Shown one piece after another: positions 1 to 64,000 of a stretch of 64,000 nt of DNA. The translations under genes and the position numbers were made by a program. The notes beneath the pieces were generated by a model that was not told where the DNA came from, did not search any database, and was given only the letters and a program-made list of their open reading frames with translations. The DNA comes from Planctomycetota bacterium. GTDB lineage: Bacteria > Planctomycetota > PLA2 > JAEUHO01. The stretch is taken from NCBI GenBank assembly GCA_965223505.1, contig CBDCWP010000039.1, positions 1 to 64,000 on the forward strand, in the 5' to 3' direction. Positions within the stretch are counted from its first letter, which is position 1. The number at the start of each line of letters is the position of its first letter.

Positions 1-135
1 ATGGCGATCGCCAAGAGCACGAGTGCCGCGCTTCGCAGCAGTCCGTGACGCCAGTCCCATCAAGCGCACCGGCAGCAACCAGATGATCGCCGCGGCGAGC
101 AGCAGGAACAGGAAACCGGGCTGGAGGAACACCAT
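1..135 (-). CDS. 5' part of a probable VWA-domain membrane protein (runs off window start; apparent frameshift near 56-58)
   Basis: ATG at 135 overlaps the TGA of the upstream gene. MVFLQPGFLFLLLAAAIIWLLP, then in a shifted frame DWRHGLLRSAALVLLAIA, is typical of N-termini of VWA proteins in MoxR operons. Confidence 0.5.
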   Translation of the reverse strand, partial: MVFLQPGFLFLLLAAAIIWLLPVRLMGLASRTAAKRGTRALGDRH

Positions 136-1780
136 CAGGGAACGCGCTCCCAGCGCACCAGCACCCACTCCGCTAGGAGAAGCAGAAACGCGCAGAGCAG
201 GAGCCACGTCGCAACGTCGCCGCCGATGCGGATGCCGTCGCTACCGGGCGTCGACAGATCGGCGGCGTCGGCCGCCGCAGTCGTCGTGAGCAGCGCCGCC
301 GCGACGCGCTCGCCCGACAGGTCCGCGTAGATGCCGGCGGCGGGCGGCGTGAACGGCGCACCGACCGGGTCGAGCGTCTCGCCGCCCACCGTCGTCCACG
401 CGCGGCTCGTACGCTCGAGCGGTTCTCCGCGGCGGCGAATCGCAACAGGTCATCGCCGCCCCCCAGCCATCGAAGCGCGGTCGAGACGAACAGCGGAAAG
501 ACGCGCGAGTGTCCGAGGCTGAATCGATTCGTGAGCAGGGAGGTCCACGCGCTGACGCGTCGCGGCGTACCGGTCTCGAAGCCCACCGTGACCTTGCGCG
601 CCACGTTGCCTTCCGGCTCGATCTCCTCGATCGCATGCAGTCCGACGTCGGCGAACGGGTCGGCGGCGCCGAAGGTCCATGCGTCTCGTACGACGATCGG
701 GTCCCGGGCGCCGTCCTCGACGAACACGAGCGTGGGGCCCGCGTCGGCCGTCTCTTCGGTTGCGATGCGTACGTCTTCATCGCGCTCGACGAGCGTGAGC
801 GCCGGATCCGACTCGATCACCGGCGCCATGATCGGCCGGAGGTAGCCGTCGACCCTGACGCGGATCACGGACCGCGCCGGCAACACGAGATCAGCTTCCG
901 CATGCGGGCCTTCGAGCGCGTCGAGCCGCACCGTCAGGACTTGGCCCGACGCGGGTACGTCGCGGAGATGGAACGCGCCCGGCACGCTCGCGTCGCTCTG
1001 GACCTCGCCGTTCCACGGCCGGTCGTCCAACGTGACCGAGAAGCCCGCGTTGTTCGTGTGGGCGAGGTAGACGTCCACGCGGTTCCATGCGCCCGACGCC
1101 GCGGGACTCACGCCCAGCGCGGTGATGCCGTTTTGCACCAACGCCGGGGCATCGCCCGATCGCTCGATCCGCACGTGGTCCGGCACACGCGACACGACGC
1201 CGCTTGACACGGGCGACGGACCGTAGATGCGAATCGTGGTCGGATGCGCGGGGTCGCTGTGGTTCGCGATGGAGCGAATCTGCTCGTCGACGGTCGACGG
1301 CGCGGCGTCGGGTCCAAGGCCCGCCCAGCGCTTGCGCAGCAGCAGCGGGTCTTCGCCCGGCGCCAGCAGGCAACGGGTGAACGCGCCGCAGAACAGGACG
1401 CGCGTCCCGTCACGGGGCAGGGACGCCAGATCGTCCTCGAGACGCCGCCGCGCGCCCGCGAACGCGTCGCCGGCAAGCGCATTGGCCGAGCCGTCGAGCA
1501 GCAACACATAGTGTCGATCGGCATCGTCTTCCGAGCGCGGCTGGGCGAACGCGAGCCAAAGCAGGGCGCAGATGGCCAGGAACAGCGCGTACGCCCACGG
1601 ATGTCGGAAGCGGCGAACGAGGACGCGCGCGCGCGACTCCTCGACCGCCTCTTTCCAGAACAGGGTGGTGACGACCGGCGTCGGACGATGCCGAACGCGC
1701 AGCCGCTGCAGCAAGTACAGACCGAACGCGATGGCGCCCAGGCCCAGCAACAGGACGGAGACCGGCATCGCGAAGCTCAT
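135..1780 (-). CDS. BatA-like N-terminal / VWA-domain membrane protein (apparent 1-nt frameshift near 428)
   Basis: N-terminus LYLLQRLRVRHRPTPVVTTLFW resembles BatA, with a degenerate VWA motif VLLLDGSA. ORF 173..1780 turns Arg-rich at its end, while ORF 135..389 supplies a normal C-terminal TM (WLLLCAFLLLLAEW). Confidence 0.7.
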
Positions 1781-2673
1781 GCGGTGTACGCCCCCGACTC
1801 GAAGAGATGCGCCAGCTGCGGAACGACGCGCTTCTCGACGTCGAGCTGAAGCAGTCCGGCGTCGCGCCGGCGCGCGAAGGTCGCGAGCTTGTTGCAGAAC
1901 TCGTCGTACACAGCCTGGTAGCGGGCGGTGACGGCCGGTGTGATCGACACCTCTTGCGCCTCACCCGTCTCGCAGTCGACCAGGCGCAGATCCCCGTTCA
2001 GCGCCGGGTTGCGGTCCGAGGGTCGTACGAGCTGTACGAGCAACAGCTTGTGACGCGTGAGCTTGAGCGCGTTCGTCACGGCGTCGATCCCGGCGGGATC
2101 GAAGAAGTCCGAGATCACCGCGACGAGGCCGGTGCGGAGCTTCATGTCGCCGAGACGCTTCAGCGACGCGACCAGGTCCGTGCTGCTGCCCGGCTCGATC
2201 GCCGCGAGGTGATCCGCGAACTGCAGGATGCGCCGCTTGCCTGCGCGCGGTCGCAGGTGCACGTCGAGCGTGCCGGAGAACGGAAACAGCCCGACCGTGT
2301 CGTGTTGGTTCAGGCTGATCGCAGCGAGCGCGAGCGCGCAGCGCAAGCCGGCCTTCGCGCGCGGCGGTTCTTCGAGGTACATGCTCTCCGAGACGTCGGG
2401 CAACAGGTACAGCGGCAGATCCTCGAGCTCTTCGAACAGCCGTAGGAACACGCGGCCGAGACGGCGGTAGATGTTCCAGTCGATGCTGCGCAGGTCGTCG
2501 CCGGCGGCGTACGGCCGGTAGTCACGAAACTCGATGCCGTGTCCCAGATCCTTGGAGCGCTGCTCGGCGAACCGTCCACCGGGCGGCACGCGGCCGGCGA
2601 TGACGCGCAACGTCTTCAGCGACTCGAGGAACTCGGCGTCGAAGAGCTCGGATGCCGGAATGCGGCCTGCCAT
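1777..2673 (-). CDS. DUF58 family protein (MoxR operon)
   Basis: GIEFRDYRPYAAGDDLRSIDWNIY motif, DVSESM and ISDF motifs; adjacent to MoxR. Confidence 0.92.
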   Translation of the reverse strand: MAGRIPASELFDAEFLESLKTLRVIAGRVPPGGRFAEQRSKDLGHGIEFRDYRPYAAGDDLRSIDWNIYRRLGRVFLRLFEELEDLPLYLLPDVSESMYLEEPPRAKAGLRCALALAAISLNQHDTVGLFPFSGTLDVHLRPRAGKRRILQFADHLAAIEPGSSTDLVASLKRLGDMKLRTGLVAVISDFFDPAGIDAVTNALKLTRHKLLLVQLVRPSDRNPALNGDLRLVDCETGEAQEVSITPAVTARYQAVYDEFCNKLATFARRRDAGLLQLDVEKRVVPQLAHLFESGAYTA

Positions 2674-2682
2674 CGATGAGCC

Positions 2683-3705
2683 TTATCCTTCCGCGGGCTT
2701 CTTCACGCTCGAAAGCACGGCGTCGATGATCGCGTCGGGCGTGACGCCGTCGGCCTGCCCCTGGAAGTTCACGATGATGCGGTGCCGCAGCACGTCGTGC
2801 GCCGCGCGGCCGATGTCGTCCGTGCTCACGGCGAACCGGTCGCTCAGGAGCGCGCGCACCTTGCCGGCGAGCAACAAGCCCTGCGCGCCGCGCGGGCTCG
2901 AGCCGAGCGCGACGTTCTCCTTCACGAGCTCGGGGGCGTACTCGCTGTCGGGCTGGGTCGCCATGATCAGCCGCACGGCGTAGGAGCGGACGTGATCCGG
3001 CACCGGGACCTGGCGCACGACCTTGCGCAGCCGCAGGATCTCCGGGCCTTTCGATACGGGCTTGATCTCGATGTCGTCCGCGCCGACCGTGCGGTCGAGG
3101 ATGTCGTGGTACTCGCTCTCCTTCGGGTAGCCGACCACCAGCTTGAAGAGGAACCGGTCGAGCTGCGCCTCCGGCAACGGGTACGTGCCTTCCTGCTCGA
3201 TCGGGTTCTGCGTGGCCATCACGCAGTAGGGCTCCTGGAGCTCGATCGTCTTGCGACCGACCGAGACCTGACCCTCCTGCATCGCTTCGAGCAGCGCGGA
3301 CTGCGTCTTCGGCGTCGCGCGGTTGATCTCGTCGGCGAGGATGATGTTCGCGACGATCGGGCCTTCCTGGAACTGCACCTCGTGTCCGCCGCCGTCCGTC
3401 TCGATGAGCACGGAGGTGCCGACGATGTCGGCCGGCATCATGTCGGGTGTGAACTGGATGCGCGAGAACTCCAGGTGCACCGCTTCACCGAGCGAGCGAA
3501 CGAGGAGCGTCTTGCCCAGGCCCGGCACGCCTTCGAGGAGCACGTGACCGCCGGCGAACATGGCGGTCAGCACGCCGTCGACCGCGTCGTCCTGGCCGAC
3601 CATGGCGTTGCACACCTGCTCCTTGATCTTCCGATAGGTGGCCTTGAACTTCTCCGCGTTCTTCTTCGCTGTCGCGGAGGGTTGGGCGCTCGTCTGCGCT
3701 GTCAT
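2683..3705 (-). CDS. moxR: MoxR family AAA+ ATPase
   Basis: Walker A GVPGLGKT, RIQFTPD, Walker B DEINRATPKTQSALLE, NPIEQEGTYPLPEAQLDRF. Confidence 0.95.
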   Translation of the reverse strand: MTAQTSAQPSATAKKNAEKFKATYRKIKEQVCNAMVGQDDAVDGVLTAMFAGGHVLLEGVPGLGKTLLVRSLGEAVHLEFSRIQFTPDMMPADIVGTSVLIETDGGGHEVQFQEGPIVANIILADEINRATPKTQSALLEAMQEGQVSVGRKTIELQEPYCVMATQNPIEQEGTYPLPEAQLDRFLFKLVVGYPKESEYHDILDRTVGADDIEIKPVSKGPEILRLRKVVRQVPVPDHVRSYAVRLIMATQPDSEYAPELVKENVALGSSPRGAQGLLLAGKVRALLSDRFAVSTDDIGRAAHDVLRHRIIVNFQGQADGVTPDAIIDAVLSSVKKPAEG

Positions 3706-5219
3706 GGTTGTTTGGTGTCCTTGGTTGCGTTGCGGGAACGGATCTTGAGGAAGTAGGCCCGGACGAGATCGCGCATCCAGGCGGAAAGACGGGGGCGCGC
3801 AACGGGTCCGATGGGATTCGTGCGCGGTGTACGGTCCTGCGCGTCGATGGCGTCGGCGTTCTCGCGGCGCGGCTCGACGCGTTCTTGCGTGGTTTTGGTC
3901 TTGCCCGGGTTGGGTTGCCCCTTGACCCGGTCCGGGATCGGCACGCCCAGCACCAGCGACGCCGTGCCGCGGGACTTCTTCTGCTCGGACGGCCCGCCGC
4001 GGCCGTTCGCATCCGGGTCGGGCTGGTTGCCGAACCCGATGCTCAGGTCGCGGCTGACGGGGGGCTTGCGGTCGCGCAACGACGGCTGCATCCCGCCGCG
4101 TGCCTCGGAGTCCTCGGACTCGTCCTCGACCTCCTCGTCGTCCTCGACCTCGTCGTCTTCGTCGGTCGTGACCTGGTCCTTGCTCGACCAGTCGGACGCG
4201 ACGGGGTTCTTGTTGGAACCGCGCGACGCGCCACGGCCCGTCGTCGAGCCGGATTCCTCGGTGACGAGCTTCTTCGGCGCTTCGGGCGCCGGCAGGTCCT
4301 TCTTCTTCGGCTCCTTGGGATCCTCCGCGGCGTCCTTCTTCTTCTTCGACTTGAGCGGCTGGCCCTGGTTGGTGGGGGCGCCCCGCGCGGATCCCGCGCC
4401 CTTGGAGGACTCCGCGTTCGACGAAAGGCCCGCGCCCGTTCGGCCTTCCGTCTTCTTGGCCTTCTCGGAGACGTCCGCCGCGCCCTCCTTGACCTCGCCG
4501 CCGTCCTGCGGCGCGTCGGTCACCGGCTCCGTGCGATCCGTCTGTTGCGTCGTCGTCCGCTCGATGGCGCTGTCGCTCTCTTCGGCGGCGGCGTCGGCAG
4601 GGACCGACGTCTTGGCGACGCGCGTCGTGCGCGGCGTCGGAACACCGGCGTGCGTGGGCTCGCCCAGCATCCAGACCAGCAGTCCCGTCAGGAACGCCGC
4701 GGTGCCGAGCCGCCAGGCGCGAGGCTCGTCGAACGTCAGGCGCTCGGGCCGCTTCAGCTCCAACGCGGCCGCCCGGTCTACGTGCGCTTCCGCGTCGTCG
4801 AGCGCCGCGTCGATGAACGGGTTGTCCTCGTCGCGGTCGAGAAACTCGTCGGCGGTGAGCATGCGGTCTTCGAGCGATCCTGCGCGGTCGAACGCGGCGA
4901 GCGCGGCGCTGCGCGAGACCGGGCGCGTGCGCGCGCTCAGGTACCGGCTGAGAAACATCGCACCCGGCACGACGAGCATCGCGATGAGGATGGCGTACCA
5001 GGGCAGGTCCCAGCGCGGTTCGCCGTGCACCCAGTGCAGAAGCTGGATGAAGAGGAACGCGACGGGTGCGACGAAGAGGTACGGGATCACCCGGTCGATG
5101 CCGCGTTCCGACGCGTCGTGGACCGCGACGTCCCGCAGATGGGCGGCGCCGCGCTCGGCGAGCCGGTCCAGGCGTGCGCGGAGCGCGGCACGGTCGTTCG
5201 ATGCCGAGGGCGTCGTCAC
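3702..5219 (-). CDS. Membrane protein with three TM segments and a long charged low-complexity C-terminus (MoxR operon-associated)
   Basis: GTG at 5219 overlaps the upstream stop (GTGA). Hydrophobic segments, an LEDRMLTADEF motif, an acidic/Gly-rich tail and a C-terminal RDLVRAYF. Confidence 0.7.
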   Translation of the reverse strand: MTTPSASNDRAALRARLDRLAERGAAHLRDVAVHDASERGIDRVIPYLFVAPVAFLFIQLLHWVHGEPRWDLPWYAILIAMLVVPGAMFLSRYLSARTRPVSRSAALAAFDRAGSLEDRMLTADEFLDRDEDNPFIDAALDDAEAHVDRAAALELKRPERLTFDEPRAWRLGTAAFLTGLLVWMLGEPTHAGVPTPRTTRVAKTSVPADAAAEESDSAIERTTTQQTDRTEPVTDAPQDGGEVKEGAADVSEKAKKTEGRTGAGLSSNAESSKGAGSARGAPTNQGQPLKSKKKKDAAEDPKEPKKKDLPAPEAPKKLVTEESGSTTGRGASRGSNKNPVASDWSSKDQVTTDEDDEVEDDEEVEDESEDSEARGGMQPSLRDRKPPVSRDLSIGFGNQPDPDANGRGGPSEQKKSRGTASLVLGVPIPDRVKGQPNPGKTKTTQERVEPRRENADAIDAQDRTPRTNPIGPVARPRLSAWMRDLVRAYFLKIRSRNATKDTKQP

Positions 5220-7549
5220 TTCCCTTGTTTCCCCTTCTTCGGGTCCTCGGTGACGACCTCGGGATCGACCTGGACGGCTTGCAGAACCTCGCCCATCCAG
5301 CTCTTGATGTACGCGACGATCGTCGTCTGGTGGGGATCGATCTCGATGGACATACGCTGCACGGCGCCCGCGCCCTGCTTCTCCAGATCCGTGAGGTACC
5401 GGTCGTTCTTCTTCGCGATCTCCTCCAGGGAGCGCGAGAAGTCGATCGTCATCTTCTCGTCCACGGGCTGGTAGTGGACGCCGTCGAGAGAGTCGGTCAG
5501 CGCGCCGCGGGCGAGCATCCGGTGGATGACGACCTTGCTCTTGCCCGGGAAGAGCACGCCGCGCTCCGCGAGGATGATGTGGACCGTGTGGCCCGTCCAC
5601 GCGTAGCCCCGCACCGTGACCGACCCGGAGATCTTGTCTCCCTCCACCTTCGCGTCGACGTCGAGGGTGTAGGCCGACTTCTTCGGCAGCTCGCTCAAGA
5701 TCATCCGGCGAACCACGTTGTAGAGCCGTTCCTTCTGGTGCGCGCGGGCGGCGCCCGGCCCCTGGATCGTGCCGTTGATGCAGTGCACGTACGGCCCCGG
5801 CGCATTGCGTTCGCGCGCCGTGTAGGTCGCCAGCTCGTTGACCAGCGGATCGATCTGCGGTGCCGGGAGGTGGTAGCAGAGCACCGCGACGTTCTCGCGC
5901 GGGAAGTGACTCAGGATGCCTTCGTTGCCGAGCGCCCCGCCGATCGCGAAGCGGAAGTGCGCGTTCGTGAAGAACTCGGCGAGGACGACGCGGTTCGAGC
6001 TGTTCTTCTCGGTCGGCTTGAACTTCGTCGCGGCGCCGAAGCTGAGCACCTTCCCGCCGATCATGCGCTCGACGAGGTCCACGGAAAACCGCTCCTCGCC
6101 GTGCAGGTGTTGCTGGAGGCGCTTGAGTCCCTCCAGCGCTTCCTGACCGCTCTCCGGAACGATGACGGCTTGCACGTATCGCGAATACGCGCGCTTGTAG
6201 CGATGCTGCGACTCGTAGTACTTACCCAGGTTCAGGTTGACCATGCCGTCTTCGTTCATGCCGAACGACGCCGACAACAGGTGACGGAACGCTTCCTTGC
6301 CGTTGCCCGCCTTCAGGAAGATCGCACCGAGTCCGGAGTGGATCTTGTGCACCGCGTCGGGGTATCGGTCGTCACGGCCGCTCTCGATCCCCAGCTTGCC
6401 TGCGATCGTGGCGAGGTCCGGTTGGCCGGCCTCGCGCAGCTTCTCCATCAGTTCGAGCATGGCGGTGGCGCGCAGGTCCTTCTCGTGGGTGTCGTTGACC
6501 CACTTGACCGCGCGTGTGAACGTCTCGGCGCCCGAGCCGTCGTCGAGCCGCAGGTCGATGAGCAGGTGCGCCGCCTCGCGGCTCAGCCGAACCTCCGGAT
6601 ACTTGGTCAGGAACACTTCGAGCGGTTCGGCGTCCTCCGTGGCGCGGGCCCGGAAGAAGGCGAGGTCGTCCTCCGGGAACTTCGCGGGCGACGTCTCGGT
6701 GAACCGGATCACGCGGTTGACTCGGTCGATCTCCACGCGGAAGTGCTTCAGCAAGTTGAGCCCGGTGACGCCCACGACGCCGTCCTTGTGCGCGTACGCC
6801 ATCTCCTCGGGCCGAAACGCCACGTACTGCGAGAGGTCGAAGTCGCCGAACGTCAGCTCGCCGATCTCGCCGGTGGGACGTCCGCGCTCGAGGCACATGT
6901 CCCGGTCGACGACCGTGTCGTACGTCGCCGTGCCCAGCGCCATCGCGCCCGGCTCGCCGTCCTCGTAGAGGACCGGAAGCCAGACGAGGTCGTTGGTGAG
7001 CGTGACGGGCAAGGTCGTGCTGCCCTCCACCTCTTCCATCGCGTCTTCGCTCTGCGCGGCGGGGGGCGAGAGCGTCATGAAGCCCGCCTTGAGGTCGAGC
7101 TCCATGTGGTAGCGCTTCAAGATCTCCATCCCGATGGTGCCGAAGAGCGTGGTCTCGCCAAGCGCCGGTGAGTGGAACTTGGTGAAGTCCTCGTAGACCT
7201 TCTCGGGTCCGTGCTCGCGGGCGGCGACCTTCACGTTCAGGTCGGGCAGGTGGATCGTGATCTCATTGGTGCTGCCGTCGCGGTTCTCGGCCCGAATGCC
7301 GCCGGCCGCCTGGTTGTGAAGCTGCAGGCCGCAGGGGTTCTCGTACTCGACGAACAGGTTGCCCGGGATGCGCCGGAAGCGCGTCGAGAGGTCGCACGAG
7401 ACGACGAGCTTGCCGGCGACGATCCGAACGGGAATGCGGGCGCCGCCTTCAGGCCCGCCGGACCCCGGCGCATCGGCTTCCGCGACCGGTCGGCCCAGGA
7501 GCGTGCAGGCCGCGATCAGCAGTCCGGCACACACGATTCGATGGGACAC
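5216..7549 (-). CDS. Secreted multidomain protein: two degenerate aspartyl-protease-like domains, TPR region, thioredoxin/Omp28-like domain
   Basis: GGAGG RBS before GTG 7549; signal peptide; GTIGMEILKRY and GVTGLNLLKHFRVEID retropepsin-like motifs; VVLAEFFT...YHLPAPQIDPL thioredoxin-like segment. Confidence 0.65.
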   Translation of the reverse strand: MSHRIVCAGLLIAACTLLGRPVAEADAPGSGGPEGGARIPVRIVAGKLVVSCDLSTRFRRIPGNLFVEYENPCGLQLHNQAAGGIRAENRDGSTNEITIHLPDLNVKVAAREHGPEKVYEDFTKFHSPALGETTLFGTIGMEILKRYHMELDLKAGFMTLSPPAAQSEDAMEEVEGSTTLPVTLTNDLVWLPVLYEDGEPGAMALGTATYDTVVDRDMCLERGRPTGEIGELTFGDFDLSQYVAFRPEEMAYAHKDGVVGVTGLNLLKHFRVEIDRVNRVIRFTETSPAKFPEDDLAFFRARATEDAEPLEVFLTKYPEVRLSREAAHLLIDLRLDDGSGAETFTRAVKWVNDTHEKDLRATAMLELMEKLREAGQPDLATIAGKLGIESGRDDRYPDAVHKIHSGLGAIFLKAGNGKEAFRHLLSASFGMNEDGMVNLNLGKYYESQHRYKRAYSRYVQAVIVPESGQEALEGLKRLQQHLHGEERFSVDLVERMIGGKVLSFGAATKFKPTEKNSSNRVVLAEFFTNAHFRFAIGGALGNEGILSHFPRENVAVLCYHLPAPQIDPLVNELATYTARERNAPGPYVHCINGTIQGPGAARAHQKERLYNVVRRMILSELPKKSAYTLDVDAKVEGDKISGSVTVRGYAWTGHTVHIILAERGVLFPGKSKVVIHRMLARGALTDSLDGVHYQPVDEKMTIDFSRSLEEIAKKNDRYLTDLEKQGAGAVQRMSIEIDPHQTTIVAYIKSWMGEVLQAVQVDPEVVTEDPKKGKQGK

Positions 7550-7681
7550 GCAGCCTCCTGACTCGCCCGGCTGCGGCGGGAAGCGCCGGACTGTAGACAG
7601 GATACGCAAATCAGGGACCTCGGCAGCCCCCGAACCGGATTCAGCCGAACAGATTCAGCCCACGTGCGCCGGCGTTTCGAG

Positions 7682-8830
7682 CTACTTCGTGAGCTCGCCG
7701 ATGACCTCGCCGAAGGCCCAGGTGTCGGCCTTCATGCTGACTTCGATTTCGGTGTTGTTGGGAACGCTCACGGCGATCGGGCCGAAGCCGTCGCCTCAGC
7801 AGCCGGTGAAGATCGCCTTGGCGATCTCCTCGCTGGTCCCCTTCTTGGCAATCGTGAACTCGGGCGACTTGCCGAACGGCGCCCAACCGAAGTACTCCTC
7901 GCCCGCCCTGCCGAAGTAGCGCAGCCGGCCGGGATCGATGCCGATCTCTCCGGCGCCGCGCTGGATCGCGAACTCCGCGCGCAGCGGCCCGCCCCATTCG
8001 ACGGCAACCGTCTTGCCCTTGCCGACCTCGAGCGGCTTCGAGCGCCCCTGGCGGAACCGGACGACGTTCTGTCCGAGGCCGAGCTTGCCGCCGTGGATGT
8101 CGTACGTCGCGACGGGCACTTCGAGTCCGTCCTTCGCGCGCGCCAGCTCGAACGAGTAGCGGCCGTCCGTGCTGCGAACGACGGCGCTCTGCAGCTTCGC
8201 CTCCGTCGCGTGCTTGCTGCGCAGGTCGAGCACGCCGGTCTCGCCCTTGTGCGGGTGCAGCGACATCGTCGTGCCGTTGGAGGCGACATCGACGTCGTAC
8301 AGCTTGCCTTCGACGTTGATCACGCTCGAAAGGAACGCGGCCGAACGGCCGTGACCGATGATCACTGCGTCTTCACCGACGTCGCCATAGCGGCCGTCGT
8401 TGTTCTGGTCGATGACGCGAATCGGCGTGCCGTCGACGTAGCCGACCATCGCGCCGCCGGCGGCGTAGCGCCAGCCTGCGCCATTGTTGACGAGTCGCGC
8501 GGCGTATCTGAAGTCGCCGTCCGAGAGCACCACGAATCCCGACTTGCCGCCGATGACCACGTCGAGCGCGCCGTCTGCGTCGCGGTCGATCTGGAGCGCG
8601 TCGCCCTGGAGCTTCGTGGCGAACGTCTTGCCGCGTCCCTTGCGGAAGTCGAGGGTGGCGCCGACGGCATCGAAGCGCTCGGCCGGCAGCTCGAACTTCC
8701 AGCTTCGATAGACCTTGTACGTAAGCTCGATCGTGTCGGGCGTCGCAGTGGTATCCGGTTCGGCATGGGTCGTCGGCGTTGCCGCGAGGCACAAAGCGAC
8801 GATCGAGAACGCGAGCATCCAGGTGCGCAT
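7682..8830 (-). CDS. Secreted protein, candidate selenoprotein (Cys-Sec-Gly; UGA at 7796-7798)
   Basis: Signal peptide MRTWMLAFSIVALCLA. The ORF track stops at FTGC-TGA, but the frame stays open for 37 more codons (34/37 ending in G/C) to TAG at 7682-7684. Confidence 0.7.
7772..7795 (-). promoter_or_regulatory. Hairpin immediately 3' of the in-frame UGA (possible SECIS)
   Basis: GGCGA-C-GGC-UUCG-GCC-(C)-G-(A)-UCGCC can fold. It sits closer to the UGA than a canonical bacterial SECIS. Confidence 0.35.
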
Positions 8831-8860
8831 GATTCACCCTCCGGCGGCGAATTCGACAGT

Positions 8861-9700
8861 CTACACCGGTGAGACCGACAGATCGCGGTCCATCGAGACC
8901 TTCGTGTAGGCGTAGTGGAAGCCCAGCCGTTCGGCGTTGCGGCGGGTGGGGCTGTCGGCATGGCAGTGCACGTAGGTGAAGTCGACGCCTTGGAACGCCG
9001 CGCACGCGAGGCGGGCGCGCATCAGCGCCGTCTGAACGCCGCGCCTTCGATGTTCGGGCAGTGTGCTGGCGAAGTAGAAGGCGCCCAGCCGTCGTTTCAC
9101 CGACACGACGCCGCCGCCGGCCGGCTCGCCGTCCAGGCTCGCGATGAAGCAGTGGGCCGTTGGTCCTCGCGCGTTCATGCGGCCCAGCTGGATGTCGGCT
9201 GCGGACGGCGAACCGTCGGCGTTGCCGCGTGTCACCAGGTCCGCGAACGCGTCGAGTGCTTCCTCGTCGTCTTTCGGGACCGACGTGACCGTCAGGCCCG
9301 GTGTCGCCCGGTCGTCGGGCGCCGGCTCGTGTGCCGGATCGAACACCCACGCCTGCACGACCTCGCCGGCCTCGTAGCCGCGGGCCGTCAACCGCGCTTC
9401 GAGCGTGTCGTGTTCCAGGCGGTAGACGTCGATGCGGCTCGGTGCGTTCATCGCACGACACGCGCGCTCGAGCTCGTCGATCAGCGCGTCGCCGACGTCA
9501 GCGAGATCGAGCCCGAGCCCGCGCGTGCCGCGCAAGTGATTGTCGCCGGGCGCGACGACCTGCAACGCGCCCGCGACGTCGCGCACTTGCAGCGGATACG
9601 CGGGGTCGTCGGCGAGCCAGCGGCGCGCGGCGCGCGCAATGCCCTCGGCCTTGCTGCCTTCGATGCGCCGCGCGATGTCGAGGAGGTCGGGAAGCGTCAC
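8861..9700 (-). CDS. GNAT family N-acetyltransferase
   Basis: Acetyl-CoA motif STLPEHRRRGVQTAL and NAERLGF. Confidence 0.85.
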   Translation of the reverse strand: MTLPDLLDIARRIEGSKAEGIARAARRWLADDPAYPLQVRDVAGALQVVAPGDNHLRGTRGLGLDLADVGDALIDELERACRAMNAPSRIDVYRLEHDTLEARLTARGYEAGEVVQAWVFDPAHEPAPDDRATPGLTVTSVPKDDEEALDAFADLVTRGNADGSPSAADIQLGRMNARGPTAHCFIASLDGEPAGGGVVSVKRRLGAFYFASTLPEHRRRGVQTALMRARLACAAFQGVDFTYVHCHADSPTRRNAERLGFHYAYTKVSMDRDLSVSPV

Positions 9701-9852
9701 TCAGTCATCGTCCAACGGTTGCGGCGTGTACACAAGCTCCGCGATGGGATGCGTTCCGTGCGCGCGGACACTCGTGCTCGTTCGACCGCAAACAGCGGCG
9801 CGCCGAACCGCGTATTGCAGGTCGGCCCGGGGAGGGCCCTTGGGAGGACGGC

Positions 9853-10584
9853 ATGCGGATCTTGATCTTCACGTGCATCGCGCTCGCGCTCGCGGGTTGC
9901 GCTGCGAATCAGTGCGACGACACGTCTTGCAATGCGTGCGACGACGACTGCAAACAACGCGGCTGGATCGGCGGTGATCTGAAAACGGTCGATCGTTGCG
10001 GCACGCTGCTGGGGCCGCGCCCCCCGTACTACGGCGAAGGCCGCGTGGTCGGGATTCCCAAGAGCGCGCGTGCGAACACGGGGTTGCTCGTCACGCGCGT
10101 TCCGTCACGCTCGCCGATGTCGCACGCGGGACTGGCCGAAGGCGACCTCATCCTGGCCGTCGACGGCAAGCCCGTCTCCGATCCGGTCGCGTTTCGCGAG
10201 TCGATCGAGGCGAGCAAGCCCGGGAGCGTCGTGCAGCTCGACGTTTGGAAACAGGACCGGCGCAGGCGCGTTCCGGTTCAGGTCGGGCGCGAGGTCTACA
10301 GGGACGCGACGCTCGTCGCCGTCGGGCTCGCCGCGAGTCCGCATCTCGACCTTTGGCCCTTCGACGGCAACTTCAACGTCTTCGGCCTCGTGTCGGCGCA
10401 CGACTCGGAGTACCGCGAGGATCTGGAGCGTCCCGAGAGCGAATATCTGCAGCAGAGCTTCCGGCGTAAGCCGGCGCGCCGTCCGCAGGAGAGCTGGCGC
10501 GTGACCGTCATTCCCTTCAGCGTCGGCGGCGAGAAGAACGTGGTTTCGCAGGAGGCCGTCACCGGACCGATTGCGGCGAGGTAG
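9853..10584 (+). CDS. PDZ-domain lipoprotein
   Basis: GGAGG RBS, lipobox LAGC, PDZ motif GLLVTRV...SPMSHAGLAEGDLILAVDGKPV. Confidence 0.8.
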   Translation: MRILIFTCIALALAGCAANQCDDTSCNACDDDCKQRGWIGGDLKTVDRCGTLLGPRPPYYGEGRVVGIPKSARANTGLLVTRVPSRSPMSHAGLAEGDLILAVDGKPVSDPVAFRESIEASKPGSVVQLDVWKQDRRRRVPVQVGREVYRDATLVAVGLAASPHLDLWPFDGNFNVFGLVSAHDSEYREDLERPESEYLQQSFRRKPARRPQESWRVTVIPFSVGGEKNVVSQEAVTGPIAAR

Positions 10585-10659
10585 ACGTCGCGCGCACTTA
10601 CGTGCATTTTGCGAATCGCTCCCGACGAGCCGGGTACAACGCCCTTCTCGGAGGGAACG

Positions 10660-11649
10660 ATGCGAATTCTGCTGCTGGTCGGCGCGGCGCTGCTCTGCGC
10701 CGCACTCTCGACGACGGCTTGCGCGGACGAACAGGGGCCGGACGCCGCGGAGCTGAAGTCCAACGTCCGCGTTTGGGAGGGCTACCTCTGGCGCAACCGG
10801 GAGGGCGTGCTGGAGATCGGCTGGCCGGTCATCGCGATGGGCGTCATGTCGCAGCCGGACCACGTCATTGCCGAACCGCTCGCGAAGAAGCTCGAACCGT
10901 TGGTCAGCAAGATCGCGGAGAGCTACGTCTTCTGGAACTACCGGCTCGAGGAACCGATCGAGAAGGCCCTGCCGAAGCTCCCGCGCATCCTGGTACGCGT
11001 GCAGGGCGAGATCGAGACCGAAGGTGACGACAGTCGGATCTTCGGCGGCAACCGCAAGCTCGTGAACGGCCGGTTGCTGACGGCGGAATTCGTCAGCGAC
11101 GAGTGGTTGAATCACTGGGGTGTCGTCTACCGTGAGGTCGAGTCGCCGTTCCGCATCCGTGAGCGGCCGCCGGGCGATCCCGTAGAGCAGATTCGCAGTG
11201 TCGCGCCGAAGATCCTCACGGGCCTGCGAAAGATGAAGGACTGCGCCGGGCCTTCGGAGGCGCAGCGCAAGCAGATCGCGTCGATCGACGAGGACGCCAA
11301 GGTCGTCGAGTGGTTCCGGCATCGCACGGAGTGGGACATCCAGCGCTGGCTCATCGACGTGAACGCGAAGCACAAGCTCGGGCTGGAGGATCTCGACACC
11401 CTCGGCGAGCTGCCGCCGACGAGCGCCGTCTTGCAGCGCTGGTTCCTGGATGCCGAGAGCCTCGCGGACCTCGTGAAGAAGCTCAAGGCGGAATGGGGCG
11501 GCGCGCTCGGCTCGTTGCGAATCCCGCACTACGTGAAGGACGGCGACCGCACCCGCTGGACCATCGCGAGCGCCGACGAGATCGCCGCGTGGACGGAGGC
11601 CCAGTTCCAGCAGCGCCGCAAGACCTCGCTCGAGATGCTCGTCAAGTGA
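10660..11649 (+). CDS. Hypothetical secreted protein
   Basis: GGAGGG RBS, signal peptide, strong GC3 bias; no recognised motif. Confidence 0.7.
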   Translation: MRILLLVGAALLCAALSTTACADEQGPDAAELKSNVRVWEGYLWRNREGVLEIGWPVIAMGVMSQPDHVIAEPLAKKLEPLVSKIAESYVFWNYRLEEPIEKALPKLPRILVRVQGEIETEGDDSRIFGGNRKLVNGRLLTAEFVSDEWLNHWGVVYREVESPFRIRERPPGDPVEQIRSVAPKILTGLRKMKDCAGPSEAQRKQIASIDEDAKVVEWFRHRTEWDIQRWLIDVNAKHKLGLEDLDTLGELPPTSAVLQRWFLDAESLADLVKKLKAEWGGALGSLRIPHYVKDGDRTRWTIASADEIAAWTEAQFQQRRKTSLEMLVK

Positions 11650-13067
11650 TCCGCAGCCTTTGCGTCGCCGCGATCGCCGGCGCGGTGGTGATGGCCCTCG
11701 AGATCCTGGCGAGCCGCTGGCTCTCGCCGGCGTACGGCTTCACGCTGACGACCTGGTCGTTGCTCATCGCGACGACGTTGCTGGCGGGCAGCCTCGGCGC
11801 GGCCTTCGGCGCCCTGTTCAGCCGCGGCGCGTCATGGGTGCGCGTGAAGGGGTTGTTGCTCGTCGCCGGTGTTTGGGCCGGGCTTTGTGCGTTCCTCGCG
11901 CCGTTCGCGGTCGACGCGTTCCTCGACCGTCCGGTGCTCGAGGGCGCGCTGCTGGCGACATTGATCATCCTGCCCGTTCCCGTGATCTGCCTCGGCGCCG
12001 TCGTTCCGCTACTCGGTCAACTGCGTGCCGGTGCGTCCGAGCCCGGCCGGCTCGTGGGACTGCTGATCGCCGCCTCCACCGTCGGCAGCCTCGTCGGTAC
12101 CCTCGCGACCGCGCTGTGGTCGATCCCCACGTTCGGGTTGCGCATGAGCGCCGTCTTCGCGTCGATGCTGCTCATCGGCCCCGGTGTTCTGCTCGAAGGC
12201 AAGCGCAGCAGCGTCGCCGGCGTCGCGGCCGGCGCCGCATTGGTCCTGGCCCACTTGTTGGCGCCGCATCCCGCCGATGACGTCGAGCTGACGCGCAACA
12301 CGCCGTACGGACGACTCACCATCGAGCGAACACCCTCCGGACGCGGCATCTTCGTCGACGGCATTGCCCAAGCGCGCGAGACCGCTCACGTTCGGGGGCC
12401 GGGGGCGTTGATCGTCGCGCGGCAGTACGTGGAGCTGCTCCCGTACATGCGCCCGTCGGGCCGCACGGCGCTCAACATCGGGCTCGGCACCGGGATCGTT
12501 CCGAGCGCCTTGGGTGCGTACGAGATCGACGTCGAGAGTGTCGACGTCAATCCGGTGCTCGTGGACGTCGTGCGGCAGCAGTTCGGGTTCGAGGGCATCG
12601 TCCACGTCGGCGACGGACGCGCCGTCTGGCGGCGGATGGACAGGCGCTTCGACTTCGTCGTGCTCGACGCGTTCCAAGGCGAGGTGTTGCCCGGCCACCT
12701 GGTCACGAGCGAGGCGTTTCAGGAGCTGCGCGAGCGACTCACCCCCAATGGGATCGTGTGCTTGCATCTCATCGGTCGGCCGCGACATGCGGTGACGAGC
12801 GCGCTCGCCAAGGCGATGGACGTGTTCGTCAACGTGCGCTGCGCGCAGTCCGGTCTCGGCGACGAGCTGCAGGATCTGTTCCTCTTCGCATCCGACGGCC
12901 CGCTGAACGTGCCGCCGGCGGAGGAGCTTCGGCGCGCGGGCTGGCTCGGCAACGAGTGGTTCGAGCCGCAGCTCGACGACGTCGCCTTGATCACCGACGA
13001 CCGAAACCCCATCGACGTGCTCAATGAGCCGTTGGGTCGCGAGGTGCGTCTCCGTTCGCGTCGGTAG
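11646..13067 (+). CDS. Fused membrane / spermidine-synthase-like SAM-binding protein
   Basis: GTG overlaps the upstream stop; TM N-half (MALEILASR, STVGSLVGT); IGLGTG, GDGR, VLDAF and ITDDRNP motifs. Confidence 0.85.
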   Translation: MIRSLCVAAIAGAVVMALEILASRWLSPAYGFTLTTWSLLIATTLLAGSLGAAFGALFSRGASWVRVKGLLLVAGVWAGLCAFLAPFAVDAFLDRPVLEGALLATLIILPVPVICLGAVVPLLGQLRAGASEPGRLVGLLIAASTVGSLVGTLATALWSIPTFGLRMSAVFASMLLIGPGVLLEGKRSSVAGVAAGAALVLAHLLAPHPADDVELTRNTPYGRLTIERTPSGRGIFVDGIAQARETAHVRGPGALIVARQYVELLPYMRPSGRTALNIGLGTGIVPSALGAYEIDVESVDVNPVLVDVVRQQFGFEGIVHVGDGRAVWRRMDRRFDFVVLDAFQGEVLPGHLVTSEAFQELRERLTPNGIVCLHLIGRPRHAVTSALAKAMDVFVNVRCAQSGLGDELQDLFLFASDGPLNVPPAEELRRAGWLGNEWFEPQLDDVALITDDRNPIDVLNEPLGREVRLRSRR

Positions 13068-14610
13068 GCGCGTCGACGATACCGATCCAGGGCACGGCGA
13101 ACAGCAACGCGCCGGCCAGCGCGTAGCCCAGCGCGGCTTCCGGCGCGACGTTGATGCCGAGCTCTAGCGACGTGTCCGTCTCCGTCCAACGCCATCCGTG
13201 CATGAGGCCGAAGAACGACATCGCGGCGCCGGCCCAACACCAGCACGCCGCGAGGCGGAAGCGCCGCTCGATGATGGCGACGGCGGCGGCGGCGAGCAGC
13301 ATCGCGGTGAAGATGCCGCCTTCGGCCAGGGAGAAGACGCCTTCGAAGTGCACACCGACCCTCTCGAGGGCGGGGCCCAAGCTCTCGTCGAACGTCGCGC
13401 CGGCGCTCGCCGCGCCGCGTTTCAGCATGAACGCCCCCCACGCGGCGACGCCCGGCAAGAGCCCGATCACGACGGCCGGCGCGTGTGCGCGCGGCGTCGC
13501 TTGGAACGCCTGCGCCGTGATGACGATCGAGATCCACAACACGATCGCCATGCCGGCCTCGATCGGGACGGCCCACGCGATCCACCCGACCGTGCCGGTC
13601 AGGCAGATGACCGTCATGAACGCGCCGTTGAGCCACGAGTAACCGAGCCGCGCGCCGAGCGCCTTCCAGCCGGGGTGGCCGATGTAGATCGTCGTGGGGA
13701 AACACGAGCCGAAGAGGGATCCGACGATGGTGCCGATGCCGTTCGCCGCCAGCGACGGACGCGTCGCGAACCGGTCGCCGGCCGCCTCGGCGCTGTCGAG
13801 GTTCTGCAGCGATCCGAGGAGGTTGAACAGTCCCATCGCGAAGATCACGGAGAAGTACTGCGGGACCGCGAACTGGAATGCGTCCCACAGATCGCCCGGC
13901 ACCGGCGTCGGCGCGTAGACGCCCACCGGCGCCTGCGGGTCCGCGCCGGGTGCCAGACCGGTGGCCCAGCAGATGGCGGCACCCAGCGCGACCGCCACGG
14001 CGCCGCCCGGGATGCCGCCACGAAAGCGCACGCCGCCGAAGTAGACGATGCACACGACGGCGAAGGTCGGCAGGCCGACCAACGGGTGCTCGAACGAACG
14101 AAACAGGAAGTCGAGCGAGATGAAGGTCAGCGCGATGCCGGACAGGGTGCTCAGCAACGCCGCGCGAGGGACGTAGCGCCGCAGCCGGTCGACGACGAAC
14201 GCGCCGAGCAGCTCGATCACGCCGGAGCCGAAGCAGGCGACCAAGCCCGCCTGCCATGCCATGCGCGCGGCGGTCTCGGCGTCATGTTCGACAGCAAGCT
14301 GCTGCTTCGCGGGCAGCATGACCAGGAAGACGAACACGAACAGACTGACGGTGTTGACGCCGTACGGAATGGCGCAGACGTCATGGCGGCTCTCGCGTCG
14401 CGCCAACCGCATGCCCTGCCAGGCGTAGAAGACGTTACCGACCAGCAAGCTCAAGCCGACCGCGGGGAGAATCGTCGCGAAGACGAGCGCGTCGGGGAAC
14501 TGCAGCACGCCCTTGCAGAGCGCGACGATCACCAGCAGCTGGATGAGATTGTCCAGCGCCAGGCCGAAGAAGCCGTCGAGGTCCCCGCGTACGAACCAGC
14601 GTGCGTGCAC
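13021..14610 (-). CDS. NCS2/AzgA-like nucleobase permease
   Basis: GDLDGFFGLALDNL, PYGVNTVS and FPTTIYIGHPGWKALGAR motifs; many TMs. Confidence 0.85.
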   Translation of the reverse strand: MHARWFVRGDLDGFFGLALDNLIQLLVIVALCKGVLQFPDALVFATILPAVGLSLLVGNVFYAWQGMRLARRESRHDVCAIPYGVNTVSLFVFVFLVMLPAKQQLAVEHDAETAARMAWQAGLVACFGSGVIELLGAFVVDRLRRYVPRAALLSTLSGIALTFISLDFLFRSFEHPLVGLPTFAVVCIVYFGGVRFRGGIPGGAVAVALGAAICWATGLAPGADPQAPVGVYAPTPVPGDLWDAFQFAVPQYFSVIFAMGLFNLLGSLQNLDSAEAAGDRFATRPSLAANGIGTIVGSLFGSCFPTTIYIGHPGWKALGARLGYSWLNGAFMTVICLTGTVGWIAWAVPIEAGMAIVLWISIVITAQAFQATPRAHAPAVVIGLLPGVAAWGAFMLKRGAASAGATFDESLGPALERVGVHFEGVFSLAEGGIFTAMLLAAAAVAIIERRFRLAACWCWAGAAMSFFGLMHGWRWTETDTSLELGINVAPEAALGYALAGALLFAVPWIGIVDAPTDANGDAPRDPTAH

Positions 14611-14661
14611 GCGCGGGACCTTATCAGAAGCGATGTCTTCGGGAACGAGCGCTTCTGCGGC

Positions 14662-15027
14662 CTACCGTCCGATCGAGAAGCAGCCGGGCACGCCGGCCGC
14701 GACGGGCACGCCTCAGGTGCCACCGGAACAGACGCTCTTCACCGCCGCTTGCGGATCGATGGCGCGCTCGACTGGAAGAACGATGCTGCGCGCCGGTTCC
14801 GGCCGCGCGGCGGCACGAATCGAGGTCGTCCTCGGCTTCGCGGCAACGGCGCGGGCGGGCGCCGGTGGTGCGAACGACGTCACGGGCTCGTTGTCGAAGA
14901 CGTGCGTGGTCGACGTGCGTGCGTGGGTGTCGTGCGCGACGGCGTCCGACGCCGCGGTCGACACGGACGTCGCACAGGCGGTGAATGCGGACGCCGCGAT
15001 GAACGTACCAATCCAGCGGATGATCAT
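14662..15027 (-). CDS. Small lipoprotein A, candidate selenoprotein (…VCSGGT-U-GVPVAAGVPGCFSIGR)
   Basis: ATG 15027, lipobox-like FTAC, Pro/Ala/Arg-rich linker, UGA at 14713-14715, then 16 codons to TAG that are conserved with the neighbouring gene. Confidence 0.72.
14680..14700 (-). promoter_or_regulatory. Candidate bacterial SECIS hairpin A
   Basis: GCGGCCGG-CGUGC-CCGGCUGC, an 8-bp stem starting 12 nt after the UGA, with GU in the loop. Confidence 0.65.
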
Positions 15028-15219
15028 GATCTTCTCTCGCAATTTTCGTGTTGTCGGTTCGCCGTCGAGGCGCGAATCGTCGAGGATTGGTGAGCTCGTT
15101 CTCGAGGTCACGTGCGCTCGCGTCAGGAGCATCCGCAAACGTGCGACTTGGACGACGCGGGCAGTCCCAATCCGTCGAACTTCGTCGGGGCCCTCATTCG
15201 GGCGACTCTCGTCGCGGTG

Positions 15220-15753
15220 CTAGTTGCGCGTGGTGAAGCAGTCGGGAACCCCGACCGCGCTCGGTACGCCTCAGGTCCCGCTTGGACAGCAGTCGCGGAA
15301 GAGATCCACGCGCATCGGCCGGCACGGGCGCGGCACGCACCGCGGCGGGGGCGGAGGCGCGACCCTGCGCGCGGCGGGCGGCGCGGTGCGGCGAAGCGGC
15401 TTCGCGCAGATCGTCGGTGCGCGGCGCGAGATGACGCGCGGCCCCGGCTCCGTGACCACCATCGAACCTGTGCGAACCAACGGCCTCGGCAGGTTGGACG
15501 ACGTCGCGGCGGTCGATCGTGCGCACGGCACGTGCCGGGTGACCGGAGCCGTGAGGGTGAGGCGGGACCCGTAACCGGTTACGCTCGGCGGCGGCAGCGC
15601 TTGCTTGCTGTTCGACGGCACTGCGATCGAGGTCTGCCCGGATGCCGTGTCCCACGTGCCGCGATTCCAGGTACCGTCGTCCACGACGGGCTGCGTCGCG
15701 CAGCCCATCAGAAATAGCGCCGCAACCATGGCGCCGGCCAGGCGAATGCCCAT
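15220..15753 (-). CDS. Small lipoprotein B, candidate selenoprotein (…DCCPSGT-U-GVPSAVGVPDCFTTRN)
   Basis: AAGGAAG RBS, ATG 15753, lipobox LMGC, Pro/Arg-rich linker, UGA at 15271-15273, then 16 codons to TAG. Confidence 0.72.
15238..15258 (-). promoter_or_regulatory. Candidate bacterial SECIS hairpin B
   Basis: GCGGUCGG-GGUUC-CCGACUGC, starting 12 nt after the UGA; a U-A pair replaces the C-G pair of hairpin A. Confidence 0.65.
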
Positions 15754-16132
15754 GCGTACTTCCTTCCGTGCCCGGCCGGTCCCTAGTCGACCAGGCGATC
15801 TCACGAGTCCCTCACGTTCTGTGAACGAGACCGGAATACGCATCGACCGTTTGCCCCCTCGGAGTTGAATCGTTCGGCCTTGTAACCGTCCACGTTCGCC
15901 TGAATGTCACCGCACGCCCGTGGTCTCGACCGACGGGCGCCGGCTGCCGACTCTCCGTGGGGTCGGCTGACCGGGCTCCTTCCTTGAACCGAACCGTCCG
16001 CTTCAAGTGCCTTGGGGACAGGGGCTTGTGGTCTCCGCGCGCCCCAACGAACCCCGCATCGGACGAAAAACCGCCGGCGCCGCGGAGGGTCGAGACGCCG
16101 GGCGGGCACTACATACTGGAGACCCTGAGAGC

Positions 16133-18019
16133 ATGAACCCGCCCCGCGCCCCGACCGCCGACCTGCTGATGGAGCACAGCGGCTTCCTGCGTGGGCTGGC
16201 CCGCAGTCTCGTGCGGGACGAGCAACAAGCCGAGGACGTCGTGCAGGAGACGTATCTCGCCGTGTTACGCAAGCCGCCGCCTCCGCACGTGCGGCTCAAG
16301 GCGTGGCTGGCCGGGATCGCGCGCAACCTCGCCTTGCGGACCGTGCGCCGCGAGACGCGGCTGAAGCAGCGCGAGCAGCGCGCTTCCGAGCGCGAATCGG
16401 CGTTGCCCTCGTCGGACGACGTCGTGGAGCGCCTGGAGATCCAGCAGCGACTGGCCGCCGCGGTCATGTCGCTCGACGAGCCGGGCCGCTCCGCCATCGT
16501 CTTCCGGTACTTCGACGGCCTGACGCCGACGCAGATCGCTACGCTGCTGAAGCAGCCGGTGCGCACGATCGAGACGCGACTTCGGCGCGCACGCCGGCGG
16601 CTACGCGCGTCCCTGGATACGAGCTACGGGAGCCGGGCGACGTGGCAGGCCGCGTTGGTGCCCGTTGCCGGCTTCGGGTTGGAGAGCGCCGCCGTCGGCA
16701 AGGCGGCTGGAACGCTGACGACGACGGGAACGAGCACCGCAACGGGTGCGGGCTCTGCCGTCGTCGCGGGAGTCATCATGAGTACCAAACTGATCGCCGG
16801 CGCCGCCGTCGTCGTTGCCGCCGCCGGCGCCTTCGTCGCGGGATGGCACTTGAGGCCGGCGCCCCAGGACACGACCTCCACGGCCGACGCGTCAGGCGTC
16901 GAGAACGAGGACGAGCCCGGGCTCGGGACCGACGCGATGCTGCTCGCCAACGTTCGAGCCGAGCTCGAGACGGAGCGGGAAGCGCACGGAGCGACGAAGT
17001 CCGAGATGGAGTCGCTCGCGACGCGCGTGAAGGAGCTCGAAGCGCAGGTGGCCGCAGCGGCGGCGGAAGGCGGCGGCACGCCCGAGAAGCTGAAGCCCGG
17101 TACGACGTGGTACACGCCGAACGAGCACGCGGAAGCGATCGAGGGCATCGACTGGAATCAAACGGGCGAGGCCATCGTCAAGTTGAACCCGCTGCTCGTG
17201 AAGCTGGCGGAAGCGCTCGAGGCGGGGAGGGAATTCAAAGAGCTCGCGGAGCTCTCGCGCTGGAACACGCCGCTGGCGGTCAACGCGCTGAACGCGTCGC
17301 GCAAGGGCGTGCCGGGCACCGGCGTCAACGGCGCGTTCACCCATCCGTCCATCATGGCGAACATGGTGCACGCCGCGCTCGTTCAGGGCGGCAAGCCGCT
17401 CGACGCGGGCCAGGAGAAGAACCTGCGCGCGATCGCGGACCGGTTCCTCGGCGCGGACGAGCATCGATTGCGCTCGTACGACGAGACGACCTTCGGGCTG
17501 AAGAAGCTCATCGACGAGGCGGCGCTCAAGGCGCGCCTGTTCGAGGACATCGACGCGTTGCTGACGGAGGAGCAGCGCGAGATCCTGCATCCGGCGTCCG
17601 TACGCGGCCGCTGCGGCATCGACCTCTTCTCGAGCGGGATCGTCTGGTACACGCTCTATCGACCGGCCCGATTCGACACGCCCGAGAAGCTCGCTTCGCA
17701 CCTGGCCTCGAACGTGATGACGCACTTCCAGCTCGCGGCCGAGCTCAGGCCGGTCGTGGACGAGCTCGCCGCGGACTACGCCGCTTCGTTCCCGTCCGGA
17801 TATCTGGATGCCGAGCCGGACCCGCTGACCAGGGCGCAGCTGACGAATCCCAGTGCGATCGGCCAGCTCTTCGTGCCCGTCGATCGGCCGCGCATCGCCG
17901 CGGAGCAACAGCTGGCTTTCTACACGGCGCTCCACGACCGTCTCCCTGCGGGATCACCCGCGGCGCACAAGGTGCGTGCCGAGGTCGGGTTCGTCCTGCC
18001 CGTGAAGTGGACGCCGTAG
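16133..18019 (+). CDS. ECF sigma-70 factor with TM and long C-terminal extension
   Basis: AEDVVQETYL, AWLAGIARN and region 4 (IATLLKQPVRTIETRLRRAR), followed by a TM helix, a coiled coil and a large extra domain. Confidence 0.85.
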   Translation: MNPPRAPTADLLMEHSGFLRGLARSLVRDEQQAEDVVQETYLAVLRKPPPPHVRLKAWLAGIARNLALRTVRRETRLKQREQRASERESALPSSDDVVERLEIQQRLAAAVMSLDEPGRSAIVFRYFDGLTPTQIATLLKQPVRTIETRLRRARRRLRASLDTSYGSRATWQAALVPVAGFGLESAAVGKAAGTLTTTGTSTATGAGSAVVAGVIMSTKLIAGAAVVVAAAGAFVAGWHLRPAPQDTTSTADASGVENEDEPGLGTDAMLLANVRAELETEREAHGATKSEMESLATRVKELEAQVAAAAAEGGGTPEKLKPGTTWYTPNEHAEAIEGIDWNQTGEAIVKLNPLLVKLAEALEAGREFKELAELSRWNTPLAVNALNASRKGVPGTGVNGAFTHPSIMANMVHAALVQGGKPLDAGQEKNLRAIADRFLGADEHRLRSYDETTFGLKKLIDEAALKARLFEDIDALLTEEQREILHPASVRGRCGIDLFSSGIVWYTLYRPARFDTPEKLASHLASNVMTHFQLAAELRPVVDELAADYAASFPSGYLDAEPDPLTRAQLTNPSAIGQLFVPVDRPRIAAEQQLAFYTALHDRLPAGSPAAHKVRAEVGFVLPVKWTP

Positions 18020-18026
18020 CCGCGCG

Positions 18027-18275
18027 CTACTTGAAGACGCCCAGCACCTTCAGGATGAAGATCAGGAGGACCGCGCCGCCGATCGCGACGAGCCAGCGGC
18101 CCAGTCCGTCCGTGGGGACGATCGAGAGCTTGGGCGCCAGCCAGCCCCCGAGCGCCGAGCCGGCGATCCCGACGACGACGTTCGCGACGAGGCCCTGCTG
18201 GGCGTCGGTCTTCATCAGCAGGCTGGCGAGCCACCCGATGATGCCGCCGATGACGATCATGATGAGGATGTCCAT
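18027..18275 (-). CDS. GlsB/YeaQ/YmgE (transglycosylase-associated) membrane protein
   Basis: IIGWLASLLM...NVVVGIAGSALGGWL...AIGGAVLLI. Confidence 0.92.
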   Translation of the reverse strand: MDILIMIVIGGIIGWLASLLMKTDAQQGLVANVVVGIAGSALGGWLAPKLSIVPTDGLGRWLVAIGGAVLLIFILKVLGVFK

Positions 18276-18457
18276 CGCGGCAGGCTAGGGAAGGCGTCCC
18301 GCCCCGTCAATTCGGCTGTCCAGGTCCGAGTGCCCCGCGATTTGCGAGAAGGGGGCCCAGGCCCGAGACGGCCTCATAATCGGGGTGTGCCCATGCGGCG
18401 CTGCGGATCCTTACGCAGCGCCGGCGGCAGGATCCCGCAGCACACGAGGAGTACGGC

Positions 18458-18979
18458 ATGCGAGACCCGTTCGAAGAGCTGATGACCGAGCACGACATCA
18501 TTCTCAAGGTGCTGAAGGCCATCGAGGCGGCCGGCAGCCAGGACGTCGGGATCGGCTTCTACGAGAAGGTCGTCGACTTCGTCGTGAAGTTCGCCGACGG
18601 ATGCCATCACGGCAAGGAGGAGAACCACCTCTTTCCGATGCTCGAGAAGAGCGGGATCCCGCGCCACATGGGGCCGATCGGCGTCATGTGGGAGGAGCAC
18701 GAGACCGGACGCGCCCTCGTCAAGACCATGTCGGACGCCGTCGCCGCCGGCGACATCGACGTGCTTCGTCGCGAGTCGCTGGCCTACGCGGTGCTCATGC
18801 AGGAGCACATCATGAAGGAGAACGAGGTGCTCTTCCCCATGGGCCGCGGCATGATCTCGCCCGAGGACCTGCAGACGGTTCGCGACGGCTTCGACACCGT
18901 CGAGACGCCGGGGGTATGCCACAAGCACTACGGGGAGATCGCGGACGACCTCCTCGAGCAGGTCGAGGTCGCCGTGTGA
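18458..18979 (+). CDS. Hemerythrin (HHE) domain protein
   Basis: EH, HHGKEENHLFP, EHE and HIMKENEVLFP motifs; GAGGAG RBS. Confidence 0.9.
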   Translation: MRDPFEELMTEHDIILKVLKAIEAAGSQDVGIGFYEKVVDFVVKFADGCHHGKEENHLFPMLEKSGIPRHMGPIGVMWEEHETGRALVKTMSDAVAAGDIDVLRRESLAYAVLMQEHIMKENEVLFPMGRGMISPEDLQTVRDGFDTVETPGVCHKHYGEIADDLLEQVEVAV

Positions 18980-19572
18980 GCGAGAGTGCGTTCGATCGCC
19001 GCACGTTTCTCGCGCGCACCGCACAGTGGGCGGGCATCGGCGCCGCCGGGGGCTTCCTCGCGGACGGCTTCATCGACCTGCGGCGTCCCCTGCGTGTCGA
19101 TCCGACGCCGCCCGGCGCGCCGCCGAAGTCGCTGACGCCCGCGGAGTGGCGCACGCTCGCGGCCGCGCAGGCACGCTTGCTGCCCACCGACGATCTCGGT
19201 CCGGGCGCAACCGAGGTCAACGCGATCGGGTACCTGGACGCGGCATTGGCCGACGAGTCCACGACGCCCGACAGGGTCGCGCTCGTCAAGGACGGCGCGC
19301 TCAAGCTCGACCAGCGCGCCCAACAGCGCGACGTCGAGCACTTCGGGTTGCTCGGGCCCCGGGAACAGGACGAGGCGATTCGCCTGTTCGAGACCCGCGA
19401 GGGCGGGCGGAGCTGGCTGCGCACGTTGTTGGCGTACACCCTCGAGGCGTTCTTCGGGGATCCAATGCGCGGCGCCAACCCCGGCGAGATCGGCTGGCAG
19501 TGGGCCGGGCACCGCCCCGGCTTCCCGCGTCCGACGGAACCCGGCTGGGAACCGAAGGAGCGTCACCGATGA
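18976..19572 (+). CDS. Gluconate 2-dehydrogenase subunit 3 family protein (Tat-exported)
   Basis: Tat motif DRRTFL; PGATEVNAIGYLD and EAFFGDPMRGAN motifs. Confidence 0.85.
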   Translation: MSESAFDRRTFLARTAQWAGIGAAGGFLADGFIDLRRPLRVDPTPPGAPPKSLTPAEWRTLAAAQARLLPTDDLGPGATEVNAIGYLDAALADESTTPDRVALVKDGALKLDQRAQQRDVEHFGLLGPREQDEAIRLFETREGGRSWLRTLLAYTLEAFFGDPMRGANPGEIGWQWAGHRPGFPRPTEPGWEPKERHR

Positions 19573-21248
19573 GCGGCTACGACGCCTGCATCATCGGTAG
19601 CGGCGCCGGCGGCGGCCCGGTGGCCGCGACGCTGGCCGAAGCCGGCTACCGCGTCGCCGTGCTCGAGCGCGGGCCCTGGTTCGATCGCGACCAGTTCCTC
19701 AAGGACGAGATCGCGATGGTGCGCCGGCCGCTGCTGTGGCCCGACACGCGCGACGCCCCGCACGTCTGGGAGTACTGGGACAACGCCGGCAACCTGCGTG
19801 CGAAGCGCACCGGCAAGCACTGGAACGGCAGCATGGTCGGCGGCGCCAGCGTGCTCATGAGCGGTTTCTTCCTGCGCATGAAGCCGGCCGACTTCCGCAT
19901 GCGCTCGATCTACGGCGACATTCCCGACGCGGACGTCGCCGACTGGCCCATCAGCTACGACGACCTCGAGCCCTACTACGCCCGCGCCGAGGCGCAGGTG
20001 CCCGTCTCGGGCATGGTCACGGAGCTGCCCGAACCCATTGCCGATCGGCGGTCGACTCCGGAGTTCCCGCAGGTGCCGACCGAGGAGCATCCGTTCGCGC
20101 AGAAGATCGACGAGGCCTGCACGAAGGCGGGCCTGCATCCGTTCCCGACGCCACGCGCGGTGCTCTCCTCGCCGCACGGCGACCGCAAGGACTGCTCGTA
20201 CTCGGGCTACTGTGCGACGTACGGATGCACGACCGGCGCGAAGGGCAGCTCGCTCGAGTCGTTCCTTCCGCGCGCGCTGAAGACCGGTCGCTGCGACATC
20301 ATTCCCCGCGCGCAGGTGACGAAGCTCGAGAGCGACGCGAAGGGCAACGTCGTTCGTGCGCGGTACGTCGACCGCACCGGCGCGCAGAAGACCGTCGAGG
20401 CGAGCATCTTCGTCGTCGCGTGCCAGGCCATCGAGTCGGCGCGGCTGTTGCTGAATTCCTCCGGGCCGAAGCATCCCAACGGACTGGCCAACCGCAACGG
20501 GCTCGTCGGCCGCAACCTGCTGTTCAGCACGTTCGGCGCCGCGTCCGTCGACTTCTCCTACGCCAAGCACGGCCCGTGGTTGCGCTCGAAGGAGACGTTC
20601 ATCAATCGAACGCTGCAAGACTGGTACTTCATCGACGATCCGAAGCTCGGCAAGCGCAAAGGCGGCACGATCGACTTCATTCCGTTGCATCCCAATCCGA
20701 TCGCGCGCGCCTACAACCAGGCGACGAAGGACCCTGTCAAGAACGGCGTTCCGCATTGGGGCCGGGGCTTGAAGCAGCGCCTACGGCGTCACTTTCGCGA
20801 GACGACCCAGCTCAAGGTCGAGGCGTTCGGCGAGTGGCACCCGAACGCGTGGTGCCGCGTCACGCTCGACCCGGCCGTCAAGGACAAGTGGGGGATCCCG
20901 GCGGCCCGCGTCAATCACTACAGCCACATCCGCAACCGCGAGACGATTCGATTCCTCATGGATCGCGGTGCGGAAGTGGTCCGGCTGCTCGGCGGCGAGA
21001 GCTACGACGTCGATCCGGGCATGGGCGGTCCCAGCACGAACCTCGTCGGCGGCACGTGCCGCTTCGGCGACGACCCGAGCACGTCCGTTCTCGACAGGGA
21101 CTGCCGCGCCCACGACGCCCGCAACCTCTTTGTCACCGATGCGAGCTTCATGCCCAGCGGTGGCAGCGTCCCGTTCACGTTCACCATCTACGCCAACGCG
21201 CTTCGTGTCGCCGACAAGATCGTCGCGCAGCTCGGCGGCCCCAAATGA
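19569..21248 (+). CDS. GMC family FAD oxidoreductase
   Basis: IIGSGAGG FAD motif, DWPISYDDLEPYY, CxxxGxCxxxGC cluster, GTCRFGDDPSTSV. Confidence 0.92.
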   Translation: MSGYDACIIGSGAGGGPVAATLAEAGYRVAVLERGPWFDRDQFLKDEIAMVRRPLLWPDTRDAPHVWEYWDNAGNLRAKRTGKHWNGSMVGGASVLMSGFFLRMKPADFRMRSIYGDIPDADVADWPISYDDLEPYYARAEAQVPVSGMVTELPEPIADRRSTPEFPQVPTEEHPFAQKIDEACTKAGLHPFPTPRAVLSSPHGDRKDCSYSGYCATYGCTTGAKGSSLESFLPRALKTGRCDIIPRAQVTKLESDAKGNVVRARYVDRTGAQKTVEASIFVVACQAIESARLLLNSSGPKHPNGLANRNGLVGRNLLFSTFGAASVDFSYAKHGPWLRSKETFINRTLQDWYFIDDPKLGKRKGGTIDFIPLHPNPIARAYNQATKDPVKNGVPHWGRGLKQRLRRHFRETTQLKVEAFGEWHPNAWCRVTLDPAVKDKWGIPAARVNHYSHIRNRETIRFLMDRGAEVVRLLGGESYDVDPGMGGPSTNLVGGTCRFGDDPSTSVLDRDCRAHDARNLFVTDASFMPSGGSVPFTFTIYANALRVADKIVAQLGGPK

Positions 21249-21258
21249 GATTGTCGCG

Positions 21259-22650
21259 ATGAAGACCATCATCGAACCGTTCCGGATCAAGGTCGTCGAG
21301 CCGATCCGCATGACGACACCCGAGGAACGCAAGGCGTGCCTGCGCGCCGCGGACTACAACCCGTTCCGACTGCGCGCGGAAGACGTGCTCATCGATCTGC
21401 TCACCGATTCCGGCACGGGCGCCATGAGCACGGAACAGTGGGCCGGCATCATGCGCGGCGACGAGACGTACGCCGGCGCCCGTAGCTACTACCGCTTCCG
21501 CTCGGCGGTGGGACGGCTCTTCGGCCACGAGCACGTGATCCCGACGCACCAGGGGCGCGCGGCGGAGCGGCTCTTGTGCTCGGCGGTCGTGAAGTCCGGC
21601 GACGTGATTCCCGGCAACACGCACTTCGACACGACGCGCGCGAACATCGAGATGTCGGACGCCCTGGCGCTCGACATTCCGATCGCGGAGGCGCACGACC
21701 CGGACGTGTTGCATCCCTTCAAAGGCAACATCGACCTCGAGAAGCTCGACGCGTGCTTGAAGGAGCACGGCAAGGATCGCGTCCCGTTCGTGCTCGTCAC
21801 CGTGACGAACAACAGCGGCGGTGGCCAGCCTGTTTCCATGGCGAACCTGCGCGCCACGCGCAAGATCTGCGACGAGCACGGCGTACCGCTGTTCCTGGAC
21901 GCGGCGCGGTTCGCGGAGAACGCGTTCTTCATCAAGCGCCGCGAGGAGGGCTTCGCGGACCGGACGGCGCGGTCGATCGCCGAGGAGATGTTCTCGCTGA
22001 GCGACGGCGCCATGATGAGCATGAAGAAGGACGCGCTCGCCAACATCGGCGGCGTGTTGACGATGAACGACGACGGCTGGGCCGCGAAGGCGCGCCAGCT
22101 GTTGGTCGTCACCGAGGGCTTTCCGAGCTACGGGGGGCTGGCGGGGCGCGACCTGGAGGCGCTAGCGGTCGGTCTGCACGAGATCCTCGAGGAGGACTAT
22201 CTCGAGTACCGGATCGAGTCGACGCGCTACGTCGGACGCCACCTGCACGAGGCCGGCGTGCCGCTGCTCAAGCCGATCGGCGGTCACGCCGTGTACTTGA
22301 ACGGCCGGGCGTTCTGCGACCACCTGACGGACGAGCAGCTGCCGGGCTGGTCGTTGTCGGCGGCCTTGTACGAGCAGATCGGCGTGCGCGCCTGCGAGAT
22401 CGGCAACGTGATGTTCGGACGGGTGAAGCAGGACGGGACGTGGGAATGGCCGGGCCTCGACCTCGTTCGTCTAGCGATCCCCCGCCGCGTCTACACGCAG
22501 AGCCACATGGACTACGTCGTCGAGGGCATCATCGAGCTCTACGGGCGGCGCGGTGCGATTCCCGGCATGCGGTTCACGGAACGGCCGGACGTGCTCCCGC
22601 ACTTCACGGCGCGCTTCGAGCCCGTTCCGGTCACAGCGTCCGTGTCTTGA
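21259..22650 (+). CDS. tnaA: Tryptophanase-like PLP beta-eliminating lyase
   Basis: EPFRIKVVE, IDLLTDSGTGAMS, PTHQGRAAE, MSMKKD (PLP Lys), RLAIPRRVYT. EIG rather than ERG favours tryptophanase over tyrosine phenol-lyase. Confidence 0.8.
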   Translation: MKTIIEPFRIKVVEPIRMTTPEERKACLRAADYNPFRLRAEDVLIDLLTDSGTGAMSTEQWAGIMRGDETYAGARSYYRFRSAVGRLFGHEHVIPTHQGRAAERLLCSAVVKSGDVIPGNTHFDTTRANIEMSDALALDIPIAEAHDPDVLHPFKGNIDLEKLDACLKEHGKDRVPFVLVTVTNNSGGGQPVSMANLRATRKICDEHGVPLFLDAARFAENAFFIKRREEGFADRTARSIAEEMFSLSDGAMMSMKKDALANIGGVLTMNDDGWAAKARQLLVVTEGFPSYGGLAGRDLEALAVGLHEILEEDYLEYRIESTRYVGRHLHEAGVPLLKPIGGHAVYLNGRAFCDHLTDEQLPGWSLSAALYEQIGVRACEIGNVMFGRVKQDGTWEWPGLDLVRLAIPRRVYTQSHMDYVVEGIIELYGRRGAIPGMRFTERPDVLPHFTARFEPVPVTASVS

Positions 22651-22665
22651 ACGAAAGATGATCTG

Positions 22666-25600
22666 ATGCCGAAGCGACTGTGGATCGTTGCGATCGCGGT
22701 GACGATGTTCGCGGCGTGCGCCGACGACGACGAAGCGCCGTCCATGGACCCGGTCGCGAAGATCGTCGCGCGCGACCGCGCGGCGGCGTACTTCGGGACC
22801 GAGCACTACGGCAAGGCGCAGGAGGCGCTGAAGCCGCTGCTTCGCAACGACCCGGAGCCGCGGGATCTGTTGGGTGCGGGCATCGTCGAGGACTGGATCG
22901 GCGGCGATGGCGCGTTCGACCGGGCGCTCGACTACATGCGGCGCGCGGAGAAGGGCGATCCGAACGATCCGGCGGTTCACTACGCGCTCGGGGTGTTGCT
23001 CAAGCGCGGGCAGGTCGTCAAGGCGCTCGCGCACCTGGAACGAGCGCACGCGCTGGCGCCGGACGACTATCCGACGTCGCTGCAGCTGGCGGAGCTCTAC
23101 TCCCTCAACGACGAGACGGACAAGGCGGCGGCGGTCTACGAGCGGCTGCAGAAGGTGGGCGTGAACGAGGCCGGCAGCTGGCACCTGATCACGCTCTACA
23201 ACCTCGCTCAGCTCCGCATCCAGCAGGGGCGTCGCGACGACGGCGTGAAGCTGCTGGACGAGTGGAAGGAGCTGTCGACGAAGGGGCTCGTCGTGCCGAG
23301 CGCCGACCAGGTGCGGCAGGGCAACTTCGGGAAGCTCAGGCGGTCTGAGCCGGGCGCGTTCGACGCGCCGAAGCCGGCATGGCCCGGCACCCGCACCGAG
23401 GAGGGGCCCGCCATTCTCGCCGGCTTCGAGCATGTGCGCGCCCTCACGCTCGTGGACGACTGGACGCATGACGACGCCGGTTGCGTCGTTCGGCCGCCGG
23501 ACATCGTGGCGTGGGGCAAGAAGGGTCTGATGGTTGCCCGCACCGAGGATGGGACGGCCTACGCGGACGCTGTCGTCGTCGCGGCGCCGGTGTCCGGAAT
23601 GACGGCATTCGACGCCGACAACGACGGCGATCTCGATCTGGCGTACTGGGACGAAAAGGAGCTCGTTCTGCTGGTCGCAAGTGGAGACCGTTTCACGCCG
23701 GCGTCGTTCGCGCTGCCTCAGCTTCCTTCGACGCCCGCCGATGCCACGCCGGTCGACTTCGACCACGACGGCGACGTGGACCTGCTGTTGGTCGGCGAGT
23801 TCGGCGCGCGCCTCTGGCGCAACGACGGGATCTCCGTCGCGAACGGCGTGTTCACCGACGCGACGGGTGACGCGCGCCTGCCGACGGGGCAGCCGTTCAC
23901 CTGGTGCTTGATCGAAGACTTCGACATGGACCAGGACGTCGATCTACTCTTCGGCGGAGCGGAAGGCGCCTATCTGGCCGACAATCTACGTGCCGGGCGC
24001 TTCAAGCTCCTCGCGGCGTTTCAAACGGAAGCGGTCCTCGCAGCGGACATGAACGCCGACGGCCGGCCCGATCTGCTCGTTCCGAGCGGCATTCGCATCG
24101 GACAGCCGGACGGAACGTTCGTCCTGACCCTCCGGGAGGGGCTGACGCCGACTGCGATCCTCGACTGGAACCTCGACGGTGCGGTCGATGCCGCCTCGGC
24201 GGGCGATCGGCTCTTCCTCTCGCCCGCATACGAGAGCGCCGTTTCGTCGATGCCGCAGGACGACGTCGGAGCGCCGGCGGCGGTGTGGGCGGACATCGAC
24301 GGCGATCACACGCCCGACCGTCTGGGGATCCGCGCCGACGGCGTGGAGGTCGTTCGAACCGAACCCGGCACGAGCCGGGGCTTCACGTTGGCCCTGCGCG
24401 GCGTCAAGGACAACGCGCGCGGCGTCGGCGCCGTCGTCGAAGTGCGCGCCGGTCCGATCTACCGGCGCATCTTCTGGGACGGGGAGCCGCAGCTGATCGG
24501 CATCGGACCGCGCGACAAAGCCGACGTCGTGCGCGTCACCTGGCCCAACGGTGTCGTCCAGCACGACCTCGACGTCGAAGCCGGCACCGCCAAGCTCATC
24601 GAGCAGGCCGAGGGCCTCGTCGGCTCGTGCCCGTTCCTCTACACCTGGAACGGCGAGACCTACACCTACATCAGCGACGTGCTCGGCATCACGCCCATGG
24701 GGCTGCCGATGGCACCCGGCATGCTCGTTCCGCCCGACCACGACGAATACGTGAGGGTCACCGCCGAGCAGATGAAGCCGCGCACGCTCGGAGACGGCTC
24801 CACGGTCTACGACATGCAGTTCACCGAGGAGCTGCGCGAAGCGACGTATCTGGACCGCGCCAAGCTGCTGATCGTCGATCATCCCGTAGACACCGAGATG
24901 TATCCGACGGAGCGCTTCAGCTTCCCGCCGTTCCCGGCGCACCACATCAACGTGGTCAGCGAACCGCTTGCGCCCAAGGCAGTCGGCAGCGACGGCAAGG
25001 ACTGGACGAAACACCTGGCCGAGGTCGACGGCGAATTCGCGGCGCCGTTCACGCCACACCGCGGGCAGTTCCAAGGTCTTGCGACTCCGCACTTCCTCGA
25101 GCTCTCGTTCGACAAGCAACAGATCCAAAAGGGCGCGAAGCTCAGGCTGCTCTGTACCGGCTGGTTCTACTGGACCGACGCGAGCGTCAACATGGCCGCG
25201 GCGCGCACGCCCGGCATCGACTTCGTCCCGCCGATCCTGCAGGTGCCCGTCGCCGGCAACGGCGGCGGTTGGCGAGACGCCGGTCCGCCCGTCGGGTTCC
25301 CCGCCGGCAAGACCAAGACGATGGTGCTCGACGTCACAAAGATCCTGAACCGCGAGGACCCGCGGTTGCGCATCTTCTCGACGCTGCGGCTCTATTGGGA
25401 CTCGATCCGCTTGGCCGTGGGCGACGACGCGGCGTCGAAGGTCACCGAGCTCGACGCGACGAGCGCGACGCTGTGGGAGCGCGGGTTCAGCAAGCCGAGT
25501 CCCCTGTTCGAGGAGCACGGACTCGAGTGGTTCGACTGGGACCGGCTCGACGCGCCGCGCTGGAACCAGCATCCCGGCCGCTACACGAAGTTCGGCGACG

Positions 25601-25935
25601 TGCTCCCCTTGCTTAGCGCCGTCGACGACAAGTTCGTCATCATGGGCGCCGGCGACGCGCTGCGACTGCGCTTCGACGCTTCGAAGGCGCCGCCGTTGAA
25701 GAAGGGCTGGCGGCGCGACTTCCTCGTTTTCCTCGACGGCTGGGCCAAGGACCGCGATCACAACACGATCGAGGCGCTGTACGTGGAGCCGCTGCCGTTT
25801 CACGGCATGAGCGGCTACCCGTACGGTCCCGACGAGAAGTACCCCGACGACGACGACCACCGGCGCTATCAGGACGAGTGGAACACGCGGCCCTCGAAGT
25901 GCTGGATTCCGTCGCTCGTGCCTACCTCGCGCTGA
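22666..25935 (+). CDS. TPR + FG-GAP + ASPIC/UnbV (CRTAC1-like) lipoprotein
   Basis: Lipobox FAAC, TPRs, DxDxDGDxDL repeats, NARGVGAVVEV, VTWPNG, GSCPFLYTWNG. Confidence 0.88.
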   Translation: MPKRLWIVAIAVTMFAACADDDEAPSMDPVAKIVARDRAAAYFGTEHYGKAQEALKPLLRNDPEPRDLLGAGIVEDWIGGDGAFDRALDYMRRAEKGDPNDPAVHYALGVLLKRGQVVKALAHLERAHALAPDDYPTSLQLAELYSLNDETDKAAAVYERLQKVGVNEAGSWHLITLYNLAQLRIQQGRRDDGVKLLDEWKELSTKGLVVPSADQVRQGNFGKLRRSEPGAFDAPKPAWPGTRTEEGPAILAGFEHVRALTLVDDWTHDDAGCVVRPPDIVAWGKKGLMVARTEDGTAYADAVVVAAPVSGMTAFDADNDGDLDLAYWDEKELVLLVASGDRFTPASFALPQLPSTPADATPVDFDHDGDVDLLLVGEFGARLWRNDGISVANGVFTDATGDARLPTGQPFTWCLIEDFDMDQDVDLLFGGAEGAYLADNLRAGRFKLLAAFQTEAVLAADMNADGRPDLLVPSGIRIGQPDGTFVLTLREGLTPTAILDWNLDGAVDAASAGDRLFLSPAYESAVSSMPQDDVGAPAAVWADIDGDHTPDRLGIRADGVEVVRTEPGTSRGFTLALRGVKDNARGVGAVVEVRAGPIYRRIFWDGEPQLIGIGPRDKADVVRVTWPNGVVQHDLDVEAGTAKLIEQAEGLVGSCPFLYTWNGETYTYISDVLGITPMGLPMAPGMLVPPDHDEYVRVTAEQMKPRTLGDGSTVYDMQFTEELREATYLDRAKLLIVDHPVDTEMYPTERFSFPPFPAHHINVVSEPLAPKAVGSDGKDWTKHLAEVDGEFAAPFTPHRGQFQGLATPHFLELSFDKQQIQKGAKLRLLCTGWFYWTDASVNMAAARTPGIDFVPPILQVPVAGNGGGWRDAGPPVGFPAGKTKTMVLDVTKILNREDPRLRIFSTLRLYWDSIRLAVGDDAASKVTELDATSATLWERGFSKPSPLFEEHGLEWFDWDRLDAPRWNQHPGRYTKFGDVLPLLSAVDDKFVIMGAGDALRLRFDASKAPPLKKGWRRDFLVFLDGWAKDRDHNTIEALYVEPLPFHGMSGYPYGPDEKYPDDDDHRRYQDEWNTRPSKCWIPSLVPTSR

Positions 25936-27667
25936 TCGTCACCGACCCCGGCGCAGCGTCTTCGACGGACGACGTCGTCCCGTCGGTCCACGTGACGGTG
26001 ATCTTCCCGAGCTTCGCGCCTTCGGGGACGCCGTAGACCAGCTCCGGCGCGTGCTGGCTGCAGAACGAGACGTCCGCGCCGAACCAGCGCGTATGAACCC
26101 GGCCGTCGATCGCCACCTCGACTCTCGCGCCGAAGCGCAGCGCGTCCGACGCGTCGAGGCGAAGTCGAAGCGACGCGCCGTCTGTCTTCGTGTCGTTCCG
26201 CAGCAGCATCAGCGCGCCGCGGTTCACCGAGATCGCGAGATCGACGTCCCCGTCGCCGTCGTAGTCCGCCGCCGCCAGTCCGCGGCCGCAATGGCGCTCC
26301 GCGAGCCGCGCGCCCGCGTCCGGCGCCACGTTCTGGAACGCATCTCCCGTGTTCCAGAACAGGAACACCGGCTCCGCCACGAGCTTCGACGGGTCTTGCT
26401 TGTCTTCGAGCGTCGAACCGTTCGCCACGGCGATGTCCAGCCGGCCGTCGAGATCCAGATCGATCAGCGCCGACCCCCAGCCGACCGTGTCGAGCGAAAT
26501 CTCGCCCAGACGCACACGGCGTGTCTTGTCGCGGTACTCGAGCTTGCCGCGGTCGTTGATCAGGCTCACGTAAAGCGCGTTCTCTTGCGCGACCCAGTGA
26601 GTGATGAAGAGATCCGGCAGGCCGTCGGCCGTGCCGACGACCGAGCCCATCTCCGCGACGGACAGCCCCATCGAGCCGCGGGGATCCCCCGTGCCGGTCG
26701 TGAAGCCGATGTCCGCGAACGCAGCGCCGCCGTTCGATCCGCCGAGGTTTCGATACAGGCGGTTCGGAGAGACGTCGTTGTTGACGTAGAGGTCGAGCCA
26801 GCCGTCGCCGTCGAGGTCGCAGAACGTCGCAGCAAAGCCGCGCCCATCGGCGTTGTCGACCAGAAGCGCTTCGGCGACGTCCTCGAACGTACCGTCCCCC
26901 TTGTTGCGGAACAGGGCGTTGGGCTGCGCGTCGAACGAGTTGGGATTCAACGTGAACGGCACCGAGTACGCGCCGAACTCGGAGGCTTGCTTGGACAGCG
27001 TGCCGAAGTCCTCGATCACGTAGTCGACGTAGTTGCAGACGTAGAGGTCCAGATGTCCGTCCCGGTCGTAGTCGCCCCAGGCGACGCCCGTCGACCAGCG
27101 ACCGTCGTCGACGCCGGCCTGCGACGCGACCTCCGCGAACGTCGCGTGGCCCTCGTTGCGAAACAGGCGGTTCGCGCCGTGGTTGGTGACGTACAGATCG
27201 AGGTCGCCGTCGGCGTCGTAGTCGGCGAACGACGCGCCCATCCCGAATCCGGTCTCGTCGCCGACGCCTGCCGCGTCGGTGATGTCGGTGAAGCGCTCCC
27301 CGTCGTTTCGAAACAAGCGGTTCGGCGCACCGAAGTTCACCACGTAGAGATCGAAGTCGCCGTCGCCGTCCACGTCGCCCCAGGCCAGCCCGGACCCGGT
27401 GTCCTCCGGCAGCCGGCGTGTGCGCTCGCCCGGGCCGTGACGCATGGCGACACCCACATCGGCGGCGACGTCGCGGAACCGGATCGGCGGCGCGTCGACC
27501 TGGGCGGCGGCGAACTTGGACGTGAGCCCCGTTACACCCTCCGTGTCGGTATCGCGCGCCGCCTGCACCCAGATGCCGATCGCCACGAGCGCGGCCGTAC
27601 CCAGCGCCGACAGCCAGACCGCCAGCCACACCTTCTGCTTGCGCGTGAGCTTCTTGCGCCGCGTCAC
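25922..27667 (-). CDS. CRTAC1 family FG-GAP/ASPIC-UnbV protein with N-terminal TM
   Basis: GTG overlaps the upstream stop; many DYDGDGDLDLYV repeats; NRLFRNxG; RGLAAADYDGDGDVD. Confidence 0.9.
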   Translation of the reverse strand: MTRRKKLTRKQKVWLAVWLSALGTAALVAIGIWVQAARDTDTEGVTGLTSKFAAAQVDAPPIRFRDVAADVGVAMRHGPGERTRRLPEDTGSGLAWGDVDGDGDFDLYVVNFGAPNRLFRNDGERFTDITDAAGVGDETGFGMGASFADYDADGDLDLYVTNHGANRLFRNEGHATFAEVASQAGVDDGRWSTGVAWGDYDRDGHLDLYVCNYVDYVIEDFGTLSKQASEFGAYSVPFTLNPNSFDAQPNALFRNKGDGTFEDVAEALLVDNADGRGFAATFCDLDGDGWLDLYVNNDVSPNRLYRNLGGSNGGAAFADIGFTTGTGDPRGSMGLSVAEMGSVVGTADGLPDLFITHWVAQENALYVSLINDRGKLEYRDKTRRVRLGEISLDTVGWGSALIDLDLDGRLDIAVANGSTLEDKQDPSKLVAEPVFLFWNTGDAFQNVAPDAGARLAERHCGRGLAAADYDGDGDVDLAISVNRGALMLLRNDTKTDGASLRLRLDASDALRFGARVEVAIDGRVHTRWFGADVSFCSQHAPELVYGVPEGAKLGKITVTWTDGTTSSVEDAAPGSVTISAR

Positions 27668-29745
27668 GGCTTCTCGATCACCTCGACCGTCTTGGTCTTC
27701 GAAGCCTGCGTCACGGTCGGCTGCAGCACGCCGCTGTCCTTTTCCATGTAGGGAACGACCAGGTCGAGGAACTCCTGCCGGTAGCGGCGGAAGTTGAGGT
27801 CCGCTTCGATCGTGATCGGACCCTTCGCCGCGGCGGGTGCCTTGAAACGGAAGACCTGGTTGTCCGAGTACCCCGGAAAGATCACGCGTTGACCCTCGCC
27901 GCCGGCCTTCTTCCACAGCTCGTGCTTCACGAGCGGGTTGCCGTGCTCGTCGAGCGGCATCGCCTCGAGCACCATCGTGCCCTCCGAGCGCGAGTTGCCG
28001 ACCCTGTGCTCGACGTTTTCCATGTCCTGAATGCGGCGGGTCTTCGGATCGATCGCACCCCACTCGCCCAGCACCGCGCCTTCGGCGTCCGTCACACGGA
28101 GATGGATCCACGCGCGGATGAAGTCGAGCGGGCCCGTCGAGAAGTTGTGTCCGACCTTGCGGTTCGTCACGACCACACGGACGCCGACCTCGTCACCGGC
28201 CTGCACCTGTTCCTTGGCCTGGATGTCGACCGAGACCACCGGCCCGTCCGGCCACGCATGGGCGATCTCCGGCAGGCGCGTCTTGCCGCGAATCCACTCG
28301 CGGGTCAGCTCGACGTGACGCTCCCAGCCCGGCAGCTTCATCACCTCCGGCATCAGCACGTTGGTCGCGATCGTGCCGTGGTGCCGGTGGGCGCCGTCGT
28401 CGATGGAGCGACGCAGGTCGCCGCCCTCGCCGCGGCCGGGGTCGCGTGAACCGTGCACGAGCCGCATGTGGCAGTCGCGGCAGCTCAGGTCCTTGTCGGG
28501 CGCGTCCGCGACGTGCCAATGGCTGTTGCGCCACTCGTCGTACTGGTTCTGGCCCGGGCTCAGCCCGAAGCGGTTGAGCGCCTCGGGAATGAACTGTTTG
28601 TGGCACGCGGCGCAGAACTCCGGCGTGCGCAAGATGTTGCGGTCGTAGTCGTCGAGATGTTGCTGCGGGTACGCCCGGATCAGGAAGTCCGAGATGAACT
28701 TCTTGGCGCCCGTCGTGCCTTCCCACAGGTACTTCTTCGGCGGGGTGATGACGTAGTCGGCGTTCCCGCGCGTGTCTGCGTGCGAGATCGAATGGCACAC
28801 GACGCACGAGCACCCTTCTTGCATGCCCGGCGCCGAGAGGTCCATGTCGTGGATGTCCTTCGCGCCCGCGAACAGCGAAATGGGGTCGTGGCAACCGGCG
28901 CAGTAGCGCGCCTCCTCGACGCCGCGCTCGTCGGCGAAGTTCTTCTGCACCTGCTGGAACGGCGGATTCGCGGCCGAGAAGCGGTGCGCGCTCGGCAGCC
29001 ACTCCTTCAGGATCTCCTCGTGGCAGCCCGCCGTCCCGCACGACTCGGAACCCGCCAGCACGTCGGGGCGAACGAAGTTGCCGCTCGAGGTGCGCGCGTA
29101 CGTCGGCGCGAAGGGGTTGCCGCGGTACTCGTCGTGCTCCTGCAGGTAGTCCGAGAGCGCGTAGCTCTCCGGCACAGGAAACTCGACCTCTTCCTCCGGG
29201 ACGAACGTCGTCGCGACGACCAAAGCGGCCGCCGCTCCCGTACCGATCGTCGCGCGCCGCGCGAACAGCCGTGTCGCCGCGGCGAGCGACGGCGTGTTGC
29301 GCATGACGCGCCGCCGTCGCAGGTACGCGAGCAGCACGTGCGACGTGAGCAGCGCGAACGCGCCGATGCCGCTCACGAGGTGGATCAAGTCGAGCAGCGG
29401 CCCCCGGCGCGTTCCGAAGGCGGCTTCGATCGTGAGCCAAACGCCCGACACGATCGACACCAACACCATCATCATGAGCACGTAGCCCAGGATCATCACG
29501 ACCGTCATCGTCTGCGCGTGCCATGCCTTCCAGTGACGCCACTGGTAGATCGCATACGGGACGATCAGCACGAGCCCCGCAGCCGTGTGCAGCAGCACCT
29601 GGACCTGCGCCACGAGCGAGAACGGCGCCAGGTAGATCCACAGCCCGGTCACCGATTCGATCACGAGAAACGTCGTGACGAACGCCGAGAGTCGTGAACC
29701 CCAGCCGCGCTCGGCCAGCTCGTTGGTGTTGACGCGTTCATGCAC
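27664..29745 (-). CDS. Membrane-anchored multiheme cytochrome c (start uncertain)
   Basis: About five N-terminal TMs carrying His residues; heme motifs CGTAGCH, CAGCH, CVVCH, CAACH, CRDCH. Confidence 0.85.
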   Translation of the reverse strand: MHERVNTNELAERGWGSRLSAFVTTFLVIESVTGLWIYLAPFSLVAQVQVLLHTAAGLVLIVPYAIYQWRHWKAWHAQTMTVVMILGYVLMMMVLVSIVSGVWLTIEAAFGTRRGPLLDLIHLVSGIGAFALLTSHVLLAYLRRRRVMRNTPSLAAATRLFARRATIGTGAAAALVVATTFVPEEEVEFPVPESYALSDYLQEHDEYRGNPFAPTYARTSSGNFVRPDVLAGSESCGTAGCHEEILKEWLPSAHRFSAANPPFQQVQKNFADERGVEEARYCAGCHDPISLFAGAKDIHDMDLSAPGMQEGCSCVVCHSISHADTRGNADYVITPPKKYLWEGTTGAKKFISDFLIRAYPQQHLDDYDRNILRTPEFCAACHKQFIPEALNRFGLSPGQNQYDEWRNSHWHVADAPDKDLSCRDCHMRLVHGSRDPGRGEGGDLRRSIDDGAHRHHGTIATNVLMPEVMKLPGWERHVELTREWIRGKTRLPEIAHAWPDGPVVSVDIQAKEQVQAGDEVGVRVVVTNRKVGHNFSTGPLDFIRAWIHLRVTDAEGAVLGEWGAIDPKTRRIQDMENVEHRVGNSRSEGTMVLEAMPLDEHGNPLVKHELWKKAGGEGQRVIFPGYSDNQVFRFKAPAAAKGPITIEADLNFRRYRQEFLDLVVPYMEKDSGVLQPTVTQASKTKTVEVIEKP

Positions 29746-29977
29746 CGGCAATGACAGCCTCCGCGCGCGGGCGTGCAAAGCGCGTGCGCGCGCCCGAAGG
29801 AGAAACGCAGCGATGCCGAATCGGATTCCGACCGGGACCGGACGGCGATTTGCGCTGATTCCCGCAGACCCTCTGAAACCGCCGTATCGAGGCCGGTCTT
29901 GGGGAAGCGTCCGTAGTCCGCTGCGGACTCTTGCGCACCTCCGGGCCGTACGGCAATCCGAGCGAAGGAGGTCCGCC

Positions 29978-31042
29978 TTGGCGTCGACCGCAACGGCACC
30001 GGCAGCGACCGCGCGGTTCTTGAGCGGCAAGCCGCTCGTCGCATGGCGAGTGACCCAGGTGCTCGTGTGGCTCGTCGGGGTGGGAATGTTGCTGGCGTTG
30101 TTCTTCGCGCCCGACCTGGGGCTGCACGCGTTCTGGAACGTGCTCATTCCGGTTGCGCCCGCGCTGCTCGCCTTCGCGCCCGGCCTGTGGCGCAACATCT
30201 GTCCCCTGGCGTCGACGGCGCTGTTCCCGCGCCACATGGGGGTGTCCAGACGGAAGCGCCTCCCTGCCGAAGCGCAGGCGACGCTCACGTTCGTCGGCAT
30301 CGTCGCGCTGCTGCTCATCGTGCCGATGCGTCACGTGCTGCTCGACCTCGACGGCCCCGCGACCGCGTTCACCATCGTCGCGCTGGGCATCGTCGCCGTC
30401 TTCATGGGATTGAACTTCGAGTGGAAGAGCGGTTGGTGCTCGAGCCTGTGTCCCGTTCATCCCGTCGAGAAGCTGTACGGCTCCGAGGCGGTGATCTCGC
30501 CGCCCAACGCCCATTGCGACACCTGCCATCGCTGCGTTGCCCCGTGTCCCGACTCCACGCCGGGCATGCACCCGCTCGCCGCCAAGAAGCACGCGCCGCA
30601 GCGGTGGGGCGGCGCGTTGCTCGTCGGTGGGTTCGCGGGATACATCTGGGGCTGGTTCCACGTTCCGGATTACGCGGGCGTCGAGGGCTGGCGCAACATC
30701 GGGTTCGCGTACGGCCTGCCGTTTCTCGGTCTGGCGGTCACGCTGACTGTGTTCCTGGTCTTGCGGAAGCTGCTCCCCGCGAAGCACGAGCGTGTGTTGA
30801 TCCTCACGTTCGCGGCCGCCGCCCTGTGCTGCTACTACTGGTACCGGCTGCCGATGCTGTTCGGATTCGGTCCATTCCCCGGTGACGGCATGCTGGTGGA
30901 TCTGCGCGACACGCTGCCGGCTTGGTTCCCGTGGGCATCGCGCGCCGCCACGACGCTGCTCTTCGGATCCTGGCTGATCGCCCGCGCCAGCGGCAAGCGC
31001 GCGTGGGCGACGCGGCCCGAGTACGCCGTGGAGGCCGCATGA
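29978..31042 (+). CDS. 4Fe-4S-binding polytopic membrane protein (NapH/polyferredoxin-like)
   Basis: AAGGAGGT RBS before TTG 29978; WRNICP, WCSSLCP and CDTCHRCVAPCP motifs. Confidence 0.8.
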   Translation: MASTATAPAATARFLSGKPLVAWRVTQVLVWLVGVGMLLALFFAPDLGLHAFWNVLIPVAPALLAFAPGLWRNICPLASTALFPRHMGVSRRKRLPAEAQATLTFVGIVALLLIVPMRHVLLDLDGPATAFTIVALGIVAVFMGLNFEWKSGWCSSLCPVHPVEKLYGSEAVISPPNAHCDTCHRCVAPCPDSTPGMHPLAAKKHAPQRWGGALLVGGFAGYIWGWFHVPDYAGVEGWRNIGFAYGLPFLGLAVTLTVFLVLRKLLPAKHERVLILTFAAAALCCYYWYRLPMLFGFGPFPGDGMLVDLRDTLPAWFPWASRAATTLLFGSWLIARASGKRAWATRPEYAVEAA

Positions 31043-32412
31043 GCGCGATCCTCCCGGACCTCATTCGACGCTACGACCGTCCGGGGCCGCGCTACACCTC
31101 CTACCCGACGGCGCTCGAGTTCCATCCGGGCGTCGATGCCGACAGCTACGCGGAACACCTCGCGAGCGCGTCGCGCGTGCACGCGCCGATCAGCGTGTAC
31201 ACGCACCTGCCGTTTTGCGAGGAGCGCTGCTACTACTGCGGCTGCAACGTCGTCGCCACCCGCAACCGCGACGTCTCGCAGGCCTATCTCCGTTCGGTCC
31301 TGCGCGAGATCGCGGACGTCGCCGAGCGGCTCGACCGGTCGCGTCCCATCCGGCAGCTCCACTGGGGCGGCGGCACGCCGACGTACTACGCTCCCGAGCA
31401 GCTGCGGGATCTGTTCGCGGCATTCGAGGCCGGGTTCGACCTGGCGCCGGACGCCGAGCTGTCGGTCGAGGTGGATCCGCGCGTCACGACGACCGAGCAC
31501 CTCGAGACCCTCGCTGCTCTCGGCTTCAACCGGCTCTCGCTCGGCGTACAGGACTTCACGCCCGAGGTTCAACAGCGCATCAATCGCGTCCAGCCCTTCC
31601 GCCAGACGCACGCGTTCGTCTCGCACGCGCGGGAGCTGGGATTCGGCTCGATCAACATCGACTTGATCTACGGGTTGCCGCTGCAGACGCGGCACTCGTT
31701 CCGCCGCACCGTCGCGCAGGTCGAGGCGATTCTGCCCGAGCGCGTCGCGATCTACAGCTACGCGCACGTGCCCTGGCTGCGCGGCCACCAGAAGCGCATG
31801 ATGCAGGACGGTCTGCCGAGTGCGGAGGCGAAGGCGGAGCTGCTGCTCAGCGCGACGCGCATGCTCCGCGACGCGGGCTACGTGGCGCTGGGCATGGACC
31901 ACTTCGCGCGGCCGACCGACGAGCTCTCGCTCGCCGCGCGTGAAGGCACGCTGTGGCGCAACTTCATGGGCTACACGGTTCGAAACGCGCCCGACACGAT
32001 TGCCTTCGGCGCGAGCGGCATCGGTGAGGTCGGCGGGACGTACTTCCAGAACGAACACAAGCTCAGCCGCTACCAGGCGGCCGTCAGCGAGAGTCGTCTG
32101 CCGACCTCCCGGGGCTACGCGATGAGCGCGGAGGACCGGTTGCGCCGCCACGTCATCACGACGCTGATGATCCACATGCGCTGCGACTTCGACCCCGTCG
32201 AACGCGAGTTCGGCATCGACTTCGGGAAGACGTTCGCGCCGGAGCTGGACGCGCTGACGTCGTTCGTCAACGACGGTCTCGTCAGGCTCCATCCCGAGCG
32301 CATCGAGATCACTCCGCTGGGACGGCTGTTCGTCCGCAACGTGTGCATGCTCTTCGACGCGTACCTCGAACAGCACGGCAGCGGCAAGAAGCGCTTTTCG
32401 AGAACGGTATGA
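31039..32412 (+). CDS. hemN: Oxygen-independent coproporphyrinogen III oxidase
   Basis: GPRYTSYPTA, HLPFCEERCYYCGCN, WGGGTP, MDHFA, RNFMGYT. Confidence 0.95.
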   Translation: MSAILPDLIRRYDRPGPRYTSYPTALEFHPGVDADSYAEHLASASRVHAPISVYTHLPFCEERCYYCGCNVVATRNRDVSQAYLRSVLREIADVAERLDRSRPIRQLHWGGGTPTYYAPEQLRDLFAAFEAGFDLAPDAELSVEVDPRVTTTEHLETLAALGFNRLSLGVQDFTPEVQQRINRVQPFRQTHAFVSHARELGFGSINIDLIYGLPLQTRHSFRRTVAQVEAILPERVAIYSYAHVPWLRGHQKRMMQDGLPSAEAKAELLLSATRMLRDAGYVALGMDHFARPTDELSLAAREGTLWRNFMGYTVRNAPDTIAFGASGIGEVGGTYFQNEHKLSRYQAAVSESRLPTSRGYAMSAEDRLRRHVITTLMIHMRCDFDPVEREFGIDFGKTFAPELDALTSFVNDGLVRLHPERIEITPLGRLFVRNVCMLFDAYLEQHGSGKKRFSRTV

Positions 32413-33647
32413 CGACTGCTCCGGCGCTGATCGAGAACGGGCGGCTCAATCCCGGATACTTGAAGCTCGATTTGTTCTGCAAGGGGCTGCGGATCGCCGA
32501 GGACTGTTCGCTCGACGGCGCCGGCCCGCGGCGCATGCGCTCCGGACTCGGCAGCGGGCTGGAGCTTCGCATTCCGCGTTCGGGCGGCATGTGCGTCAAC
32601 GCGCCCGTCGTCGAGTCGTTCGCGCGGGAGAGCCCGTACACGCTCCACGGGCCGAGCACTGCCGGCCGGCACCTGCTGCGGCGCGACGGTCGCGACGTTT
32701 GCGAGCTGATCGTCCAGCCGCCGCCGCGCTTCTACGAGACGCGCACGACCGGCGGGGTGCGCATGGGATCCGTCGGCGTCATTCAAGGCACGTACCTGGG
32801 CATCTACTACGGCACGCTGTGCGCCAACTGGAAGCACCCCGAGCTCGACAACTGTCGATTCTGCTCGATCGGGGACAACGTCGGCGCCGGCGACGACACG
32901 ACCGGCAAGTCGCCGCGCGACATCCTCGAGACCGCGGCCGCGGCACGCGCGGAGCTCGGGATCACGTTCGTCCATCTGAACGGCGGGTTCGACGACACCG
33001 GCGCGTACCTCGAGCGCTTCGTGCCGGTCCTCTCCGAGCTGCGGAAGACCGGTCTGCTCACGGGCGTACAGCTTCCGCCGCTACCGGACTTCGAGCAGTA
33101 CCGCGCGCTGCGCGCATTGGGCGTCAACAACGTGTCCCTGTGCTTCGAGATCTGGAACGAGCAGCGTTTCCAGGAGGTCTGTCCCGGCAAGGCCCGCCGG
33201 TGCAGCCACGCGCGCTATCGCGACGCCATCCGGTTCTGCGCGCAGGACGTTCGATTCGACACGACCAACGGCGAGCTGATCGCCGGGCTCGAACGTCCCG
33301 AGGACTCGATGGCGGCCGTCGACTGGCTGACCGGCGTCGGCGCCGTTCCGACGGTCTGCGTGTTTCGCCCGGTTCCCGGTACGCCGTACCAGCATCTGCC
33401 GCCGCCGGACACCGAGTCGATGGTGCCGATCTTCGCGCACCTGTACGAGCGGTGCATGGATGCCGGCCTGCCGATCGGCGTCGCGCCGAACGTGCACGTG
33501 TCCATCGTGATGAACCCGGAGGAGTGCCGCTGGCTGCTCCCGTCGGAGCGCCGCAGGGGGTGGCGTCTTCGGCGCGCCAAGCTCGCCGTCATGCGTTCGC
33601 TGTTCGCGTGGCGCGTGTCCGCCGGCCTTCGCCGCCTCGACAGCTGA
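32409..33647 (+). CDS. Radical SAM protein with CX10CX2C motif
   Basis: RSGLGSGLEL, CANWKHPELDNCRFCSIG, CPGK, LIAGLE, VCVFRPVPGT. Confidence 0.8.
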   Translation: MTTAPALIENGRLNPGYLKLDLFCKGLRIAEDCSLDGAGPRRMRSGLGSGLELRIPRSGGMCVNAPVVESFARESPYTLHGPSTAGRHLLRRDGRDVCELIVQPPPRFYETRTTGGVRMGSVGVIQGTYLGIYYGTLCANWKHPELDNCRFCSIGDNVGAGDDTTGKSPRDILETAAAARAELGITFVHLNGGFDDTGAYLERFVPVLSELRKTGLLTGVQLPPLPDFEQYRALRALGVNNVSLCFEIWNEQRFQEVCPGKARRCSHARYRDAIRFCAQDVRFDTTNGELIAGLERPEDSMAAVDWLTGVGAVPTVCVFRPVPGTPYQHLPPPDTESMVPIFAHLYERCMDAGLPIGVAPNVHVSIVMNPEECRWLLPSERRRGWRLRRAKLAVMRSLFAWRVSAGLRRLDS

Positions 33648-33798
33648 TCGGCGCGCCGCGCGCAGGGTTCCTCACCCGCGTGCGCAGAGGTCCTCATGCA
33701 GTGGACCGACGCCGGGATGCAGCAGGTCTCTGCACCTTTGGCACGTCTTTCTCATGTGGGGAGTTGAACCGGGGTTCAAAACGGAGGTCGACGACGCG

Positions 33799-34878
33799 TT
33801 GACGGTGCAGCAGATCCACGGCTGGGAGATGACCGCGGTCGGCGAGCCGCTGCGGGAAGCCGTGCGGGACGTGGCGTCGATCGCCGACGACGACGTGCTG
33901 GTCGAGATCGCGGGGTGCGGCGTCTGCCACACCGACCTGGGGTTCCTCTACGACGGCGTGCCGACGCGGCATCCGTTGCCCTTGATCCTCGGGCACGAGA
34001 TCAGCGGCACCGTCGTGGAGACCGGTGCCAACGCCGCCCGATGGAACGGACGCAAGGTCATCGTCCCCGCCGTGATGCCCTGCGGCCGGTGCGACGTCTG
34101 CCGGCGCGGTCGCGGGAGCATCTGCCCGAAGCAGATCTTCCCCGGCAACGATCTCGACGGCGGGTTCGCCACCCACGTCGTCGTCCCGGCGCAGGGGTTG
34201 TGCGAGGTGCCGTCGAACGGCAGCGACGTCGCCCTGGCCGACCTCTCGGTCGTCGCCGACGCCATCACGACGCCGTACCAGGCGATCGTTCGAAGCGGCC
34301 TCGGCGAGGGGGACCTCGCCATCTTCGTGGGCATCGGTGGTGTCGGCGGTTTCGGCGTGCAGATCGCGAACGCGCTCGGTGCCACGGTCATCGCGATCGA
34401 CGTCGATGCGAAGCGGCTCGCGCTCAGCGCCGACCACGGCGCCGCGTTGACGATCGACGCGCAGGAGCACGACGCCCGCGCGATCAAGAAGATGGTTCGC
34501 GAGTACGCGAAGTCGAACGCGCTGCCGCGCGTCGAATGGAAGATCTTCGAGACGTCGGGCACGCCCGCCGGCCAGCAGACCGCGTTCAGCCTGCTCTGCC
34601 ACGGCGCCTACCTCAGTGTCGTCGGGTTCACGCCGAAGCGCGTCGAGGTGCCGGTTTCCCACCTGATGGCGTTCGACGCGCGCGCGGAGGGCTGCTGGGG
34701 CTGCCTGCCGGAGCTCTATCCGGCGGCGTTGGACCTCGTGCTCGCAGGCGAGGTGCAGCTCGGTCCGTTCGTGCAGCGGCGTTCGCTGGCCTCCATCAAC
34801 GAGACGTTCGAAGAGCTGCGCGCGCACGCGATCCGTGAACGGGTCGTGCTGCTGCCCGGAACGAACGGCTCGCGCTGA
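33799..34878 (+). CDS. had: 6-hydroxycyclohex-1-ene-1-carbonyl-CoA dehydrogenase
   Basis: Zn-ADH motifs GCGVCHTDLGF and GHEISG; PGNDLDGGFATH; WGCLPELYP; bcr context. Confidence 0.9.
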   Translation: MTVQQIHGWEMTAVGEPLREAVRDVASIADDDVLVEIAGCGVCHTDLGFLYDGVPTRHPLPLILGHEISGTVVETGANAARWNGRKVIVPAVMPCGRCDVCRRGRGSICPKQIFPGNDLDGGFATHVVVPAQGLCEVPSNGSDVALADLSVVADAITTPYQAIVRSGLGEGDLAIFVGIGGVGGFGVQIANALGATVIAIDVDAKRLALSADHGAALTIDAQEHDARAIKKMVREYAKSNALPRVEWKIFETSGTPAGQQTAFSLLCHGAYLSVVGFTPKRVEVPVSHLMAFDARAEGCWGCLPELYPAALDLVLAGEVQLGPFVQRRSLASINETFEELRAHAIRERVVLLPGTNGSR

Positions 34879-34895
34879 CGAAAGGAAATGACTCG

Positions 34896-36005
34896 ATGTT
34901 CGACTTCAAGAATCACGAGCTCGCCGAAGGTGTCGAGTACCCCGGCGTGGGCTACGAGTTGAAGCCGTGTCTGGACAAGGCCGGCCAGCCCGTCGAAGGG
35001 CTCAACAACGCGTGGATCACGCTCGACAACCCGTCGCAGCTCAACTCCTACACGACGGAGATGGTGAAGGGCGTCATCCTCGACTTCCGGCGGGCGTCCG
35101 AAGACCGCACCGTCAACTGCGTCGTGTTCACCGGCGCGGGCGAGCGGGCGTTCTGCACGGGCGGCAACACGAAGGAGTACGCCGAGTACTACGCCGGGCG
35201 CCCCGAGGAGTACCGCCGCTACATGCGGCTCTTCAACGACATGGTCTCCGCCATCCTGGCCTGCGACAAACCCGTCATCTGCCGGGTCAACGGCATGCGC
35301 ATCGCCGGCGGCCAGGAGATCGGCATGGCCTGCGACTTCACGATCGCGTCCGATCTGGCCGTGTTCGGCCAGGCGGGGCCGCGGCACGGCTCGGCCCCCG
35401 ACGGCGGCTCGACCGACTTCCTGCCGTTGTTCGTCGGCATCGAGCGCGCCATGGAGAGCTGCACGCTTTGCGAGACATGGAGCGCCCACAAGGCGCTGCG
35501 TCTCGGCCTGGTCTCGGAGATCGTTCCGGCGCTCAAGGTCGAGGGGCACTACGTCCCCAACCCGTTCGTCATCACCGATCAGGTCGCGGACGCGTACGGC
35601 CGCTCCGTGATCGGCGAGATGAAGACCGGCGGGGCCGCGCGCGCCGAGGCGAAGGACCAGCTCAGCCGCGGCACGGTCGATCTCTCCCTGCTGGACGAGG
35701 CCGTCGAGCGCATGTGCACCAAGCTGCTCTACACGATGCCCGGCTGTGTCGAGAAGACGATTCAGTCGGTGCGCAAGCACAAGCTCGAGCACTGGGATCG
35801 CAACAAGGAGACGAACCGCGCCTGGCTCGGGCTCAACATGATGACCGAGGCGAACGCCGGCTTCCGCGCCTTCAACGAAGGCACGAAGCGCAGCCGCGAG
35901 GTGGACTTCGTCGCGCTCCGGCAGCGGCTCGCCGCCGGCGAGACATGGGGGCCGGAGCTCATCGAGAGCGTGCTGCCCGCCGCGCAGGAAGAGCTCATCG
36001 GATGA
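34896..36005 (+). CDS. oah: 6-oxocyclohex-1-ene-1-carbonyl-CoA hydrolase
   Basis: NSYTTEMVKGVIL, FCTGGNTKEYAEYYAG, GSAPDGGSTDFLP, RAWLGLNMMTEA. Confidence 0.93.
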   Translation: MFDFKNHELAEGVEYPGVGYELKPCLDKAGQPVEGLNNAWITLDNPSQLNSYTTEMVKGVILDFRRASEDRTVNCVVFTGAGERAFCTGGNTKEYAEYYAGRPEEYRRYMRLFNDMVSAILACDKPVICRVNGMRIAGGQEIGMACDFTIASDLAVFGQAGPRHGSAPDGGSTDFLPLFVGIERAMESCTLCETWSAHKALRLGLVSEIVPALKVEGHYVPNPFVITDQVADAYGRSVIGEMKTGGAARAEAKDQLSRGTVDLSLLDEAVERMCTKLLYTMPGCVEKTIQSVRKHKLEHWDRNKETNRAWLGLNMMTEANAGFRAFNEGTKRSREVDFVALRQRLAAGETWGPELIESVLPAAQEELIG

Positions 36006-36775
36006 GCACGGGCCGGCCGGTCGAGGTGACGCATCTTGACGACGGCGCCTTTGCGCACGTCGTCATCGGGCGCCCGCCCGGCAACATCCTCGACGCCGAG
36101 ACCGTCGACGCGTTGCGCGATGCCGTGCGGGCCCAAGCCGACCGACCGGAGCTCAAGGCGCTGTTGATCGAAGGCGCGGGCAAGCACTTCTCGTTCGGCG
36201 CGAGCGTCGAGGAGCACCTGCCCGACCAGGTGGCCGGCATGCTCGAAGGCTTCCACGGGTTGTTTCGCGATCTGATCGCGCTGCACGTTCCCGTCATCGC
36301 CGTGGTGCGCGGTCAGTGCCTCGGGGGCGGGCTCGAGCTGGTCGCGTACTGCCACCGCGTCTTCGCGAAGCCGGACGCGAAGCTCGGACAGCCCGAGGTG
36401 AAGCTGGGCGTGTTCGCGCCCGCCGGGTCCGTCCTGCTGCCGGAGCGCGTCGGCCAGGCGCGCGCCGACGACCTGCTGCTCAGTGGACGCGTGCTCGGGT
36501 GCGAAGAGGCGCTCGAGCTCGGCCTGATCGACGAGATCGCCTACGAGCCGACCGACGCCGCCCTCGAGTACGTCCGCACGCAGTTCGGCCCGTGCTCGGC
36601 GTCGTCGCTGCGGATGGCGACGCGCGCCGCGCGGCTTGCCTTCGACCGTCGATTCCTGCGCGACATCGACGTCCTCGAATCGATGTACCTGAACGAGCTG
36701 ATGGCGCTCAGCGACCCCGAGGAGGGGTTGCGGGCGTTTCTCGAGAAGCGCCGCCCCGCGTGGAGCGACGCCTGA
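36002..36775 (+). CDS. dch: Cyclohexa-1,5-dienecarbonyl-CoA hydratase
   Basis: HFSFGASVEEH, GQCLGGGLEL, GQPEVKLGVFAP. Confidence 0.9.
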   Translation: MSTGRPVEVTHLDDGAFAHVVIGRPPGNILDAETVDALRDAVRAQADRPELKALLIEGAGKHFSFGASVEEHLPDQVAGMLEGFHGLFRDLIALHVPVIAVVRGQCLGGGLELVAYCHRVFAKPDAKLGQPEVKLGVFAPAGSVLLPERVGQARADDLLLSGRVLGCEEALELGLIDEIAYEPTDAALEYVRTQFGPCSASSLRMATRAARLAFDRRFLRDIDVLESMYLNELMALSDPEEGLRAFLEKRRPAWSDA

Positions 36776-36784
36776 GGAGCTGAA

Positions 36785-37966
36785 ATGGTGAATGCGACCG
36801 CCGAGCTCGACACGCTGAACGAATTGGTCGAGCGCAGCGACGTCCTCTATCACGACGTCGCGCTTCGAAGCGTACGCGCGTGGAAGGAGGCCAATCCCGG
36901 CAGGCGCGCGGTCGGCCACATGCCCGTGTGGACGCCGCGCGAACTGATTCACGCTGCGGGAATGCTGCCGGTCGGCATCATGGGGGGCGGCGACGACGTC
37001 GAGATCATCAAGGGCGACGCGTACTTCCAGAGCTACATCTGCCACATTCCCCGCAGCACGATCGAGATGAGCCTGAACGGCAGCCTCGACGTTCTCGACG
37101 CGATGATCTTCCCGAGCATCTGCGACGTCATCCGCAACCTCTCCGGCATGTGGCAGATGCTCTTTCCCGAGCGTCCGGCCTGGTACTTCGACATGCCGCA
37201 GAGCTTCGACGAGATCGGACGCGAGTTCTTCATCCGCGAGCTCGACGTCCTGCGCGGCGAGCTGGCGGGCGTCGCCGGCGCCGAGATCACCGACGACGCG
37301 CTGCGGGCGTCGATTCGCCTCTACAACGAGAACCGCCGGCGCGTCGAGGACCTCTACCAGAAGCGGCGCGAGTCGCCGTGGCTGTACCCGAGCAACGAGG
37401 TCTACCGCATCATGCGGGCCGGAAACCTCCTGCCGGTGGACGAGCACAACGCGCTCATCACCGACTACGTCGCCGCCGCATCCGGGAGCGACCGCCACGC
37501 GATGGACAGCGCGCGGGTGATCGTCGTCGGCTCGTTCTGCGAGCAGCCGCCGCTCAACCTGATCCGTACGATCGAGCGGGCGGGCTGCTACATCGTCGAC
37601 GACGACTTCGTCTTCGGAAACCGGATGATCGCCGGCGACATCGAGGAGGACGGCAATCCGCTCGAGAACCTCGTGGACGCGTTCATCGAGCACGCCCGTG
37701 AAGCGTCGTTCCTCTACTGCGAGCAGGACAAGGGCGCGGAGCTGGTCGAGCGCATTCGCGCAAGCCACGCCGAGGGGGTGCTGTTCTGCGCGCCGAGCTT
37801 CTGCGATCCCGCGCTGCTGGATCAACCGATGCTGGTGCGCGCCGTGGAGGCCGTCGGCGTGCCGCACACGAGCTTCAAGTACGCCGAGAACACCGGCCAA
37901 TTCCAGGTCATCCGGGAGCAGGCCGGCACGTTCGCCGATTCGATCAAGTTGTGGGGGGCGGCATGA
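36785..37966 (+). CDS. bcrC: Benzoyl-CoA reductase subunit C
   Basis: GDAYFQSYICHIPRSTIE, PSICDVIRNLSGMW, SFCDPALL, QFQVIREQAGTFADSIKLW. Confidence 0.93.
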   Translation: MVNATAELDTLNELVERSDVLYHDVALRSVRAWKEANPGRRAVGHMPVWTPRELIHAAGMLPVGIMGGGDDVEIIKGDAYFQSYICHIPRSTIEMSLNGSLDVLDAMIFPSICDVIRNLSGMWQMLFPERPAWYFDMPQSFDEIGREFFIRELDVLRGELAGVAGAEITDDALRASIRLYNENRRRVEDLYQKRRESPWLYPSNEVYRIMRAGNLLPVDEHNALITDYVAAASGSDRHAMDSARVIVVGSFCEQPPLNLIRTIERAGCYIVDDDFVFGNRMIAGDIEEDGNPLENLVDAFIEHAREASFLYCEQDKGAELVERIRASHAEGVLFCAPSFCDPALLDQPMLVRAVEAVGVPHTSFKYAENTGQFQVIREQAGTFADSIKLWGAA

Positions 37967-39255
37967 GCAGTTCCGTGGAGAGCAAGGACGTCAAGAAGGA
38001 CAGCAGCATGGATCTGCAGAAGACCATGCTCGCGCATCACTACGGACGACTCGCGCGGGCCGAGGACGAGGGGCTCAAGAGCGCGTACACGTTCGTGCCG
38101 GGCAACCTCACGGAGCTGCTGCTCAGCTTCGACATCCTTCCGGTGCTTCCCGAGATCAACGCGTTGCAGAACGCGATGCGCAAGAAGTCGGGCGGCTACA
38201 TCTCGACGGCCGAGAAGATGGGGCACTCCGAGGACGTGTGTACCTACGTCAAGTGCGACATCGGCATGGCCAACGCCGGCAATGTCGGGCCGACCGGCGA
38301 GCGGCTGCCCAAGCCGTCGGTGCTGTTGCTCTCGTACACGGGCTGCTTCACGTTCATGAAGTGGTTCGAGCTGCTCAAGCAACAGTACGACTGCCCGATC
38401 GTGATGTTCCACACGCCGTATCAGGGCGGCGGCAAGCCGACCCAGAACATGCGCGACTACATGGTGCGCCAGCTCGAGGAGAAGGTGATTCCCGAGTTGG
38501 AGACGGTGACCGGCAAGTCGTTCGACATCGACAAGCTGTCGGCCCTGTTGGCCAACTCCGCCAAAGCGGAGGACCGCTTCGTCGAGGTGCTCGAGTCCGC
38601 CAAGCACACGCCCTCGCCGATCGACGCGTACTTCGGCGGCGTCTACTACATCTCGCCGATCTTCACTGCGTTTCGCGGGACGGAGGGCGCGATCGAGTAC
38701 TACGACGTGCTGCTGAAGGAGGTCCAGGAGCGCATCGCGAAGGGGCTCGGGCCGATCACGCCCGAGGGCACCATCGACGAGGAGAAGTACCGGCTCGTCG
38801 TCGAGGGCCCGCCTTGCTGGACGAACTTCCGCGACCTCTGGAAGATGTTCTACGACGAAGGCGCGGTCGTCGTCGCCTCCACCTACACGAAGGTCGGCGG
38901 CATCTACGACAACGGCTTCCGGCACGACCCGGACAACCCGCTCGAGTCGCTCGCCGACTACTGCCTCGGCTGCTACACCAATCTGAACCTGCCGTCGCGT
39001 ACCGACATGATCGCGAAGTACGTGCAGGACTACAACGCGGACGGGTTCCTGATCAACTCGATCAAGAGCTGCAACTCGTTCAGTGCCGGACAGCTTCTGA
39101 TCCTGCGTCAGGTCGAGGAGCGCTGCGGCCGGCCGGGGGGCTTCTTCGAGTCGGACCTCGTCGATCCGCGCTACTTCAGCGGCGCGAACGTGAAGAACCG
39201 GCTGGAGTCGTACTTCCAGATGATCGAGCAGAAGCGCTCCGCGGTGGGGGTCTGA
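37963..39255 (+). CDS. bcrB: Benzoyl-CoA reductase subunit B
   Basis: [50 protein letters not shown]. Confidence 0.93.
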
Positions 39256-39256
39256 C

Positions 39257-40582
39257 ATGCGTTGTTTCGTCGGCATCGACCTGGGCTCGACCACGACCAA
39301 GGCGGTCGTGTTGGACGACAACGAGCAGCTGCTCGGCCGCGGCATCACCAACAGCCGCAGCAACTACGACCTCGCCTGCGCGGTCGCGCGCAACGAGGCG
39401 TTCATCAACGCGCGCTTCGGCCTGTTCGCCGACCGGCTCGCCGCGGCGGGCATCGAGGACGAAGAGCGCACCGCGTTGACCGAGGTGCTCGAGCGCCACT
39501 TCCGGCGCAAGCAGCACGCGGTGCAGCATGGCGCGCTGTCGGACGTGATCGCCAAGGAGACCGGCCGCGACAAGTACGCCGACCTCACCGACGAGTTGAA
39601 CGCCCGCCTGCGTGACGTGCTCGACGGCATGGCCGAGGACATCCCGGCGATGTTCGAGCCGGGCGCGGCGCGCAAGTCCGACTTCTTCCGCGACATCGCG
39701 ACGAGCGCGTTCATGAAGCGCGCGGAAGCGGCCGGCGACGAGACCGTAGGCTTCGACCTGCTGATGAGCATCTTCGACCGCTCGATCATCCACGTGGAGA
39801 ACCAGGAGCTGGACCTCTCCTTCTCGGCGAACATCCGTCCGGCGCTGGAGAGCATGCGCGGCGAGACGGAGCGCTTCGGCGCGCTGGCGGATCGGATCGA
39901 GGGCGTCGTCAAGGAGGTCGCGGCCATCGAGCTGGAGGAGGTCAACTCCGTCGGCACCGGCTACGGGCGCAGCAAGCTGCCCTTCCGCAAGGACCAGATC
40001 CGGTCCGAGATCCTCTGTCACGGGCTCGGCGCGCATTGGATGTTCCCCGACACGCGCACGGTGCTCGACATCGGCGGTCAGGACACGAAGGCGATCCAGG
40101 TCGACGACGCGGGCATCGTCACGAGCTTCCAGATGAACGACCGCTGCGCCGCGGGTTGCGGCCGCTACCTCGGGTACATCGCGGACGAGATGAATCTCGG
40201 CGTGCACGAGCTCGGGCCGATCGCGCAGAAGTCCTGCCGGACGATCAAGATCTCGTCGACGTGCACGGTGTTCGCGGGCGCGGAGCTGCGCGACCGGCTC
40301 ACGCTCGGCGACAAGCGCGAGGACGTGCTCGCGGGACTGCACCGCGCGATGATGCTGCGCGCGATGTCGCTGCTGGCGCGTTCGGGCGGCATCGACGACG
40401 AGTTCACCTTCACCGGCGGCGTCGCCAAGAACCCGGCGGCGGTCGACGCGCTGCGCCGGCTCGTCTCGGAGAACTACGGCGAGCGCACGCTGAACATCTC
40501 GCCGGACTCGATCTACACGGGCGCGATCGGCGCGTCGTTGTTTGCGCGTCGCGGGGGCGGCGAGGCGGCGGAGGCGGCATGA
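39257..40582 (+). CDS. bcrA: Benzoyl-CoA reductase subunit A
   Basis: [49 protein letters not shown]. Confidence 0.93.
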
Positions 40583-41430
40583 GCACCACAGCGGGCATCG
40601 ACGTCGGCAGCAGCACGATCAAGACCGTCGTCATCGAGGGCATGGGGCAGGACGCGCGCGTCCGGGCCCGGAGCATCGACCGCATCCGGCGTCGCGATCC
40701 GGGCGTCGTGATCCGCGCCTCGTTCGACCAGGCGCTGCGCGAGGCGGGGCTCGCCGCCGAGGACCTCGACTACGTCGCGACGACCGGCGAGGGCGAGCTC
40801 GTGCCGTTTCGCACCGGCCACTTCTACAGCATGACCGCGCATGCGCGCGGCGGGCTGTTCCTGGTTCCGGAAGCGCGGGCGGTCATGGACGTCGGCGCGC
40901 TGCACGCGCGCGCGATCTTGATGGACGATCGCTCCAAGGTGCTCGGCTACCGGATGACCAACCAGTGCGCGTCGGGCTCGGGCCAGTTCCTCGAGAACAT
41001 CGCGCGCTACCTCGGCGTGGCGCTCGACGAGGTGGGGGAGCTCTCGCAGTCCGCGGGCGATCCCGAGAAGTGCTCGAGCATCTGCGCCGTGCTCGCGGAG
41101 ACCGACGTCATCAACATGGTGTCGCGCGGCATCTCGACGCCGGACATCCTGAAGGGCATCCACCTCTCGATGGCCGGCCGGCTCGTGCGCCTGCTGGCCG
41201 CGGCCAAGGTCGAGGAGACCGTGATCATGACCGGCGGGCTCGCGTCCGACTCGGGGCTGAAGAAGGCCGTCGAGGAGACGCTCGAGAAGGAGAACAAGGA
41301 CTTCGACGTGCGCGTGCACCCGGACTCGATCCTGGCCGGCGCGATCGGCGCGGCGCTGTGGGGCGCGTTCCGGCACGACGTCCTCAAGCGGCGCGGCGAC
41401 AAGCTCACGGAAACGACGGTGCGAGTCTGA
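40579..41430 (+). CDS. bcrD: Benzoyl-CoA reductase subunit D
   Basis: [53 protein letters not shown]. Confidence 0.93.
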
Positions 41431-41431
41431 G

Positions 41432-42154
41432 ATGACGAAGGCGATGACCGAGCGCGTGGTGCTGGTCACGGGCGGCGGCTCCGGGATCGGGCACGCCGTG
41501 GTCGAGGCTTTGCGGCAGGCGGGCGCACACGTCGTCGCGATCGACAAGAAGCCCCCCGAGGGCGCACGCTTCGACGGGGTCATGAAGCTCGGCGTCGACG
41601 TGACGGACGAGGCGGCGGTTCAGGACGCGGTCGTCCGGATCGTCGACGAGCTCGGCGGGATCGACGGGCTGGTGCAGTGCGCCGGTGTCACCGACGACGC
41701 CGTGCTGTGGAAGATGACGCCCGAGGCGTGGCGCGAGGTGCTGGACGTCAACCTCACCGGGGCCTTCCTGATGCTGCGCGCGGTCGCGCCCCGGCTGCGC
41801 GCGCGTGGCGGAGGCGCCGTGGTCAACGTCACCTCGATCAACGGCATGCGCGGCAAGTTCGGACAGGCGAACTACGCCGCGTCGAAAGCCGGGCTGATCG
41901 GACTGACCAAGACGGCGGCCCGCGAGCTCGGGACGTTCGGCGTTCGCGTCAACGCCGTCGCCCCCGGTTTCGTCAACACACCGATGACGGCGGACCTCCC
42001 CGTCGAGGTCGTCGACCGAGCGCTGGAGGAGGCCGTCCTCGGGCGCGTGTCCGAGCCCGCCGACGTGGCCGCGGCCATCCTGTTCCTGCTTTCCGACGCC
42101 GCGCGCCAGATCACGGGCGAGACGCTGCGCGTAGACGGCGGGCAGTACATCTGA
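41432..42154 (+). CDS. SDR family 3-oxoacyl reductase / 3-hydroxyacyl-CoA dehydrogenase
   Basis: TGGGSGIG, YAASK, VNAVAPG; SINGMRGKFGQANY. Confidence 0.88.
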   Translation: MTKAMTERVVLVTGGGSGIGHAVVEALRQAGAHVVAIDKKPPEGARFDGVMKLGVDVTDEAAVQDAVVRIVDELGGIDGLVQCAGVTDDAVLWKMTPEAWREVLDVNLTGAFLMLRAVAPRLRARGGGAVVNVTSINGMRGKFGQANYAASKAGLIGLTKTAARELGTFGVRVNAVAPGFVNTPMTADLPVEVVDRALEEAVLGRVSEPADVAAAILFLLSDAARQITGETLRVDGGQYI

Positions 42155-42165
42155 AAGGAAACGAC

Positions 42166-42648
42166 ATGACGGACGTCGACACGACGGGCGAAGACGCGAT
42201 TCGCGAATACGACCGGATCAAGGTGCGCATGCTCACGAACGACGATCTCGACGCGGTCGTGCGCATCGACAAGCGTTCCACCGGCGAGGCGCGACGCGAC
42301 TACTTCGAGCTCAAGCTGAAGCAGGCCATGGAGGACACGCGCATCGTCGTGTCGCTGGGCGCCGAGATCGACGACGCACTCGTCGGCTTCTTGATGGGCA
42401 AGCTCTACTACGGCGAGTTCGGGATCGCGGATCCGGTGGCGATCCTCGACACGATCGGCGTCGAGCCGGAGCGCGCGCGAGAGGGCATCGGCAAGGCGAT
42501 GCTCGAGCAGTTTCGGATGAACCTGCGCGTGCTCGGGATCGAGAAGATCCAGACGCAGGCCGGGTGGAACGAGTGGCGGCTGCTGCGTTTCCTCGAGGCG
42601 CAGGGCTTCGAACCCGTGCCGCGCCTCTCGTTGGAAGCTCGCATCTAG
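42166..42648 (+). CDS. GNAT acetyltransferase of benzoyl-CoA clusters (BadL-like)
   Basis: AAAGGA RBS; DLDAVVRID, ILDTIGVEPERAREGIGKAM, FLEAQGF. Confidence 0.8.
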   Translation: MTDVDTTGEDAIREYDRIKVRMLTNDDLDAVVRIDKRSTGEARRDYFELKLKQAMEDTRIVVSLGAEIDDALVGFLMGKLYYGEFGIADPVAILDTIGVEPERAREGIGKAMLEQFRMNLRVLGIEKIQTQAGWNEWRLLRFLEAQGFEPVPRLSLEARI

Positions 42649-42717
42649 CTGTCGAGCGCCCCTGCCGACGCCCTACAATCGCCGCGCAACTGACGTTGGT
42701 AGGGATGGAGCACGCCC

Positions 42718-44235
42718 ATGCGCACGTTGTCGTGGCTGTCGTTGATCTGCGTACTCGCGTCGGGCCCGGTGCTCGCGAAGGAAAAGGACAGTGACGAGCC
42801 CATTCTGAACGGTGAGATCGGCGCGCAGCTCGACCGCGCCATCCTTCAGGACGCGCCGAAGCTGTGGGGCTCGGTCCTCGTCGCGCGCGACGGCGAGATC
42901 CTGCTGGCGAAGGGGTACGGCTTCGCCGACTACGCTTCCGAGCCGAACACGCCGCGCACGCTGCACGAGATCGCGTCGGCCAGCAAACAGGTGGCGGCGA
43001 CCGCCGTCATGCACCTGCATCAGCGCAAAAAGCTCAAGGTCACGGACTCGATCGGCAAGTATTTCAAGAAGGTTCCGGACGACAAGAAGTCGATCACCAT
43101 CCACCACCTGCTGACACATACCTCCGGCATCTCCGGCAACGTCGGCGTGCCGTACGCGTCGCCGCTCAACCGCAAGGACTACGTCAAGCAGATGATGGCG
43201 GAGCCGCTCGTGAACGAGCCGGGCGCCGTGTACGAGTACGCCAACGTCAACTACGCGCTGGCGGCCGCGATCGTCGAGGAGGTGTCGGGCAAGGACTTCG
43301 AGGACTACTGCGAGAAGCACCTCTTCAAGCCGGCCGAGTGCAAGGACACCGGTTTCATCACCGACAAGGACCTGAAGAAGAGCGGCCGTGCCTCCGCGCG
43401 GCAGGGTGAGCCCAGCAAGACGGCCGCAGACTGGCACTACGGCTGGGGCTACCGCGGCATGGGGGGCGTCGTCACGACGGTGCTCGACCTGTTCCGATGG
43501 GATCGGGCGCTGCGCGGCGACGACGTGCTGAAGGACGAGGCGAAGGCGCTGCTCTACACGCCTTACAAGAATCACTACGCATACGGGTGGAACGTCAACT
43601 GGACGGATCGCGGCACGCGCAAGGTGCATCACTCGGGCGCAGTGAAGGGCTACGGCGCGAACGTCATCCGTTACCTCGAGGACGACGTGTGCATCTTCGT
43701 GCTCTCCAACAACGGAGAGAACGCCTTCAAGGCGACGGGCGCCGTCGAGAAGCTGCTGTTCGAGCCGGTTTCGATCCCGGTCGAGCTCGACATGCAGCCG
43801 TTCGGCGGCGGCGGAAAGACGGTCAAGCTGCCGGCGAAGATGACGTGGAAGGCGTCGAAGAAGAAGAAGAACGTCATCCTGCAGCTCAAGCACAAGAACG
43901 ACGTCGCGATGGAGCTTCAGATCCCGAAGGGGACGTACGCGAAGATGGTCGTCGCCGATCTCGAACAGGCGGTGCGGTCGCGGGAAGCGGACGACGACGG
44001 CGAGAAGCCGGCGGTCGAGGCCGAGATGCACCTGCGGGGCTACGGCCCGTCGGCGAAGATCCGCCATCCGTTCGGTTCGATCGAGATCCGGGCGGAGTTC
44101 CGCATGAAGGACGGGGTCGAAAAGCGAGCGACCTTCATCCTGAAGGACACGCGCTCGGGCGCGTGGACGGGGTGGGTCAAGATGAACCTGGCATCCGCCA
44201 AGCAGCTGTTGGCGTGCATGCGGAAGGCGATGTAG
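42718..44235 (+). CDS. Secreted serine hydrolase (beta-lactamase/AmpC-like family)
   Basis: Signal peptide; SASK (SxxK), LLTHTSG, YAN and HSG motifs. Confidence 0.9.
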   Translation: MRTLSWLSLICVLASGPVLAKEKDSDEPILNGEIGAQLDRAILQDAPKLWGSVLVARDGEILLAKGYGFADYASEPNTPRTLHEIASASKQVAATAVMHLHQRKKLKVTDSIGKYFKKVPDDKKSITIHHLLTHTSGISGNVGVPYASPLNRKDYVKQMMAEPLVNEPGAVYEYANVNYALAAAIVEEVSGKDFEDYCEKHLFKPAECKDTGFITDKDLKKSGRASARQGEPSKTAADWHYGWGYRGMGGVVTTVLDLFRWDRALRGDDVLKDEAKALLYTPYKNHYAYGWNVNWTDRGTRKVHHSGAVKGYGANVIRYLEDDVCIFVLSNNGENAFKATGAVEKLLFEPVSIPVELDMQPFGGGGKTVKLPAKMTWKASKKKKNVILQLKHKNDVAMELQIPKGTYAKMVVADLEQAVRSREADDDGEKPAVEAEMHLRGYGPSAKIRHPFGSIEIRAEFRMKDGVEKRATFILKDTRSGAWTGWVKMNLASAKQLLACMRKAM

Positions 44236-44602
44236 GGGCGGCGCCCGCGACCGACCGATGGCGTCTCGGGCCGAACGTCGGGATCGGGATCGGGATGTAG
44301 GGGCGGCCCTCGTGGCCGCCCAATTGGTCACGTCCCTCAATGGGCAGCCACAAGGGCTGCCCCTACGGGGGATCATCACGTGCACGTGAACGTGCACCTG
44401 ATCGTGCACGACACCCGGGACCGCGACGCGGGGGATGTAGGGGCGACCCTCGTGGTCGCCCAATTGGCCACGTCCTTCAGGGCAGCCACAAGGGCTGCCC
44501 CTACAGGGGATCATCACGTGCGCGTGAACGTGCACGACACCCGGGACCGCGACGCGGGGGATGTAGGGGCGACCCTCGTGGTCGCCCAATCGCGGCCCCT
44601 AC
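44232..44602. repeat. GTAG-family REP/REPIN array
   Basis: GTAGGGGCG(G/A)CCCTCGTGG(C/T)CGCCC at 44297, 44437 and 44563; inverted GGGCAGCCACAAGGGCTGCCCCTAC at 44342 and 44480; near-identical linkers. Confidence 0.85.
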
Positions 44603-45375
44603 GGATCCGCAGCCAGGTATCGCGCCGCCGGATCCTGACCGAAAAAGTCGCGCAGGACCTCGTACAGCTCCGGAAGCTCCTCCTGCATGTCCACCGGCAT
44701 CTCGAAGAACGTCTCCGTCGCGACCGCGAAGAACTCGGCTTCGTTCGTGGCCCCGTACGGATCGAGGAGCGTGTCGACGTCGTTCTCGTCCTCCTCGCAC
44801 AGCTGCTCGTAGGCACGCGTCATGACGTCCGCCCAGCGCACGGCCGCCTCACGCGATGGCAGCGGGGGCGTGCCGTCGATGACGCCCGACTCGAAGTCGA
44901 GCTTGTGCGCGAACTCGTGCAGCGCGACGTTGACGCCGTCTTGCCCGTACTGCGCCCCGTCCAGAACCTGGTCCCAGGACAGGATCACGGGTCCGCGGTA
45001 CCACGCCTCGCCGGCGTGCTCGGCGTCCTCCGCGTAGATGCCGTCCTCCAGATGCCGCGGGCCGACCCGGTACGACGACGGGTACACCAGAATCGTGTCG
45101 AACTGCGGGTAGTAGTCGTGCTCGAGGCCAAGGAGCAGCAGCGCCGCGTGGCCGGCGATCACGACCTGCATCTCTTCCGTCAGGGTGAGGCCGCCGCACC
45201 CCTCCCAGTGCTTCTCCGCGACGATGACCCGCAGGATGTCGTGCAGCGTGCTCTTCTCGGCCGCGGCCAGTGTCCCGTAGAACGGAAGCGCCTCGAGGGC
45301 CCGGACCCAGTCCTCCGGGAACGGTTGCGCCAACAGCCTCCGGCGCCGCCGTCGTTTGAGCCATGAGAAGACCAT
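44599..45375 (-). CDS. MtfA / peptidase M90 zinc-dependent peptidase
   Basis: EKHWEGCGGL, GPVILSW, NVALHEFAHKLD, YGATNEAEFFAVATETFFE. Confidence 0.92.
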   Translation of the reverse strand: MVFSWLKRRRRRRLLAQPFPEDWVRALEALPFYGTLAAAEKSTLHDILRVIVAEKHWEGCGGLTLTEEMQVVIAGHAALLLLGLEHDYYPQFDTILVYPSSYRVGPRHLEDGIYAEDAEHAGEAWYRGPVILSWDQVLDGAQYGQDGVNVALHEFAHKLDFESGVIDGTPPLPSREAAVRWADVMTRAYEQLCEEDENDVDTLLDPYGATNEAEFFAVATETFFEMPVDMQEELPELYEVLRDFFGQDPAARYLAADP

Positions 45376-45431
45376 GGGGCGATTGTGGCACACAGGGCAG
45401 AATGGCGGCGCGAGTCGAAGGGAGGCCGGAG

Positions 45432-47576
45432 ATGACCCGGGACGGTGCGACGGTCGCACGCACGCGCAGCGTCGGACGGACGCTCCTGCAGATCCTCGTC
45501 TTCGGCATCCTCCTGCCCGCCGCGCTCATCTGGGGGCTGGGTCACTTCACCTCACGAGAAGCGGTCCGTCTCATGTGGCAGGGACTCTCCAAGGAGATCG
45601 CCGGCCACTCCGTCGAGAGCACGCTGCGCTACCTCGAGACGGGGGAGACCGCGCTCGCGCTCAACTCCTCGATGGTCGATCTCGGGCTGACCGACCCGGC
45701 GAACCGCAAGTCGATGCTCGAGTACTTGTTGGCGGGACTGAAGGCGAACCCGAATGTGACCTGGTACTCGTTCGGCGGTGCCGATGGCGTGTACCTGAGC
45801 GCCTACAGGCCGCCGACGTCGGAGGGCGGCTACCGGGTCACGTGGCGCGAGCAGGTCGAAGGCGGAGCGCTCTACCGCGACTTTCGCGTCGAAGACGACG
45901 GCACCTGGACCCCGCTCCCCGAGAAGACGCAGCCCTACGACTGCCGCACGCGTGTCTGGTACAAGGCCGCGCTCGAGCGCGAGGGGCCGGTTTGGTCGAA
46001 GCCCTTCCTCTTCGCGTCCGGCCCGCCCGGCTTCATCCTCTCGTCCAAGGTGCAGCGCGCCGACGGGACGTTTCTCGGCGTGTGGGGCATCGAGTACGAG
46101 ATGTCCTACGTCTCGGACTTCCTCAGCAGGCTCGAGATCGGAACAGACAACAAGGGCCGCGCGTACCTCGTGACCGCCGCGGGCGAGGTCATCGGACACC
46201 CGGAAGTCGGCGAGAAGATCGGCGAGGCCGACGGCTTCATCGTCACCGAGCAGGACGGCAAGAAGGTGATCGCCACTGCGGCGAACCATCGCGACGAGCG
46301 GCTTCGACAAGCGTTCCTGCGCTCGCAGACGATGTCCGACGAAGAGATGAACCGCCGTTTCGAGATCGACGGAGAGCCGTATTTCGCGGCCGTGCAGCGC
46401 TTTCCCGAGACGAGCCGGCTCGACTGGACGATCCTGATCGTCGTGCCGCAGGACGACATTCTCGGCGACATCCCGCGCAACGAGATCTACGCGGCGATCG
46501 CGGCGATCGTGATCGCGGTCATGTTCCTGCTGTTCGCGCAGCGCTACGCGTCGCGCCGGATCACGCAGCCGCTGAAGAGCATCGCGCGCGAGTTCGAGGA
46601 GATGTCGAGCCTGAGCACGGAGCAGACCCCGAGTGCGGACGATTCACCCGTGACCGAGGTGGCCGGCATGATGCGCGCGCGCGAGGTGATGCGAACCGGG
46701 CTGCGTTCGTTCAAGAAGTACGTGCCATTGGACCTCGTGCGTCAGCTGATGGAGAGCGGTCGTGCGCCCGAGCTCGGCGGCGAGCGGCGCTCGATGACCG
46801 TGATGTTCTCCGACGTCGTGGACTTCACGCGGATCAGCGAGGAGCTCGGCGAGCCGGAGGAGCTCGTGAGCGCGCTGGCGGAGTACCTCGACGTGATGAG
46901 CGCGATGATCGCGAAGCAGAACGGGACGGTCGACAAGTACATCGGCGACGCGATCATGGCCTTCTGGGGTGCGCCGCAGGAGAACCCCGAGCACGCGCTC
47001 TCGGCGTGCCACGCGGCCTGGGCGTCGCAGCAGGCGCTCTCGGCGTTGCGCATGCGCTGGGGCGCGGAGGGGCATCCGCTGTTTCGCGCCAAGATCGGCA
47101 TCAACACCGGCGAGATGCTGGTGGGCAACATCGGCTCGGAGCGGCGGATGGACTACACCGTGATGGGGGACGCGGTGAACCTCGCCAGTCGCATCGAGGG
47201 GCTGTGCGCGATCTACGGACTCGAGATCGCGGTCGGCGAGAACACCTGGGATGCGGTGAAGGGGGAATTCGAGGGCCGGCCGGTGGACTGTGTCGAGGTG
47301 AAGGGCAAGTCGAAGTCGGTCGTGTTCTACGAGCTGCTGGGGCCGAAGGGCACTGTGTCGGCGCAGGTGCTGGCGTTCGGCGCGGCGTACACCGAGGCGT
47401 TCGAGCGGTATCGCGCACGGGGGTTCGATGCGGCGTGCGCGGCGTTCCGGACGGCGCACGAGATGCGTCCCGAGGACGTGGCCGCGCGGGAGATGGTGTC
47501 GCGGTGTGAGGCCTATCAGCGCGAGCCGCCGCCTGACGACTGGACGGGGGCGGTCCGATTGACGCGGAAGAGCTGA
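45432..47576 (+). CDS. Cache-sensor class III adenylate/guanylate cyclase
   Basis: Two TMs around a Cache-like domain (YDCRTRVWY); FSDVVDFT, DKYIGDAIMAFWGAP, GDAVNLASRIEG. Confidence 0.92.
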   Translation: MTRDGATVARTRSVGRTLLQILVFGILLPAALIWGLGHFTSREAVRLMWQGLSKEIAGHSVESTLRYLETGETALALNSSMVDLGLTDPANRKSMLEYLLAGLKANPNVTWYSFGGADGVYLSAYRPPTSEGGYRVTWREQVEGGALYRDFRVEDDGTWTPLPEKTQPYDCRTRVWYKAALEREGPVWSKPFLFASGPPGFILSSKVQRADGTFLGVWGIEYEMSYVSDFLSRLEIGTDNKGRAYLVTAAGEVIGHPEVGEKIGEADGFIVTEQDGKKVIATAANHRDERLRQAFLRSQTMSDEEMNRRFEIDGEPYFAAVQRFPETSRLDWTILIVVPQDDILGDIPRNEIYAAIAAIVIAVMFLLFAQRYASRRITQPLKSIAREFEEMSSLSTEQTPSADDSPVTEVAGMMRAREVMRTGLRSFKKYVPLDLVRQLMESGRAPELGGERRSMTVMFSDVVDFTRISEELGEPEELVSALAEYLDVMSAMIAKQNGTVDKYIGDAIMAFWGAPQENPEHALSACHAAWASQQALSALRMRWGAEGHPLFRAKIGINTGEMLVGNIGSERRMDYTVMGDAVNLASRIEGLCAIYGLEIAVGENTWDAVKGEFEGRPVDCVEVKGKSKSVVFYELLGPKGTVSAQVLAFGAAYTEAFERYRARGFDAACAAFRTAHEMRPEDVAAREMVSRCEAYQREPPPDDWTGAVRLTRKS

Positions 47577-47616
47577 TGCATGTATGCGAGCGACCGAACG
47601 CGGCCGTGTGGCCGTA

Positions 47617-49164
47617 CTACCACCTCAGCTTCGCCCACTCGCTCAGCATGTTGTCGTCCGTGATGACGCGCGCGGATCCGATGCGTGCGAGCAGACTCTC
47701 CTTCGACTCGAAGGCGCTCGCGGCGCTGCTCGTCAGGTCGTCGCCCTTGGCAAGGAGCTCGCGAATCCGCTTCTCGTGAAGCGGGTCGTCCGGGTCGAAC
47801 GCCGGCGCGCCGTCGATCTCGATGCCGCGCATCACGCGCTCCCAGCGATCCCGGTCGAATCGAAGCGGCGCGTCGCTCACGAGCATGCACGTATCGATGC
47901 GCACCCCGTGCGCGAACACCGCGAGGGACGTCTTCATGATGTCCTCGGAGCGGGTCGTGTTGATCAGGAACATGCCGCCCGGCTTCAGGTGCGCCCGCGC
48001 GATCTCCTGGTACTCGCGAGAGACCAGGTTCGTGATGTGCGCGCGGTGATGCTGGGTCGTGTTCTGCACGATCACGTCGAATTTCTCGTCCGGATGACGC
48101 AGCAGCCACCGGCGGCCGTCGTCGACGTGGATCGCTACCCGCGGGTTGTCGAGCAGCGACGCGACGTCCGGGTACTCGGGGATGAGCTCGAGGTAGGCCG
48201 GGTTGATCTCGACGATCTCGAGGTGCTCGACCCCCGGCATGTTGACGACGACCTGGGCCCAGGGGCCCATGGCCAACCCGATCATGAGGACCCGCTTCGG
48301 AGCGGGGTGGAAGGCGCCGACCGCGAGCGGACGCACGAGCCGGTTCTCGTCGCGCACGAGGTCGACGGTGACGAGCCCGTCGTAGGTGCCGCCGCCCCAG
48401 ACGGTTCCCTTCGTGTCGATGGCGACGACGCCGTGCCGGTTCTCGAGCACGCGCTCGAACGTCTCGCCTTCTACGTAGGCGTTCTTCCAGAGCAGTCGTT
48501 CGTAGAGCGCCGCGTGAACCCGCGGCGAGGCGAAGACGCAGCCGCAGACCAACGCCGCGCCCGTGGCCACCGTCGCCAGCGCGATCGACCTGCGAAGGCC
48601 CGTTCCGAGGATCAGCAGCGTCGAAACGGCGGTACCGGCCGTCACGAGCCCGAGCGCGATCTGTTGGAAGGTGAGCAGGTCGAGCAACACGAATCCCGTG
48701 ATGAACGTGCCGGTGACCGACCCGGCGATGTTCCACGCGAAGAGGGCCGCGACGCGCGAGCCCGCACGATCGTCCGGCGGGCTGGCGAAGTGCGTGATGA
48801 GCGGGAGCGTCGCGCCGAATGCGCCCGCCGACAGGCCGACCAGCACGAGCATCAACCGCCAGCCGCGGAAGGTGACCAGCCACGCGGTGACGGGAACGAC
48901 GGCGAACGCCAGCAGATTGGCGGCGAACAAGAGGATCGCGACGTAGCGCAGGTGCCGCGGCGCGCCCGCGCCGACCTGTGTCGAGCACAGCTTGCGCACG
49001 GCCAGAGAGCCGACGGCGATGCCGGCCAGGTAGGCGCCGAGCAAGATGCCGAACGATGCCGAGGATGCGCCGGTGAGAAACGAGTACGCGCGGACCCAGA
49101 GCAACTCGTAGGAGAGCGTGATGAATCCCGTGGCGCAGACGACGGCGTGGGGCACGTACCTCAT
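47617..49164 (-). CDS. Fused membrane / spermidine-synthase-like protein
   Basis: YELLWVR, NIAGSVTG, IGLAMG, VEINP, DDGRRWL, ITDDN motifs. Confidence 0.85.
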   Translation of the reverse strand: MRYVPHAVVCATGFITLSYELLWVRAYSFLTGASSASFGILLGAYLAGIAVGSLAVRKLCSTQVGAGAPRHLRYVAILLFAANLLAFAVVPVTAWLVTFRGWRLMLVLVGLSAGAFGATLPLITHFASPPDDRAGSRVAALFAWNIAGSVTGTFITGFVLLDLLTFQQIALGLVTAGTAVSTLLILGTGLRRSIALATVATGAALVCGCVFASPRVHAALYERLLWKNAYVEGETFERVLENRHGVVAIDTKGTVWGGGTYDGLVTVDLVRDENRLVRPLAVGAFHPAPKRVLMIGLAMGPWAQVVVNMPGVEHLEIVEINPAYLELIPEYPDVASLLDNPRVAIHVDDGRRWLLRHPDEKFDVIVQNTTQHHRAHITNLVSREYQEIARAHLKPGGMFLINTTRSEDIMKTSLAVFAHGVRIDTCMLVSDAPLRFDRDRWERVMRGIEIDGAPAFDPDDPLHEKRIRELLAKGDDLTSSAASAFESKESLLARIGSARVITDDNMLSEWAKLRW

Positions 49165-49796
49165 TGCGCCGCCCCCGATCGGGTCGACCCGAGATACTGG
49201 AAGATGACGAAGAGCCCGACCGCGCCGTTGCAGGCGGCGGCGAGCATGATCGTGCCGGACTGGCCGAGGTGACGCAGGAGCAGGACGACGGTCGCGACGG
49301 ACGCCACTGCGGACCCGGCGGTGTTGACGAAGTACAGCAGGCCGACGGAGCTCCCGACGTTCTGCGTTCGCCGGACGAGATGGGCGACGAGCAGCGGCAG
49401 GGTCGCGCCCATGAGCAAGGTCGGGAAGAGGACGAGCAGGAAGGTGATGAGGGCCGTCGCGACCTCGGACATGTGCAGCGTGAGCGATCCGATGTAGGCG
49501 AACAGCTGGAGCGAGAAGAAGCCGTAGGCGCCGATCCCGATCTCGATCAGCCCGAAGTACAGCAACACGGGCCGCGAGGGCTTCCGAGAGAACGCGCCGC
49601 CCACCGTGTTGCCGATCCCGAGGCCGAGCAGGAACGCCATGACGACGACCGTGACGGACTCGATGTTGATTCCGTAGATCGCGAAGAGGGACCGTTGCCA
49701 GGCGACCTGATAGGCGAGCGCCGACGCGCCCGAGATCAGGAAGACCGCTCCGAGCCACAGCGGCGTCTTCCGAGTGGCGACACTGGCTTGGTGCAT
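49161..49796 (-). CDS. Stand-alone membrane domain of the MFS/spermidine-synthase fusion family
   Basis: SGASALAYQVAWQR, PTLLMGATLP, LYFVNTAGS; ATGA overlap with the next gene. Confidence 0.85.
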   Translation of the reverse strand: MHQASVATRKTPLWLGAVFLISGASALAYQVAWQRSLFAIYGINIESVTVVVMAFLLGLGIGNTVGGAFSRKPSRPVLLYFGLIEIGIGAYGFFSLQLFAYIGSLTLHMSEVATALITFLLVLFPTLLMGATLPLLVAHLVRRTQNVGSSVGLLYFVNTAGSAVASVATVVLLLRHLGQSGTIMLAAACNGAVGLFVIFQYLGSTRSGAAQ

Positions 49797-49997
49797 GTGC
49801 TCTCTTTCTCCCCTGCGGGGCGGATAGCCTCGCATCGCAGGACGTCAAACGCCGGGATTCTCTTTCGGATGCCGACGTGACCGGGTCCGGCGGCGCCCAC
49901 GGGAGCACCGATCTCGCCGCGGGGACGACATCCAGTTCGCCTGGGAGCGTGGAACGGCTGGGAGCGGTTGTCCCGGGGGTCTAGACTGCATGCGCAA

Positions 49998-50039
49998 GTC
50001 CCCGTAGCTCAGTTGGATAGAGCGTCGGATCCCTAATCC
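49998..50039 (+). pseudogene. Truncated 5' half of tRNA-Arg
   Basis: 42-nt copy of tRNA positions 1-42 with one substitution in the anticodon loop, 180 bp upstream of the intact gene. Confidence 0.8.
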
Positions 50040-50177
50040 AGCGTGAGGGGTTTGGGGGGGGTAGGCACTAGCCCCCCAATGGAGCCCCGAGCTTGTCGAA
50101 GGGGCGACACCCAGTCCGCGCGGGAGCGCGGAACGGCTTGGGAGCGGTTGTCCCGGGGGTCTAGACTTCAAGCGCGA

Positions 50178-50254
50178 GTCCCCGTAGCTCAGTTGGATAG
50201 AGCGTCGGATTCCTAATCCGAAGGTCGCAGGTTCGAATCCTGCCGGGGATACCA
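50178..50254 (+). tRNA. tRNA-Arg(CCT)
   Basis: Acceptor stem GTCCCCG/CGGGGAT, D-arm TAGCTCAGTTGGATAGAGC, anticodon loop TTCCTAA, GTTCGAATC, encoded CCA. Confidence 0.96.
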
Positions 50255-50377
50255 CCTCTTCGATTCCGAATCCGGAACGAGCAGGTTCGAATCCTGCCGG
50301 GGATACCACTTCTCGATTCCGAATCCGAAACGAGCAGGTTCGAATCCTGCCGGGGATACCACCTTCTCGATTCCGAA
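50227..50377 (+). repeat. Tandem 53-54 bp repeats of the tRNA 3' end
   Basis: GCAGGTTCGAATCCTGCCGGGGATACCAC at 50227, 50281 and 50334, each followed by a CGATTCCGAA-containing linker. Confidence 0.92.
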
Positions 50378-50412
50378 GGCCGGGCGCGGCAGCGGCAGTT
50401 TCCAAACAGAGC

Positions 50413-50787
50413 CTAGCCCACCTTGCTGTAGTGCCGCACCAGGTCGTCGAGCGTGATGATCCCGACCAGCCTTCCGTCCGTGCCGATCACCGGCAGCCGG
50501 CGCAGCTCACGTGACCTCATCGTGTCCTCGACCTCATCGAGGTCCGCGTCTTCCCGAACGGCAACGAGCGGCTTCGACATCAAGTCGTGCGCGCGCGCGT
50601 TCGGCTCGACCGCGTTCGACGCACGCTCCGCGAGATCGCGTTGCGTGAGGATTCCCAGCGGCCTCTCTCCGTCGGCAACGACGACCATGCGTACTTTCCG
50701 GTTCGCCATCAGCCCGGCCACCTCCAGCGCCGAGAGCGCCGGATCCACTGCGATGACTTCTCTGGTTCCAATCTCGGTAAGGCTCAT
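50413..50787 (-). CDS. CBS domain protein
   Basis: LGILTQRDL, MSKPLVAV, RRLPVI, LVGIITLDD. Confidence 0.9.
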   Translation of the reverse strand: MSLTEIGTREVIAVDPALSALEVAGLMANRKVRMVVVADGERPLGILTQRDLAERASNAVEPNARAHDLMSKPLVAVREDADLDEVEDTMRSRELRRLPVIGTDGRLVGIITLDDLVRHYSKVG

Positions 50788-51314
50788 CGTTGTCGGCTTC
50801 CCCGCCTTCGTTGTTTCACTGGGCCCGATCCGACACTTCTCCTTTCAATTCGGGGAGAAGGAGAATCGAACGTGGGCCAGCCACTGTCAAGGCGAGGAGA
50901 AGCAATCGACGGGCCATGCGGGCGATCGGCTGAGCCACGCGCCGTCTTTGTCGCCGTGTTGCGTTTCATGAACAACACCGACGAAACTGTCGTACGAATC
51001 GAACTACGTCCGCGCAAACAGAGACTCGTCCCGAACGCTCCGTTTCACACCGCGATGAGCGTCCATGGCCGAATTGGCAGGGCTATCCAGGTCGAGTCCC
51101 CGCACGGCGAGGACGGTCTGAGGCGGTTTCCCTGGACCGGCCGCCCCTCTGGCCCTGCGTTTGCGCACTGGTGCGCGCCGGGGCCGCGACAGGTCTCGAA
51201 ACGACCGGTGCGAATGCCGCACAGGCTTGAAGTCGTGGGCGGGGTTGGCAATAGTAAGCCATGCTCGCATACCGCGAGTGGGTGTTGCGAACAAACGAGA
51301 TTAGGGAGACAACG

Positions 51315-52406
51315 ATGAGGATCAAGGCACTGACCGTCGCGCTGGTGGGGGCATTGTGCCTGACCGCCGGTGTTGCGGACGTCGACGCGCAAGGCAACGG
51401 CGACGTCATCGACTTCAACTTCGCGGGCAATGTCGTCGGCGGGTTCACGCCGGTCGACTGGGGCGCCGCGGGAACCGGGGCTGAGGCCGTCGGCAACGGT
51501 GACTTCAGCGAAGACAAGGACGGCGCGGACCTCATTGACGGGGTCGTGTTCTCGAAGAGCGGTCTGAGTGTAACGCTCCGTGGCTTCGAGAACGGCGTCC
51601 GCGTGTTCGCTTACGGCGACACCAATCCCGTCGATGGCGGTGCCGGTGTCCACGACGTCGGCAATGTGAACGCAGGCGACGGCGACAACATCCAGCTCAA
51701 CGAGTCGCTGCGGGCAACCTACAGCCAGCAGGTGACGCTGCTGAGCGGCTACTTCTTCAGCTTCAACCACGGCGTGGTCGACTTCGATGCGAACGAGGAG
51801 TTCAAGGTCGTCGTCGATGGGAGCACGACCCACTACTTCAACTTCGACACCCCCGGCGGCGCCAATGAAGGGCTCGTGAACCTCAACCTCACGGGTACGA
51901 CCTTCGAATTCTTCCGGATCACGGACACGGGCGGCGAGCATGGCGACGGTGAGGACTTCTACGTCACGGCGCTCTCCGCGAGCACCGACTGCCCCTGCGT
52001 CGAGGTCGTCGACCTCATCGCCGGCCAGCACACCGATGTCGGCGACGTGACCATCACCCGTGACGGCGACGAGCTGTGCGTGAAGTACGAGACCACCGGC
52101 TCTTGGCTCATCTGTGAGACGCACGTGCACATCGGCGGGTCGATTTGGGACATCCCCCAGACCCGCAAGGGCAACCCGAAGATCGGCAGGTTCGACTTCA
52201 ACGACTCGCACGATCCGGGCGTCTCGACCTTCGAGATCTGCGTGGACCTCGACGAGCTGGGCCTCGCCAACGACAACTCGCTGGCCATCGCGGTGCACGC
52301 GGTCGTCAAGAACACGTGCAGCTATCGCGAAGAGACGGCATGGGGCGAAGGCTGTGACTTCCCCGGCTGCAGCTGGGCGATGTTCATCAAGTTCGTCTGC
52401 CCCTAG
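51315..52406 (+). CDS. Secreted beta-rich protein with C-terminal AGQ...GNPKIG...ETAW domain
   Basis: AGGGAG RBS, signal peptide, Gly/Asp/Asn-rich N-domain; C-domain LIAGQHTDVG...GNPKIGRF...HAVV...ETAWGEG. Confidence 0.75.
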   Translation: MRIKALTVALVGALCLTAGVADVDAQGNGDVIDFNFAGNVVGGFTPVDWGAAGTGAEAVGNGDFSEDKDGADLIDGVVFSKSGLSVTLRGFENGVRVFAYGDTNPVDGGAGVHDVGNVNAGDGDNIQLNESLRATYSQQVTLLSGYFFSFNHGVVDFDANEEFKVVVDGSTTHYFNFDTPGGANEGLVNLNLTGTTFEFFRITDTGGEHGDGEDFYVTALSASTDCPCVEVVDLIAGQHTDVGDVTITRDGDELCVKYETTGSWLICETHVHIGGSIWDIPQTRKGNPKIGRFDFNDSHDPGVSTFEICVDLDELGLANDNSLAIAVHAVVKNTCSYREETAWGEGCDFPGCSWAMFIKFVCP

Positions 52407-52428
52407 CTCAGACGAGTCCCAACCCTTC

Positions 52429-52466
52429 GAGCCCGGGCTACCTCGCGTGGCCCGGGCTCTTTTCTT
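52429..52466 (+). terminator. Rho-independent terminator
   Basis: GAGCCCGGGCTA / TGGCCCGGGCTC stem followed by TTTTCTT, between convergent genes. Confidence 0.8.
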
Positions 52467-52482
52467 GACGCGCCGAAGCGGG

Positions 52483-54195
52483 CTACCGGACGTAGCCCAG
52501 ACTCTCCAGCTTCACCAGGATTCGGTGGGCGGCGAGGTCGGGGCTCAGATTCTGCGTGTCGATGCGCATCTCCGGGTTCTCAGGCTCCTCGTAGGGATCG
52601 CTGATCCCGGTGAAGGCCTTGATCGTCCCGGCGCGCGCCTTCGCGTACAGGCCCTTGCGATCGCGGGCCTCGCAGACCTCCAGCGGCGTGGCGACGTGCA
52701 CCTCCACGAACCCGCCGCTCTGCTCGATGAGCTCTCGCACTGCGCGCCGCGTCTCGGCGTAGGGCGCAATGGGAGCGCAGATGGCCACGCCACCGTACTT
52801 CGTGATCTCCGAGGCCACGTACCCGATGCGCCGGATGTTGAGGTCCCGGTGCTCCTTGGAGAACCCGAGCTCGCTCGAGAGCTCCTTGCGCACGACGTCG
52901 CCGTCGAGCAACGTCACGCGGCGCCCGCCCAGCTCCAACAGCTTCACGAGCAACGCGTTCGCGATCGTCGACTTCCCGGAGCCGGAAAGGCCCGTGAAGA
53001 ACACGGTGAATCCTTGCGCGTGGCGTGCAGGTGTCTGCTTGCGGAGCTCCTCGACGATCTCCGGGTACGAGTACCACTCGGGGATCTCCACGCCGTCCTG
53101 AAGCCGCCGGCGGAACTCGGTGCCCGTGAGGTTCGCGATCTTCATGTCGGGCGTGGTTTCGTCGACCGGCATGTACTGGGCGCGGTCTTCGACGTAGACG
53201 AGCTGCTGGAACGGGACCATGCTGATGTCCAGCTCCTCCTCGTGCTGCGCGTACAGCTCCTGCGCCGCGTACGGCCCGTAGAACGGGTGTCCGTCGGGAT
53301 GCTTCCCCGGGCCGGCGTGATCACGCCCAACGATGAAGTGCGTGCATCCGTAGTTCTTCCGGATGATCGCGTGCCACAACGCCTCGCGCGGTCCCGCCAT
53401 TCGCATCGCGAGGTTCAGGAGGCTCAGGGTCGTGGTCTGCTCCGGATAGTGCTTCAGGATGTGCTCGTAGCAGCGAACGCGGGTGAAGTGATCGACGTCT
53501 CCCGGTTTCGTCATGCCGACCACGGGATGAATCAGCAGGTTCGCCTCGTTCTCGCGGGCGGCGCGGAACGTGATCTCACGGTGGGCGCCGTGCATCGGAT
53601 TGCGCGTTTGAAATGCGACGACGCGGCGCCAGCCGAGCTTGCGGAAGCGCCCGCGCATCTCGATGGGGGAGTCACGCAGGAGCCGGAAGTCGTAGTGCGT
53701 CGGCGGCTCGACGCCTTCGAGGCGGCCGCCGAGATAGACCGGATGGGTCCGCTGCATCAGCGTGGCCACGCCGGGATGCGCCGTATCCGCCGTTTCGTAC
53801 ACGGCTTCCGCCTCGCGCGCCTTGTCGGGCGTCCACCGGTCCTCGACCTTCATCGTCGCGACCAGAACGCCCTCGCGATCGCGAAGCGCGATGGTGTCGC
53901 CCTCCGAGACCTGCTCCGCGAACTCCGTGGTGACGTCCAGGTTGATCGGGATCGGCCAGATCACGCCCGACGCGAGTCGCATCGTCTCGAGCACGCTCTC
54001 GTAGTCGCTGCGCGTGAGGAAGCCCGTCAGCGGCGAGAACGCGCCGTTCAGGATCAGTTCGATGTCGCACAGCTGCCGCTCGGTGAGGTCCCACGACGCG
54101 AGGTCCTGCGCCTCGCGCTTGCGTGCTTCCGCTGCGCCCTCGGCGAGGTAGAGGTCGATCAGCGTCCCGCCGTGCGGCTCTTTGTAGGCGCCCAT
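52483..54195 (-). CDS. sat/cysC: Bifunctional sulfate adenylyltransferase / adenylyl-sulfate kinase
   Basis: PHGG, AFQTRNPMH, HFIVGRDHAG; kinase FTGLSGSGKST, LLDGDVVR, FTGISDPYEEP. Confidence 0.95.
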   Translation of the reverse strand: MGAYKEPHGGTLIDLYLAEGAAEARKREAQDLASWDLTERQLCDIELILNGAFSPLTGFLTRSDYESVLETMRLASGVIWPIPINLDVTTEFAEQVSEGDTIALRDREGVLVATMKVEDRWTPDKAREAEAVYETADTAHPGVATLMQRTHPVYLGGRLEGVEPPTHYDFRLLRDSPIEMRGRFRKLGWRRVVAFQTRNPMHGAHREITFRAARENEANLLIHPVVGMTKPGDVDHFTRVRCYEHILKHYPEQTTTLSLLNLAMRMAGPREALWHAIIRKNYGCTHFIVGRDHAGPGKHPDGHPFYGPYAAQELYAQHEEELDISMVPFQQLVYVEDRAQYMPVDETTPDMKIANLTGTEFRRRLQDGVEIPEWYSYPEIVEELRKQTPARHAQGFTVFFTGLSGSGKSTIANALLVKLLELGGRRVTLLDGDVVRKELSSELGFSKEHRDLNIRRIGYVASEITKYGGVAICAPIAPYAETRRAVRELIEQSGGFVEVHVATPLEVCEARDRKGLYAKARAGTIKAFTGISDPYEEPENPEMRIDTQNLSPDLAAHRILVKLESLGYVR

Positions 54196-54687
54196 GCGTG
54201 CTTGTTCTCCGTCGTCGTGGGGAGCGGGATCGACCCGCGGAATCCGGTGGCTGTTGCGAGCACGCACACCTCTAGCACCGGTTTCTTGCGATCCGAGAGG
54301 AATGTGGAGCCGACCGCGTGACCCCGTCGCCTGCCCGCGCGATGTGGACGGCCGGGGGCCTCCGCGAGCCGCCCCGGCGCGCCGGTTCGACGAGGTCGAC
54401 CGGCTTCGCCCGCGGTGTGCAGTTTTTTGGACATCGCAGAGCCCCATTGTCTCGCGTTCCGGACGAGTGACGGCGTGCGAACAGCCACCCTACAGCGAAC
54501 GCCCATTTCGGCCCGCGGGCCCTGTTTGCTCGGCCTGGCAGCGTTCGCGCTGGCTGCGCGAAGTGCCGCTCGGCTAGACTCTGCGGTCGAGACCGGGGAA
54601 TTACGACAACGACGTGGCGCCGGGCTCGCTTCTTGCACCGGTGGTGGGAAATCCAACTGCATGGCCTGGAAGGGGAACAAAGCGGAA

Positions 54688-55665
54688 ATGCGTGAAGAAC
54701 GGTCCACGAGAGACCGCGCTCGCGCTGCCCCCTCGGATCTGGGGAGGCGCGCGGTCGTCCTGCGCTCCCTCGTCCTCCTGGCCGGCGGTTCGCACCAACG
54801 CAGCCTCGCCGCGCGCGCAGGCCGTTCCGTGCTCGACCTGCCGCTCTCGGCCTCGACGCGCCTCATGGACGTGTGGCTGGAGCGCATCCGCCAGCTGGCG
54901 GATCAAGTCGAGTGGTTCGGAGGCGACCTCGACGTGCGCATCTTGGCGGGGACGTCGAACGCCATGCCCACGCATCGCGCCGGGGAGTTCCCATGGCTTC
55001 GCGCTGCGCTCGATCCGAACGACCTGCGCGGAACCGCGGGCGCGTTGCGCGACCACTGCCGGCAGTTCCGCGACGACGATCACGTGCTCGTCGCTACCGC
55101 GTCGCAGTGTCCGGATCCGGGGTTGCTCGCGCGCTTCGTGTCTGCGGCCGATCTGTCGGCCGGCGTCTCGATCGCGGCCGGAGAGCGTCGCGCCCCGAGC
55201 GGGTGCATGCTCATTCGCTGTGCCGCGCTCCGCGAGATCCCGGAGATCGGGTTCATCGACCTCAAGGAGCAAGCGCTCGAGGAGATTGCGTACACGCACG
55301 GTGCACGCGTCGTCACGATTCGAGAGCCCGTCCCGCGCGTCATTCGAGGTCTCGAGAGCTACATCGATGCGGTGCGTTCCTGGCACCTGTGGGGCAGCCT
55401 GCGCGGCGTCACTGCGTCGCGGCCGTTCGACGAACATTGGCGGCCGGCGTTCTCCGTCGTCGAAGAGGGCGCGAGCGTGGGCAGCGACGTTCGGTTGCAC
55501 GACTCGGTCGTGCTCGCCGGCGGCGTCGTGGAGTCCGGCAGCACCCTCGTCCGTAGTGTCGTCGCGTCCGGCGGTGTCGTTCGGCGCAAGCGCAAGGTCT
55601 TCGAGAAGGTCGTCGCACCGCGGGACCCGCACGTCACGAGCAACGGCACGAAGGAGTCCGACTGA
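54688..55665 (+). CDS. Degenerate NDP-sugar pyrophosphorylase-like protein with C-terminal left-handed beta-helix (start uncertain)
   Basis: VLLAGG, RGTAGALRD, GFIDLKEQAL, LHDSVVLAGGVVESGSTLVRSVV. Confidence 0.7.
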   Translation: MREERSTRDRARAAPSDLGRRAVVLRSLVLLAGGSHQRSLAARAGRSVLDLPLSASTRLMDVWLERIRQLADQVEWFGGDLDVRILAGTSNAMPTHRAGEFPWLRAALDPNDLRGTAGALRDHCRQFRDDDHVLVATASQCPDPGLLARFVSAADLSAGVSIAAGERRAPSGCMLIRCAALREIPEIGFIDLKEQALEEIAYTHGARVVTIREPVPRVIRGLESYIDAVRSWHLWGSLRGVTASRPFDEHWRPAFSVVEEGASVGSDVRLHDSVVLAGGVVESGSTLVRSVVASGGVVRRKRKVFEKVVAPRDPHVTSNGTKESD

Positions 55666-56519
55666 TGGACGCCCTCGGCCACAGAAAGGGCGCCTGGTCG
55701 CCCCTCGAGGCGTGTGGCGCATTGGTCCTCGTCGGCCTGGCCGTCGTGGTCACCGCGGGCGCGTGGAAAGACATGCTTCGCATGGCGCAGACCCCGGCCC
55801 AGGGGCACATCCTGCTCGTGCCGGCGGTTGCGGCATGGCTGTTCTGGGTCCGTCGCGGCAGGCTGCGCCGTTGCGCTCGGGACCAGCGCTGGATCGGGCC
55901 GGTCGTGGTCGTGGCCGGCTGGGCGGTGCACGTCGTGGGATACCGGGCCGGCATCGAGGCGTTCTGGCATCTCGGCGCCGTTGCCATCCCGGTGGGCTGC
56001 TTTCTCTCGTTCGCGGGCGCGCGCTACCTGGTTCGACTGCTCCCGGCGTTCCTGGTCCTGGCATTCCTGGTACCCATTCCCGGCGTCGTGCGGCATGAGC
56101 TCGTGTATCCGCTTCAGCGCACGATCACCGACCTGTCCAGCGGCCTGTTGAACCTGTTGGGCGTGAGCGGCGCGACCGCCACGGAGATCTTCGTTGCCGA
56201 AGCGCGCGGCGGCCTGCAGATCGTCTTCTCGCTGTTCGTCGTGTCCTACGCATTCGCGTACGGTCTGCCGATTCGCGAACCCGTGCGCGTCGTAATCCTC
56301 TGCCTGAGTCCGGTGCTCGCGGTGCTTTGCAATGTGATCCGGCTCGTGCCGAGCGTCTGGGCGTACGGCAACCTGTCGCCGGAGACCGGTCGGTTCATCT
56401 ACATCGCAGCGGGCTGGGTCGTGCTGCCGCTCGCGTTCTTCCTGCTCTTGGGGAGCTTCCGACTGCTGCGGTGGTCGTTCGTTCCCGTCTACCGCTTCAC
56501 CCTGGTCTACGGAAAGTAG
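55665..56519 (+). CDS. Exosortase-family membrane protein (catalytic Cys and His apparently replaced)
   Basis: HILLVP, FLVPIP, PLQ, VAEA-R-GGL, CNVIRL motifs; upstream of EpsI. Confidence 0.8.
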   Translation: MDALGHRKGAWSPLEACGALVLVGLAVVVTAGAWKDMLRMAQTPAQGHILLVPAVAAWLFWVRRGRLRRCARDQRWIGPVVVVAGWAVHVVGYRAGIEAFWHLGAVAIPVGCFLSFAGARYLVRLLPAFLVLAFLVPIPGVVRHELVYPLQRTITDLSSGLLNLLGVSGATATEIFVAEARGGLQIVFSLFVVSYAFAYGLPIREPVRVVILCLSPVLAVLCNVIRLVPSVWAYGNLSPETGRFIYIAAGWVVLPLAFFLLLGSFRLLRWSFVPVYRFTLVYGK

Positions 56520-56525
56520 GAGGCG

Positions 56526-57215
56526 ATGCTCGACCGACAGCACCTGCACCTGCTTGCCGCGCCGTTGATCAGCCTGGTCTTGTTGGGTGCGATCTGGACG
56601 GAGCGCACCCTGTTCCGACTGCCCGCGGCCGACGCGGACGCCTATCATCGGCGCGTTCACGCACGTGCGCACGAGATTCCAGAGCACATCGGATCGTGGA
56701 AGGCGGCGCTCGCCAAGCCGCCCGCGCCCGCACGAACGCCGCTGGCGAACACCGTGGTTCAGATGCGCGAGCTCGAGCACGTGGGCACCCGCGAGTCGGC
56801 CCGTCTCCTGATCGTGCTCTGCCACGACGTGCGCGATCTGGAGGGGTACGACCCTTCCACCTGCTACCCGGCACACGGCTGGGCGTCGAGCGTGCGCAAC
56901 GAACGCACGATCACGATCGACGGGCGCGGCATCCCCGTGTCGGTGTACGAGTTCGAACGCGAGACCCCCACCGAAGGTCGATCGAGGATGACCGTCTACA
57001 GCTTCTTCGTTCGCCCTGACGGGAGGCTCGTATCCGGTTTTGGTGGTGTGGACGAAGCAGAGAGCGATCCCCGCTGGAGACCGTTTGGTGCGGGCCAGAT
57101 TCAGGTATTGCTCGACGCCTCGCTGAGTGAGAGCCGACGCGACGAGGTCGTACGGACCCTGGTCGCCGGCATCGAGCCGCTCATCGAGGCTGTGCGTCGA
57201 GGAGACGAGAGATGA
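56526..57215 (+). CDS. EpsI-like exosortase-associated protein
   Basis: N-terminal TM, IPEHIGSW, CHDVRDLEGYDPSTCYPAHGW. Confidence 0.75.
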   Translation: MLDRQHLHLLAAPLISLVLLGAIWTERTLFRLPAADADAYHRRVHARAHEIPEHIGSWKAALAKPPAPARTPLANTVVQMRELEHVGTRESARLLIVLCHDVRDLEGYDPSTCYPAHGWASSVRNERTITIDGRGIPVSVYEFERETPTEGRSRMTVYSFFVRPDGRLVSGFGGVDEAESDPRWRPFGAGQIQVLLDASLSESRRDEVVRTLVAGIEPLIEAVRRGDER

Positions 57216-59641
57216 CGAAACGACTCATATCAGGGGGGCCCGAGGACACGTGGGGGTTCGACGCCTCCGGTGCGGACGCCGCGGTCGACACCGAGGTGTC
57301 CGTGTGGCGCAAGCTCCACAACATCCTGCGTGGGCGCTACCACTGGGCGATCTTGCTCGCCTTGGTGGGCATGGCCGGCGGTTCCTACCTCGGTTGGGAG
57401 TCCCAGGTTCCCATCTACCGCGCCGAAGGGCTCGTCTACATCGCTCCCAGCATGCCGAGTCCCGACGACCCGGCCGGCACGAGCGTGCTGCCGATGTTCC
57501 AGGGCTTCGTAGCGTACCAACTGCACGTCATGGAGGGTTCGACCGCGACCCAGGCCGCGATGGAAACCGACGAGTGGAAAGGAACCGGGGAGGGCGTTTC
57601 CCCGGCCGCGATTCGCAAGTTCGTCCAGAGTCGCAAGCTCAAGCGCGGCCGCGGCGCTCCCTACATCCAGGTCGCGTTCGAGCACGAAGATCCCGAGACC
57701 GCGTTCGCAGGTCTGCAGGCGATCCTCACGTCGTACGAAAAGATCTTCGAAGAGCAGAACCGGGACATCGAACGCCTCGAGGACACGCAGAACAAGATCT
57801 CCGAGCTGAAGGCCCTCATCAAGGCCGGCAACGACGAGATCCTCACGCAGACGTCGATGTACGGCAGCACCGACGGATTGAAGAAGCGCGCCGAGCTCGC
57901 TGTCGATCGCGTCATGGAGATTCGCGCCGAGTTCGACCGGATCGACGCGGCGATTCACGACCGCGAGAATGACGTCGAGGTCGAACAGGATGACGAGGAC
58001 GCCCCGACGCCGATCGGGGAGATCGCGGTCAAGAGCCCGTGGCTCAACGACGCGCTCGGGCAGATCGAAGACCTCGAGATGGAAGAGGCTCGGCTCTCGG
58101 AGACGTTGCCGGACGGACATAGGCAGCTGCGCGCGTTGCGCGACCGCATCGCGATCCTGCAGAAGCGGATCGACCGGTACGTGAAGGACTGGAATCGGGT
58201 CTACAAGGTCCGAGAGGTCGGCACGTTGAGCCTGAAGGACCTCAAGGCGAGCCGCAAGAGCCTGGAGTCTCGTCTCAAGGCTCTCACCGAGGAAAGCCGC
58301 GTGCTCGGCAGCACGCTCATCACGGTGGGCCGCGTCGAGAACGCGCTCGCGGACAACGAGAACGACCTGCGCCGCATGGAACGGCTAGAGGAGTATCTCC
58401 GTAACCAACAGGTGGGCAAGGGTCGTCTGCGCATCGAAGAGCGGGGTCGGGTGCCGACCTCCCACTTCAAGGACGGGCGCATCTCGCACGCCGCCGCGGG
58501 AGGCATCGGCGGCGCCGGACTGGGCGTGTTCATCGTGTTGCTGCTCGGACTGCTGGACCGGCGCATTCGGAGCAGCGGCGGCCTGGACCGCGGCCTCTCG
58601 CGCCTGCGCCTGCTCGGCCTGATTCCGTTCCTTCCGCGCACGGGCGGCGATCCCGTCGATCGTGAGACCGCCAACATCTTCGTCCACCAGATTCGAACGC
58701 TGCTCCAGATCGGCAACACCAAGGAACGCGGCGCGTCCATTTGCGTGACGGGACCGGGCGTGGAGAGCGGCAAGACGACGCTCTCGAAGGCGCTCGCGCA
58801 CTCGTTCGCGCAGTCCGGCTGCCGGACGCTGGTCGTCGATGCCGACCTCACGGGCCGCGGCATGACGATCCGCGTCGCGCACATGCTCTGGAGCCACGCG
58901 CGAAACAGCGTCGCCAACGAGCCGTTCGACGCCGACGTGGAAACCACGTCGAGTCTCACGCCGCTGACGGTCGCCCAAACCGCCACGGAGCTTCCGACGG
59001 CCGAAGAGCTCGTCACGACGCTCAAGCGTGTTCTCGACGACCGGGGACTGCGCGGTGCGCGCGAGTCGGGTGTCGTGGACGACGTGTTCGCGCTCGCCGA
59101 CCTGCTGCATCCCGGCGAAGTTCGCGATCAGCTCGCATTGGAGCTCACGGCGTCCGTGGCCGTCGAGGGCGCGTTGCGCTTTGGTGCTCCGTCCGAGTGG
59201 ATTCCTCCGCGGGTCGACGAGCTGACGCCGGGCCGGGGCGAGTTCAACGGTCATCGGCTGGATCGGTACGTGTTTCCGACGGGCACCGACGGACTTCGTT
59301 TCCTGCCGCTGCGCGGGCTGGGACGCGGATCGTCCGTTTCCGTCCACACGGTCGAGCGCATCATGGAGCGTGTGCGCTCGGAGTTCGACGTGGTCTTGGT
59401 CGACACGGGCCCCGTACCGGGCACCGTCGAGACGTCCATGGTTGCCGCCACGGTGGATTCCGTCGTCGTCGTTCTCTCACCCGAAGACGATCGTCCGGAG
59501 GCGGAACGTGCGGTGGCCCATCTCGAGGACATCGGCGCGAACATCGCCGGGGTCGTCTTCAACCGCGCGGAGCAGCGCGAGGTGGAGAAGATGAGCACGA
59601 GTCAGAGCCTGTCTCCGGTTCGCCGGGGGCTGAAGGCATGA
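57212..59641 (+). CDS. Wzc-like polysaccharide co-polymerase / BY-kinase
   Basis: Two TMs around a coiled coil; GVESGKTT, LVVDADL, VVLVDTGP, GVVFN. Confidence 0.82.
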   Translation: MTKRLISGGPEDTWGFDASGADAAVDTEVSVWRKLHNILRGRYHWAILLALVGMAGGSYLGWESQVPIYRAEGLVYIAPSMPSPDDPAGTSVLPMFQGFVAYQLHVMEGSTATQAAMETDEWKGTGEGVSPAAIRKFVQSRKLKRGRGAPYIQVAFEHEDPETAFAGLQAILTSYEKIFEEQNRDIERLEDTQNKISELKALIKAGNDEILTQTSMYGSTDGLKKRAELAVDRVMEIRAEFDRIDAAIHDRENDVEVEQDDEDAPTPIGEIAVKSPWLNDALGQIEDLEMEEARLSETLPDGHRQLRALRDRIAILQKRIDRYVKDWNRVYKVREVGTLSLKDLKASRKSLESRLKALTEESRVLGSTLITVGRVENALADNENDLRRMERLEEYLRNQQVGKGRLRIEERGRVPTSHFKDGRISHAAAGGIGGAGLGVFIVLLLGLLDRRIRSSGGLDRGLSRLRLLGLIPFLPRTGGDPVDRETANIFVHQIRTLLQIGNTKERGASICVTGPGVESGKTTLSKALAHSFAQSGCRTLVVDADLTGRGMTIRVAHMLWSHARNSVANEPFDADVETTSSLTPLTVAQTATELPTAEELVTTLKRVLDDRGLRGARESGVVDDVFALADLLHPGEVRDQLALELTASVAVEGALRFGAPSEWIPPRVDELTPGRGEFNGHRLDRYVFPTGTDGLRFLPLRGLGRGSSVSVHTVERIMERVRSEFDVVLVDTGPVPGTVETSMVAATVDSVVVVLSPEDDRPEAERAVAHLEDIGANIAGVVFNRAEQREVEKMSTSQSLSPVRRGLKA

Positions 59642-61065
59642 GCACCGCTTTGCCGACGCCGACGGCACAGCGCGAACGCGTGACGCCGCGAATCTGGGGG
59701 CTCTCGCCGCAGGAGCTGCACGAGCGGTTCTGGGCGTCGCGAGGCGTCCAGGTCGTCCAGCGCGGCTGCGAGTCCTCATTCGTTTCGTCGGCGGAGCTGT
59801 ACCTGCTCGTCGACCCAGATGCGCTGGTCGTCTTCGAGCTCCACGAGCTCGTCGACGTCCTGAGCTGGCTTGCTCCGCGTCTCCTCGTGGTGCGCTTGGC
59901 CGACGGCCATCACGACGGCTATCGCGAAGCCGTCGAGTGCGACGACGAGGGCCGCCTGCTTCGATTCGAGCGTCTCTACGACGGATCGCCCTCCGGGATC
60001 ACTCGCGTCGGGCTCACGTCGGATCGCGCGGTCGCTCGGCTTTGGCAAGAGGCCCCTAGCTCCCGCGACGGTTGGCGCAGCCTGCGCCGCGCCATTCCGA
60101 TCGACGATCGCGAGGCGCGCAGGATGCCCGGCCGTGTCTTCGACGCCCGACAGGACGAGCAGCTGGTCGCTCATCTCGAATGCCTGATGGACACGTGGAC
60201 GTTGCCGAAGGCGACCATCCCGCGTGCGCGTCGACTTCGCGGAATCTGGGCCGACCAGGAGGCCGAAGTCGCGCGCAGCGCTTCCTTCGTGGGACAGGCG
60301 TGGGTCGGCGCCGGTCGACGGGTCGAGCCGGGCGAGATCGTGGTCGGTCCCGCCATCCTTTGGGACGACCCCGAAGCGGGCCCCAACAGCGTTCCGATTC
60401 CGTGGGGGGAGCTGGAACCGCTGCCGCAGCGCGAGGGCCGAGGACGCGCCGCCGTGCCGTTCGTGCGACGTCCCGGGAAGCGCCTGTTCGACATTGCCTT
60501 CTCGCTCGTGGCGCTCGCGCTGACGCTTCCGCTCTACCCGTTCATCGCCCTCGCGATCCTCATCGAGGACGGCTGGCCGATCTTCTTCACGCACCGGCGC
60601 GAGACGGTCGGAGGGCGGCAATTCCCCTGCCTCAAGTTCCGTTCGATGCGCCGGGATGCCGAGAAGATCAAGGCGCAGCTCTCGGTGCAGAACCGCTCCG
60701 ACGGCCCGCAGTTCTACGTGAAGGACGATCCCCGATCGACACGCGTCGGCAAGTTCTTGCGCAAGACGCAGCTCGACGAGCTTCCGCAGTTCATCAACGT
60801 GCTCTTGGGGCACATGGCCGTCGTCGGACCGCGGCCGAGCCCGCGCGCCGAGAACCAGTACTGTCCGAGCTGGCGCGAGCGGCGTCTGAGTGTGCGCCCC
60901 GGTGTCACCGGCCTCTGGCAGGTCAGCCGAACACGGAAGAAGGGCCTCGATTTCCAGGAGTGGATCCGCTACGACCTCGAGTACGTCGAGCGGATGAACC
61001 TCTGGCTCGACCTCAAGATCATCTGGAAGACGATCGGGATCGTGTTCCGGCGCGGCGCGCGCTAG
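59638..61065 (+). CDS. Priming sugar (phosphoglycosyl) transferase with N-terminal extension
   Basis: KRLFDI, KFRSM, DDPRSTRVG, LDELPQFINVLLG, VGPRP, RPGVTGLWQV, DLEYV. Confidence 0.9.
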   Translation: MSTALPTPTAQRERVTPRIWGLSPQELHERFWASRGVQVVQRGCESSFVSSAELYLLVDPDALVVFELHELVDVLSWLAPRLLVVRLADGHHDGYREAVECDDEGRLLRFERLYDGSPSGITRVGLTSDRAVARLWQEAPSSRDGWRSLRRAIPIDDREARRMPGRVFDARQDEQLVAHLECLMDTWTLPKATIPRARRLRGIWADQEAEVARSASFVGQAWVGAGRRVEPGEIVVGPAILWDDPEAGPNSVPIPWGELEPLPQREGRGRAAVPFVRRPGKRLFDIAFSLVALALTLPLYPFIALAILIEDGWPIFFTHRRETVGGRQFPCLKFRSMRRDAEKIKAQLSVQNRSDGPQFYVKDDPRSTRVGKFLRKTQLDELPQFINVLLGHMAVVGPRPSPRAENQYCPSWRERRLSVRPGVTGLWQVSRTRKKGLDFQEWIRYDLEYVERMNLWLDLKIIWKTIGIVFRRGAR

Positions 61066-61071
61066 ATCCGG

Positions 61072-64000
61072 TCAGGTGCCGAGGCGCTTCAACGCCTCCT
61101 CGGCGCGGCGGGCCTGAGGCGCGTCGGGATGCTCGTCGCGAATGAGGAGATAGACGGCACGCGCTTCCTCGTCGCGCTTCAGCGTCTCCAGAAGGCCCGC
61201 CTTGTCGAGCAGATATCGCGCGCGGCGTCCGCGCAGCTGGTCCGCATCCTCGAGCAGGTTCTTCGCGTCGAGCTCCTCCTGAACCATGGCGAGGGCCCGA
61301 TTCAGATCCGCGAGGGCGTCGTCACCCCGGTTCTCCATCGCTGCCAGAACGGCCGAGCGCGTATGCAGGATCTGCGAGATCGGCGCCGCCTCGTACGCCC
61401 GGTCGATCAGGTCCAGCGCCTCCTGCAGGCGGTCCCGGCGCTCGAGCTTGGTCCACGGGATGTGCTTGGCCATGACCCACGCGGCGTTGTTGAGCGCCGG
61501 GACGTCGCTCTCGCGGACCTCGAGAACCCGGCGATAGTCGTCCAGCGCGCGCTGATAGTCGCCCATCGACTCTCGCGCCTGGCCACGCAGGCGCAACAGC
61601 TGCGCCTGCACGTCCGCCGACACGCCCCGCGGCGGCGCGTTGATGACGGACGTCAGGCGCAGGATGAACTGCGCCTCCCGGCCCTGCAATTCGCGCACAC
61701 GGCCGAGAAGCTGCCACGCGCGCAGATCCCGGTAGCCGCTGCGCAAGAGGAGCTCTACGTAGACCTGGCCGGCGGCGTCGTCTTCGTCCCACCCCTCGAG
61801 GATCTCGCCGCGGATGAGCTCCGCCTGACGGAAGCGGCCGGCATTCCGGTCGGAGATGGGCGCAAGCGCCGCCAGCGCGTCCTTGGGATTCACGTCCTTG
61901 AGCAGGCGGCCCAGGCTGAGCATCGCCGCATCGCTGCCCTGCGACTCCCGTACCAGCGTGCGCGCTTCGGCGATGGCGAACTCGCGTTGCTCCAGCGCGT
62001 GCAGGGCCTCGATGCGCTGCGCGCGCCAGCTCGGCTTCAGGTCCTCGCCGTCGTGCAGCTCCAGCACCGCGTCATGCCGCCCCGCGGCGAGCAAGATCTC
62101 GCCGATGCGCTGCCGGCGCCAGGGCCACTCCGGCCACGCCGCGTGCATGTGTCGCGCGTATGCCTCCGCCTCGTCCCAGTCCTCCGACGCCGTCGCAAGG
62201 CGCAGCTGCAGCTCCGCTTGGACGCGGGTGAGCGACGAGCCGGCCTCGGCCGCCTTGCGGCGCAGGCCGCTCGCGTCGTCGTCGGTCAGCGCCGCAGCGA
62301 GTCGCTCCAACCACCCTCGTGTCGCGTCGTCGCCGGGCACGTCTCGCAACCCGGTCGCGAAGGCGCTCCGCTCGTCCTGCTTCGCGCGAAACGCGCGAAG
62401 GTAGAGATCGGCCGCGCGCTCGGGGCGGTCGTCGTCCATTGTGAGCGCGCGCCCCAACAGCTGGCCGGCCAATCGCAGATGGGCGTTCGCGGAGGCCAGT
62501 GTCGCCGCGTCGACGAGGATGCCGGCGGGGACGTTCTCGTCTTCGTTGAGAACACGCAGGTCTTCTCGAACCACCTCCGCCCACGCCCGTCCGTCGGGGC
62601 TCGTGCCGGGCCGTCCCGACGTCAACGCCGCGCGCAGGACGCGCGCACGCCGCGCCTCTTCGCGGTCGATCTTGGTCGCGTGGTCGAGCAGCGCCAGGGA
62701 CGCGAGGTCGCCGGCGCTACCCAGGAATCGGAGCTGCCGTGTCGCGATCAACAGTCGCACACCGGTGGCTGCATCCGCGAGCGCGGGGATCAGCTCGTCG
62801 GTCGTCTTCTGATCCTCGTTCCGAATCGAGGCCACGACCCGCTCGAGCAGCGCGCCGAATCGCGCATCGGGATTCGCCTTGGCGACGTCGTCGAGGAGCT
62901 TCAGTCCGCGCTCGTGGTCGCCCGCACGGCTGATGCGCTCGTAGGCCTCGCGAACGATCGCCGCGTTGTCCGTATGCTCGAGCGCGAACGTCTCGAAGAA
63001 TTTCATTCCCTCGAGCCTTTCGGCTTCGTCACCGTTGAGCTGCAATCGCGCGCGGAGCAGGGAGAACAACTGCTGCCGGCCCGGCGCGACGGCGTCGATG
63101 ATCTCGAGCGCCTGCTTGCGCCGCTCGTCGGATGCCTTCTCCGTGCCGCTTGCCAGCCCGGCTTCCGCGAACACGCTGATCGCCCTCAGCTGTAGCGGCG
63201 CGGGCGCGTCCGCCATCAAGGGGATGGCCTTGCGCGCGTCGTCGAGCCGACCACGCCGCGCGTGGTGGCGAATCAGGGTCGCCCGGCTCAGGTGCGCCGA
63301 AGGCTCGTCGGCCAGGTAGGCCTCGAGCGTCTTCGCGCCGTCGTCGGCTTCCTCCGCGTCGTCGGACAACATCTGAATCCGGGCCATGAGCGCCGTCGCG
63401 GCGGGAAGCCGCTTTCTCCAGATCTCCGAGCTCTGCAACGCCTTGCGCGCGCGTTCGTGGTTGTTGGCTCGACGTGCGGCCAGATTCTGCCGACCCGGCC
63501 CTTCCGGCAACACACGCTCCAGGTCCCACAGCGTCTCGGCGGCGTACGCGTACGCCTCGGCCTGTGCCGCCTCGTCGTCGAGAAGCGGCGCCAACGCCTC
63601 TGCCGCGCGCACCGATCGGATACGGCTCTCGGGTGAACCGATCGCGCCATAGACCCGCATCAGCATGCTCTGCGCGAACTTCGGGTCCTCGTCGGCGACG
63701 GTGCGCGCCAGACGGATGGCCTTCCCGATCTGGAGGCGCAGCAGCGCCAGCTCGCTCATCGCTTGAAGTCCGAACACCTCGGTCGGCTTCTTCTCGAAGA
63801 AGTATTTCGCGAGCGCTTCCGCTTCGTCCAAGCGGCCGTCGTGGATCGCGATCGCCACCAGCATCCGGCGAGCGCGAATGCTGTCGGGCCGCGCCTGAAG
63901 CAAGTCGCGGAGCTGGGCCTCGGCGGTCTCCAGGTCGCCGCTCTCGATGGACGCCTTCGCCTGGTCCAGCGGGTTGGTCGCCGAACGTGCGACGTCGAGG
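61072..64000 (-). CDS. Large TPR-repeat protein (5' end beyond window)
   Basis: Frame open to the window end; TPR motifs (RGQARESMGDYQRALDDYRRVL, ALNNAAW). Confidence 0.82.
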   Translation of the reverse strand, partial: LDVARSATNPLDQAKASIESGDLETAEAQLRDLLQARPDSIRARRMLVAIAIHDGRLDEAEALAKYFFEKKPTEVFGLQAMSELALLRLQIGKAIRLARTVADEDPKFAQSMLMRVYGAIGSPESRIRSVRAAEALAPLLDDEAAQAEAYAYAAETLWDLERVLPEGPGRQNLAARRANNHERARKALQSSEIWRKRLPAATALMARIQMLSDDAEEADDGAKTLEAYLADEPSAHLSRATLIRHHARRGRLDDARKAIPLMADAPAPLQLRAISVFAEAGLASGTEKASDERRKQALEIIDAVAPGRQQLFSLLRARLQLNGDEAERLEGMKFFETFALEHTDNAAIVREAYERISRAGDHERGLKLLDDVAKANPDARFGALLERVVASIRNEDQKTTDELIPALADAATGVRLLIATRQLRFLGSAGDLASLALLDHATKIDREEARRARVLRAALTSGRPGTSPDGRAWAEVVREDLRVLNEDENVPAGILVDAATLASANAHLRLAGQLLGRALTMDDDRPERAADLYLRAFRAKQDERSAFATGLRDVPGDDATRGWLERLAAALTDDDASGLRRKAAEAGSSLTRVQAELQLRLATASEDWDEAEAYARHMHAAWPEWPWRRQRIGEILLAAGRHDAVLELHDGEDLKPSWRAQRIEALHALEQREFAIAEARTLVRESQGSDAAMLSLGRLLKDVNPKDALAALAPISDRNAGRFRQAELIRGEILEGWDEDDAAGQVYVELLLRSGYRDLRAWQLLGRVRELQGREAQFILRLTSVINAPPRGVSADVQAQLLRLRGQARESMGDYQRALDDYRRVLEVRESDVPALNNAAWVMAKHIPWTKLERRDRLQEALDLIDRAYEAAPISQILHTRSAVLAAMENRGDDALADLNRALAMVQEELDAKNLLEDADQLRGRRARYLLDKAGLLETLKRDEEARAVYLLIRDEHPDAPQARRAEEALKRLGT

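Follow-up and report, generated by a model that had tools for sequence, protein, structure and literature searches.

The prototype of a bSECIS-decoded gene is fdhF of E. coli. The gene considered here lies on the minus strand (8830-7685) of the window, a 64,000-nucleotide stretch of DNA from a Planctomycetota bacterium that was analysed as a whole (assembly GCA_965223505.1, contig CBDCWP010000039.1, positions 1 to 64,000). It shares with SelB/bSECIS genes an in-frame UGA, homologs with Cys at the site, a hairpin inside the coding sequence, a 5-nt loop, and a genome that holds selA, selB, selC, and selD. Further shared features are a loop with G at position 2 and G or U at position 3, and a distance of 23 nt from the UGA to the loop (available text of PMC13188914). 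The gene differs from these systems in the short upper stem (3 bp before a bulge) of the subgroup to which the window's copy belongs.

Animal thioredoxin reductase has a C-terminal Gly-Cys-Sec-Gly redox centre whose vicinal Cys-Sec pair is able to form a selenenylsulfide. The first-pass annotation, a reading of the window made from its letters alone, had likened the new protein to this enzyme, and the tetrapeptide motif does agree: residues 343-346 of the read-through product are Gly-Cys-Sec-Gly, with a vicinal Cys-Sec pair in a Gly-rich flexible context. The likeness does not extend to fold or chain position. In thioredoxin reductase the Sec is the penultimate residue of a flexible tail, whereas in the window protein 37 residues follow it and form three beta strands in the model. 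Thioredoxin reductase is a flavoprotein and pyridine-nucleotide disulfide oxidoreductase, whereas the window protein has no such Pfam match (E<=1) and an all-beta model. Finally, the enzyme is of animal origin while the window protein is bacterial, probably exported, and apparently decoded by a SECIS within its open reading frame (ORF). In SoxY the carrier arm is a Gly-flanked reactive Cys (GGCGG) displayed on an Ig-like sandwich. The SoxY arm is the C-terminus whereas the window dyad lies in an internal loop, and the window protein has neither a match to the family nor sox genes nearby.

Several bacterial families with a CU motif have been catalogued, among them SaoC (CU-COOH, NF040734), SaoL, HgcA, KCU-star/DUF466, and MbdU, and these are mainly families of anaerobes, with an organometal context (available text of PMC13188914). 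They share the vicinal Cys-Sec pair with the window protein, and some are extracytoplasmic or lipoproteins, but as far as that text describes them they differ from it in fold, length, and gene neighbourhood; the read-through protein matches 0 NCBIfam families at E<=1. Bat (Bacteroides aerotolerance) operons have been linked to reducing power and oxidative stress in other phyla (available text of PMC11834572). The locus in the window shares with them co-directional, tightly packed MoxR (AAA_3), DUF58, and BatA-N genes but differs in that a selenoprotein gene and a p797-like lipoprotein gene lead the operon. Neither a selenoprotein nor a p797-like lipoprotein was found as a Bat component in a literature search or in the available text of PMC11834572.

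Comparison of homologs across the site suggests that the apparent stop codon of the gene is almost certainly read as selenocysteine. The gene very probably encodes a 382-residue exported selenoprotein that belongs to an uncatalogued family of Planctomycetota and carries a Cys-Sec dyad in a loop of its C-terminal FN3-like domain.

The Locus and Its Reading Frame

The minus-strand ORF begins with ATG at 8830-8828 and runs for 344 codons (8830-7799) to a terminal F-T-G-C. Past the TGC of this end come TGA, then 37 sense codons (GDGFGPIAVSVPNNTEIEVSMKADTWAFGEVIGELTK), then TAG, a layout that was reproduced exactly as the first-pass annotation had given it. Its count of codons with G or C in the third position behind the TGA also proved correct on recounting, with 34 of 37 and the exceptions GTT, GAA, and GAA. 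The features of the locus are collected in Table 1.

Table 1. Coordinates of the selenoprotein gene, its parts, and the downstream genes in the window
Feature	Coordinates	Strand	Basis
Full selenoprotein coding sequence, 382 codons; Sec at codon 345; true stop TAG 7682-7684 (probable)	7685..8830	-	Frame kept through TGA in homologs; AF2 model of 382-aa form
Signal-peptide-like N-terminal segment, about residues 1-24, MRTWMLAFSIVALCLAATPTTHA; putative cleavage site	8759..8830	-	Sequence; low-pLDDT helix; homologs
Cys344-Sec345 dyad, TGC 7801-7799 and TGA 7798-7796, in F-T-G-C-U-G-D-G	7796..7801	-	Sequence; aligned loci
37-codon extension after Sec, predicted last three beta strands of C-terminal domain	7685..7795	-	AF2 model; motifs
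C-terminal FN3/Ig-like beta-sandwich (modelled), residues about 280-382, spanning the Sec codon	7685..7993	-	VIA-align
Family-conserved SECIS-like hairpin GAUCGC[CGUGA]GCGUUC; loop 7772-7768	7762..7778	-	Alignment; pair counts
p797, downstream partner, 797 aa; database version 777 aa, start 7549	5216..7609	-	Adjacency; AF2
orfX, membrane protein with long charged low-complexity middle; start not fixed	3702..5201	-	Conserved position
MoxR-type AAA+ ATPase gene	2683..3705	-	Pfam AAA_3 E 8e-62; conserved operon position
DUF58 (VWA-like) gene	1777..2673	-	Pfam DUF58 E 6.8e-35; conserved operon position
Gene with BatA-type N-terminal domain	173..1780	-	Pfam BatA E 9.9e-6, 26.3 bits vs cut-off 25.9; conserved operon position

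Predicted Fold and Export

The peptide behind the TGA had been suspected of forming further beta-strands, and in the AF2 model of the 382-aa form (pLDDT 93.7, pTM 0.88) the extension would indeed supply the last three strands of the FN3-like sandwich (residues 352-355, 362-370, and 374-380; pLDDT 96-97), completing the last domain. The pLDDT dips to 79 at residues 341-350, and the model places the Cys-Sec pair in a Gly-rich loop of this C-terminal sandwich. Four residues before the dyad are invariant: Glu311, Tyr313, Pro318, and Pro323. VIA-align matched model residues 280-382 to FN3 domains with Z scores of 6.0-6.9, a generic fold likeness only, and a Foldseek comparison of the whole selenoprotein model with the PDB returned weak multi-Ig matches only (TM <= 0.17). 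Against Pfam the read-through protein gave sub-threshold noise only (DUF7283 at E 0.068, EF-hand_5, and FG-GAP_3). The best match in a profile search of PDB sequences, an antibody light chain (E 0.0036), was likewise judged to be noise.

The N-terminal segment resembles a signal peptide in sequence, and residues 1-30 are modelled with a pLDDT of 57-63 and a helix at residues 4-14; homologs are similarly hydrophobic there. Because a signal-like sequence coincides with a low-pLDDT N-terminal helix, export of the selenoprotein, as the first-pass annotation had proposed, can reasonably be inferred.

Operon and Partner Genes

The homologs form a set of 70 loci from 54 genomes. The gene order selenoprotein-p797-orfX-MoxR-DUF58-BatA is kept in eight of ten extended loci as well as in the window, and p797 lies directly downstream of the selenoprotein gene in 31 of the 70 loci. 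A terminator scan found no minus-strand terminator between these two genes, which is a weak hint of co-transcription. In a quick IQ-TREE tree the p797-linked genes form one clade (SH-aLRT 98); this tree has a midpoint root only, and therefore no direction of change between Sec and Cys is claimed. On the upstream side, the GNAT gene at 8861-9700 adjoins the selenoprotein gene in 1 of the 70 loci, that of the window itself.

The product of p797 is a predicted lipoprotein, and its AF2 model (pLDDT 89.8) combines a bilobed, pepsin-like domain with a TPR-like stretch of helices, a Cys-free thioredoxin-like domain, and a beta-sandwich. The top Foldseek match of p797 is HBP35 (5y1a, E 1.1e-8), followed by pepsins (E about 1e-7) and 2axo (E 4e-6), and the consensus of its thioredoxin-like domain contains no Cys. 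Neither p797 nor orfX matched any family in Pfam or NCBIfam.

The Dyad and Its Possible Chemistry

Within the homolog set, 68 loci align over the site; of the remaining two, one has Trp-Phe at the dyad and one lies on a contig that ends at the site. The aligned loci comprise CU (50), UU (5), UC (2), C-x(1-2)-U (5), xU (3), CC (2), and SC (1). The feature that marks the family thus appears to be a vicinal chalcogen dyad that is mostly Cys-Sec but would also occur as Sec-Sec, Sec-Cys, Cys-Cys, and C-x-x-Sec. The dyad is lost altogether in two relatives (one locus and one read-through database protein). The presence of CU, UU, UC, CC, and C-x-x-U forms at one position amounts to a natural experiment on a vicinal selenol/thiol pair.

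The mechanism proposed here, which we infer with about even confidence, is that the dyad loop serves as an extracytoplasmic redox head that is re-reduced by TlpA/Redoxin and acts with p797 and MoxR-DUF58-BatA. A mobile dyad loop outside the cytoplasm would cycle between the selenolate/thiol state and an eight-membered selenenylsulfide ring, a thioredoxin of the TlpA/Redoxin type would re-reduce it, and the selenoprotein would work with the putatively co-transcribed lipoprotein and the MoxR-DUF58-BatA module. In three TGA forms there is no Cys within four residues of the Sec, and a single Cys is present in locus L037 and in three of 13 read-through proteins (among the database matches listed), so the selenenylsulfide is not obligatory. 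The relatives that have lost the dyad and the lack of Cys in the thioredoxin-like domain of p797 also speak against this mechanism.

The same selenoprotein could instead use its dyad loop to bind soft metals or metalloids (Hg, Cu, As, or Cd) or to carry S/Se intermediates on a swinging Gly-rich arm, a reading that we consider possible but fairly unlikely. It would account for the observation that strict conservation extends to the Sec (or one Cys) only, three TGA and four Cys forms dispensing with the neighbouring Cys, and the motif G-G-C-U-G-G-G, set on a beta-sandwich, is reminiscent of a carrier arm. Several bacterial CU families are related to metals or organometals (SaoL, SaoC, HgcA, and MbdU; available text of PMC13188914), MoxR systems are frequently cofactor or metal insertion chaperones (in part after the available text of PMC11834572), and HBP35, the best structural match to p797, is a hemin-binding protein. 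However, the sole domain fusion found involves a Redoxin of the thiol-disulfide type: in one homolog the extension is followed by an AhpC-TSA/Redoxin domain with WCGPC (E 4.3e-24), a single case in which an internal Met could in principle begin an ORF of its own. Furthermore, the six conserved genes include no metal-transport or resistance gene, and the Pfam scan yielded neither SoxY nor any metal-binding family at E<=1.

A bolder reading of the locus, doubtful and lower again in probability, is that the Cys-Sec protein and p797 together supply the chemically active head, so far missing, that a MoxR-DUF58-BatA ('aerotolerance') machine would have outside the cytoplasm; its AAA+ module would then mature or drive a selenolate-based redox or carrier arm. 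If true, Bat-type operons would for the first time have a selenoprotein among their components, and there would be testable chemistry for a Bat-type system, the biochemical function of which has stayed unclear. The fixed place of the gene at the head of a MoxR-DUF58-BatA operon ties the use of selenium to a widespread but poorly understood stress module.

Conservation Across the UGA

The codon pair is informative in 69 loci, with TGA in the dyad in 65, Cys only in three (L037, which has Ser-Cys, L057, and L070), and neither in one. The stop-like codon at the dyad is TGA in 65 of 65 cases and never TAA or TAG. The sequence continues in frame past the site in all informative loci, for 36-61 codons or, in the fused form, 189 codons. 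The frame of the extension and its amino-acid motifs, G-x-G-F-x-P-V-A-V-S-V-P and W-A-F-G, persist across homologs that are 23-53% identical. The first-pass annotation had raised the prospect of homologs that genuinely end at Gly-Cys, and the loci with TGA and a conserved extension speak against it: automatic gene calls stop these homologs at the TGA, but the DNA runs on in frame.

Searching 1.84 billion representatives gave 558 proteins at E<=1e-3, and of the 150 matches listed, 13 extend to query residues 374-381 with no stop on the way. Among the matches listed, these read-through proteins have CC in nine cases, xC in three, and neither in one. The TGA-free homologs therefore carry Cys at the site (three loci and 12 of the 13 read-through proteins) rather than the Trp, Arg, or Gly that would have pointed to a simple nonsense mutation. 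At least 52 of the 401 Planctomycetota genomes sampled have the TGA form. The ratio pN/pS is 0.72 behind the hairpin and 0.67 in the 60 codons before the site; pS is 0.5-0.6 and near saturation, so the ratio shows only that the extension resembles the upstream coding sequence and is not by itself a sign of strong purifying selection.

It is very improbable that the UGA is a real stop, with a protein that ends at Cys344 and a separate small ORF or regulatory RNA behind it. Every gene caller ends the homologs there, and the local fold is no better than that of shuffled sequences (the 81 nt around the UGA reach -22.0 vs a mean of -21.76, z = -0.08). However, the extension begins with GGC and has no 5' start codon in the window, its only ATG being the 21st codon, and a free-standing ORF or RNA accords poorly with a conserved frame and motifs and with a codon that is never TAA or TAG. 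The extension is also joined to the upstream part without a stop in the read-through proteins (13 among the matches listed) and in the three Cys loci, and without it a domain that is modelled with confidence would lack three strands.

Selenocysteine Machinery and Downstream Hairpins

The genome to which the window belongs holds selB (335.7 bits), tRNA-Sec (69.2), selA (507), and selD (338), all over the curated cut-offs, and its selD itself contains one TGA. Counted by eye from tables, selB is present in 50 of the 52 genomes with the TGA form vs 285 of the 401 searched (71%); because selB is common in this sample of the phylum, the co-occurrence adds little. SelB and tRNA-Sec would decode the UGA at codon 345 as Sec, directed by a small hairpin that lies within the reading frame about 20 nt beyond the UGA. 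The earlier proposal of an unrecognised selenoprotein family is thus supported by conservation of the UGA, by the Cys forms, by the extension, and by the Sec machinery.

The hairpin that is conserved in the family starts its stem 20 nt past the A of the UGA (19 nt between). Its pairs were counted in an ungapped DNA alignment of 62 rows. The middle stem pair, 28-36, is GC in 38 rows, AU in 16, UA in seven, CG in one, and broken in 0; its columns 28 and 36 are first and third codon positions, respectively. None of 500 shuffles reached the covariation score of this pair, which also lies above all slid controls. The 5-nt loop reads N-G-[G/U]-N-N in 59 of 59 TGA rows, and the pattern is gone in two of three Cys rows. 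Synonymous divergence is 0.196 in the hairpin codons vs 0.51-0.60 in three other segments.

The published bSECIS model has an upper stem of 4-16 bp and an MFE <= -7.5 kcal/mol (available text of PMC13188914). The conserved hairpin agrees with that model in the size of its loop, in the loop G, and in its 23-nt spacing, but in the Pro-Val-type subgroup, which includes the window, the upper stem before the bulge is short by comparison. The window's own copy is of the weakest kind, with 3 bp, a U-U mismatch, and 2 bp (-3.8 kcal/mol alone); the 44-nt segment reaches -7.9 kcal/mol with the core hairpin forced. Relatives have stems of 6-7 bp, or of 3+4 bp with a bulge. The core hairpin falls within the unconstrained MFE structure in only 28 of the 62 rows, and an Rfam search of 7600-7900 gave nothing but a chance match to mir-622 (E 7.6).

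The first-pass annotation had placed a GC hairpin directly after the UGA. Such a hairpin exists in the window (stem +10..+17 / +24..+32; MFE -15.7 kcal/mol for 63 nt from the UGA), but it is confined to the closest relatives. In the window it overlaps and competes with the weaker, family-conserved hairpin further downstream, and it is the latter that is SECIS-like. Support for the gene had also been marked down on the ground that its hairpin geometry was unlike that of a lipoprotein pair in the window. This objection falls, since the loop CGUGA matches CGUGC of one gene of the pair (the other has GGUUC) and geometry therefore gives no ground for weaker support; the hairpin of the selenoprotein gene lies three bases further from the UGA than the matching hairpin of the pair.

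Comparative data alone cannot name the inserted residue, which leaves room for an ordinary amino acid placed at the UGA by a reassigned code or near-cognate suppression. Such a reading is extremely improbable. A second TGA ends the extension in many homologs and other genes (e.g., selB and selA) have no internal TGA, so TGA here acts as an ordinary stop codon. The alignment of Cys with the UGA in TGA-free forms is the hallmark Sec/Cys pair, and the Sec machinery is complete and accompanied by a hairpin that fits the bSECIS model. Sequencing or assembly error as the source of the TGA is refuted, as is a pseudogene with a recent nonsense mutation, because contigs from three public runs (two samples, one study; one run may be the window's own source) cover the TGA with identical letters and 0 differences, and the codon is conserved in 65 of 69 informative loci and in 52 genomes.

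The Family and Its Annotation

The family is large, and its predicted fold is not the thioredoxin fold. It is absent from the 119 families of a 2026 catalogue, as far as the available text of PMC13188914 goes, and is without a Pfam or NCBIfam model. A literature search found no paper on it; supplementary tables S9 of PMC4807772 and S2 of PMC12013277, which lie outside the available text of these sources, may list candidates. Both the family alignment and the hairpin model lend themselves to correcting annotation and to extending selenoprotein catalogues. Annotation routinely truncates selenoprotein genes, and the database copies of this family that were seen (NCBI, JGI, and ENA) are unnamed or called 'hypothetical protein', each ending at the TGA.

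Homologs across the in-frame UGA

The gene at 8830-7685 almost certainly encodes a member of an unrecognised selenoprotein family, as the first-pass annotation had proposed. The call rests on the UGA that its homologs share, on forms with cysteine at the same site, on a conserved RNA hairpin, on the selenocysteine (Sec, U) machinery of the organism and on the lack of a match in the catalogues. Re-reading of the sequence reproduced the described layout, in which a frame annotated to end in F-T-G-C continues past TGA to a TAG, with G or C in the third position of 34 of the 37 intervening codons (counted on the sequence). The N-terminus, MRTWMLAFSIVALCLAATPTTHA, has the appearance of a signal peptide. 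A sequencing error had also been raised, and contigs from three public runs span the TGA with 0 differences (the runs stem from two samples of one study, and one of them may be the source).

Coordinates of the features (window positions unless a locus or assembly is named)
Feature	Position	Strand	Details
ORF up to F-T-G-C	start 8830	minus	344 codons; sequence
TGA codon after F-T-G-C	7798-7796	minus	Sec345, beside Cys344; sequence
Extension	between TGA and TAG	minus	37 sense codons, GDGFGPIAVSVPNNTEIEVSMKADTWAFGEVIGELTK; sequence
TAG stop	7684-7682	minus	sequence
Family hairpin, window copy	7778-7762	minus	GAUCGC[CGUGA]GCGUUC; 3 bp, U-U mismatch, 2 bp; -3.8 kcal/mol
Selenoprotein gene	8830-7685	minus	operon position 1
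p797, predicted lipoprotein gene	7609-5216	minus	operon position 2
orfX	about 5201-3702	minus	operon position 3; membrane protein with charged low-complexity region
MoxR gene		minus	operon position 4; AAA_3, E 8e-62
DUF58 gene		minus	operon position 5; E 6.8e-35
BatA-N protein gene		minus	operon position 6; 26.3 bits, cut-off 25.9
orfX to BatA-N genes	173-5201	minus	one direction; overlaps or few-base gaps
GNAT acetyltransferase gene	8861-9700	minus	adjoins upstream
Lipoprotein pair	14662-15138 and 15220-16566	minus	SGGT-U-GVP and PSGT-U-GVP; hairpins after UGA
selA and selD (L087, L088)	G000:C8:36851-39232		adjacent; same genome assembly
Fusion locus L033	L033:1033-2616	minus	Redoxin domain after the extension

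A word-index protein search returned 49 proteins at E<=0.001, the window's own among them; each derives from a Planctomycetota-type metagenome bin and either has no name or is labelled "hypothetical". Coverage of the 382-residue query exceeds 90% in no case, and the aligned database proteins end at GC, GxC or close by (25 of the 49 rows displayed). A six-frame DNA search matched 126 of 401 genomes of the phylum, and its strong full-length matches reach query residues 375-381, enclosing "1 TGA" or "2 TGA". Seventy loci from 54 genomes were chosen among these, each aligned over the dyad site. The dyad is Cys-Sec in 50 loci, Sec-Sec with two adjacent TGA codons in five (L027, L042, L071, L048, L055), Sec-Cys in swapped order in two (L077, L079), Cys-x(1-2)-Sec in five, Sec without Cys within four residues in three, Cys-Cys in two and Ser-Cys in one; one further locus has Trp-Phe, not aligned over the site, and one contig ends uninformatively just after GGC. 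TGA thus stands at the dyad in 65 of 69 informative loci, and TAA or TAG in none. Beyond the site the frame stays open in every locus for another 36-61 codons, with the shared motifs G-x-G-F-x-P-V-A-V-S-V-P and W-A-F-G or subfamily variants, so that a true stop at GC is not borne out.

Among 1.84 billion representatives searched, 558 matched at E<=1e-3 (250 at E<=1e-10, 121 at E<=1e-30). Among the 150 matches listed, most stop at query residue 344/345 and 13 extend to residues 374-381. In the alignment these 13 read-through proteins have Cys-Cys (9), x-Cys (3) or a lost dyad (1), and cysteine at the Sec site is the classical Sec/Cys signature. The whole series CU, UU, UC and CC occurs at one position in the family. 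A quick tree of 76 rows requires at least 2-3 Sec/Cys changes and places 10 of 12 Cys-only rows in one clade (SH-aLRT 99); since its root is a midpoint only, no direction of change is claimed.

The family fits none of the 119 entries (prokaryotic selenoprotein families or subfamilies, all given a domain identifier) tabulated in a 2026 review (PMC13188914), and no model in the NCBIfam release of June 2026 matches it. A full-text literature search that combined selenoproteins with Planctomycetes, MoxR or Bat turned up no paper on the family, and it goes unmentioned in passages of PMC12013277 and PMC4807772. The decoding mechanism is standard; the novelty lies in the family itself, in its fold context, in the range of dyads and in the link to the operon.

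The hairpin following the UGA

Sixty nucleotides around the dyad site align ungapped in 62 loci, with the UGA at columns 4-6 and a family hairpin at columns 24-29 and 35-40. The three inner pairs hold in nearly every row: 61 of 62 rows pair at 27-37 and as many at 29-35, and the middle pair, 28-36, is GC in 38, AU in 16, UA in 7, CG in 1 and broken in 0. Column 28 opens an Ala/Thr/Ser codon and column 36 closes a Ser/Arg/Gly codon, and nothing in the protein accounts for their pairing. None of 500 shuffles attained the covariation score (0.259), which also lies above every slid control. The hairpin codons show a synonymous divergence of 0.196, versus 0.506 before them, 0.597 after them and 0.544 in 60 codons upstream. 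The loop reads N-G-[G/U]-N-N in 59 of 59 TGA rows (CGUGA 34, CGUGC 6, CGGGA 5, CGGGC 4, CGGUG 4, CGGCG 4, AGGUA 2), a pattern departed from in two of three Cys rows (CGCGC, GGCAC). Loop size, loop G and the 23-nt spacing match the consensus of the bSECIS, the bacterial hairpin read by SelB, as given in PMC13188914.

The hairpin core appears in the unconstrained minimum free energy structure of 28 of 62 rows, and the 81-nt stretch at the UGA folds no better than shuffles. The window's copy of the family hairpin is weak, with no more than 3 bp and 2 bp on either side of a U-U mismatch (-3.8 kcal/mol), and overlaps a stabler one shared only among the closest relatives. A hairpin directly behind the UGA does exist, as first described, but that structure is probably the clade-specific one and differs from the hairpin conserved in the family. 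In the lipoprotein pair of the window, whose genes also carry a UGA, the hairpins begin about 23 nt downstream, counted from the U of that codon, with loops CGUGC, which fits the family consensus, in the first and GGUUC in the other.

Selenocysteine machinery

The window's assembly (92.5% complete) contains selA (507 bits), selB (335.7 bits), selD (338 bits) and tRNA-Sec (69.2 bits), all over curated cut-offs, and the organism is therefore able to make selenoproteins. The selD gene, immediately behind selA, has one in-frame TGA followed by a hairpin with a 7-bp stem and 8-nt loop, a bona fide SECIS example inside the same genome. By eye, selB (E<=1e-60) was counted in 50 of 52 genomes with the TGA form, the other two being bins of 88% and 85% completeness. 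This co-occurrence is a weak test because selB is found in 285 of the 401 sampled genomes (same threshold, also by eye), a figure that makes the selenocysteine trait very common in the sample.

Fold of the protein

AlphaFold2, supplied with 54 aligned read-through homologs that share 23-53% identity with the window's protein, predicted an all-beta protein (pLDDT 93.7, pTM 0.88). In the extension, residues 352-355, 362-370 and 374-380 are modelled as strands at pLDDT 96-97, and confidence dips to 79 at residues 341-350, where the dyad lies. The extension is thus predicted to complete the C-terminal sandwich with its last three strands, in line with the earlier suggestion of further beta-strands, and these strands would be missing from a product that ends at Cys344. 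Residues 280-382 align with FN3/Ig-type domains (Z 6.0-6.9), a generic likeness only; Foldseek likewise returned generic likenesses only (TM <= 0.17), and no Pfam or NCBIfam family matches. D141, G146, D154, P239, G280, G307, E311, P318, P323 and the Sec position are invariant in the 54 rows, and the N-terminal part has DxDxDG-like loops.

Operon context and p797

Every gene from 8830 down to 173 lies on the minus strand in tight packing. Of 70 loci with 1.5-kb flanks, 31 have a same-strand p797 homolog immediately downstream, and the p797-linked selenoprotein genes form one clade (SH-aLRT 98, quick tree). The full six-gene order recurs in eight of ten loci extended to 10 kb, the remaining two belonging to a paralogous subfamily. 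The upstream GNAT gene is not conserved beside homologs, being present only in the window's own locus among the 70.

The p797 protein, with a lipobox-like LIAAC read from its N-terminal sequence, belongs to an unnamed Planctomycetota family (155 matches at E<=1e-10) with no Pfam or NCBIfam match. Its model (pLDDT 89.8) contains a bilobed pepsin-like domain that lacks canonical DTG motifs and resembles plasmepsin and renin (E about 1e-7), a helical TPR-like part, and a thioredoxin-like domain followed by a sandwich, an arrangement like that of 2axo and of the hemin-binding HBP35 (5y1a, E 1.1e-8). The consensus has no Cys at the expected place of the thioredoxin motif.

Possible function

It is established that the conserved, selected feature is one Sec (or Cys), which usually has another chalcogen residue beside it and lies in a flexible loop, rich in Gly, of an exported protein with a beta-sandwich fold. 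It is likewise established that the gene leads a MoxR-DUF58-BatA operon; in Bacteroidota such operons have been tied to oxidative-stress tolerance and the supply of reducing power, according to PMC11834572. At L033, a homologous locus, the reading frame continues beyond the extension into an AhpC-TSA/Redoxin domain (Pfam E 4.3e-24) that carries WCGPC. This appears to be a natural fusion with a thiol-disulfide oxidoreductase; it exists only if the UGA is read through, and its thioredoxin part lacks a separate signal peptide. Because of the conserved loop, the Redoxin fusion and the operon lead, there is an even chance that the dyad forms an extracytoplasmic redox loop that would cycle through a selenenylsulfide. 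Forms with a lone Sec or lone Cys exist, and other bacterial CU families in the catalogue show a metal bias (PMC13188914); both points favour the main rival, an arm that binds a metal(loid) or acts as a covalent carrier, which is judged less likely.

The core domains of the family are also found without the dyad inside larger proteins. Two of these (P0167 and P0184, database proteins) begin with a zf-HC2 anti-sigma domain, and their outer part consists of the family's N-terminal and middle domains, an arrangement hinting that the latter domains may have a sensing or ligand-binding role.

Follow-up and report, generated by a model that had tools for sequence, protein, structure and literature searches.

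A tandem pair of small putative lipoprotein genes with in-frame UGA codons in a Planctomycetota genome: a candidate new selenoprotein family

Results

Two tandem genes with a UGA inside the frame

The window analysed here, a stretch of 64,000 nucleotides from the assembly of a Planctomycetota bacterium (GCA_965223505.1, contig CBDCWP010000039.1, positions 1 to 64,000), includes two tandem genes, A and B, encoding small putative lipoprotein precursors whose frames run through a UGA predicted to specify selenocysteine (Sec). The features of the locus, in positions of the window, are the following:

15220..15753, minus strand: gene B, putative lipoprotein precursor of 177 codons including the predicted Sec161, then TAG (frame and GC3 of 0.86)
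15700..15702, minus strand: lipobox Cys18 codon of gene B (L-M-G-C), a Cys invariant in the 12-protein alignment A4
15262..15288, minus strand: module C-P-S-G-T-U-G-V-P of gene B (translation and alignment A4)
15271..15273, minus strand: UGA of gene B, predicted Sec, aligned with the invariant Cys column of A4
15238..15258, minus strand: SECIS-type hairpin of gene B (9 bp stem, loop GUU, 21 nt from the UGA to the loop, -15.1 kcal/mol)
14662..15027, minus strand: gene A, putative lipoprotein precursor of 121 codons including the predicted Sec105, then TAG (frame and GC3 of 0.83)
14974..14976, minus strand: lipobox Cys18 codon of gene A (F-T-A-C; translation and alignment A4)
14704..14730, minus strand: module C-S-G-G-T-U-G-V-P of gene A (translation and alignment A4)
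14713..14715, minus strand: UGA of gene A, predicted Sec (alignment A4)
14680..14700, minus strand: SECIS-type hairpin of gene A (8 bp stem, loop CGUGC, 20 nt from the UGA to the loop, -14.3 kcal/mol)
13021..14610, minus strand: gene for a 529-aa membrane protein (context), starting 51 nt past the TAG of gene A
16007..18019, plus strand: divergent gene for an ECF sigma factor that has a long C-terminal extension (context)

Gene B runs on the minus strand from the ATG at 15753 through the TGA at 15273-15271 and 16 sense codons to the TAG at 15222-15220; gene A runs in the same way from the ATG at 15027 through the TGA at 14715-14713 and 16 sense codons to the TAG at 14664-14662. Shine-Dalgarno-like runs lie ahead of both starts, that of gene B (GGAAGGAAG) being 7 nt upstream of the ATG. 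The GC3 before the UGA (0.86 in B, 0.83 in A) and in the post-UGA tails (0.875 and 0.94, respectively) is typical for genes of this 67% GC genome. A preliminary description of this DNA had both frames reaching TGA directly after C-x-x-G-T and continuing for 16 codons to TAG; retranslation gave the same layout and exactly the same tail sequences, and also reproduced its counts of 9/16 identical residues after the UGA (G, V, P, A, G, V, P, C, F) and of four synonymous codon pairs (GTG/GTA, CCC/CCG, GGC/GGG, GTG/GTT). Its statement that the two proteins show no obvious similarity outside the tail held only in part: in BLASTP the signal peptides align with 9/21 identical residues, and a stretch of 49 residues surrounding the motif aligns with 20/49 (E 2e-7). 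Both tails are open throughout up to an aligned TAG, with the last four codons diverged (the termini are ...C-F-S-I-G-R and ...C-F-T-T-R-N), and the codons of G-V-P, located between the UGA and the hairpin, differ between A and B at synonymous third positions only. Over the 12 post-UGA codons the differences fall at 1/12 first, 3/12 second and 4/12 third positions, a count made without conditioning on identical residues and alone no proof of coding selection.

Six-frame translation of the 44 contigs (5,154,780 bases) found T-U-G-V-P at two sites only, those of A and B. The TGA and the tail recur with zero differing letters in two other samples, which come from the same single study (a contig of run X3 covers 15025-15299 and one of run X4 covers 14640-14790), and the in-frame TGAs are no assembly slip. 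The database gene calls on record for the pair (P0003, P0004) end at the UGA, and there are no RNA runs among the sequencing runs listed as containing this stretch.

SECIS-type hairpins

The accessible text of PMC13188914 models the bacterial SECIS (bSECIS) as a stem of 4-16 bp capped by a loop of 3-9 nt that has a G at its first or second position, with the loop 16-37 nt away from the UGA and a minimum free energy of -7.5 kcal/mol or lower. The hairpins of A, of B and of a third family member on contig C41 (7 bp, loop AGUU, 21 nt from the UGA to the loop, -10.9 kcal/mol) have all of these properties; the loop of A departs from a sub-pattern that this text describes as 'mostly' present, the closing N1-N2 pair. 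The A and B hairpins look like the SECIS elements of the genome's own selenoprotein genes, in which stems of 6-8 bp (loops such as GUC, GUU and GGUC) start 11-21 nt past the UGA. By criteria chosen after the A and B hairpins had been seen, GU-loop hairpins with stems of 7 bp or longer were found at 9/21 candidate Sec sites vs 11/964 ordinary TGA stops of the same genome (long high-GC3 ORFs ending in TGA), the background falling to 5/964 at 8 bp or more. After the family's conserved module, hairpins of at least 7 bp follow 3/3 TGA forms and 0/15 TGY forms; a 6-bp hairpin occurs in 2/15 of the latter. No T run follows the A and B hairpins, which are therefore not terminator-like, and an Rfam search of 14400-16000 returned nothing below E 1.3.

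Between A and B, one pair of the stem covaries from C-G to U-A at the cost of two replacements, Ala to Val and Gly to Asp. Some of what is conserved in the tail is owed to the SECIS hairpin and not to the protein: this compensatory pair alters two amino acids.

Selenocysteine machinery and use

The genome encodes a tRNA-Sec (69.2 bits; called by ARAGORN as SeC, anticodon TCA) together with selA (507 bits), selB (336 bits) and selD (338 bits), the last with one in-frame TGA within the gene; selA was found in 27/29 genomes of the bacterial family. A genome scan gave many in-frame TGA sites with a UxxC- or CxxU-type context. Nine of 11 read-through ORFs have a Pfam match at E <= 1e-4 (AhpC-TSA/Redoxin, Thioredoxin_7, CMD or DUF3179), spanning the UGA where checked, as in L119. 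Judged from these genes, Sec is in wide use in this genome.

Homologs with Cys in place of Sec

The members of the family in this genome (G000) are three, namely A, B and the C41 member, and all have the UGA; in the C41 member only 4 codons follow it before the TAG, so that the SECIS lies beyond the end of the ORF. Homologs with Cys where these three have UGA are P0007-P0010 and genes in G004, G044, G001, G003 and G008. The Cys forms come from five other genera of one bacterial family, in which 7 further genomes have small lipoproteins with the module, and include three proteins derived from metagenomes. In all 12 rows of alignment A4 the Cys/Sec column, the following G and P and the lipobox Cys are invariant, and all three Sec codons fall on the invariant Cys of the module C-P-G-G-x-[C/U]-G-[V/I]-P. 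Every UGA (3/3) is followed by G-[V/I]-P, and G and P are invariant after the Cys in 9/9 Cys forms. A and B are paralogs and therefore no independent witnesses for Sec, and the assembly behind all three Sec forms is a single one of metagenome type, 92% complete.

The Cys forms of G022, G004 and G044 lie between a divergent gene for a secreted protein (about 410-460 aa) and a mutY-like gene, and the UGA member on C41 sits at the same locus. We considered a fusion of the syntenic secreted neighbour into the module-bearing thioredoxin_7-like proteins and rejected it (no detectable relation, E 0.27).

Lipoproteins, the substrates of Lgt and LspA, have a short basic N-terminus, a hydrophobic stretch and a lipobox ending in Cys. 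By inspection, the N-termini of A (M-I-I-R...F-T-A-C) and B (M-G-I-R...L-M-G-C) appear to be of this type, with Cys18 invariant; the lipobox of most homologs is L-A-G-C. The linker from the lipobox to the module is Pro/Ala/Arg-rich with no predicted fold, and one to three copies of the module stand at the C-terminus of each member. AlphaFold2 run on A4 returned the signal-peptide helix only (residues 3-13; pTM 0.17, mean pLDDT 61.5), a model consistent with a disordered tether. Pfam and NCBIfam gave 0 families at E <= 1 for A and B, and signal-peptide-level noise only for the Cys forms.

Outside these lipoproteins the module also turned up after weak thioredoxin_7-like domains in G013 and G021 and as the C-terminal end of a secretin in G017; a prophage tape-measure protein of G043 may contain it in a Sec form.

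A profile of the tail run against the 29 genomes of the bacterial family gave as best foreign match the Cys homolog in G022 (21.8 bits, E 0.0012). Searched against 41 relatives, the strict 42-nt tail pattern hit the genome itself and nothing else, and a looser pattern gave noise outside the family in 401 genomes of the phylum. The pattern T-[U/C]-G-V-P-x3-G-V-P-x-C hit 8 loci in genome contigs and 5 in metagenome contigs, all judged to be chance and rejected on translation (hits in wrong frames, at the end of a BBE-type enzyme or in an alternative frame of a real gene); this pattern is blind to the real family because it requires the second G-V-P, present only in A and B. Word-indexed protein searches returned only the pair's own truncated forms (1/1 candidates for the tail of A, 1/627 for all of B). 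Among 1.84 billion representatives, HMMER with a two-row profile of the tail matched 3 at E <= 0.001: the truncated form of B and two repeat proteins, one with four E-I-C-P-G-G-T-C-G-F repeats. The family appears, from these searches, to be tiny and lineage-restricted. A literature search for a description of it found none; lipoproteins are not mentioned in the BSepDB main text and one supplementary file, possibly incomplete, and the words Cys-rich, cysteine-rich and metallothionein are also absent from that file.

Genomic neighbourhood

The neighbours of the pair are the ECF sigma factor gene, the permease-like membrane protein gene and a fused MFS/spermidine-synthase-like gene; the neighbouring genes vary between the loci of the family. 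The 529-aa membrane protein, whose gene is possibly co-transcribed with gene A, has no Pfam, NCBIfam or PDB match, and its Atlas neighbours carry the automatic names NCS2 or permease. A functional link between this permease and the lipoproteins was considered and dropped: the link is not conserved, because no lipoprotein of this kind precedes the homologs in G001 and G044, which are 74% identical.

Discussion

Genes A and B are best explained as tandem paralogs of a small secreted lipoprotein family whose UGA is read as Sec through SECIS and SelB (probability about 0.8). The gene structure, the Sec machinery, the SECIS fit, the Cys/Sec pairing and the conservation past the UGA were established by computation; the reading of the UGA of A and B as Sec is, at the level of sequence, well supported. 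According to this explanation, the locus shared with C41 would be the ancestral one of the family, and the second Cys of the module would have come to be encoded by UGA in all three members of this genome. The hairpin, its loop 20-21 nt downstream of the UGA, would recruit SelB with Sec-tRNA, so that the UGA would be read as selenocysteine and translation would run on to the TAG (16 codons in A and B, 4 in the C41 member). The mature protein would be lipid-anchored outside the cytoplasmic membrane, presenting the six-residue C-x4-U loop on a flexible tether.

The preliminary description had proposed a candidate new selenoprotein family with the UGA at the second Cys of a CxxGxC-type motif. The motif agrees with the module of the family, C-P-G-G-x-C-G-[I/V]-P, and the candidate is supported by the Sec machinery, the SECIS fit and the Cys homologs, with no Pfam or NCBIfam model matching. 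It had also named what would speak against the proposal: a genome devoid of Sec machinery, homologs ending at the UGA, or no conservation after it. The genome has tRNA-Sec, selA, selB and selD, the homologs carry Cys in that column, and G-[V/I]-P is invariant across the family. The tandem pair is real, but the family is larger than the pair, with the third Sec paralog on C41 and Cys forms elsewhere; the third Cys of the suggested Cys/Sec/Cys tip is not conserved family-wide, the C41 paralog stopping four residues after Sec.

As for function, the predicted C-x4-U loop may switch from selenol/thiol to selenenylsulfide and back, serving as a mobile redox arm or an envelope scavenger; we prefer this proposal, at slightly less than even odds among the functional options. 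The arm of animal thioredoxin reductase, G-C-U-G on a flexible C-terminal extension, which forms a selenenylsulfide and shuttles electrons, offers an analogue for this model. In that eukaryotic flavoenzyme, C and U are adjacent and the SECIS is in the 3'-UTR, whereas the A and B polypeptides have no enzyme domain. Counting against the redox proposal, the neighbouring genes change from locus to locus, and the link of the module to thioredoxin-like domains appears partial, the Pfam matches of module-bearing proteins being sub-threshold (18-20 bits vs a cut-off of 27). The main alternative to redox keeps the same Sec decoding, with the Cys/Sec modules chelating soft metals (Cu(I), Hg, Cd, Zn, As) without redox cycling, as metallothionein-like periplasmic lipoproteins for detoxification, storage or hand-over, and seems to us rather unlikely. 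Against it, the Sec residues known so far are mostly redox-catalytic, no metal-resistance/transport gene adjoins any locus examined, and the other Cys residues are few in A and the C41 member. Pointing towards metals, G001 has three consecutive C-C-P-G-G-N-C-G-I-P modules (12 Cys in the last 42 residues), G004 has CC-pair runs after the lipobox, C-K-P-x-C-K-P-x-C-N-P is repeated in G022 and G004, and the lack of a predicted fold would suit an apo-metallothionein; a precedent is the Sec or Cys in proteins proposed to handle metals, both lipoproteins and binding proteins (the SaoC, SaoX and SaoB families and MerT), in the accessible text of bioRxiv 10.1101/2022.07.06.499078.

It is doubtful, though conceivable, that the module is a portable, hitherto undescribed unit, specific to this bacterial family and grafted onto unrelated envelope proteins as a possible covalent handle. 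Such a unit would form selenenylsulfide or disulfide cross-links, or hand over metal or selenium between envelope components, and the Sec versions would be faster-reacting upgrades.

Sec decoding itself has a competitor in which the UGAs are ordinary stops followed by an untranslated hairpin (terminator, attenuator or repeat) duplicated in tandem. UGA is a normal stop in this genome, as in the 964 long high-GC3 ORFs, the hairpin makes up much of the conserved tail, and the calls P0003 and P0004 end at the UGA. However, the G-[V/I]-P after 3/3 UGAs matches the G and P of 9/9 Cys forms, the pre-hairpin G-V-P varies between A and B only synonymously, both tails stay open to the aligned TAG despite four diverged codons, and the hairpins lack a T run, have the spacing of SECIS elsewhere in the genome and at 7 bp or more are absent from TGY orthologs; we regard this competitor as improbable. 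That the two ORFs are chance open frames, as the high GC, the long spurious ORFs on both strands here and the lack of a Pfam or NCBIfam match might suggest, is most improbable and, judging from alignment A4, close to refuted, given GC3 periodicity in the correct frame, Shine-Dalgarno-like runs and predicted lipoprotein signal peptides in both genes, and same-architecture homologs in six genera including this one and among metagenome-derived proteins.

The selenoprotein lipoproteins proposed here recall SaoC (the CD2366 family, with CC-COOH or CU-COOH ends), encoded in the SAO locus of Clostridioides difficile and other anaerobes in the accessible text of bioRxiv 10.1101/2022.07.06.499078. As far as that text describes it, SaoC is also small (mean 158 aa), mostly with lipoprotein signal peptides, had no Pfam or NCBIfam family when described, and has a Cys/Sec motif at the C-terminus in which the two residues replace each other from species to species; its SECIS (7 bp stem, loop GGU) can lie past the ORF, which is also the case for the C41 member. 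By the same text, SaoC has a terminal CC/CU dipeptide and a conserved nine-gene ABC-transport/organometallic neighbourhood in Firmicutes-type anaerobes. In A, B and the C41 member the motif is instead C-x4-U with G-[V/I]-P directly after it, the lineage is a high-GC bacterial family, and no such neighbourhood surrounds A and B. The pair thus has neither of the features that define SaoC, the terminal dipeptide and the nine-gene SAO neighbourhood; nor is there sequence similarity (NCBIfam, 0 matches at E <= 1).

Like the genome's own UxxC selenoproteins (TlpA-like, AhpC-TSA/Redoxin), A and B are predicted to be exported, place a Cys near the Sec and share the type and distance of the SECIS hairpin; unlike these folded enzymes of 150-450 aa with clear Pfam matches, they have no predicted fold, no Pfam match at E <= 1 and a spacing of four (C-x4-U), and so fall outside the thioredoxin-fold UxxC/CxxU class. 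The KCU-star peptides (NF033934) and the CUAEP/CCAEP-tail proteins, in the partial descriptions available, likewise have a short lineage-restricted Sec motif near the C-terminus and no assigned function; they differ in their CU dipeptide and in belonging to other lineages, and A and B have no NCBIfam match.

That the pair belongs to a new selenoprotein family using the known Sec-decoding mechanism is credible. Bacterial selenoprotein catalogues hold about 111 families or subfamilies, nearly all folded redox enzymes (accessible part of the BSepDB paper). This family would add a different kind: tiny, unfolded and lipid-anchored, with a six-residue Cys...Sec loop as its sole conserved feature. 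It would offer natural examples of Cys-to-Sec replacement in every paralog of one genome, of one family with the SECIS both within and past the ORF, and of a protein sequence partly dictated by an RNA element, the SECIS.

Genes A and B probably continue as coding sequence beyond an in-frame UGA

The two tandem genes for predicted lipoproteins and their neighbours in the window are as follows:
15753 to 15220, minus strand: gene B (start ATG 15753; TGA 15273-15271 directly after C-P-S-G-T; TAG 15222-15220)
15027 to 14662, minus strand: gene A (start ATG 15027; TGA 14715-14713 directly after C-S-G-G-T; TAG 14664-14662)
13021 to 14610, minus strand: multi-pass membrane protein, 529 aa
16007 to 18019, plus strand: ECF-type sigma factor (residues 54-201 contain regions 2 and 4), divergent from gene B

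In A and B alike, 16 sense codons separate the TGA from the TAG, and 9/16 residues of the two tails are identical; this layout and the four synonymous codon pairs noted in the preliminary description are confirmed. Third-position GC marks the frame as coding: 0.86 (B) and 0.83 (A) before the UGA, 0.875 (B) and 0.94 (A) in the tails, and 0.88-0.91 in neighbouring genes. Both UGAs and tails are letter-identical in contigs from two further samples, all of one and the same study, indicating that the TGAs are not a one-off assembly error. When the 5.15-Mb assembly is translated in six frames, T-U-G-V-P occurs at these two sites only. No obvious similarity had been reported outside the tails, but BLASTP weakly aligns the signal peptides and about 30 residues preceding the motif, and the pair appears to have arisen by tandem duplication followed by divergence.

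Searches of Pfam, NCBIfam and PDB sequences returned nothing for the 529-aa membrane protein; its neighbours in the Atlas either lack a name or bear the automatic label 'NCS2 family permease', and 74%-identical homologs occur in 2/39 other genomes of the order. The sigma factor carries some 470 further residues at its C-terminus, and this fused extension has no Pfam match.

The genome encodes and uses the selenocysteine machinery

A and B had been proposed as a candidate new selenoprotein family, and the selenocysteine (Sec) machinery which this implies is all encoded in the assembly: tRNA-Sec (69.2 bits; SeC, anticodon TCA, by ARAGORN), selA (507 bits) adjoining selD (338 bits; itself carrying one in-frame TGA), and selB (336 bits). 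Within the bacterial family, selA is present in 27/29 genomes. A genome scan detected 82 in-frame TGA sites flanked on either side by high-GC3 coding sequence, with a UxxC or CxxU context at about 20; the sites are spread over many contigs (e.g. C39:143159, past the 64-kb window, C10, C30, C44). Nine of the 11 read-through ORFs tested matched a Pfam family at E <= 1e-4 (four AhpC-TSA/Redoxin, two CMD, one DUF3179 and two Thioredoxin_7, the last two slightly below the family cut-off); at L119, the locus whose coordinates were checked, the match extends across the UGA. The organism decodes Sec, frequently, and its genome is rich in predicted selenoproteins.

SECIS-type hairpins follow the UGAs

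A perfect stem starts 12 nt past the UGA in both genes:
Gene A: 8 bp stem, loop CGUGC, -14.3 kcal/mol, loop start 20 nt after the UGA
Gene B: 9 bp stem, loop GUU, -15.1 kcal/mol, loop start 21 nt after the UGA

Both satisfy every constraint of the published bacterial SECIS model of PMC13188914 (loop 3-9 nt, stem 4-16 bp, G in the first two loop positions, spacing 16-37 nt, MFE <= -7.5), and they resemble the hairpins after the other Sec codons of the genome (stems of 6-8 bp starting 11-21 nt past the UGA; loops GUC, GUU, GGUC or GGU). Hairpins whose stem has 7 bp or more and whose loop contains GU follow 11/964 ordinary TGA stops (1.1%) versus 9/21 candidate Sec sites, those of at least 8 bp follow 5/964 ordinary stops, and 37 of 1,869 TGA-ending frames qualify under looser published criteria plus at least 8 bp, all these rates being indicative, since the criteria were chosen after the hairpins had been seen and A and B are paralogs. 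The terminator scan called neither hairpin, because both lack a T run. One stem pair covaries between A and B (C-G to U-A) and alters two amino acids (Ala/Val, Gly/Asp); part of the apparent protein conservation of the tails is therefore RNA conservation. Between the UGA and the stem, the G-V-P codons differ only at two synonymous third positions.

Cysteine homologues and a third UGA-containing member

On sequence comparison, the A/B pair has relatives and is not an orphan. A weak profile hit (21.8 bits) in G022, a genome of the same bacterial family, is a 127-aa predicted lipoprotein ending in ...C-P-G-G-V-C-G-V-P-G-A-A-D-C-C-P-G-G-V-C-G-I-P-V-A-G-Y, which as query retrieved three metagenome-derived proteins (68, 59 and 46% identity). 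Further family genes were found by profile search (G004, G044) and by pattern search (G001, G003, G008, and a partial one in G042). All are small predicted lipoproteins (complete members 117-189 aa) in which a Pro/Ala/Arg-rich linker precedes 1-3 modules C-P-G-G-x-C-G-[I/V]-P at the C-terminus. Of 40 genomes of the order searched with a strict pattern for this module, 7 gave 11 matches in total, and all of these lie in the bacterial family to which the window belongs; with the pattern reversed as a control there were 0. In G022, G004 and G044 the family gene is flanked by a divergent secreted protein (about 410-460 aa) on one side and a mutY-like gene on the other, and at this same locus, between the secreted protein and mutY, the window's own genome carries a third UGA-containing paralog:
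Contig C41, 14727 to 14242, minus strand: C41 member (start GTG 14727 behind AGGAGG; UGA 14259-14257; TAG 14244-14242)

It has the lipobox A-A-G-C and ends in ...N-P-L-Q-F-I-F-N-A-G-G-C-G-P-G-G-U-G-I-P-N; a SECIS-type hairpin (7 bp; loop AGUU, starting 21 nt after the UGA) lies beyond the TAG stop, followed by a terminator-like hairpin.

The columns conserved without exception across 12 aligned proteins (A4) are those of the lipobox Cys, the Gly two before the Cys/Sec, the Cys/Sec itself and the following Gly and Pro. The homologues continue past the UGA column with Cys there, and all three UGAs fall on this invariant Cys column. Each UGA is directly followed by codons for G-[V/I]-P, with the invariant G and P: the coding-type conservation looked for past the UGA, which is left without explanation if translation terminates there. 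Hairpins of at least 7 bp follow 3/3 TGA modules vs 0/15 modules with a Cys codon (TGY), 2/15 of the latter having a 6-bp hairpin; an exact test gives 1 in 816 for this split, with rows that are not independent. The observation and the main interpretation of the preliminary description stand. By computation, A, B and the C41 member are three genes with Sec decoding that belong to an uncatalogued family of predicted lipoproteins, and we place the probability of Sec decoding at about 0.8-0.85.

The module in other proteins

At L094 (G043:C35, minus strand), a long ORF stops at a TGA (locus 1509-1511) inside C-G-P-G-G-U-G-V-P, the nonapeptide of the C41 member except V for I. Over the 87 codons past this TGA there is a match to phage tail tape-measure proteins, in their C-terminal part (phrog_10093, E 7.7e-8), and a 6-bp hairpin (loop GUCA) lies roughly 30 nt downstream. 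Possible readings are a Sec codon in a prophage tape measure, a disrupted gene, or coincidence. C-x-G/D-G-x-C-G-V-P occurs 24 residues before the end of a secretin (L110 in G017; Pfam Secretin, 122 bits) and in the middle of two proteins of about 500 aa with weak thioredoxin_7-like domains at the start (L086 in G013, L090 in G021). P0005, a 531-aa protein of the representative library, has four repeats of a unit of about 100 residues, each with E-I-C-P-G/D-G-T-C-G-F, similar to residues 1-7 of the module.

Protein form and putative function

The only secondary structure that AlphaFold2 predicted from A4 is the signal helix (pTM 0.17). Once exported and lipidated, the mature protein would be a flexible tether presenting a six-residue C-x4-U loop. 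Of the Cys/Sec/Cys redox or metal-binding tip proposed earlier, the tail Cys is present in A and B but is not conserved family-wide; the additional C-F corresponds to the opening Cys of a second, degenerate module, as comparison with ...E-D-C-F-P-G-G-S-C... in the database protein P0010 suggests.

We favour a redox arm, in which the loop would cycle between thiol/selenol and selenenylsulfide: of two closely spaced Cys, one is replaced by Sec, the genome is heavily invested in exported Sec redoxins, and the module also follows the weak thioredoxin_7-like domains of G013 and G021 (18-20 bits, under the cut-off of 27). We rate this mechanism well below Sec decoding. Soft-metal binding by the C-terminal modules, for which the very Cys-rich multi-module relatives argue, is the main alternative and somewhat less likely than the redox arm. 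Neighbouring genes give no functional hint: in the window, an ECF sigma factor and a permease without family; at other family loci, mutY and an uncharacterised secreted protein. A thioredoxin-fold selenoprotein was rejected for A/B (no Pfam match, no predicted fold).

The literature search found no description of the A/B family, and the available text of the BSepDB paper and its supplementary file mentions no lipoprotein or Cys-rich selenoprotein family. The nearest analogue is SaoC, a family of small lipoproteins ending in CC or CU (bioRxiv 10.1101/2022.07.06.499078), which differs in motif, gene neighbourhood and lineage and has no sequence match. The decoding mechanism itself is textbook; the novelty lies in the protein family and in the predicted shape of its members, lipoproteins that are unfolded and bear a minimal Cys...Sec loop.
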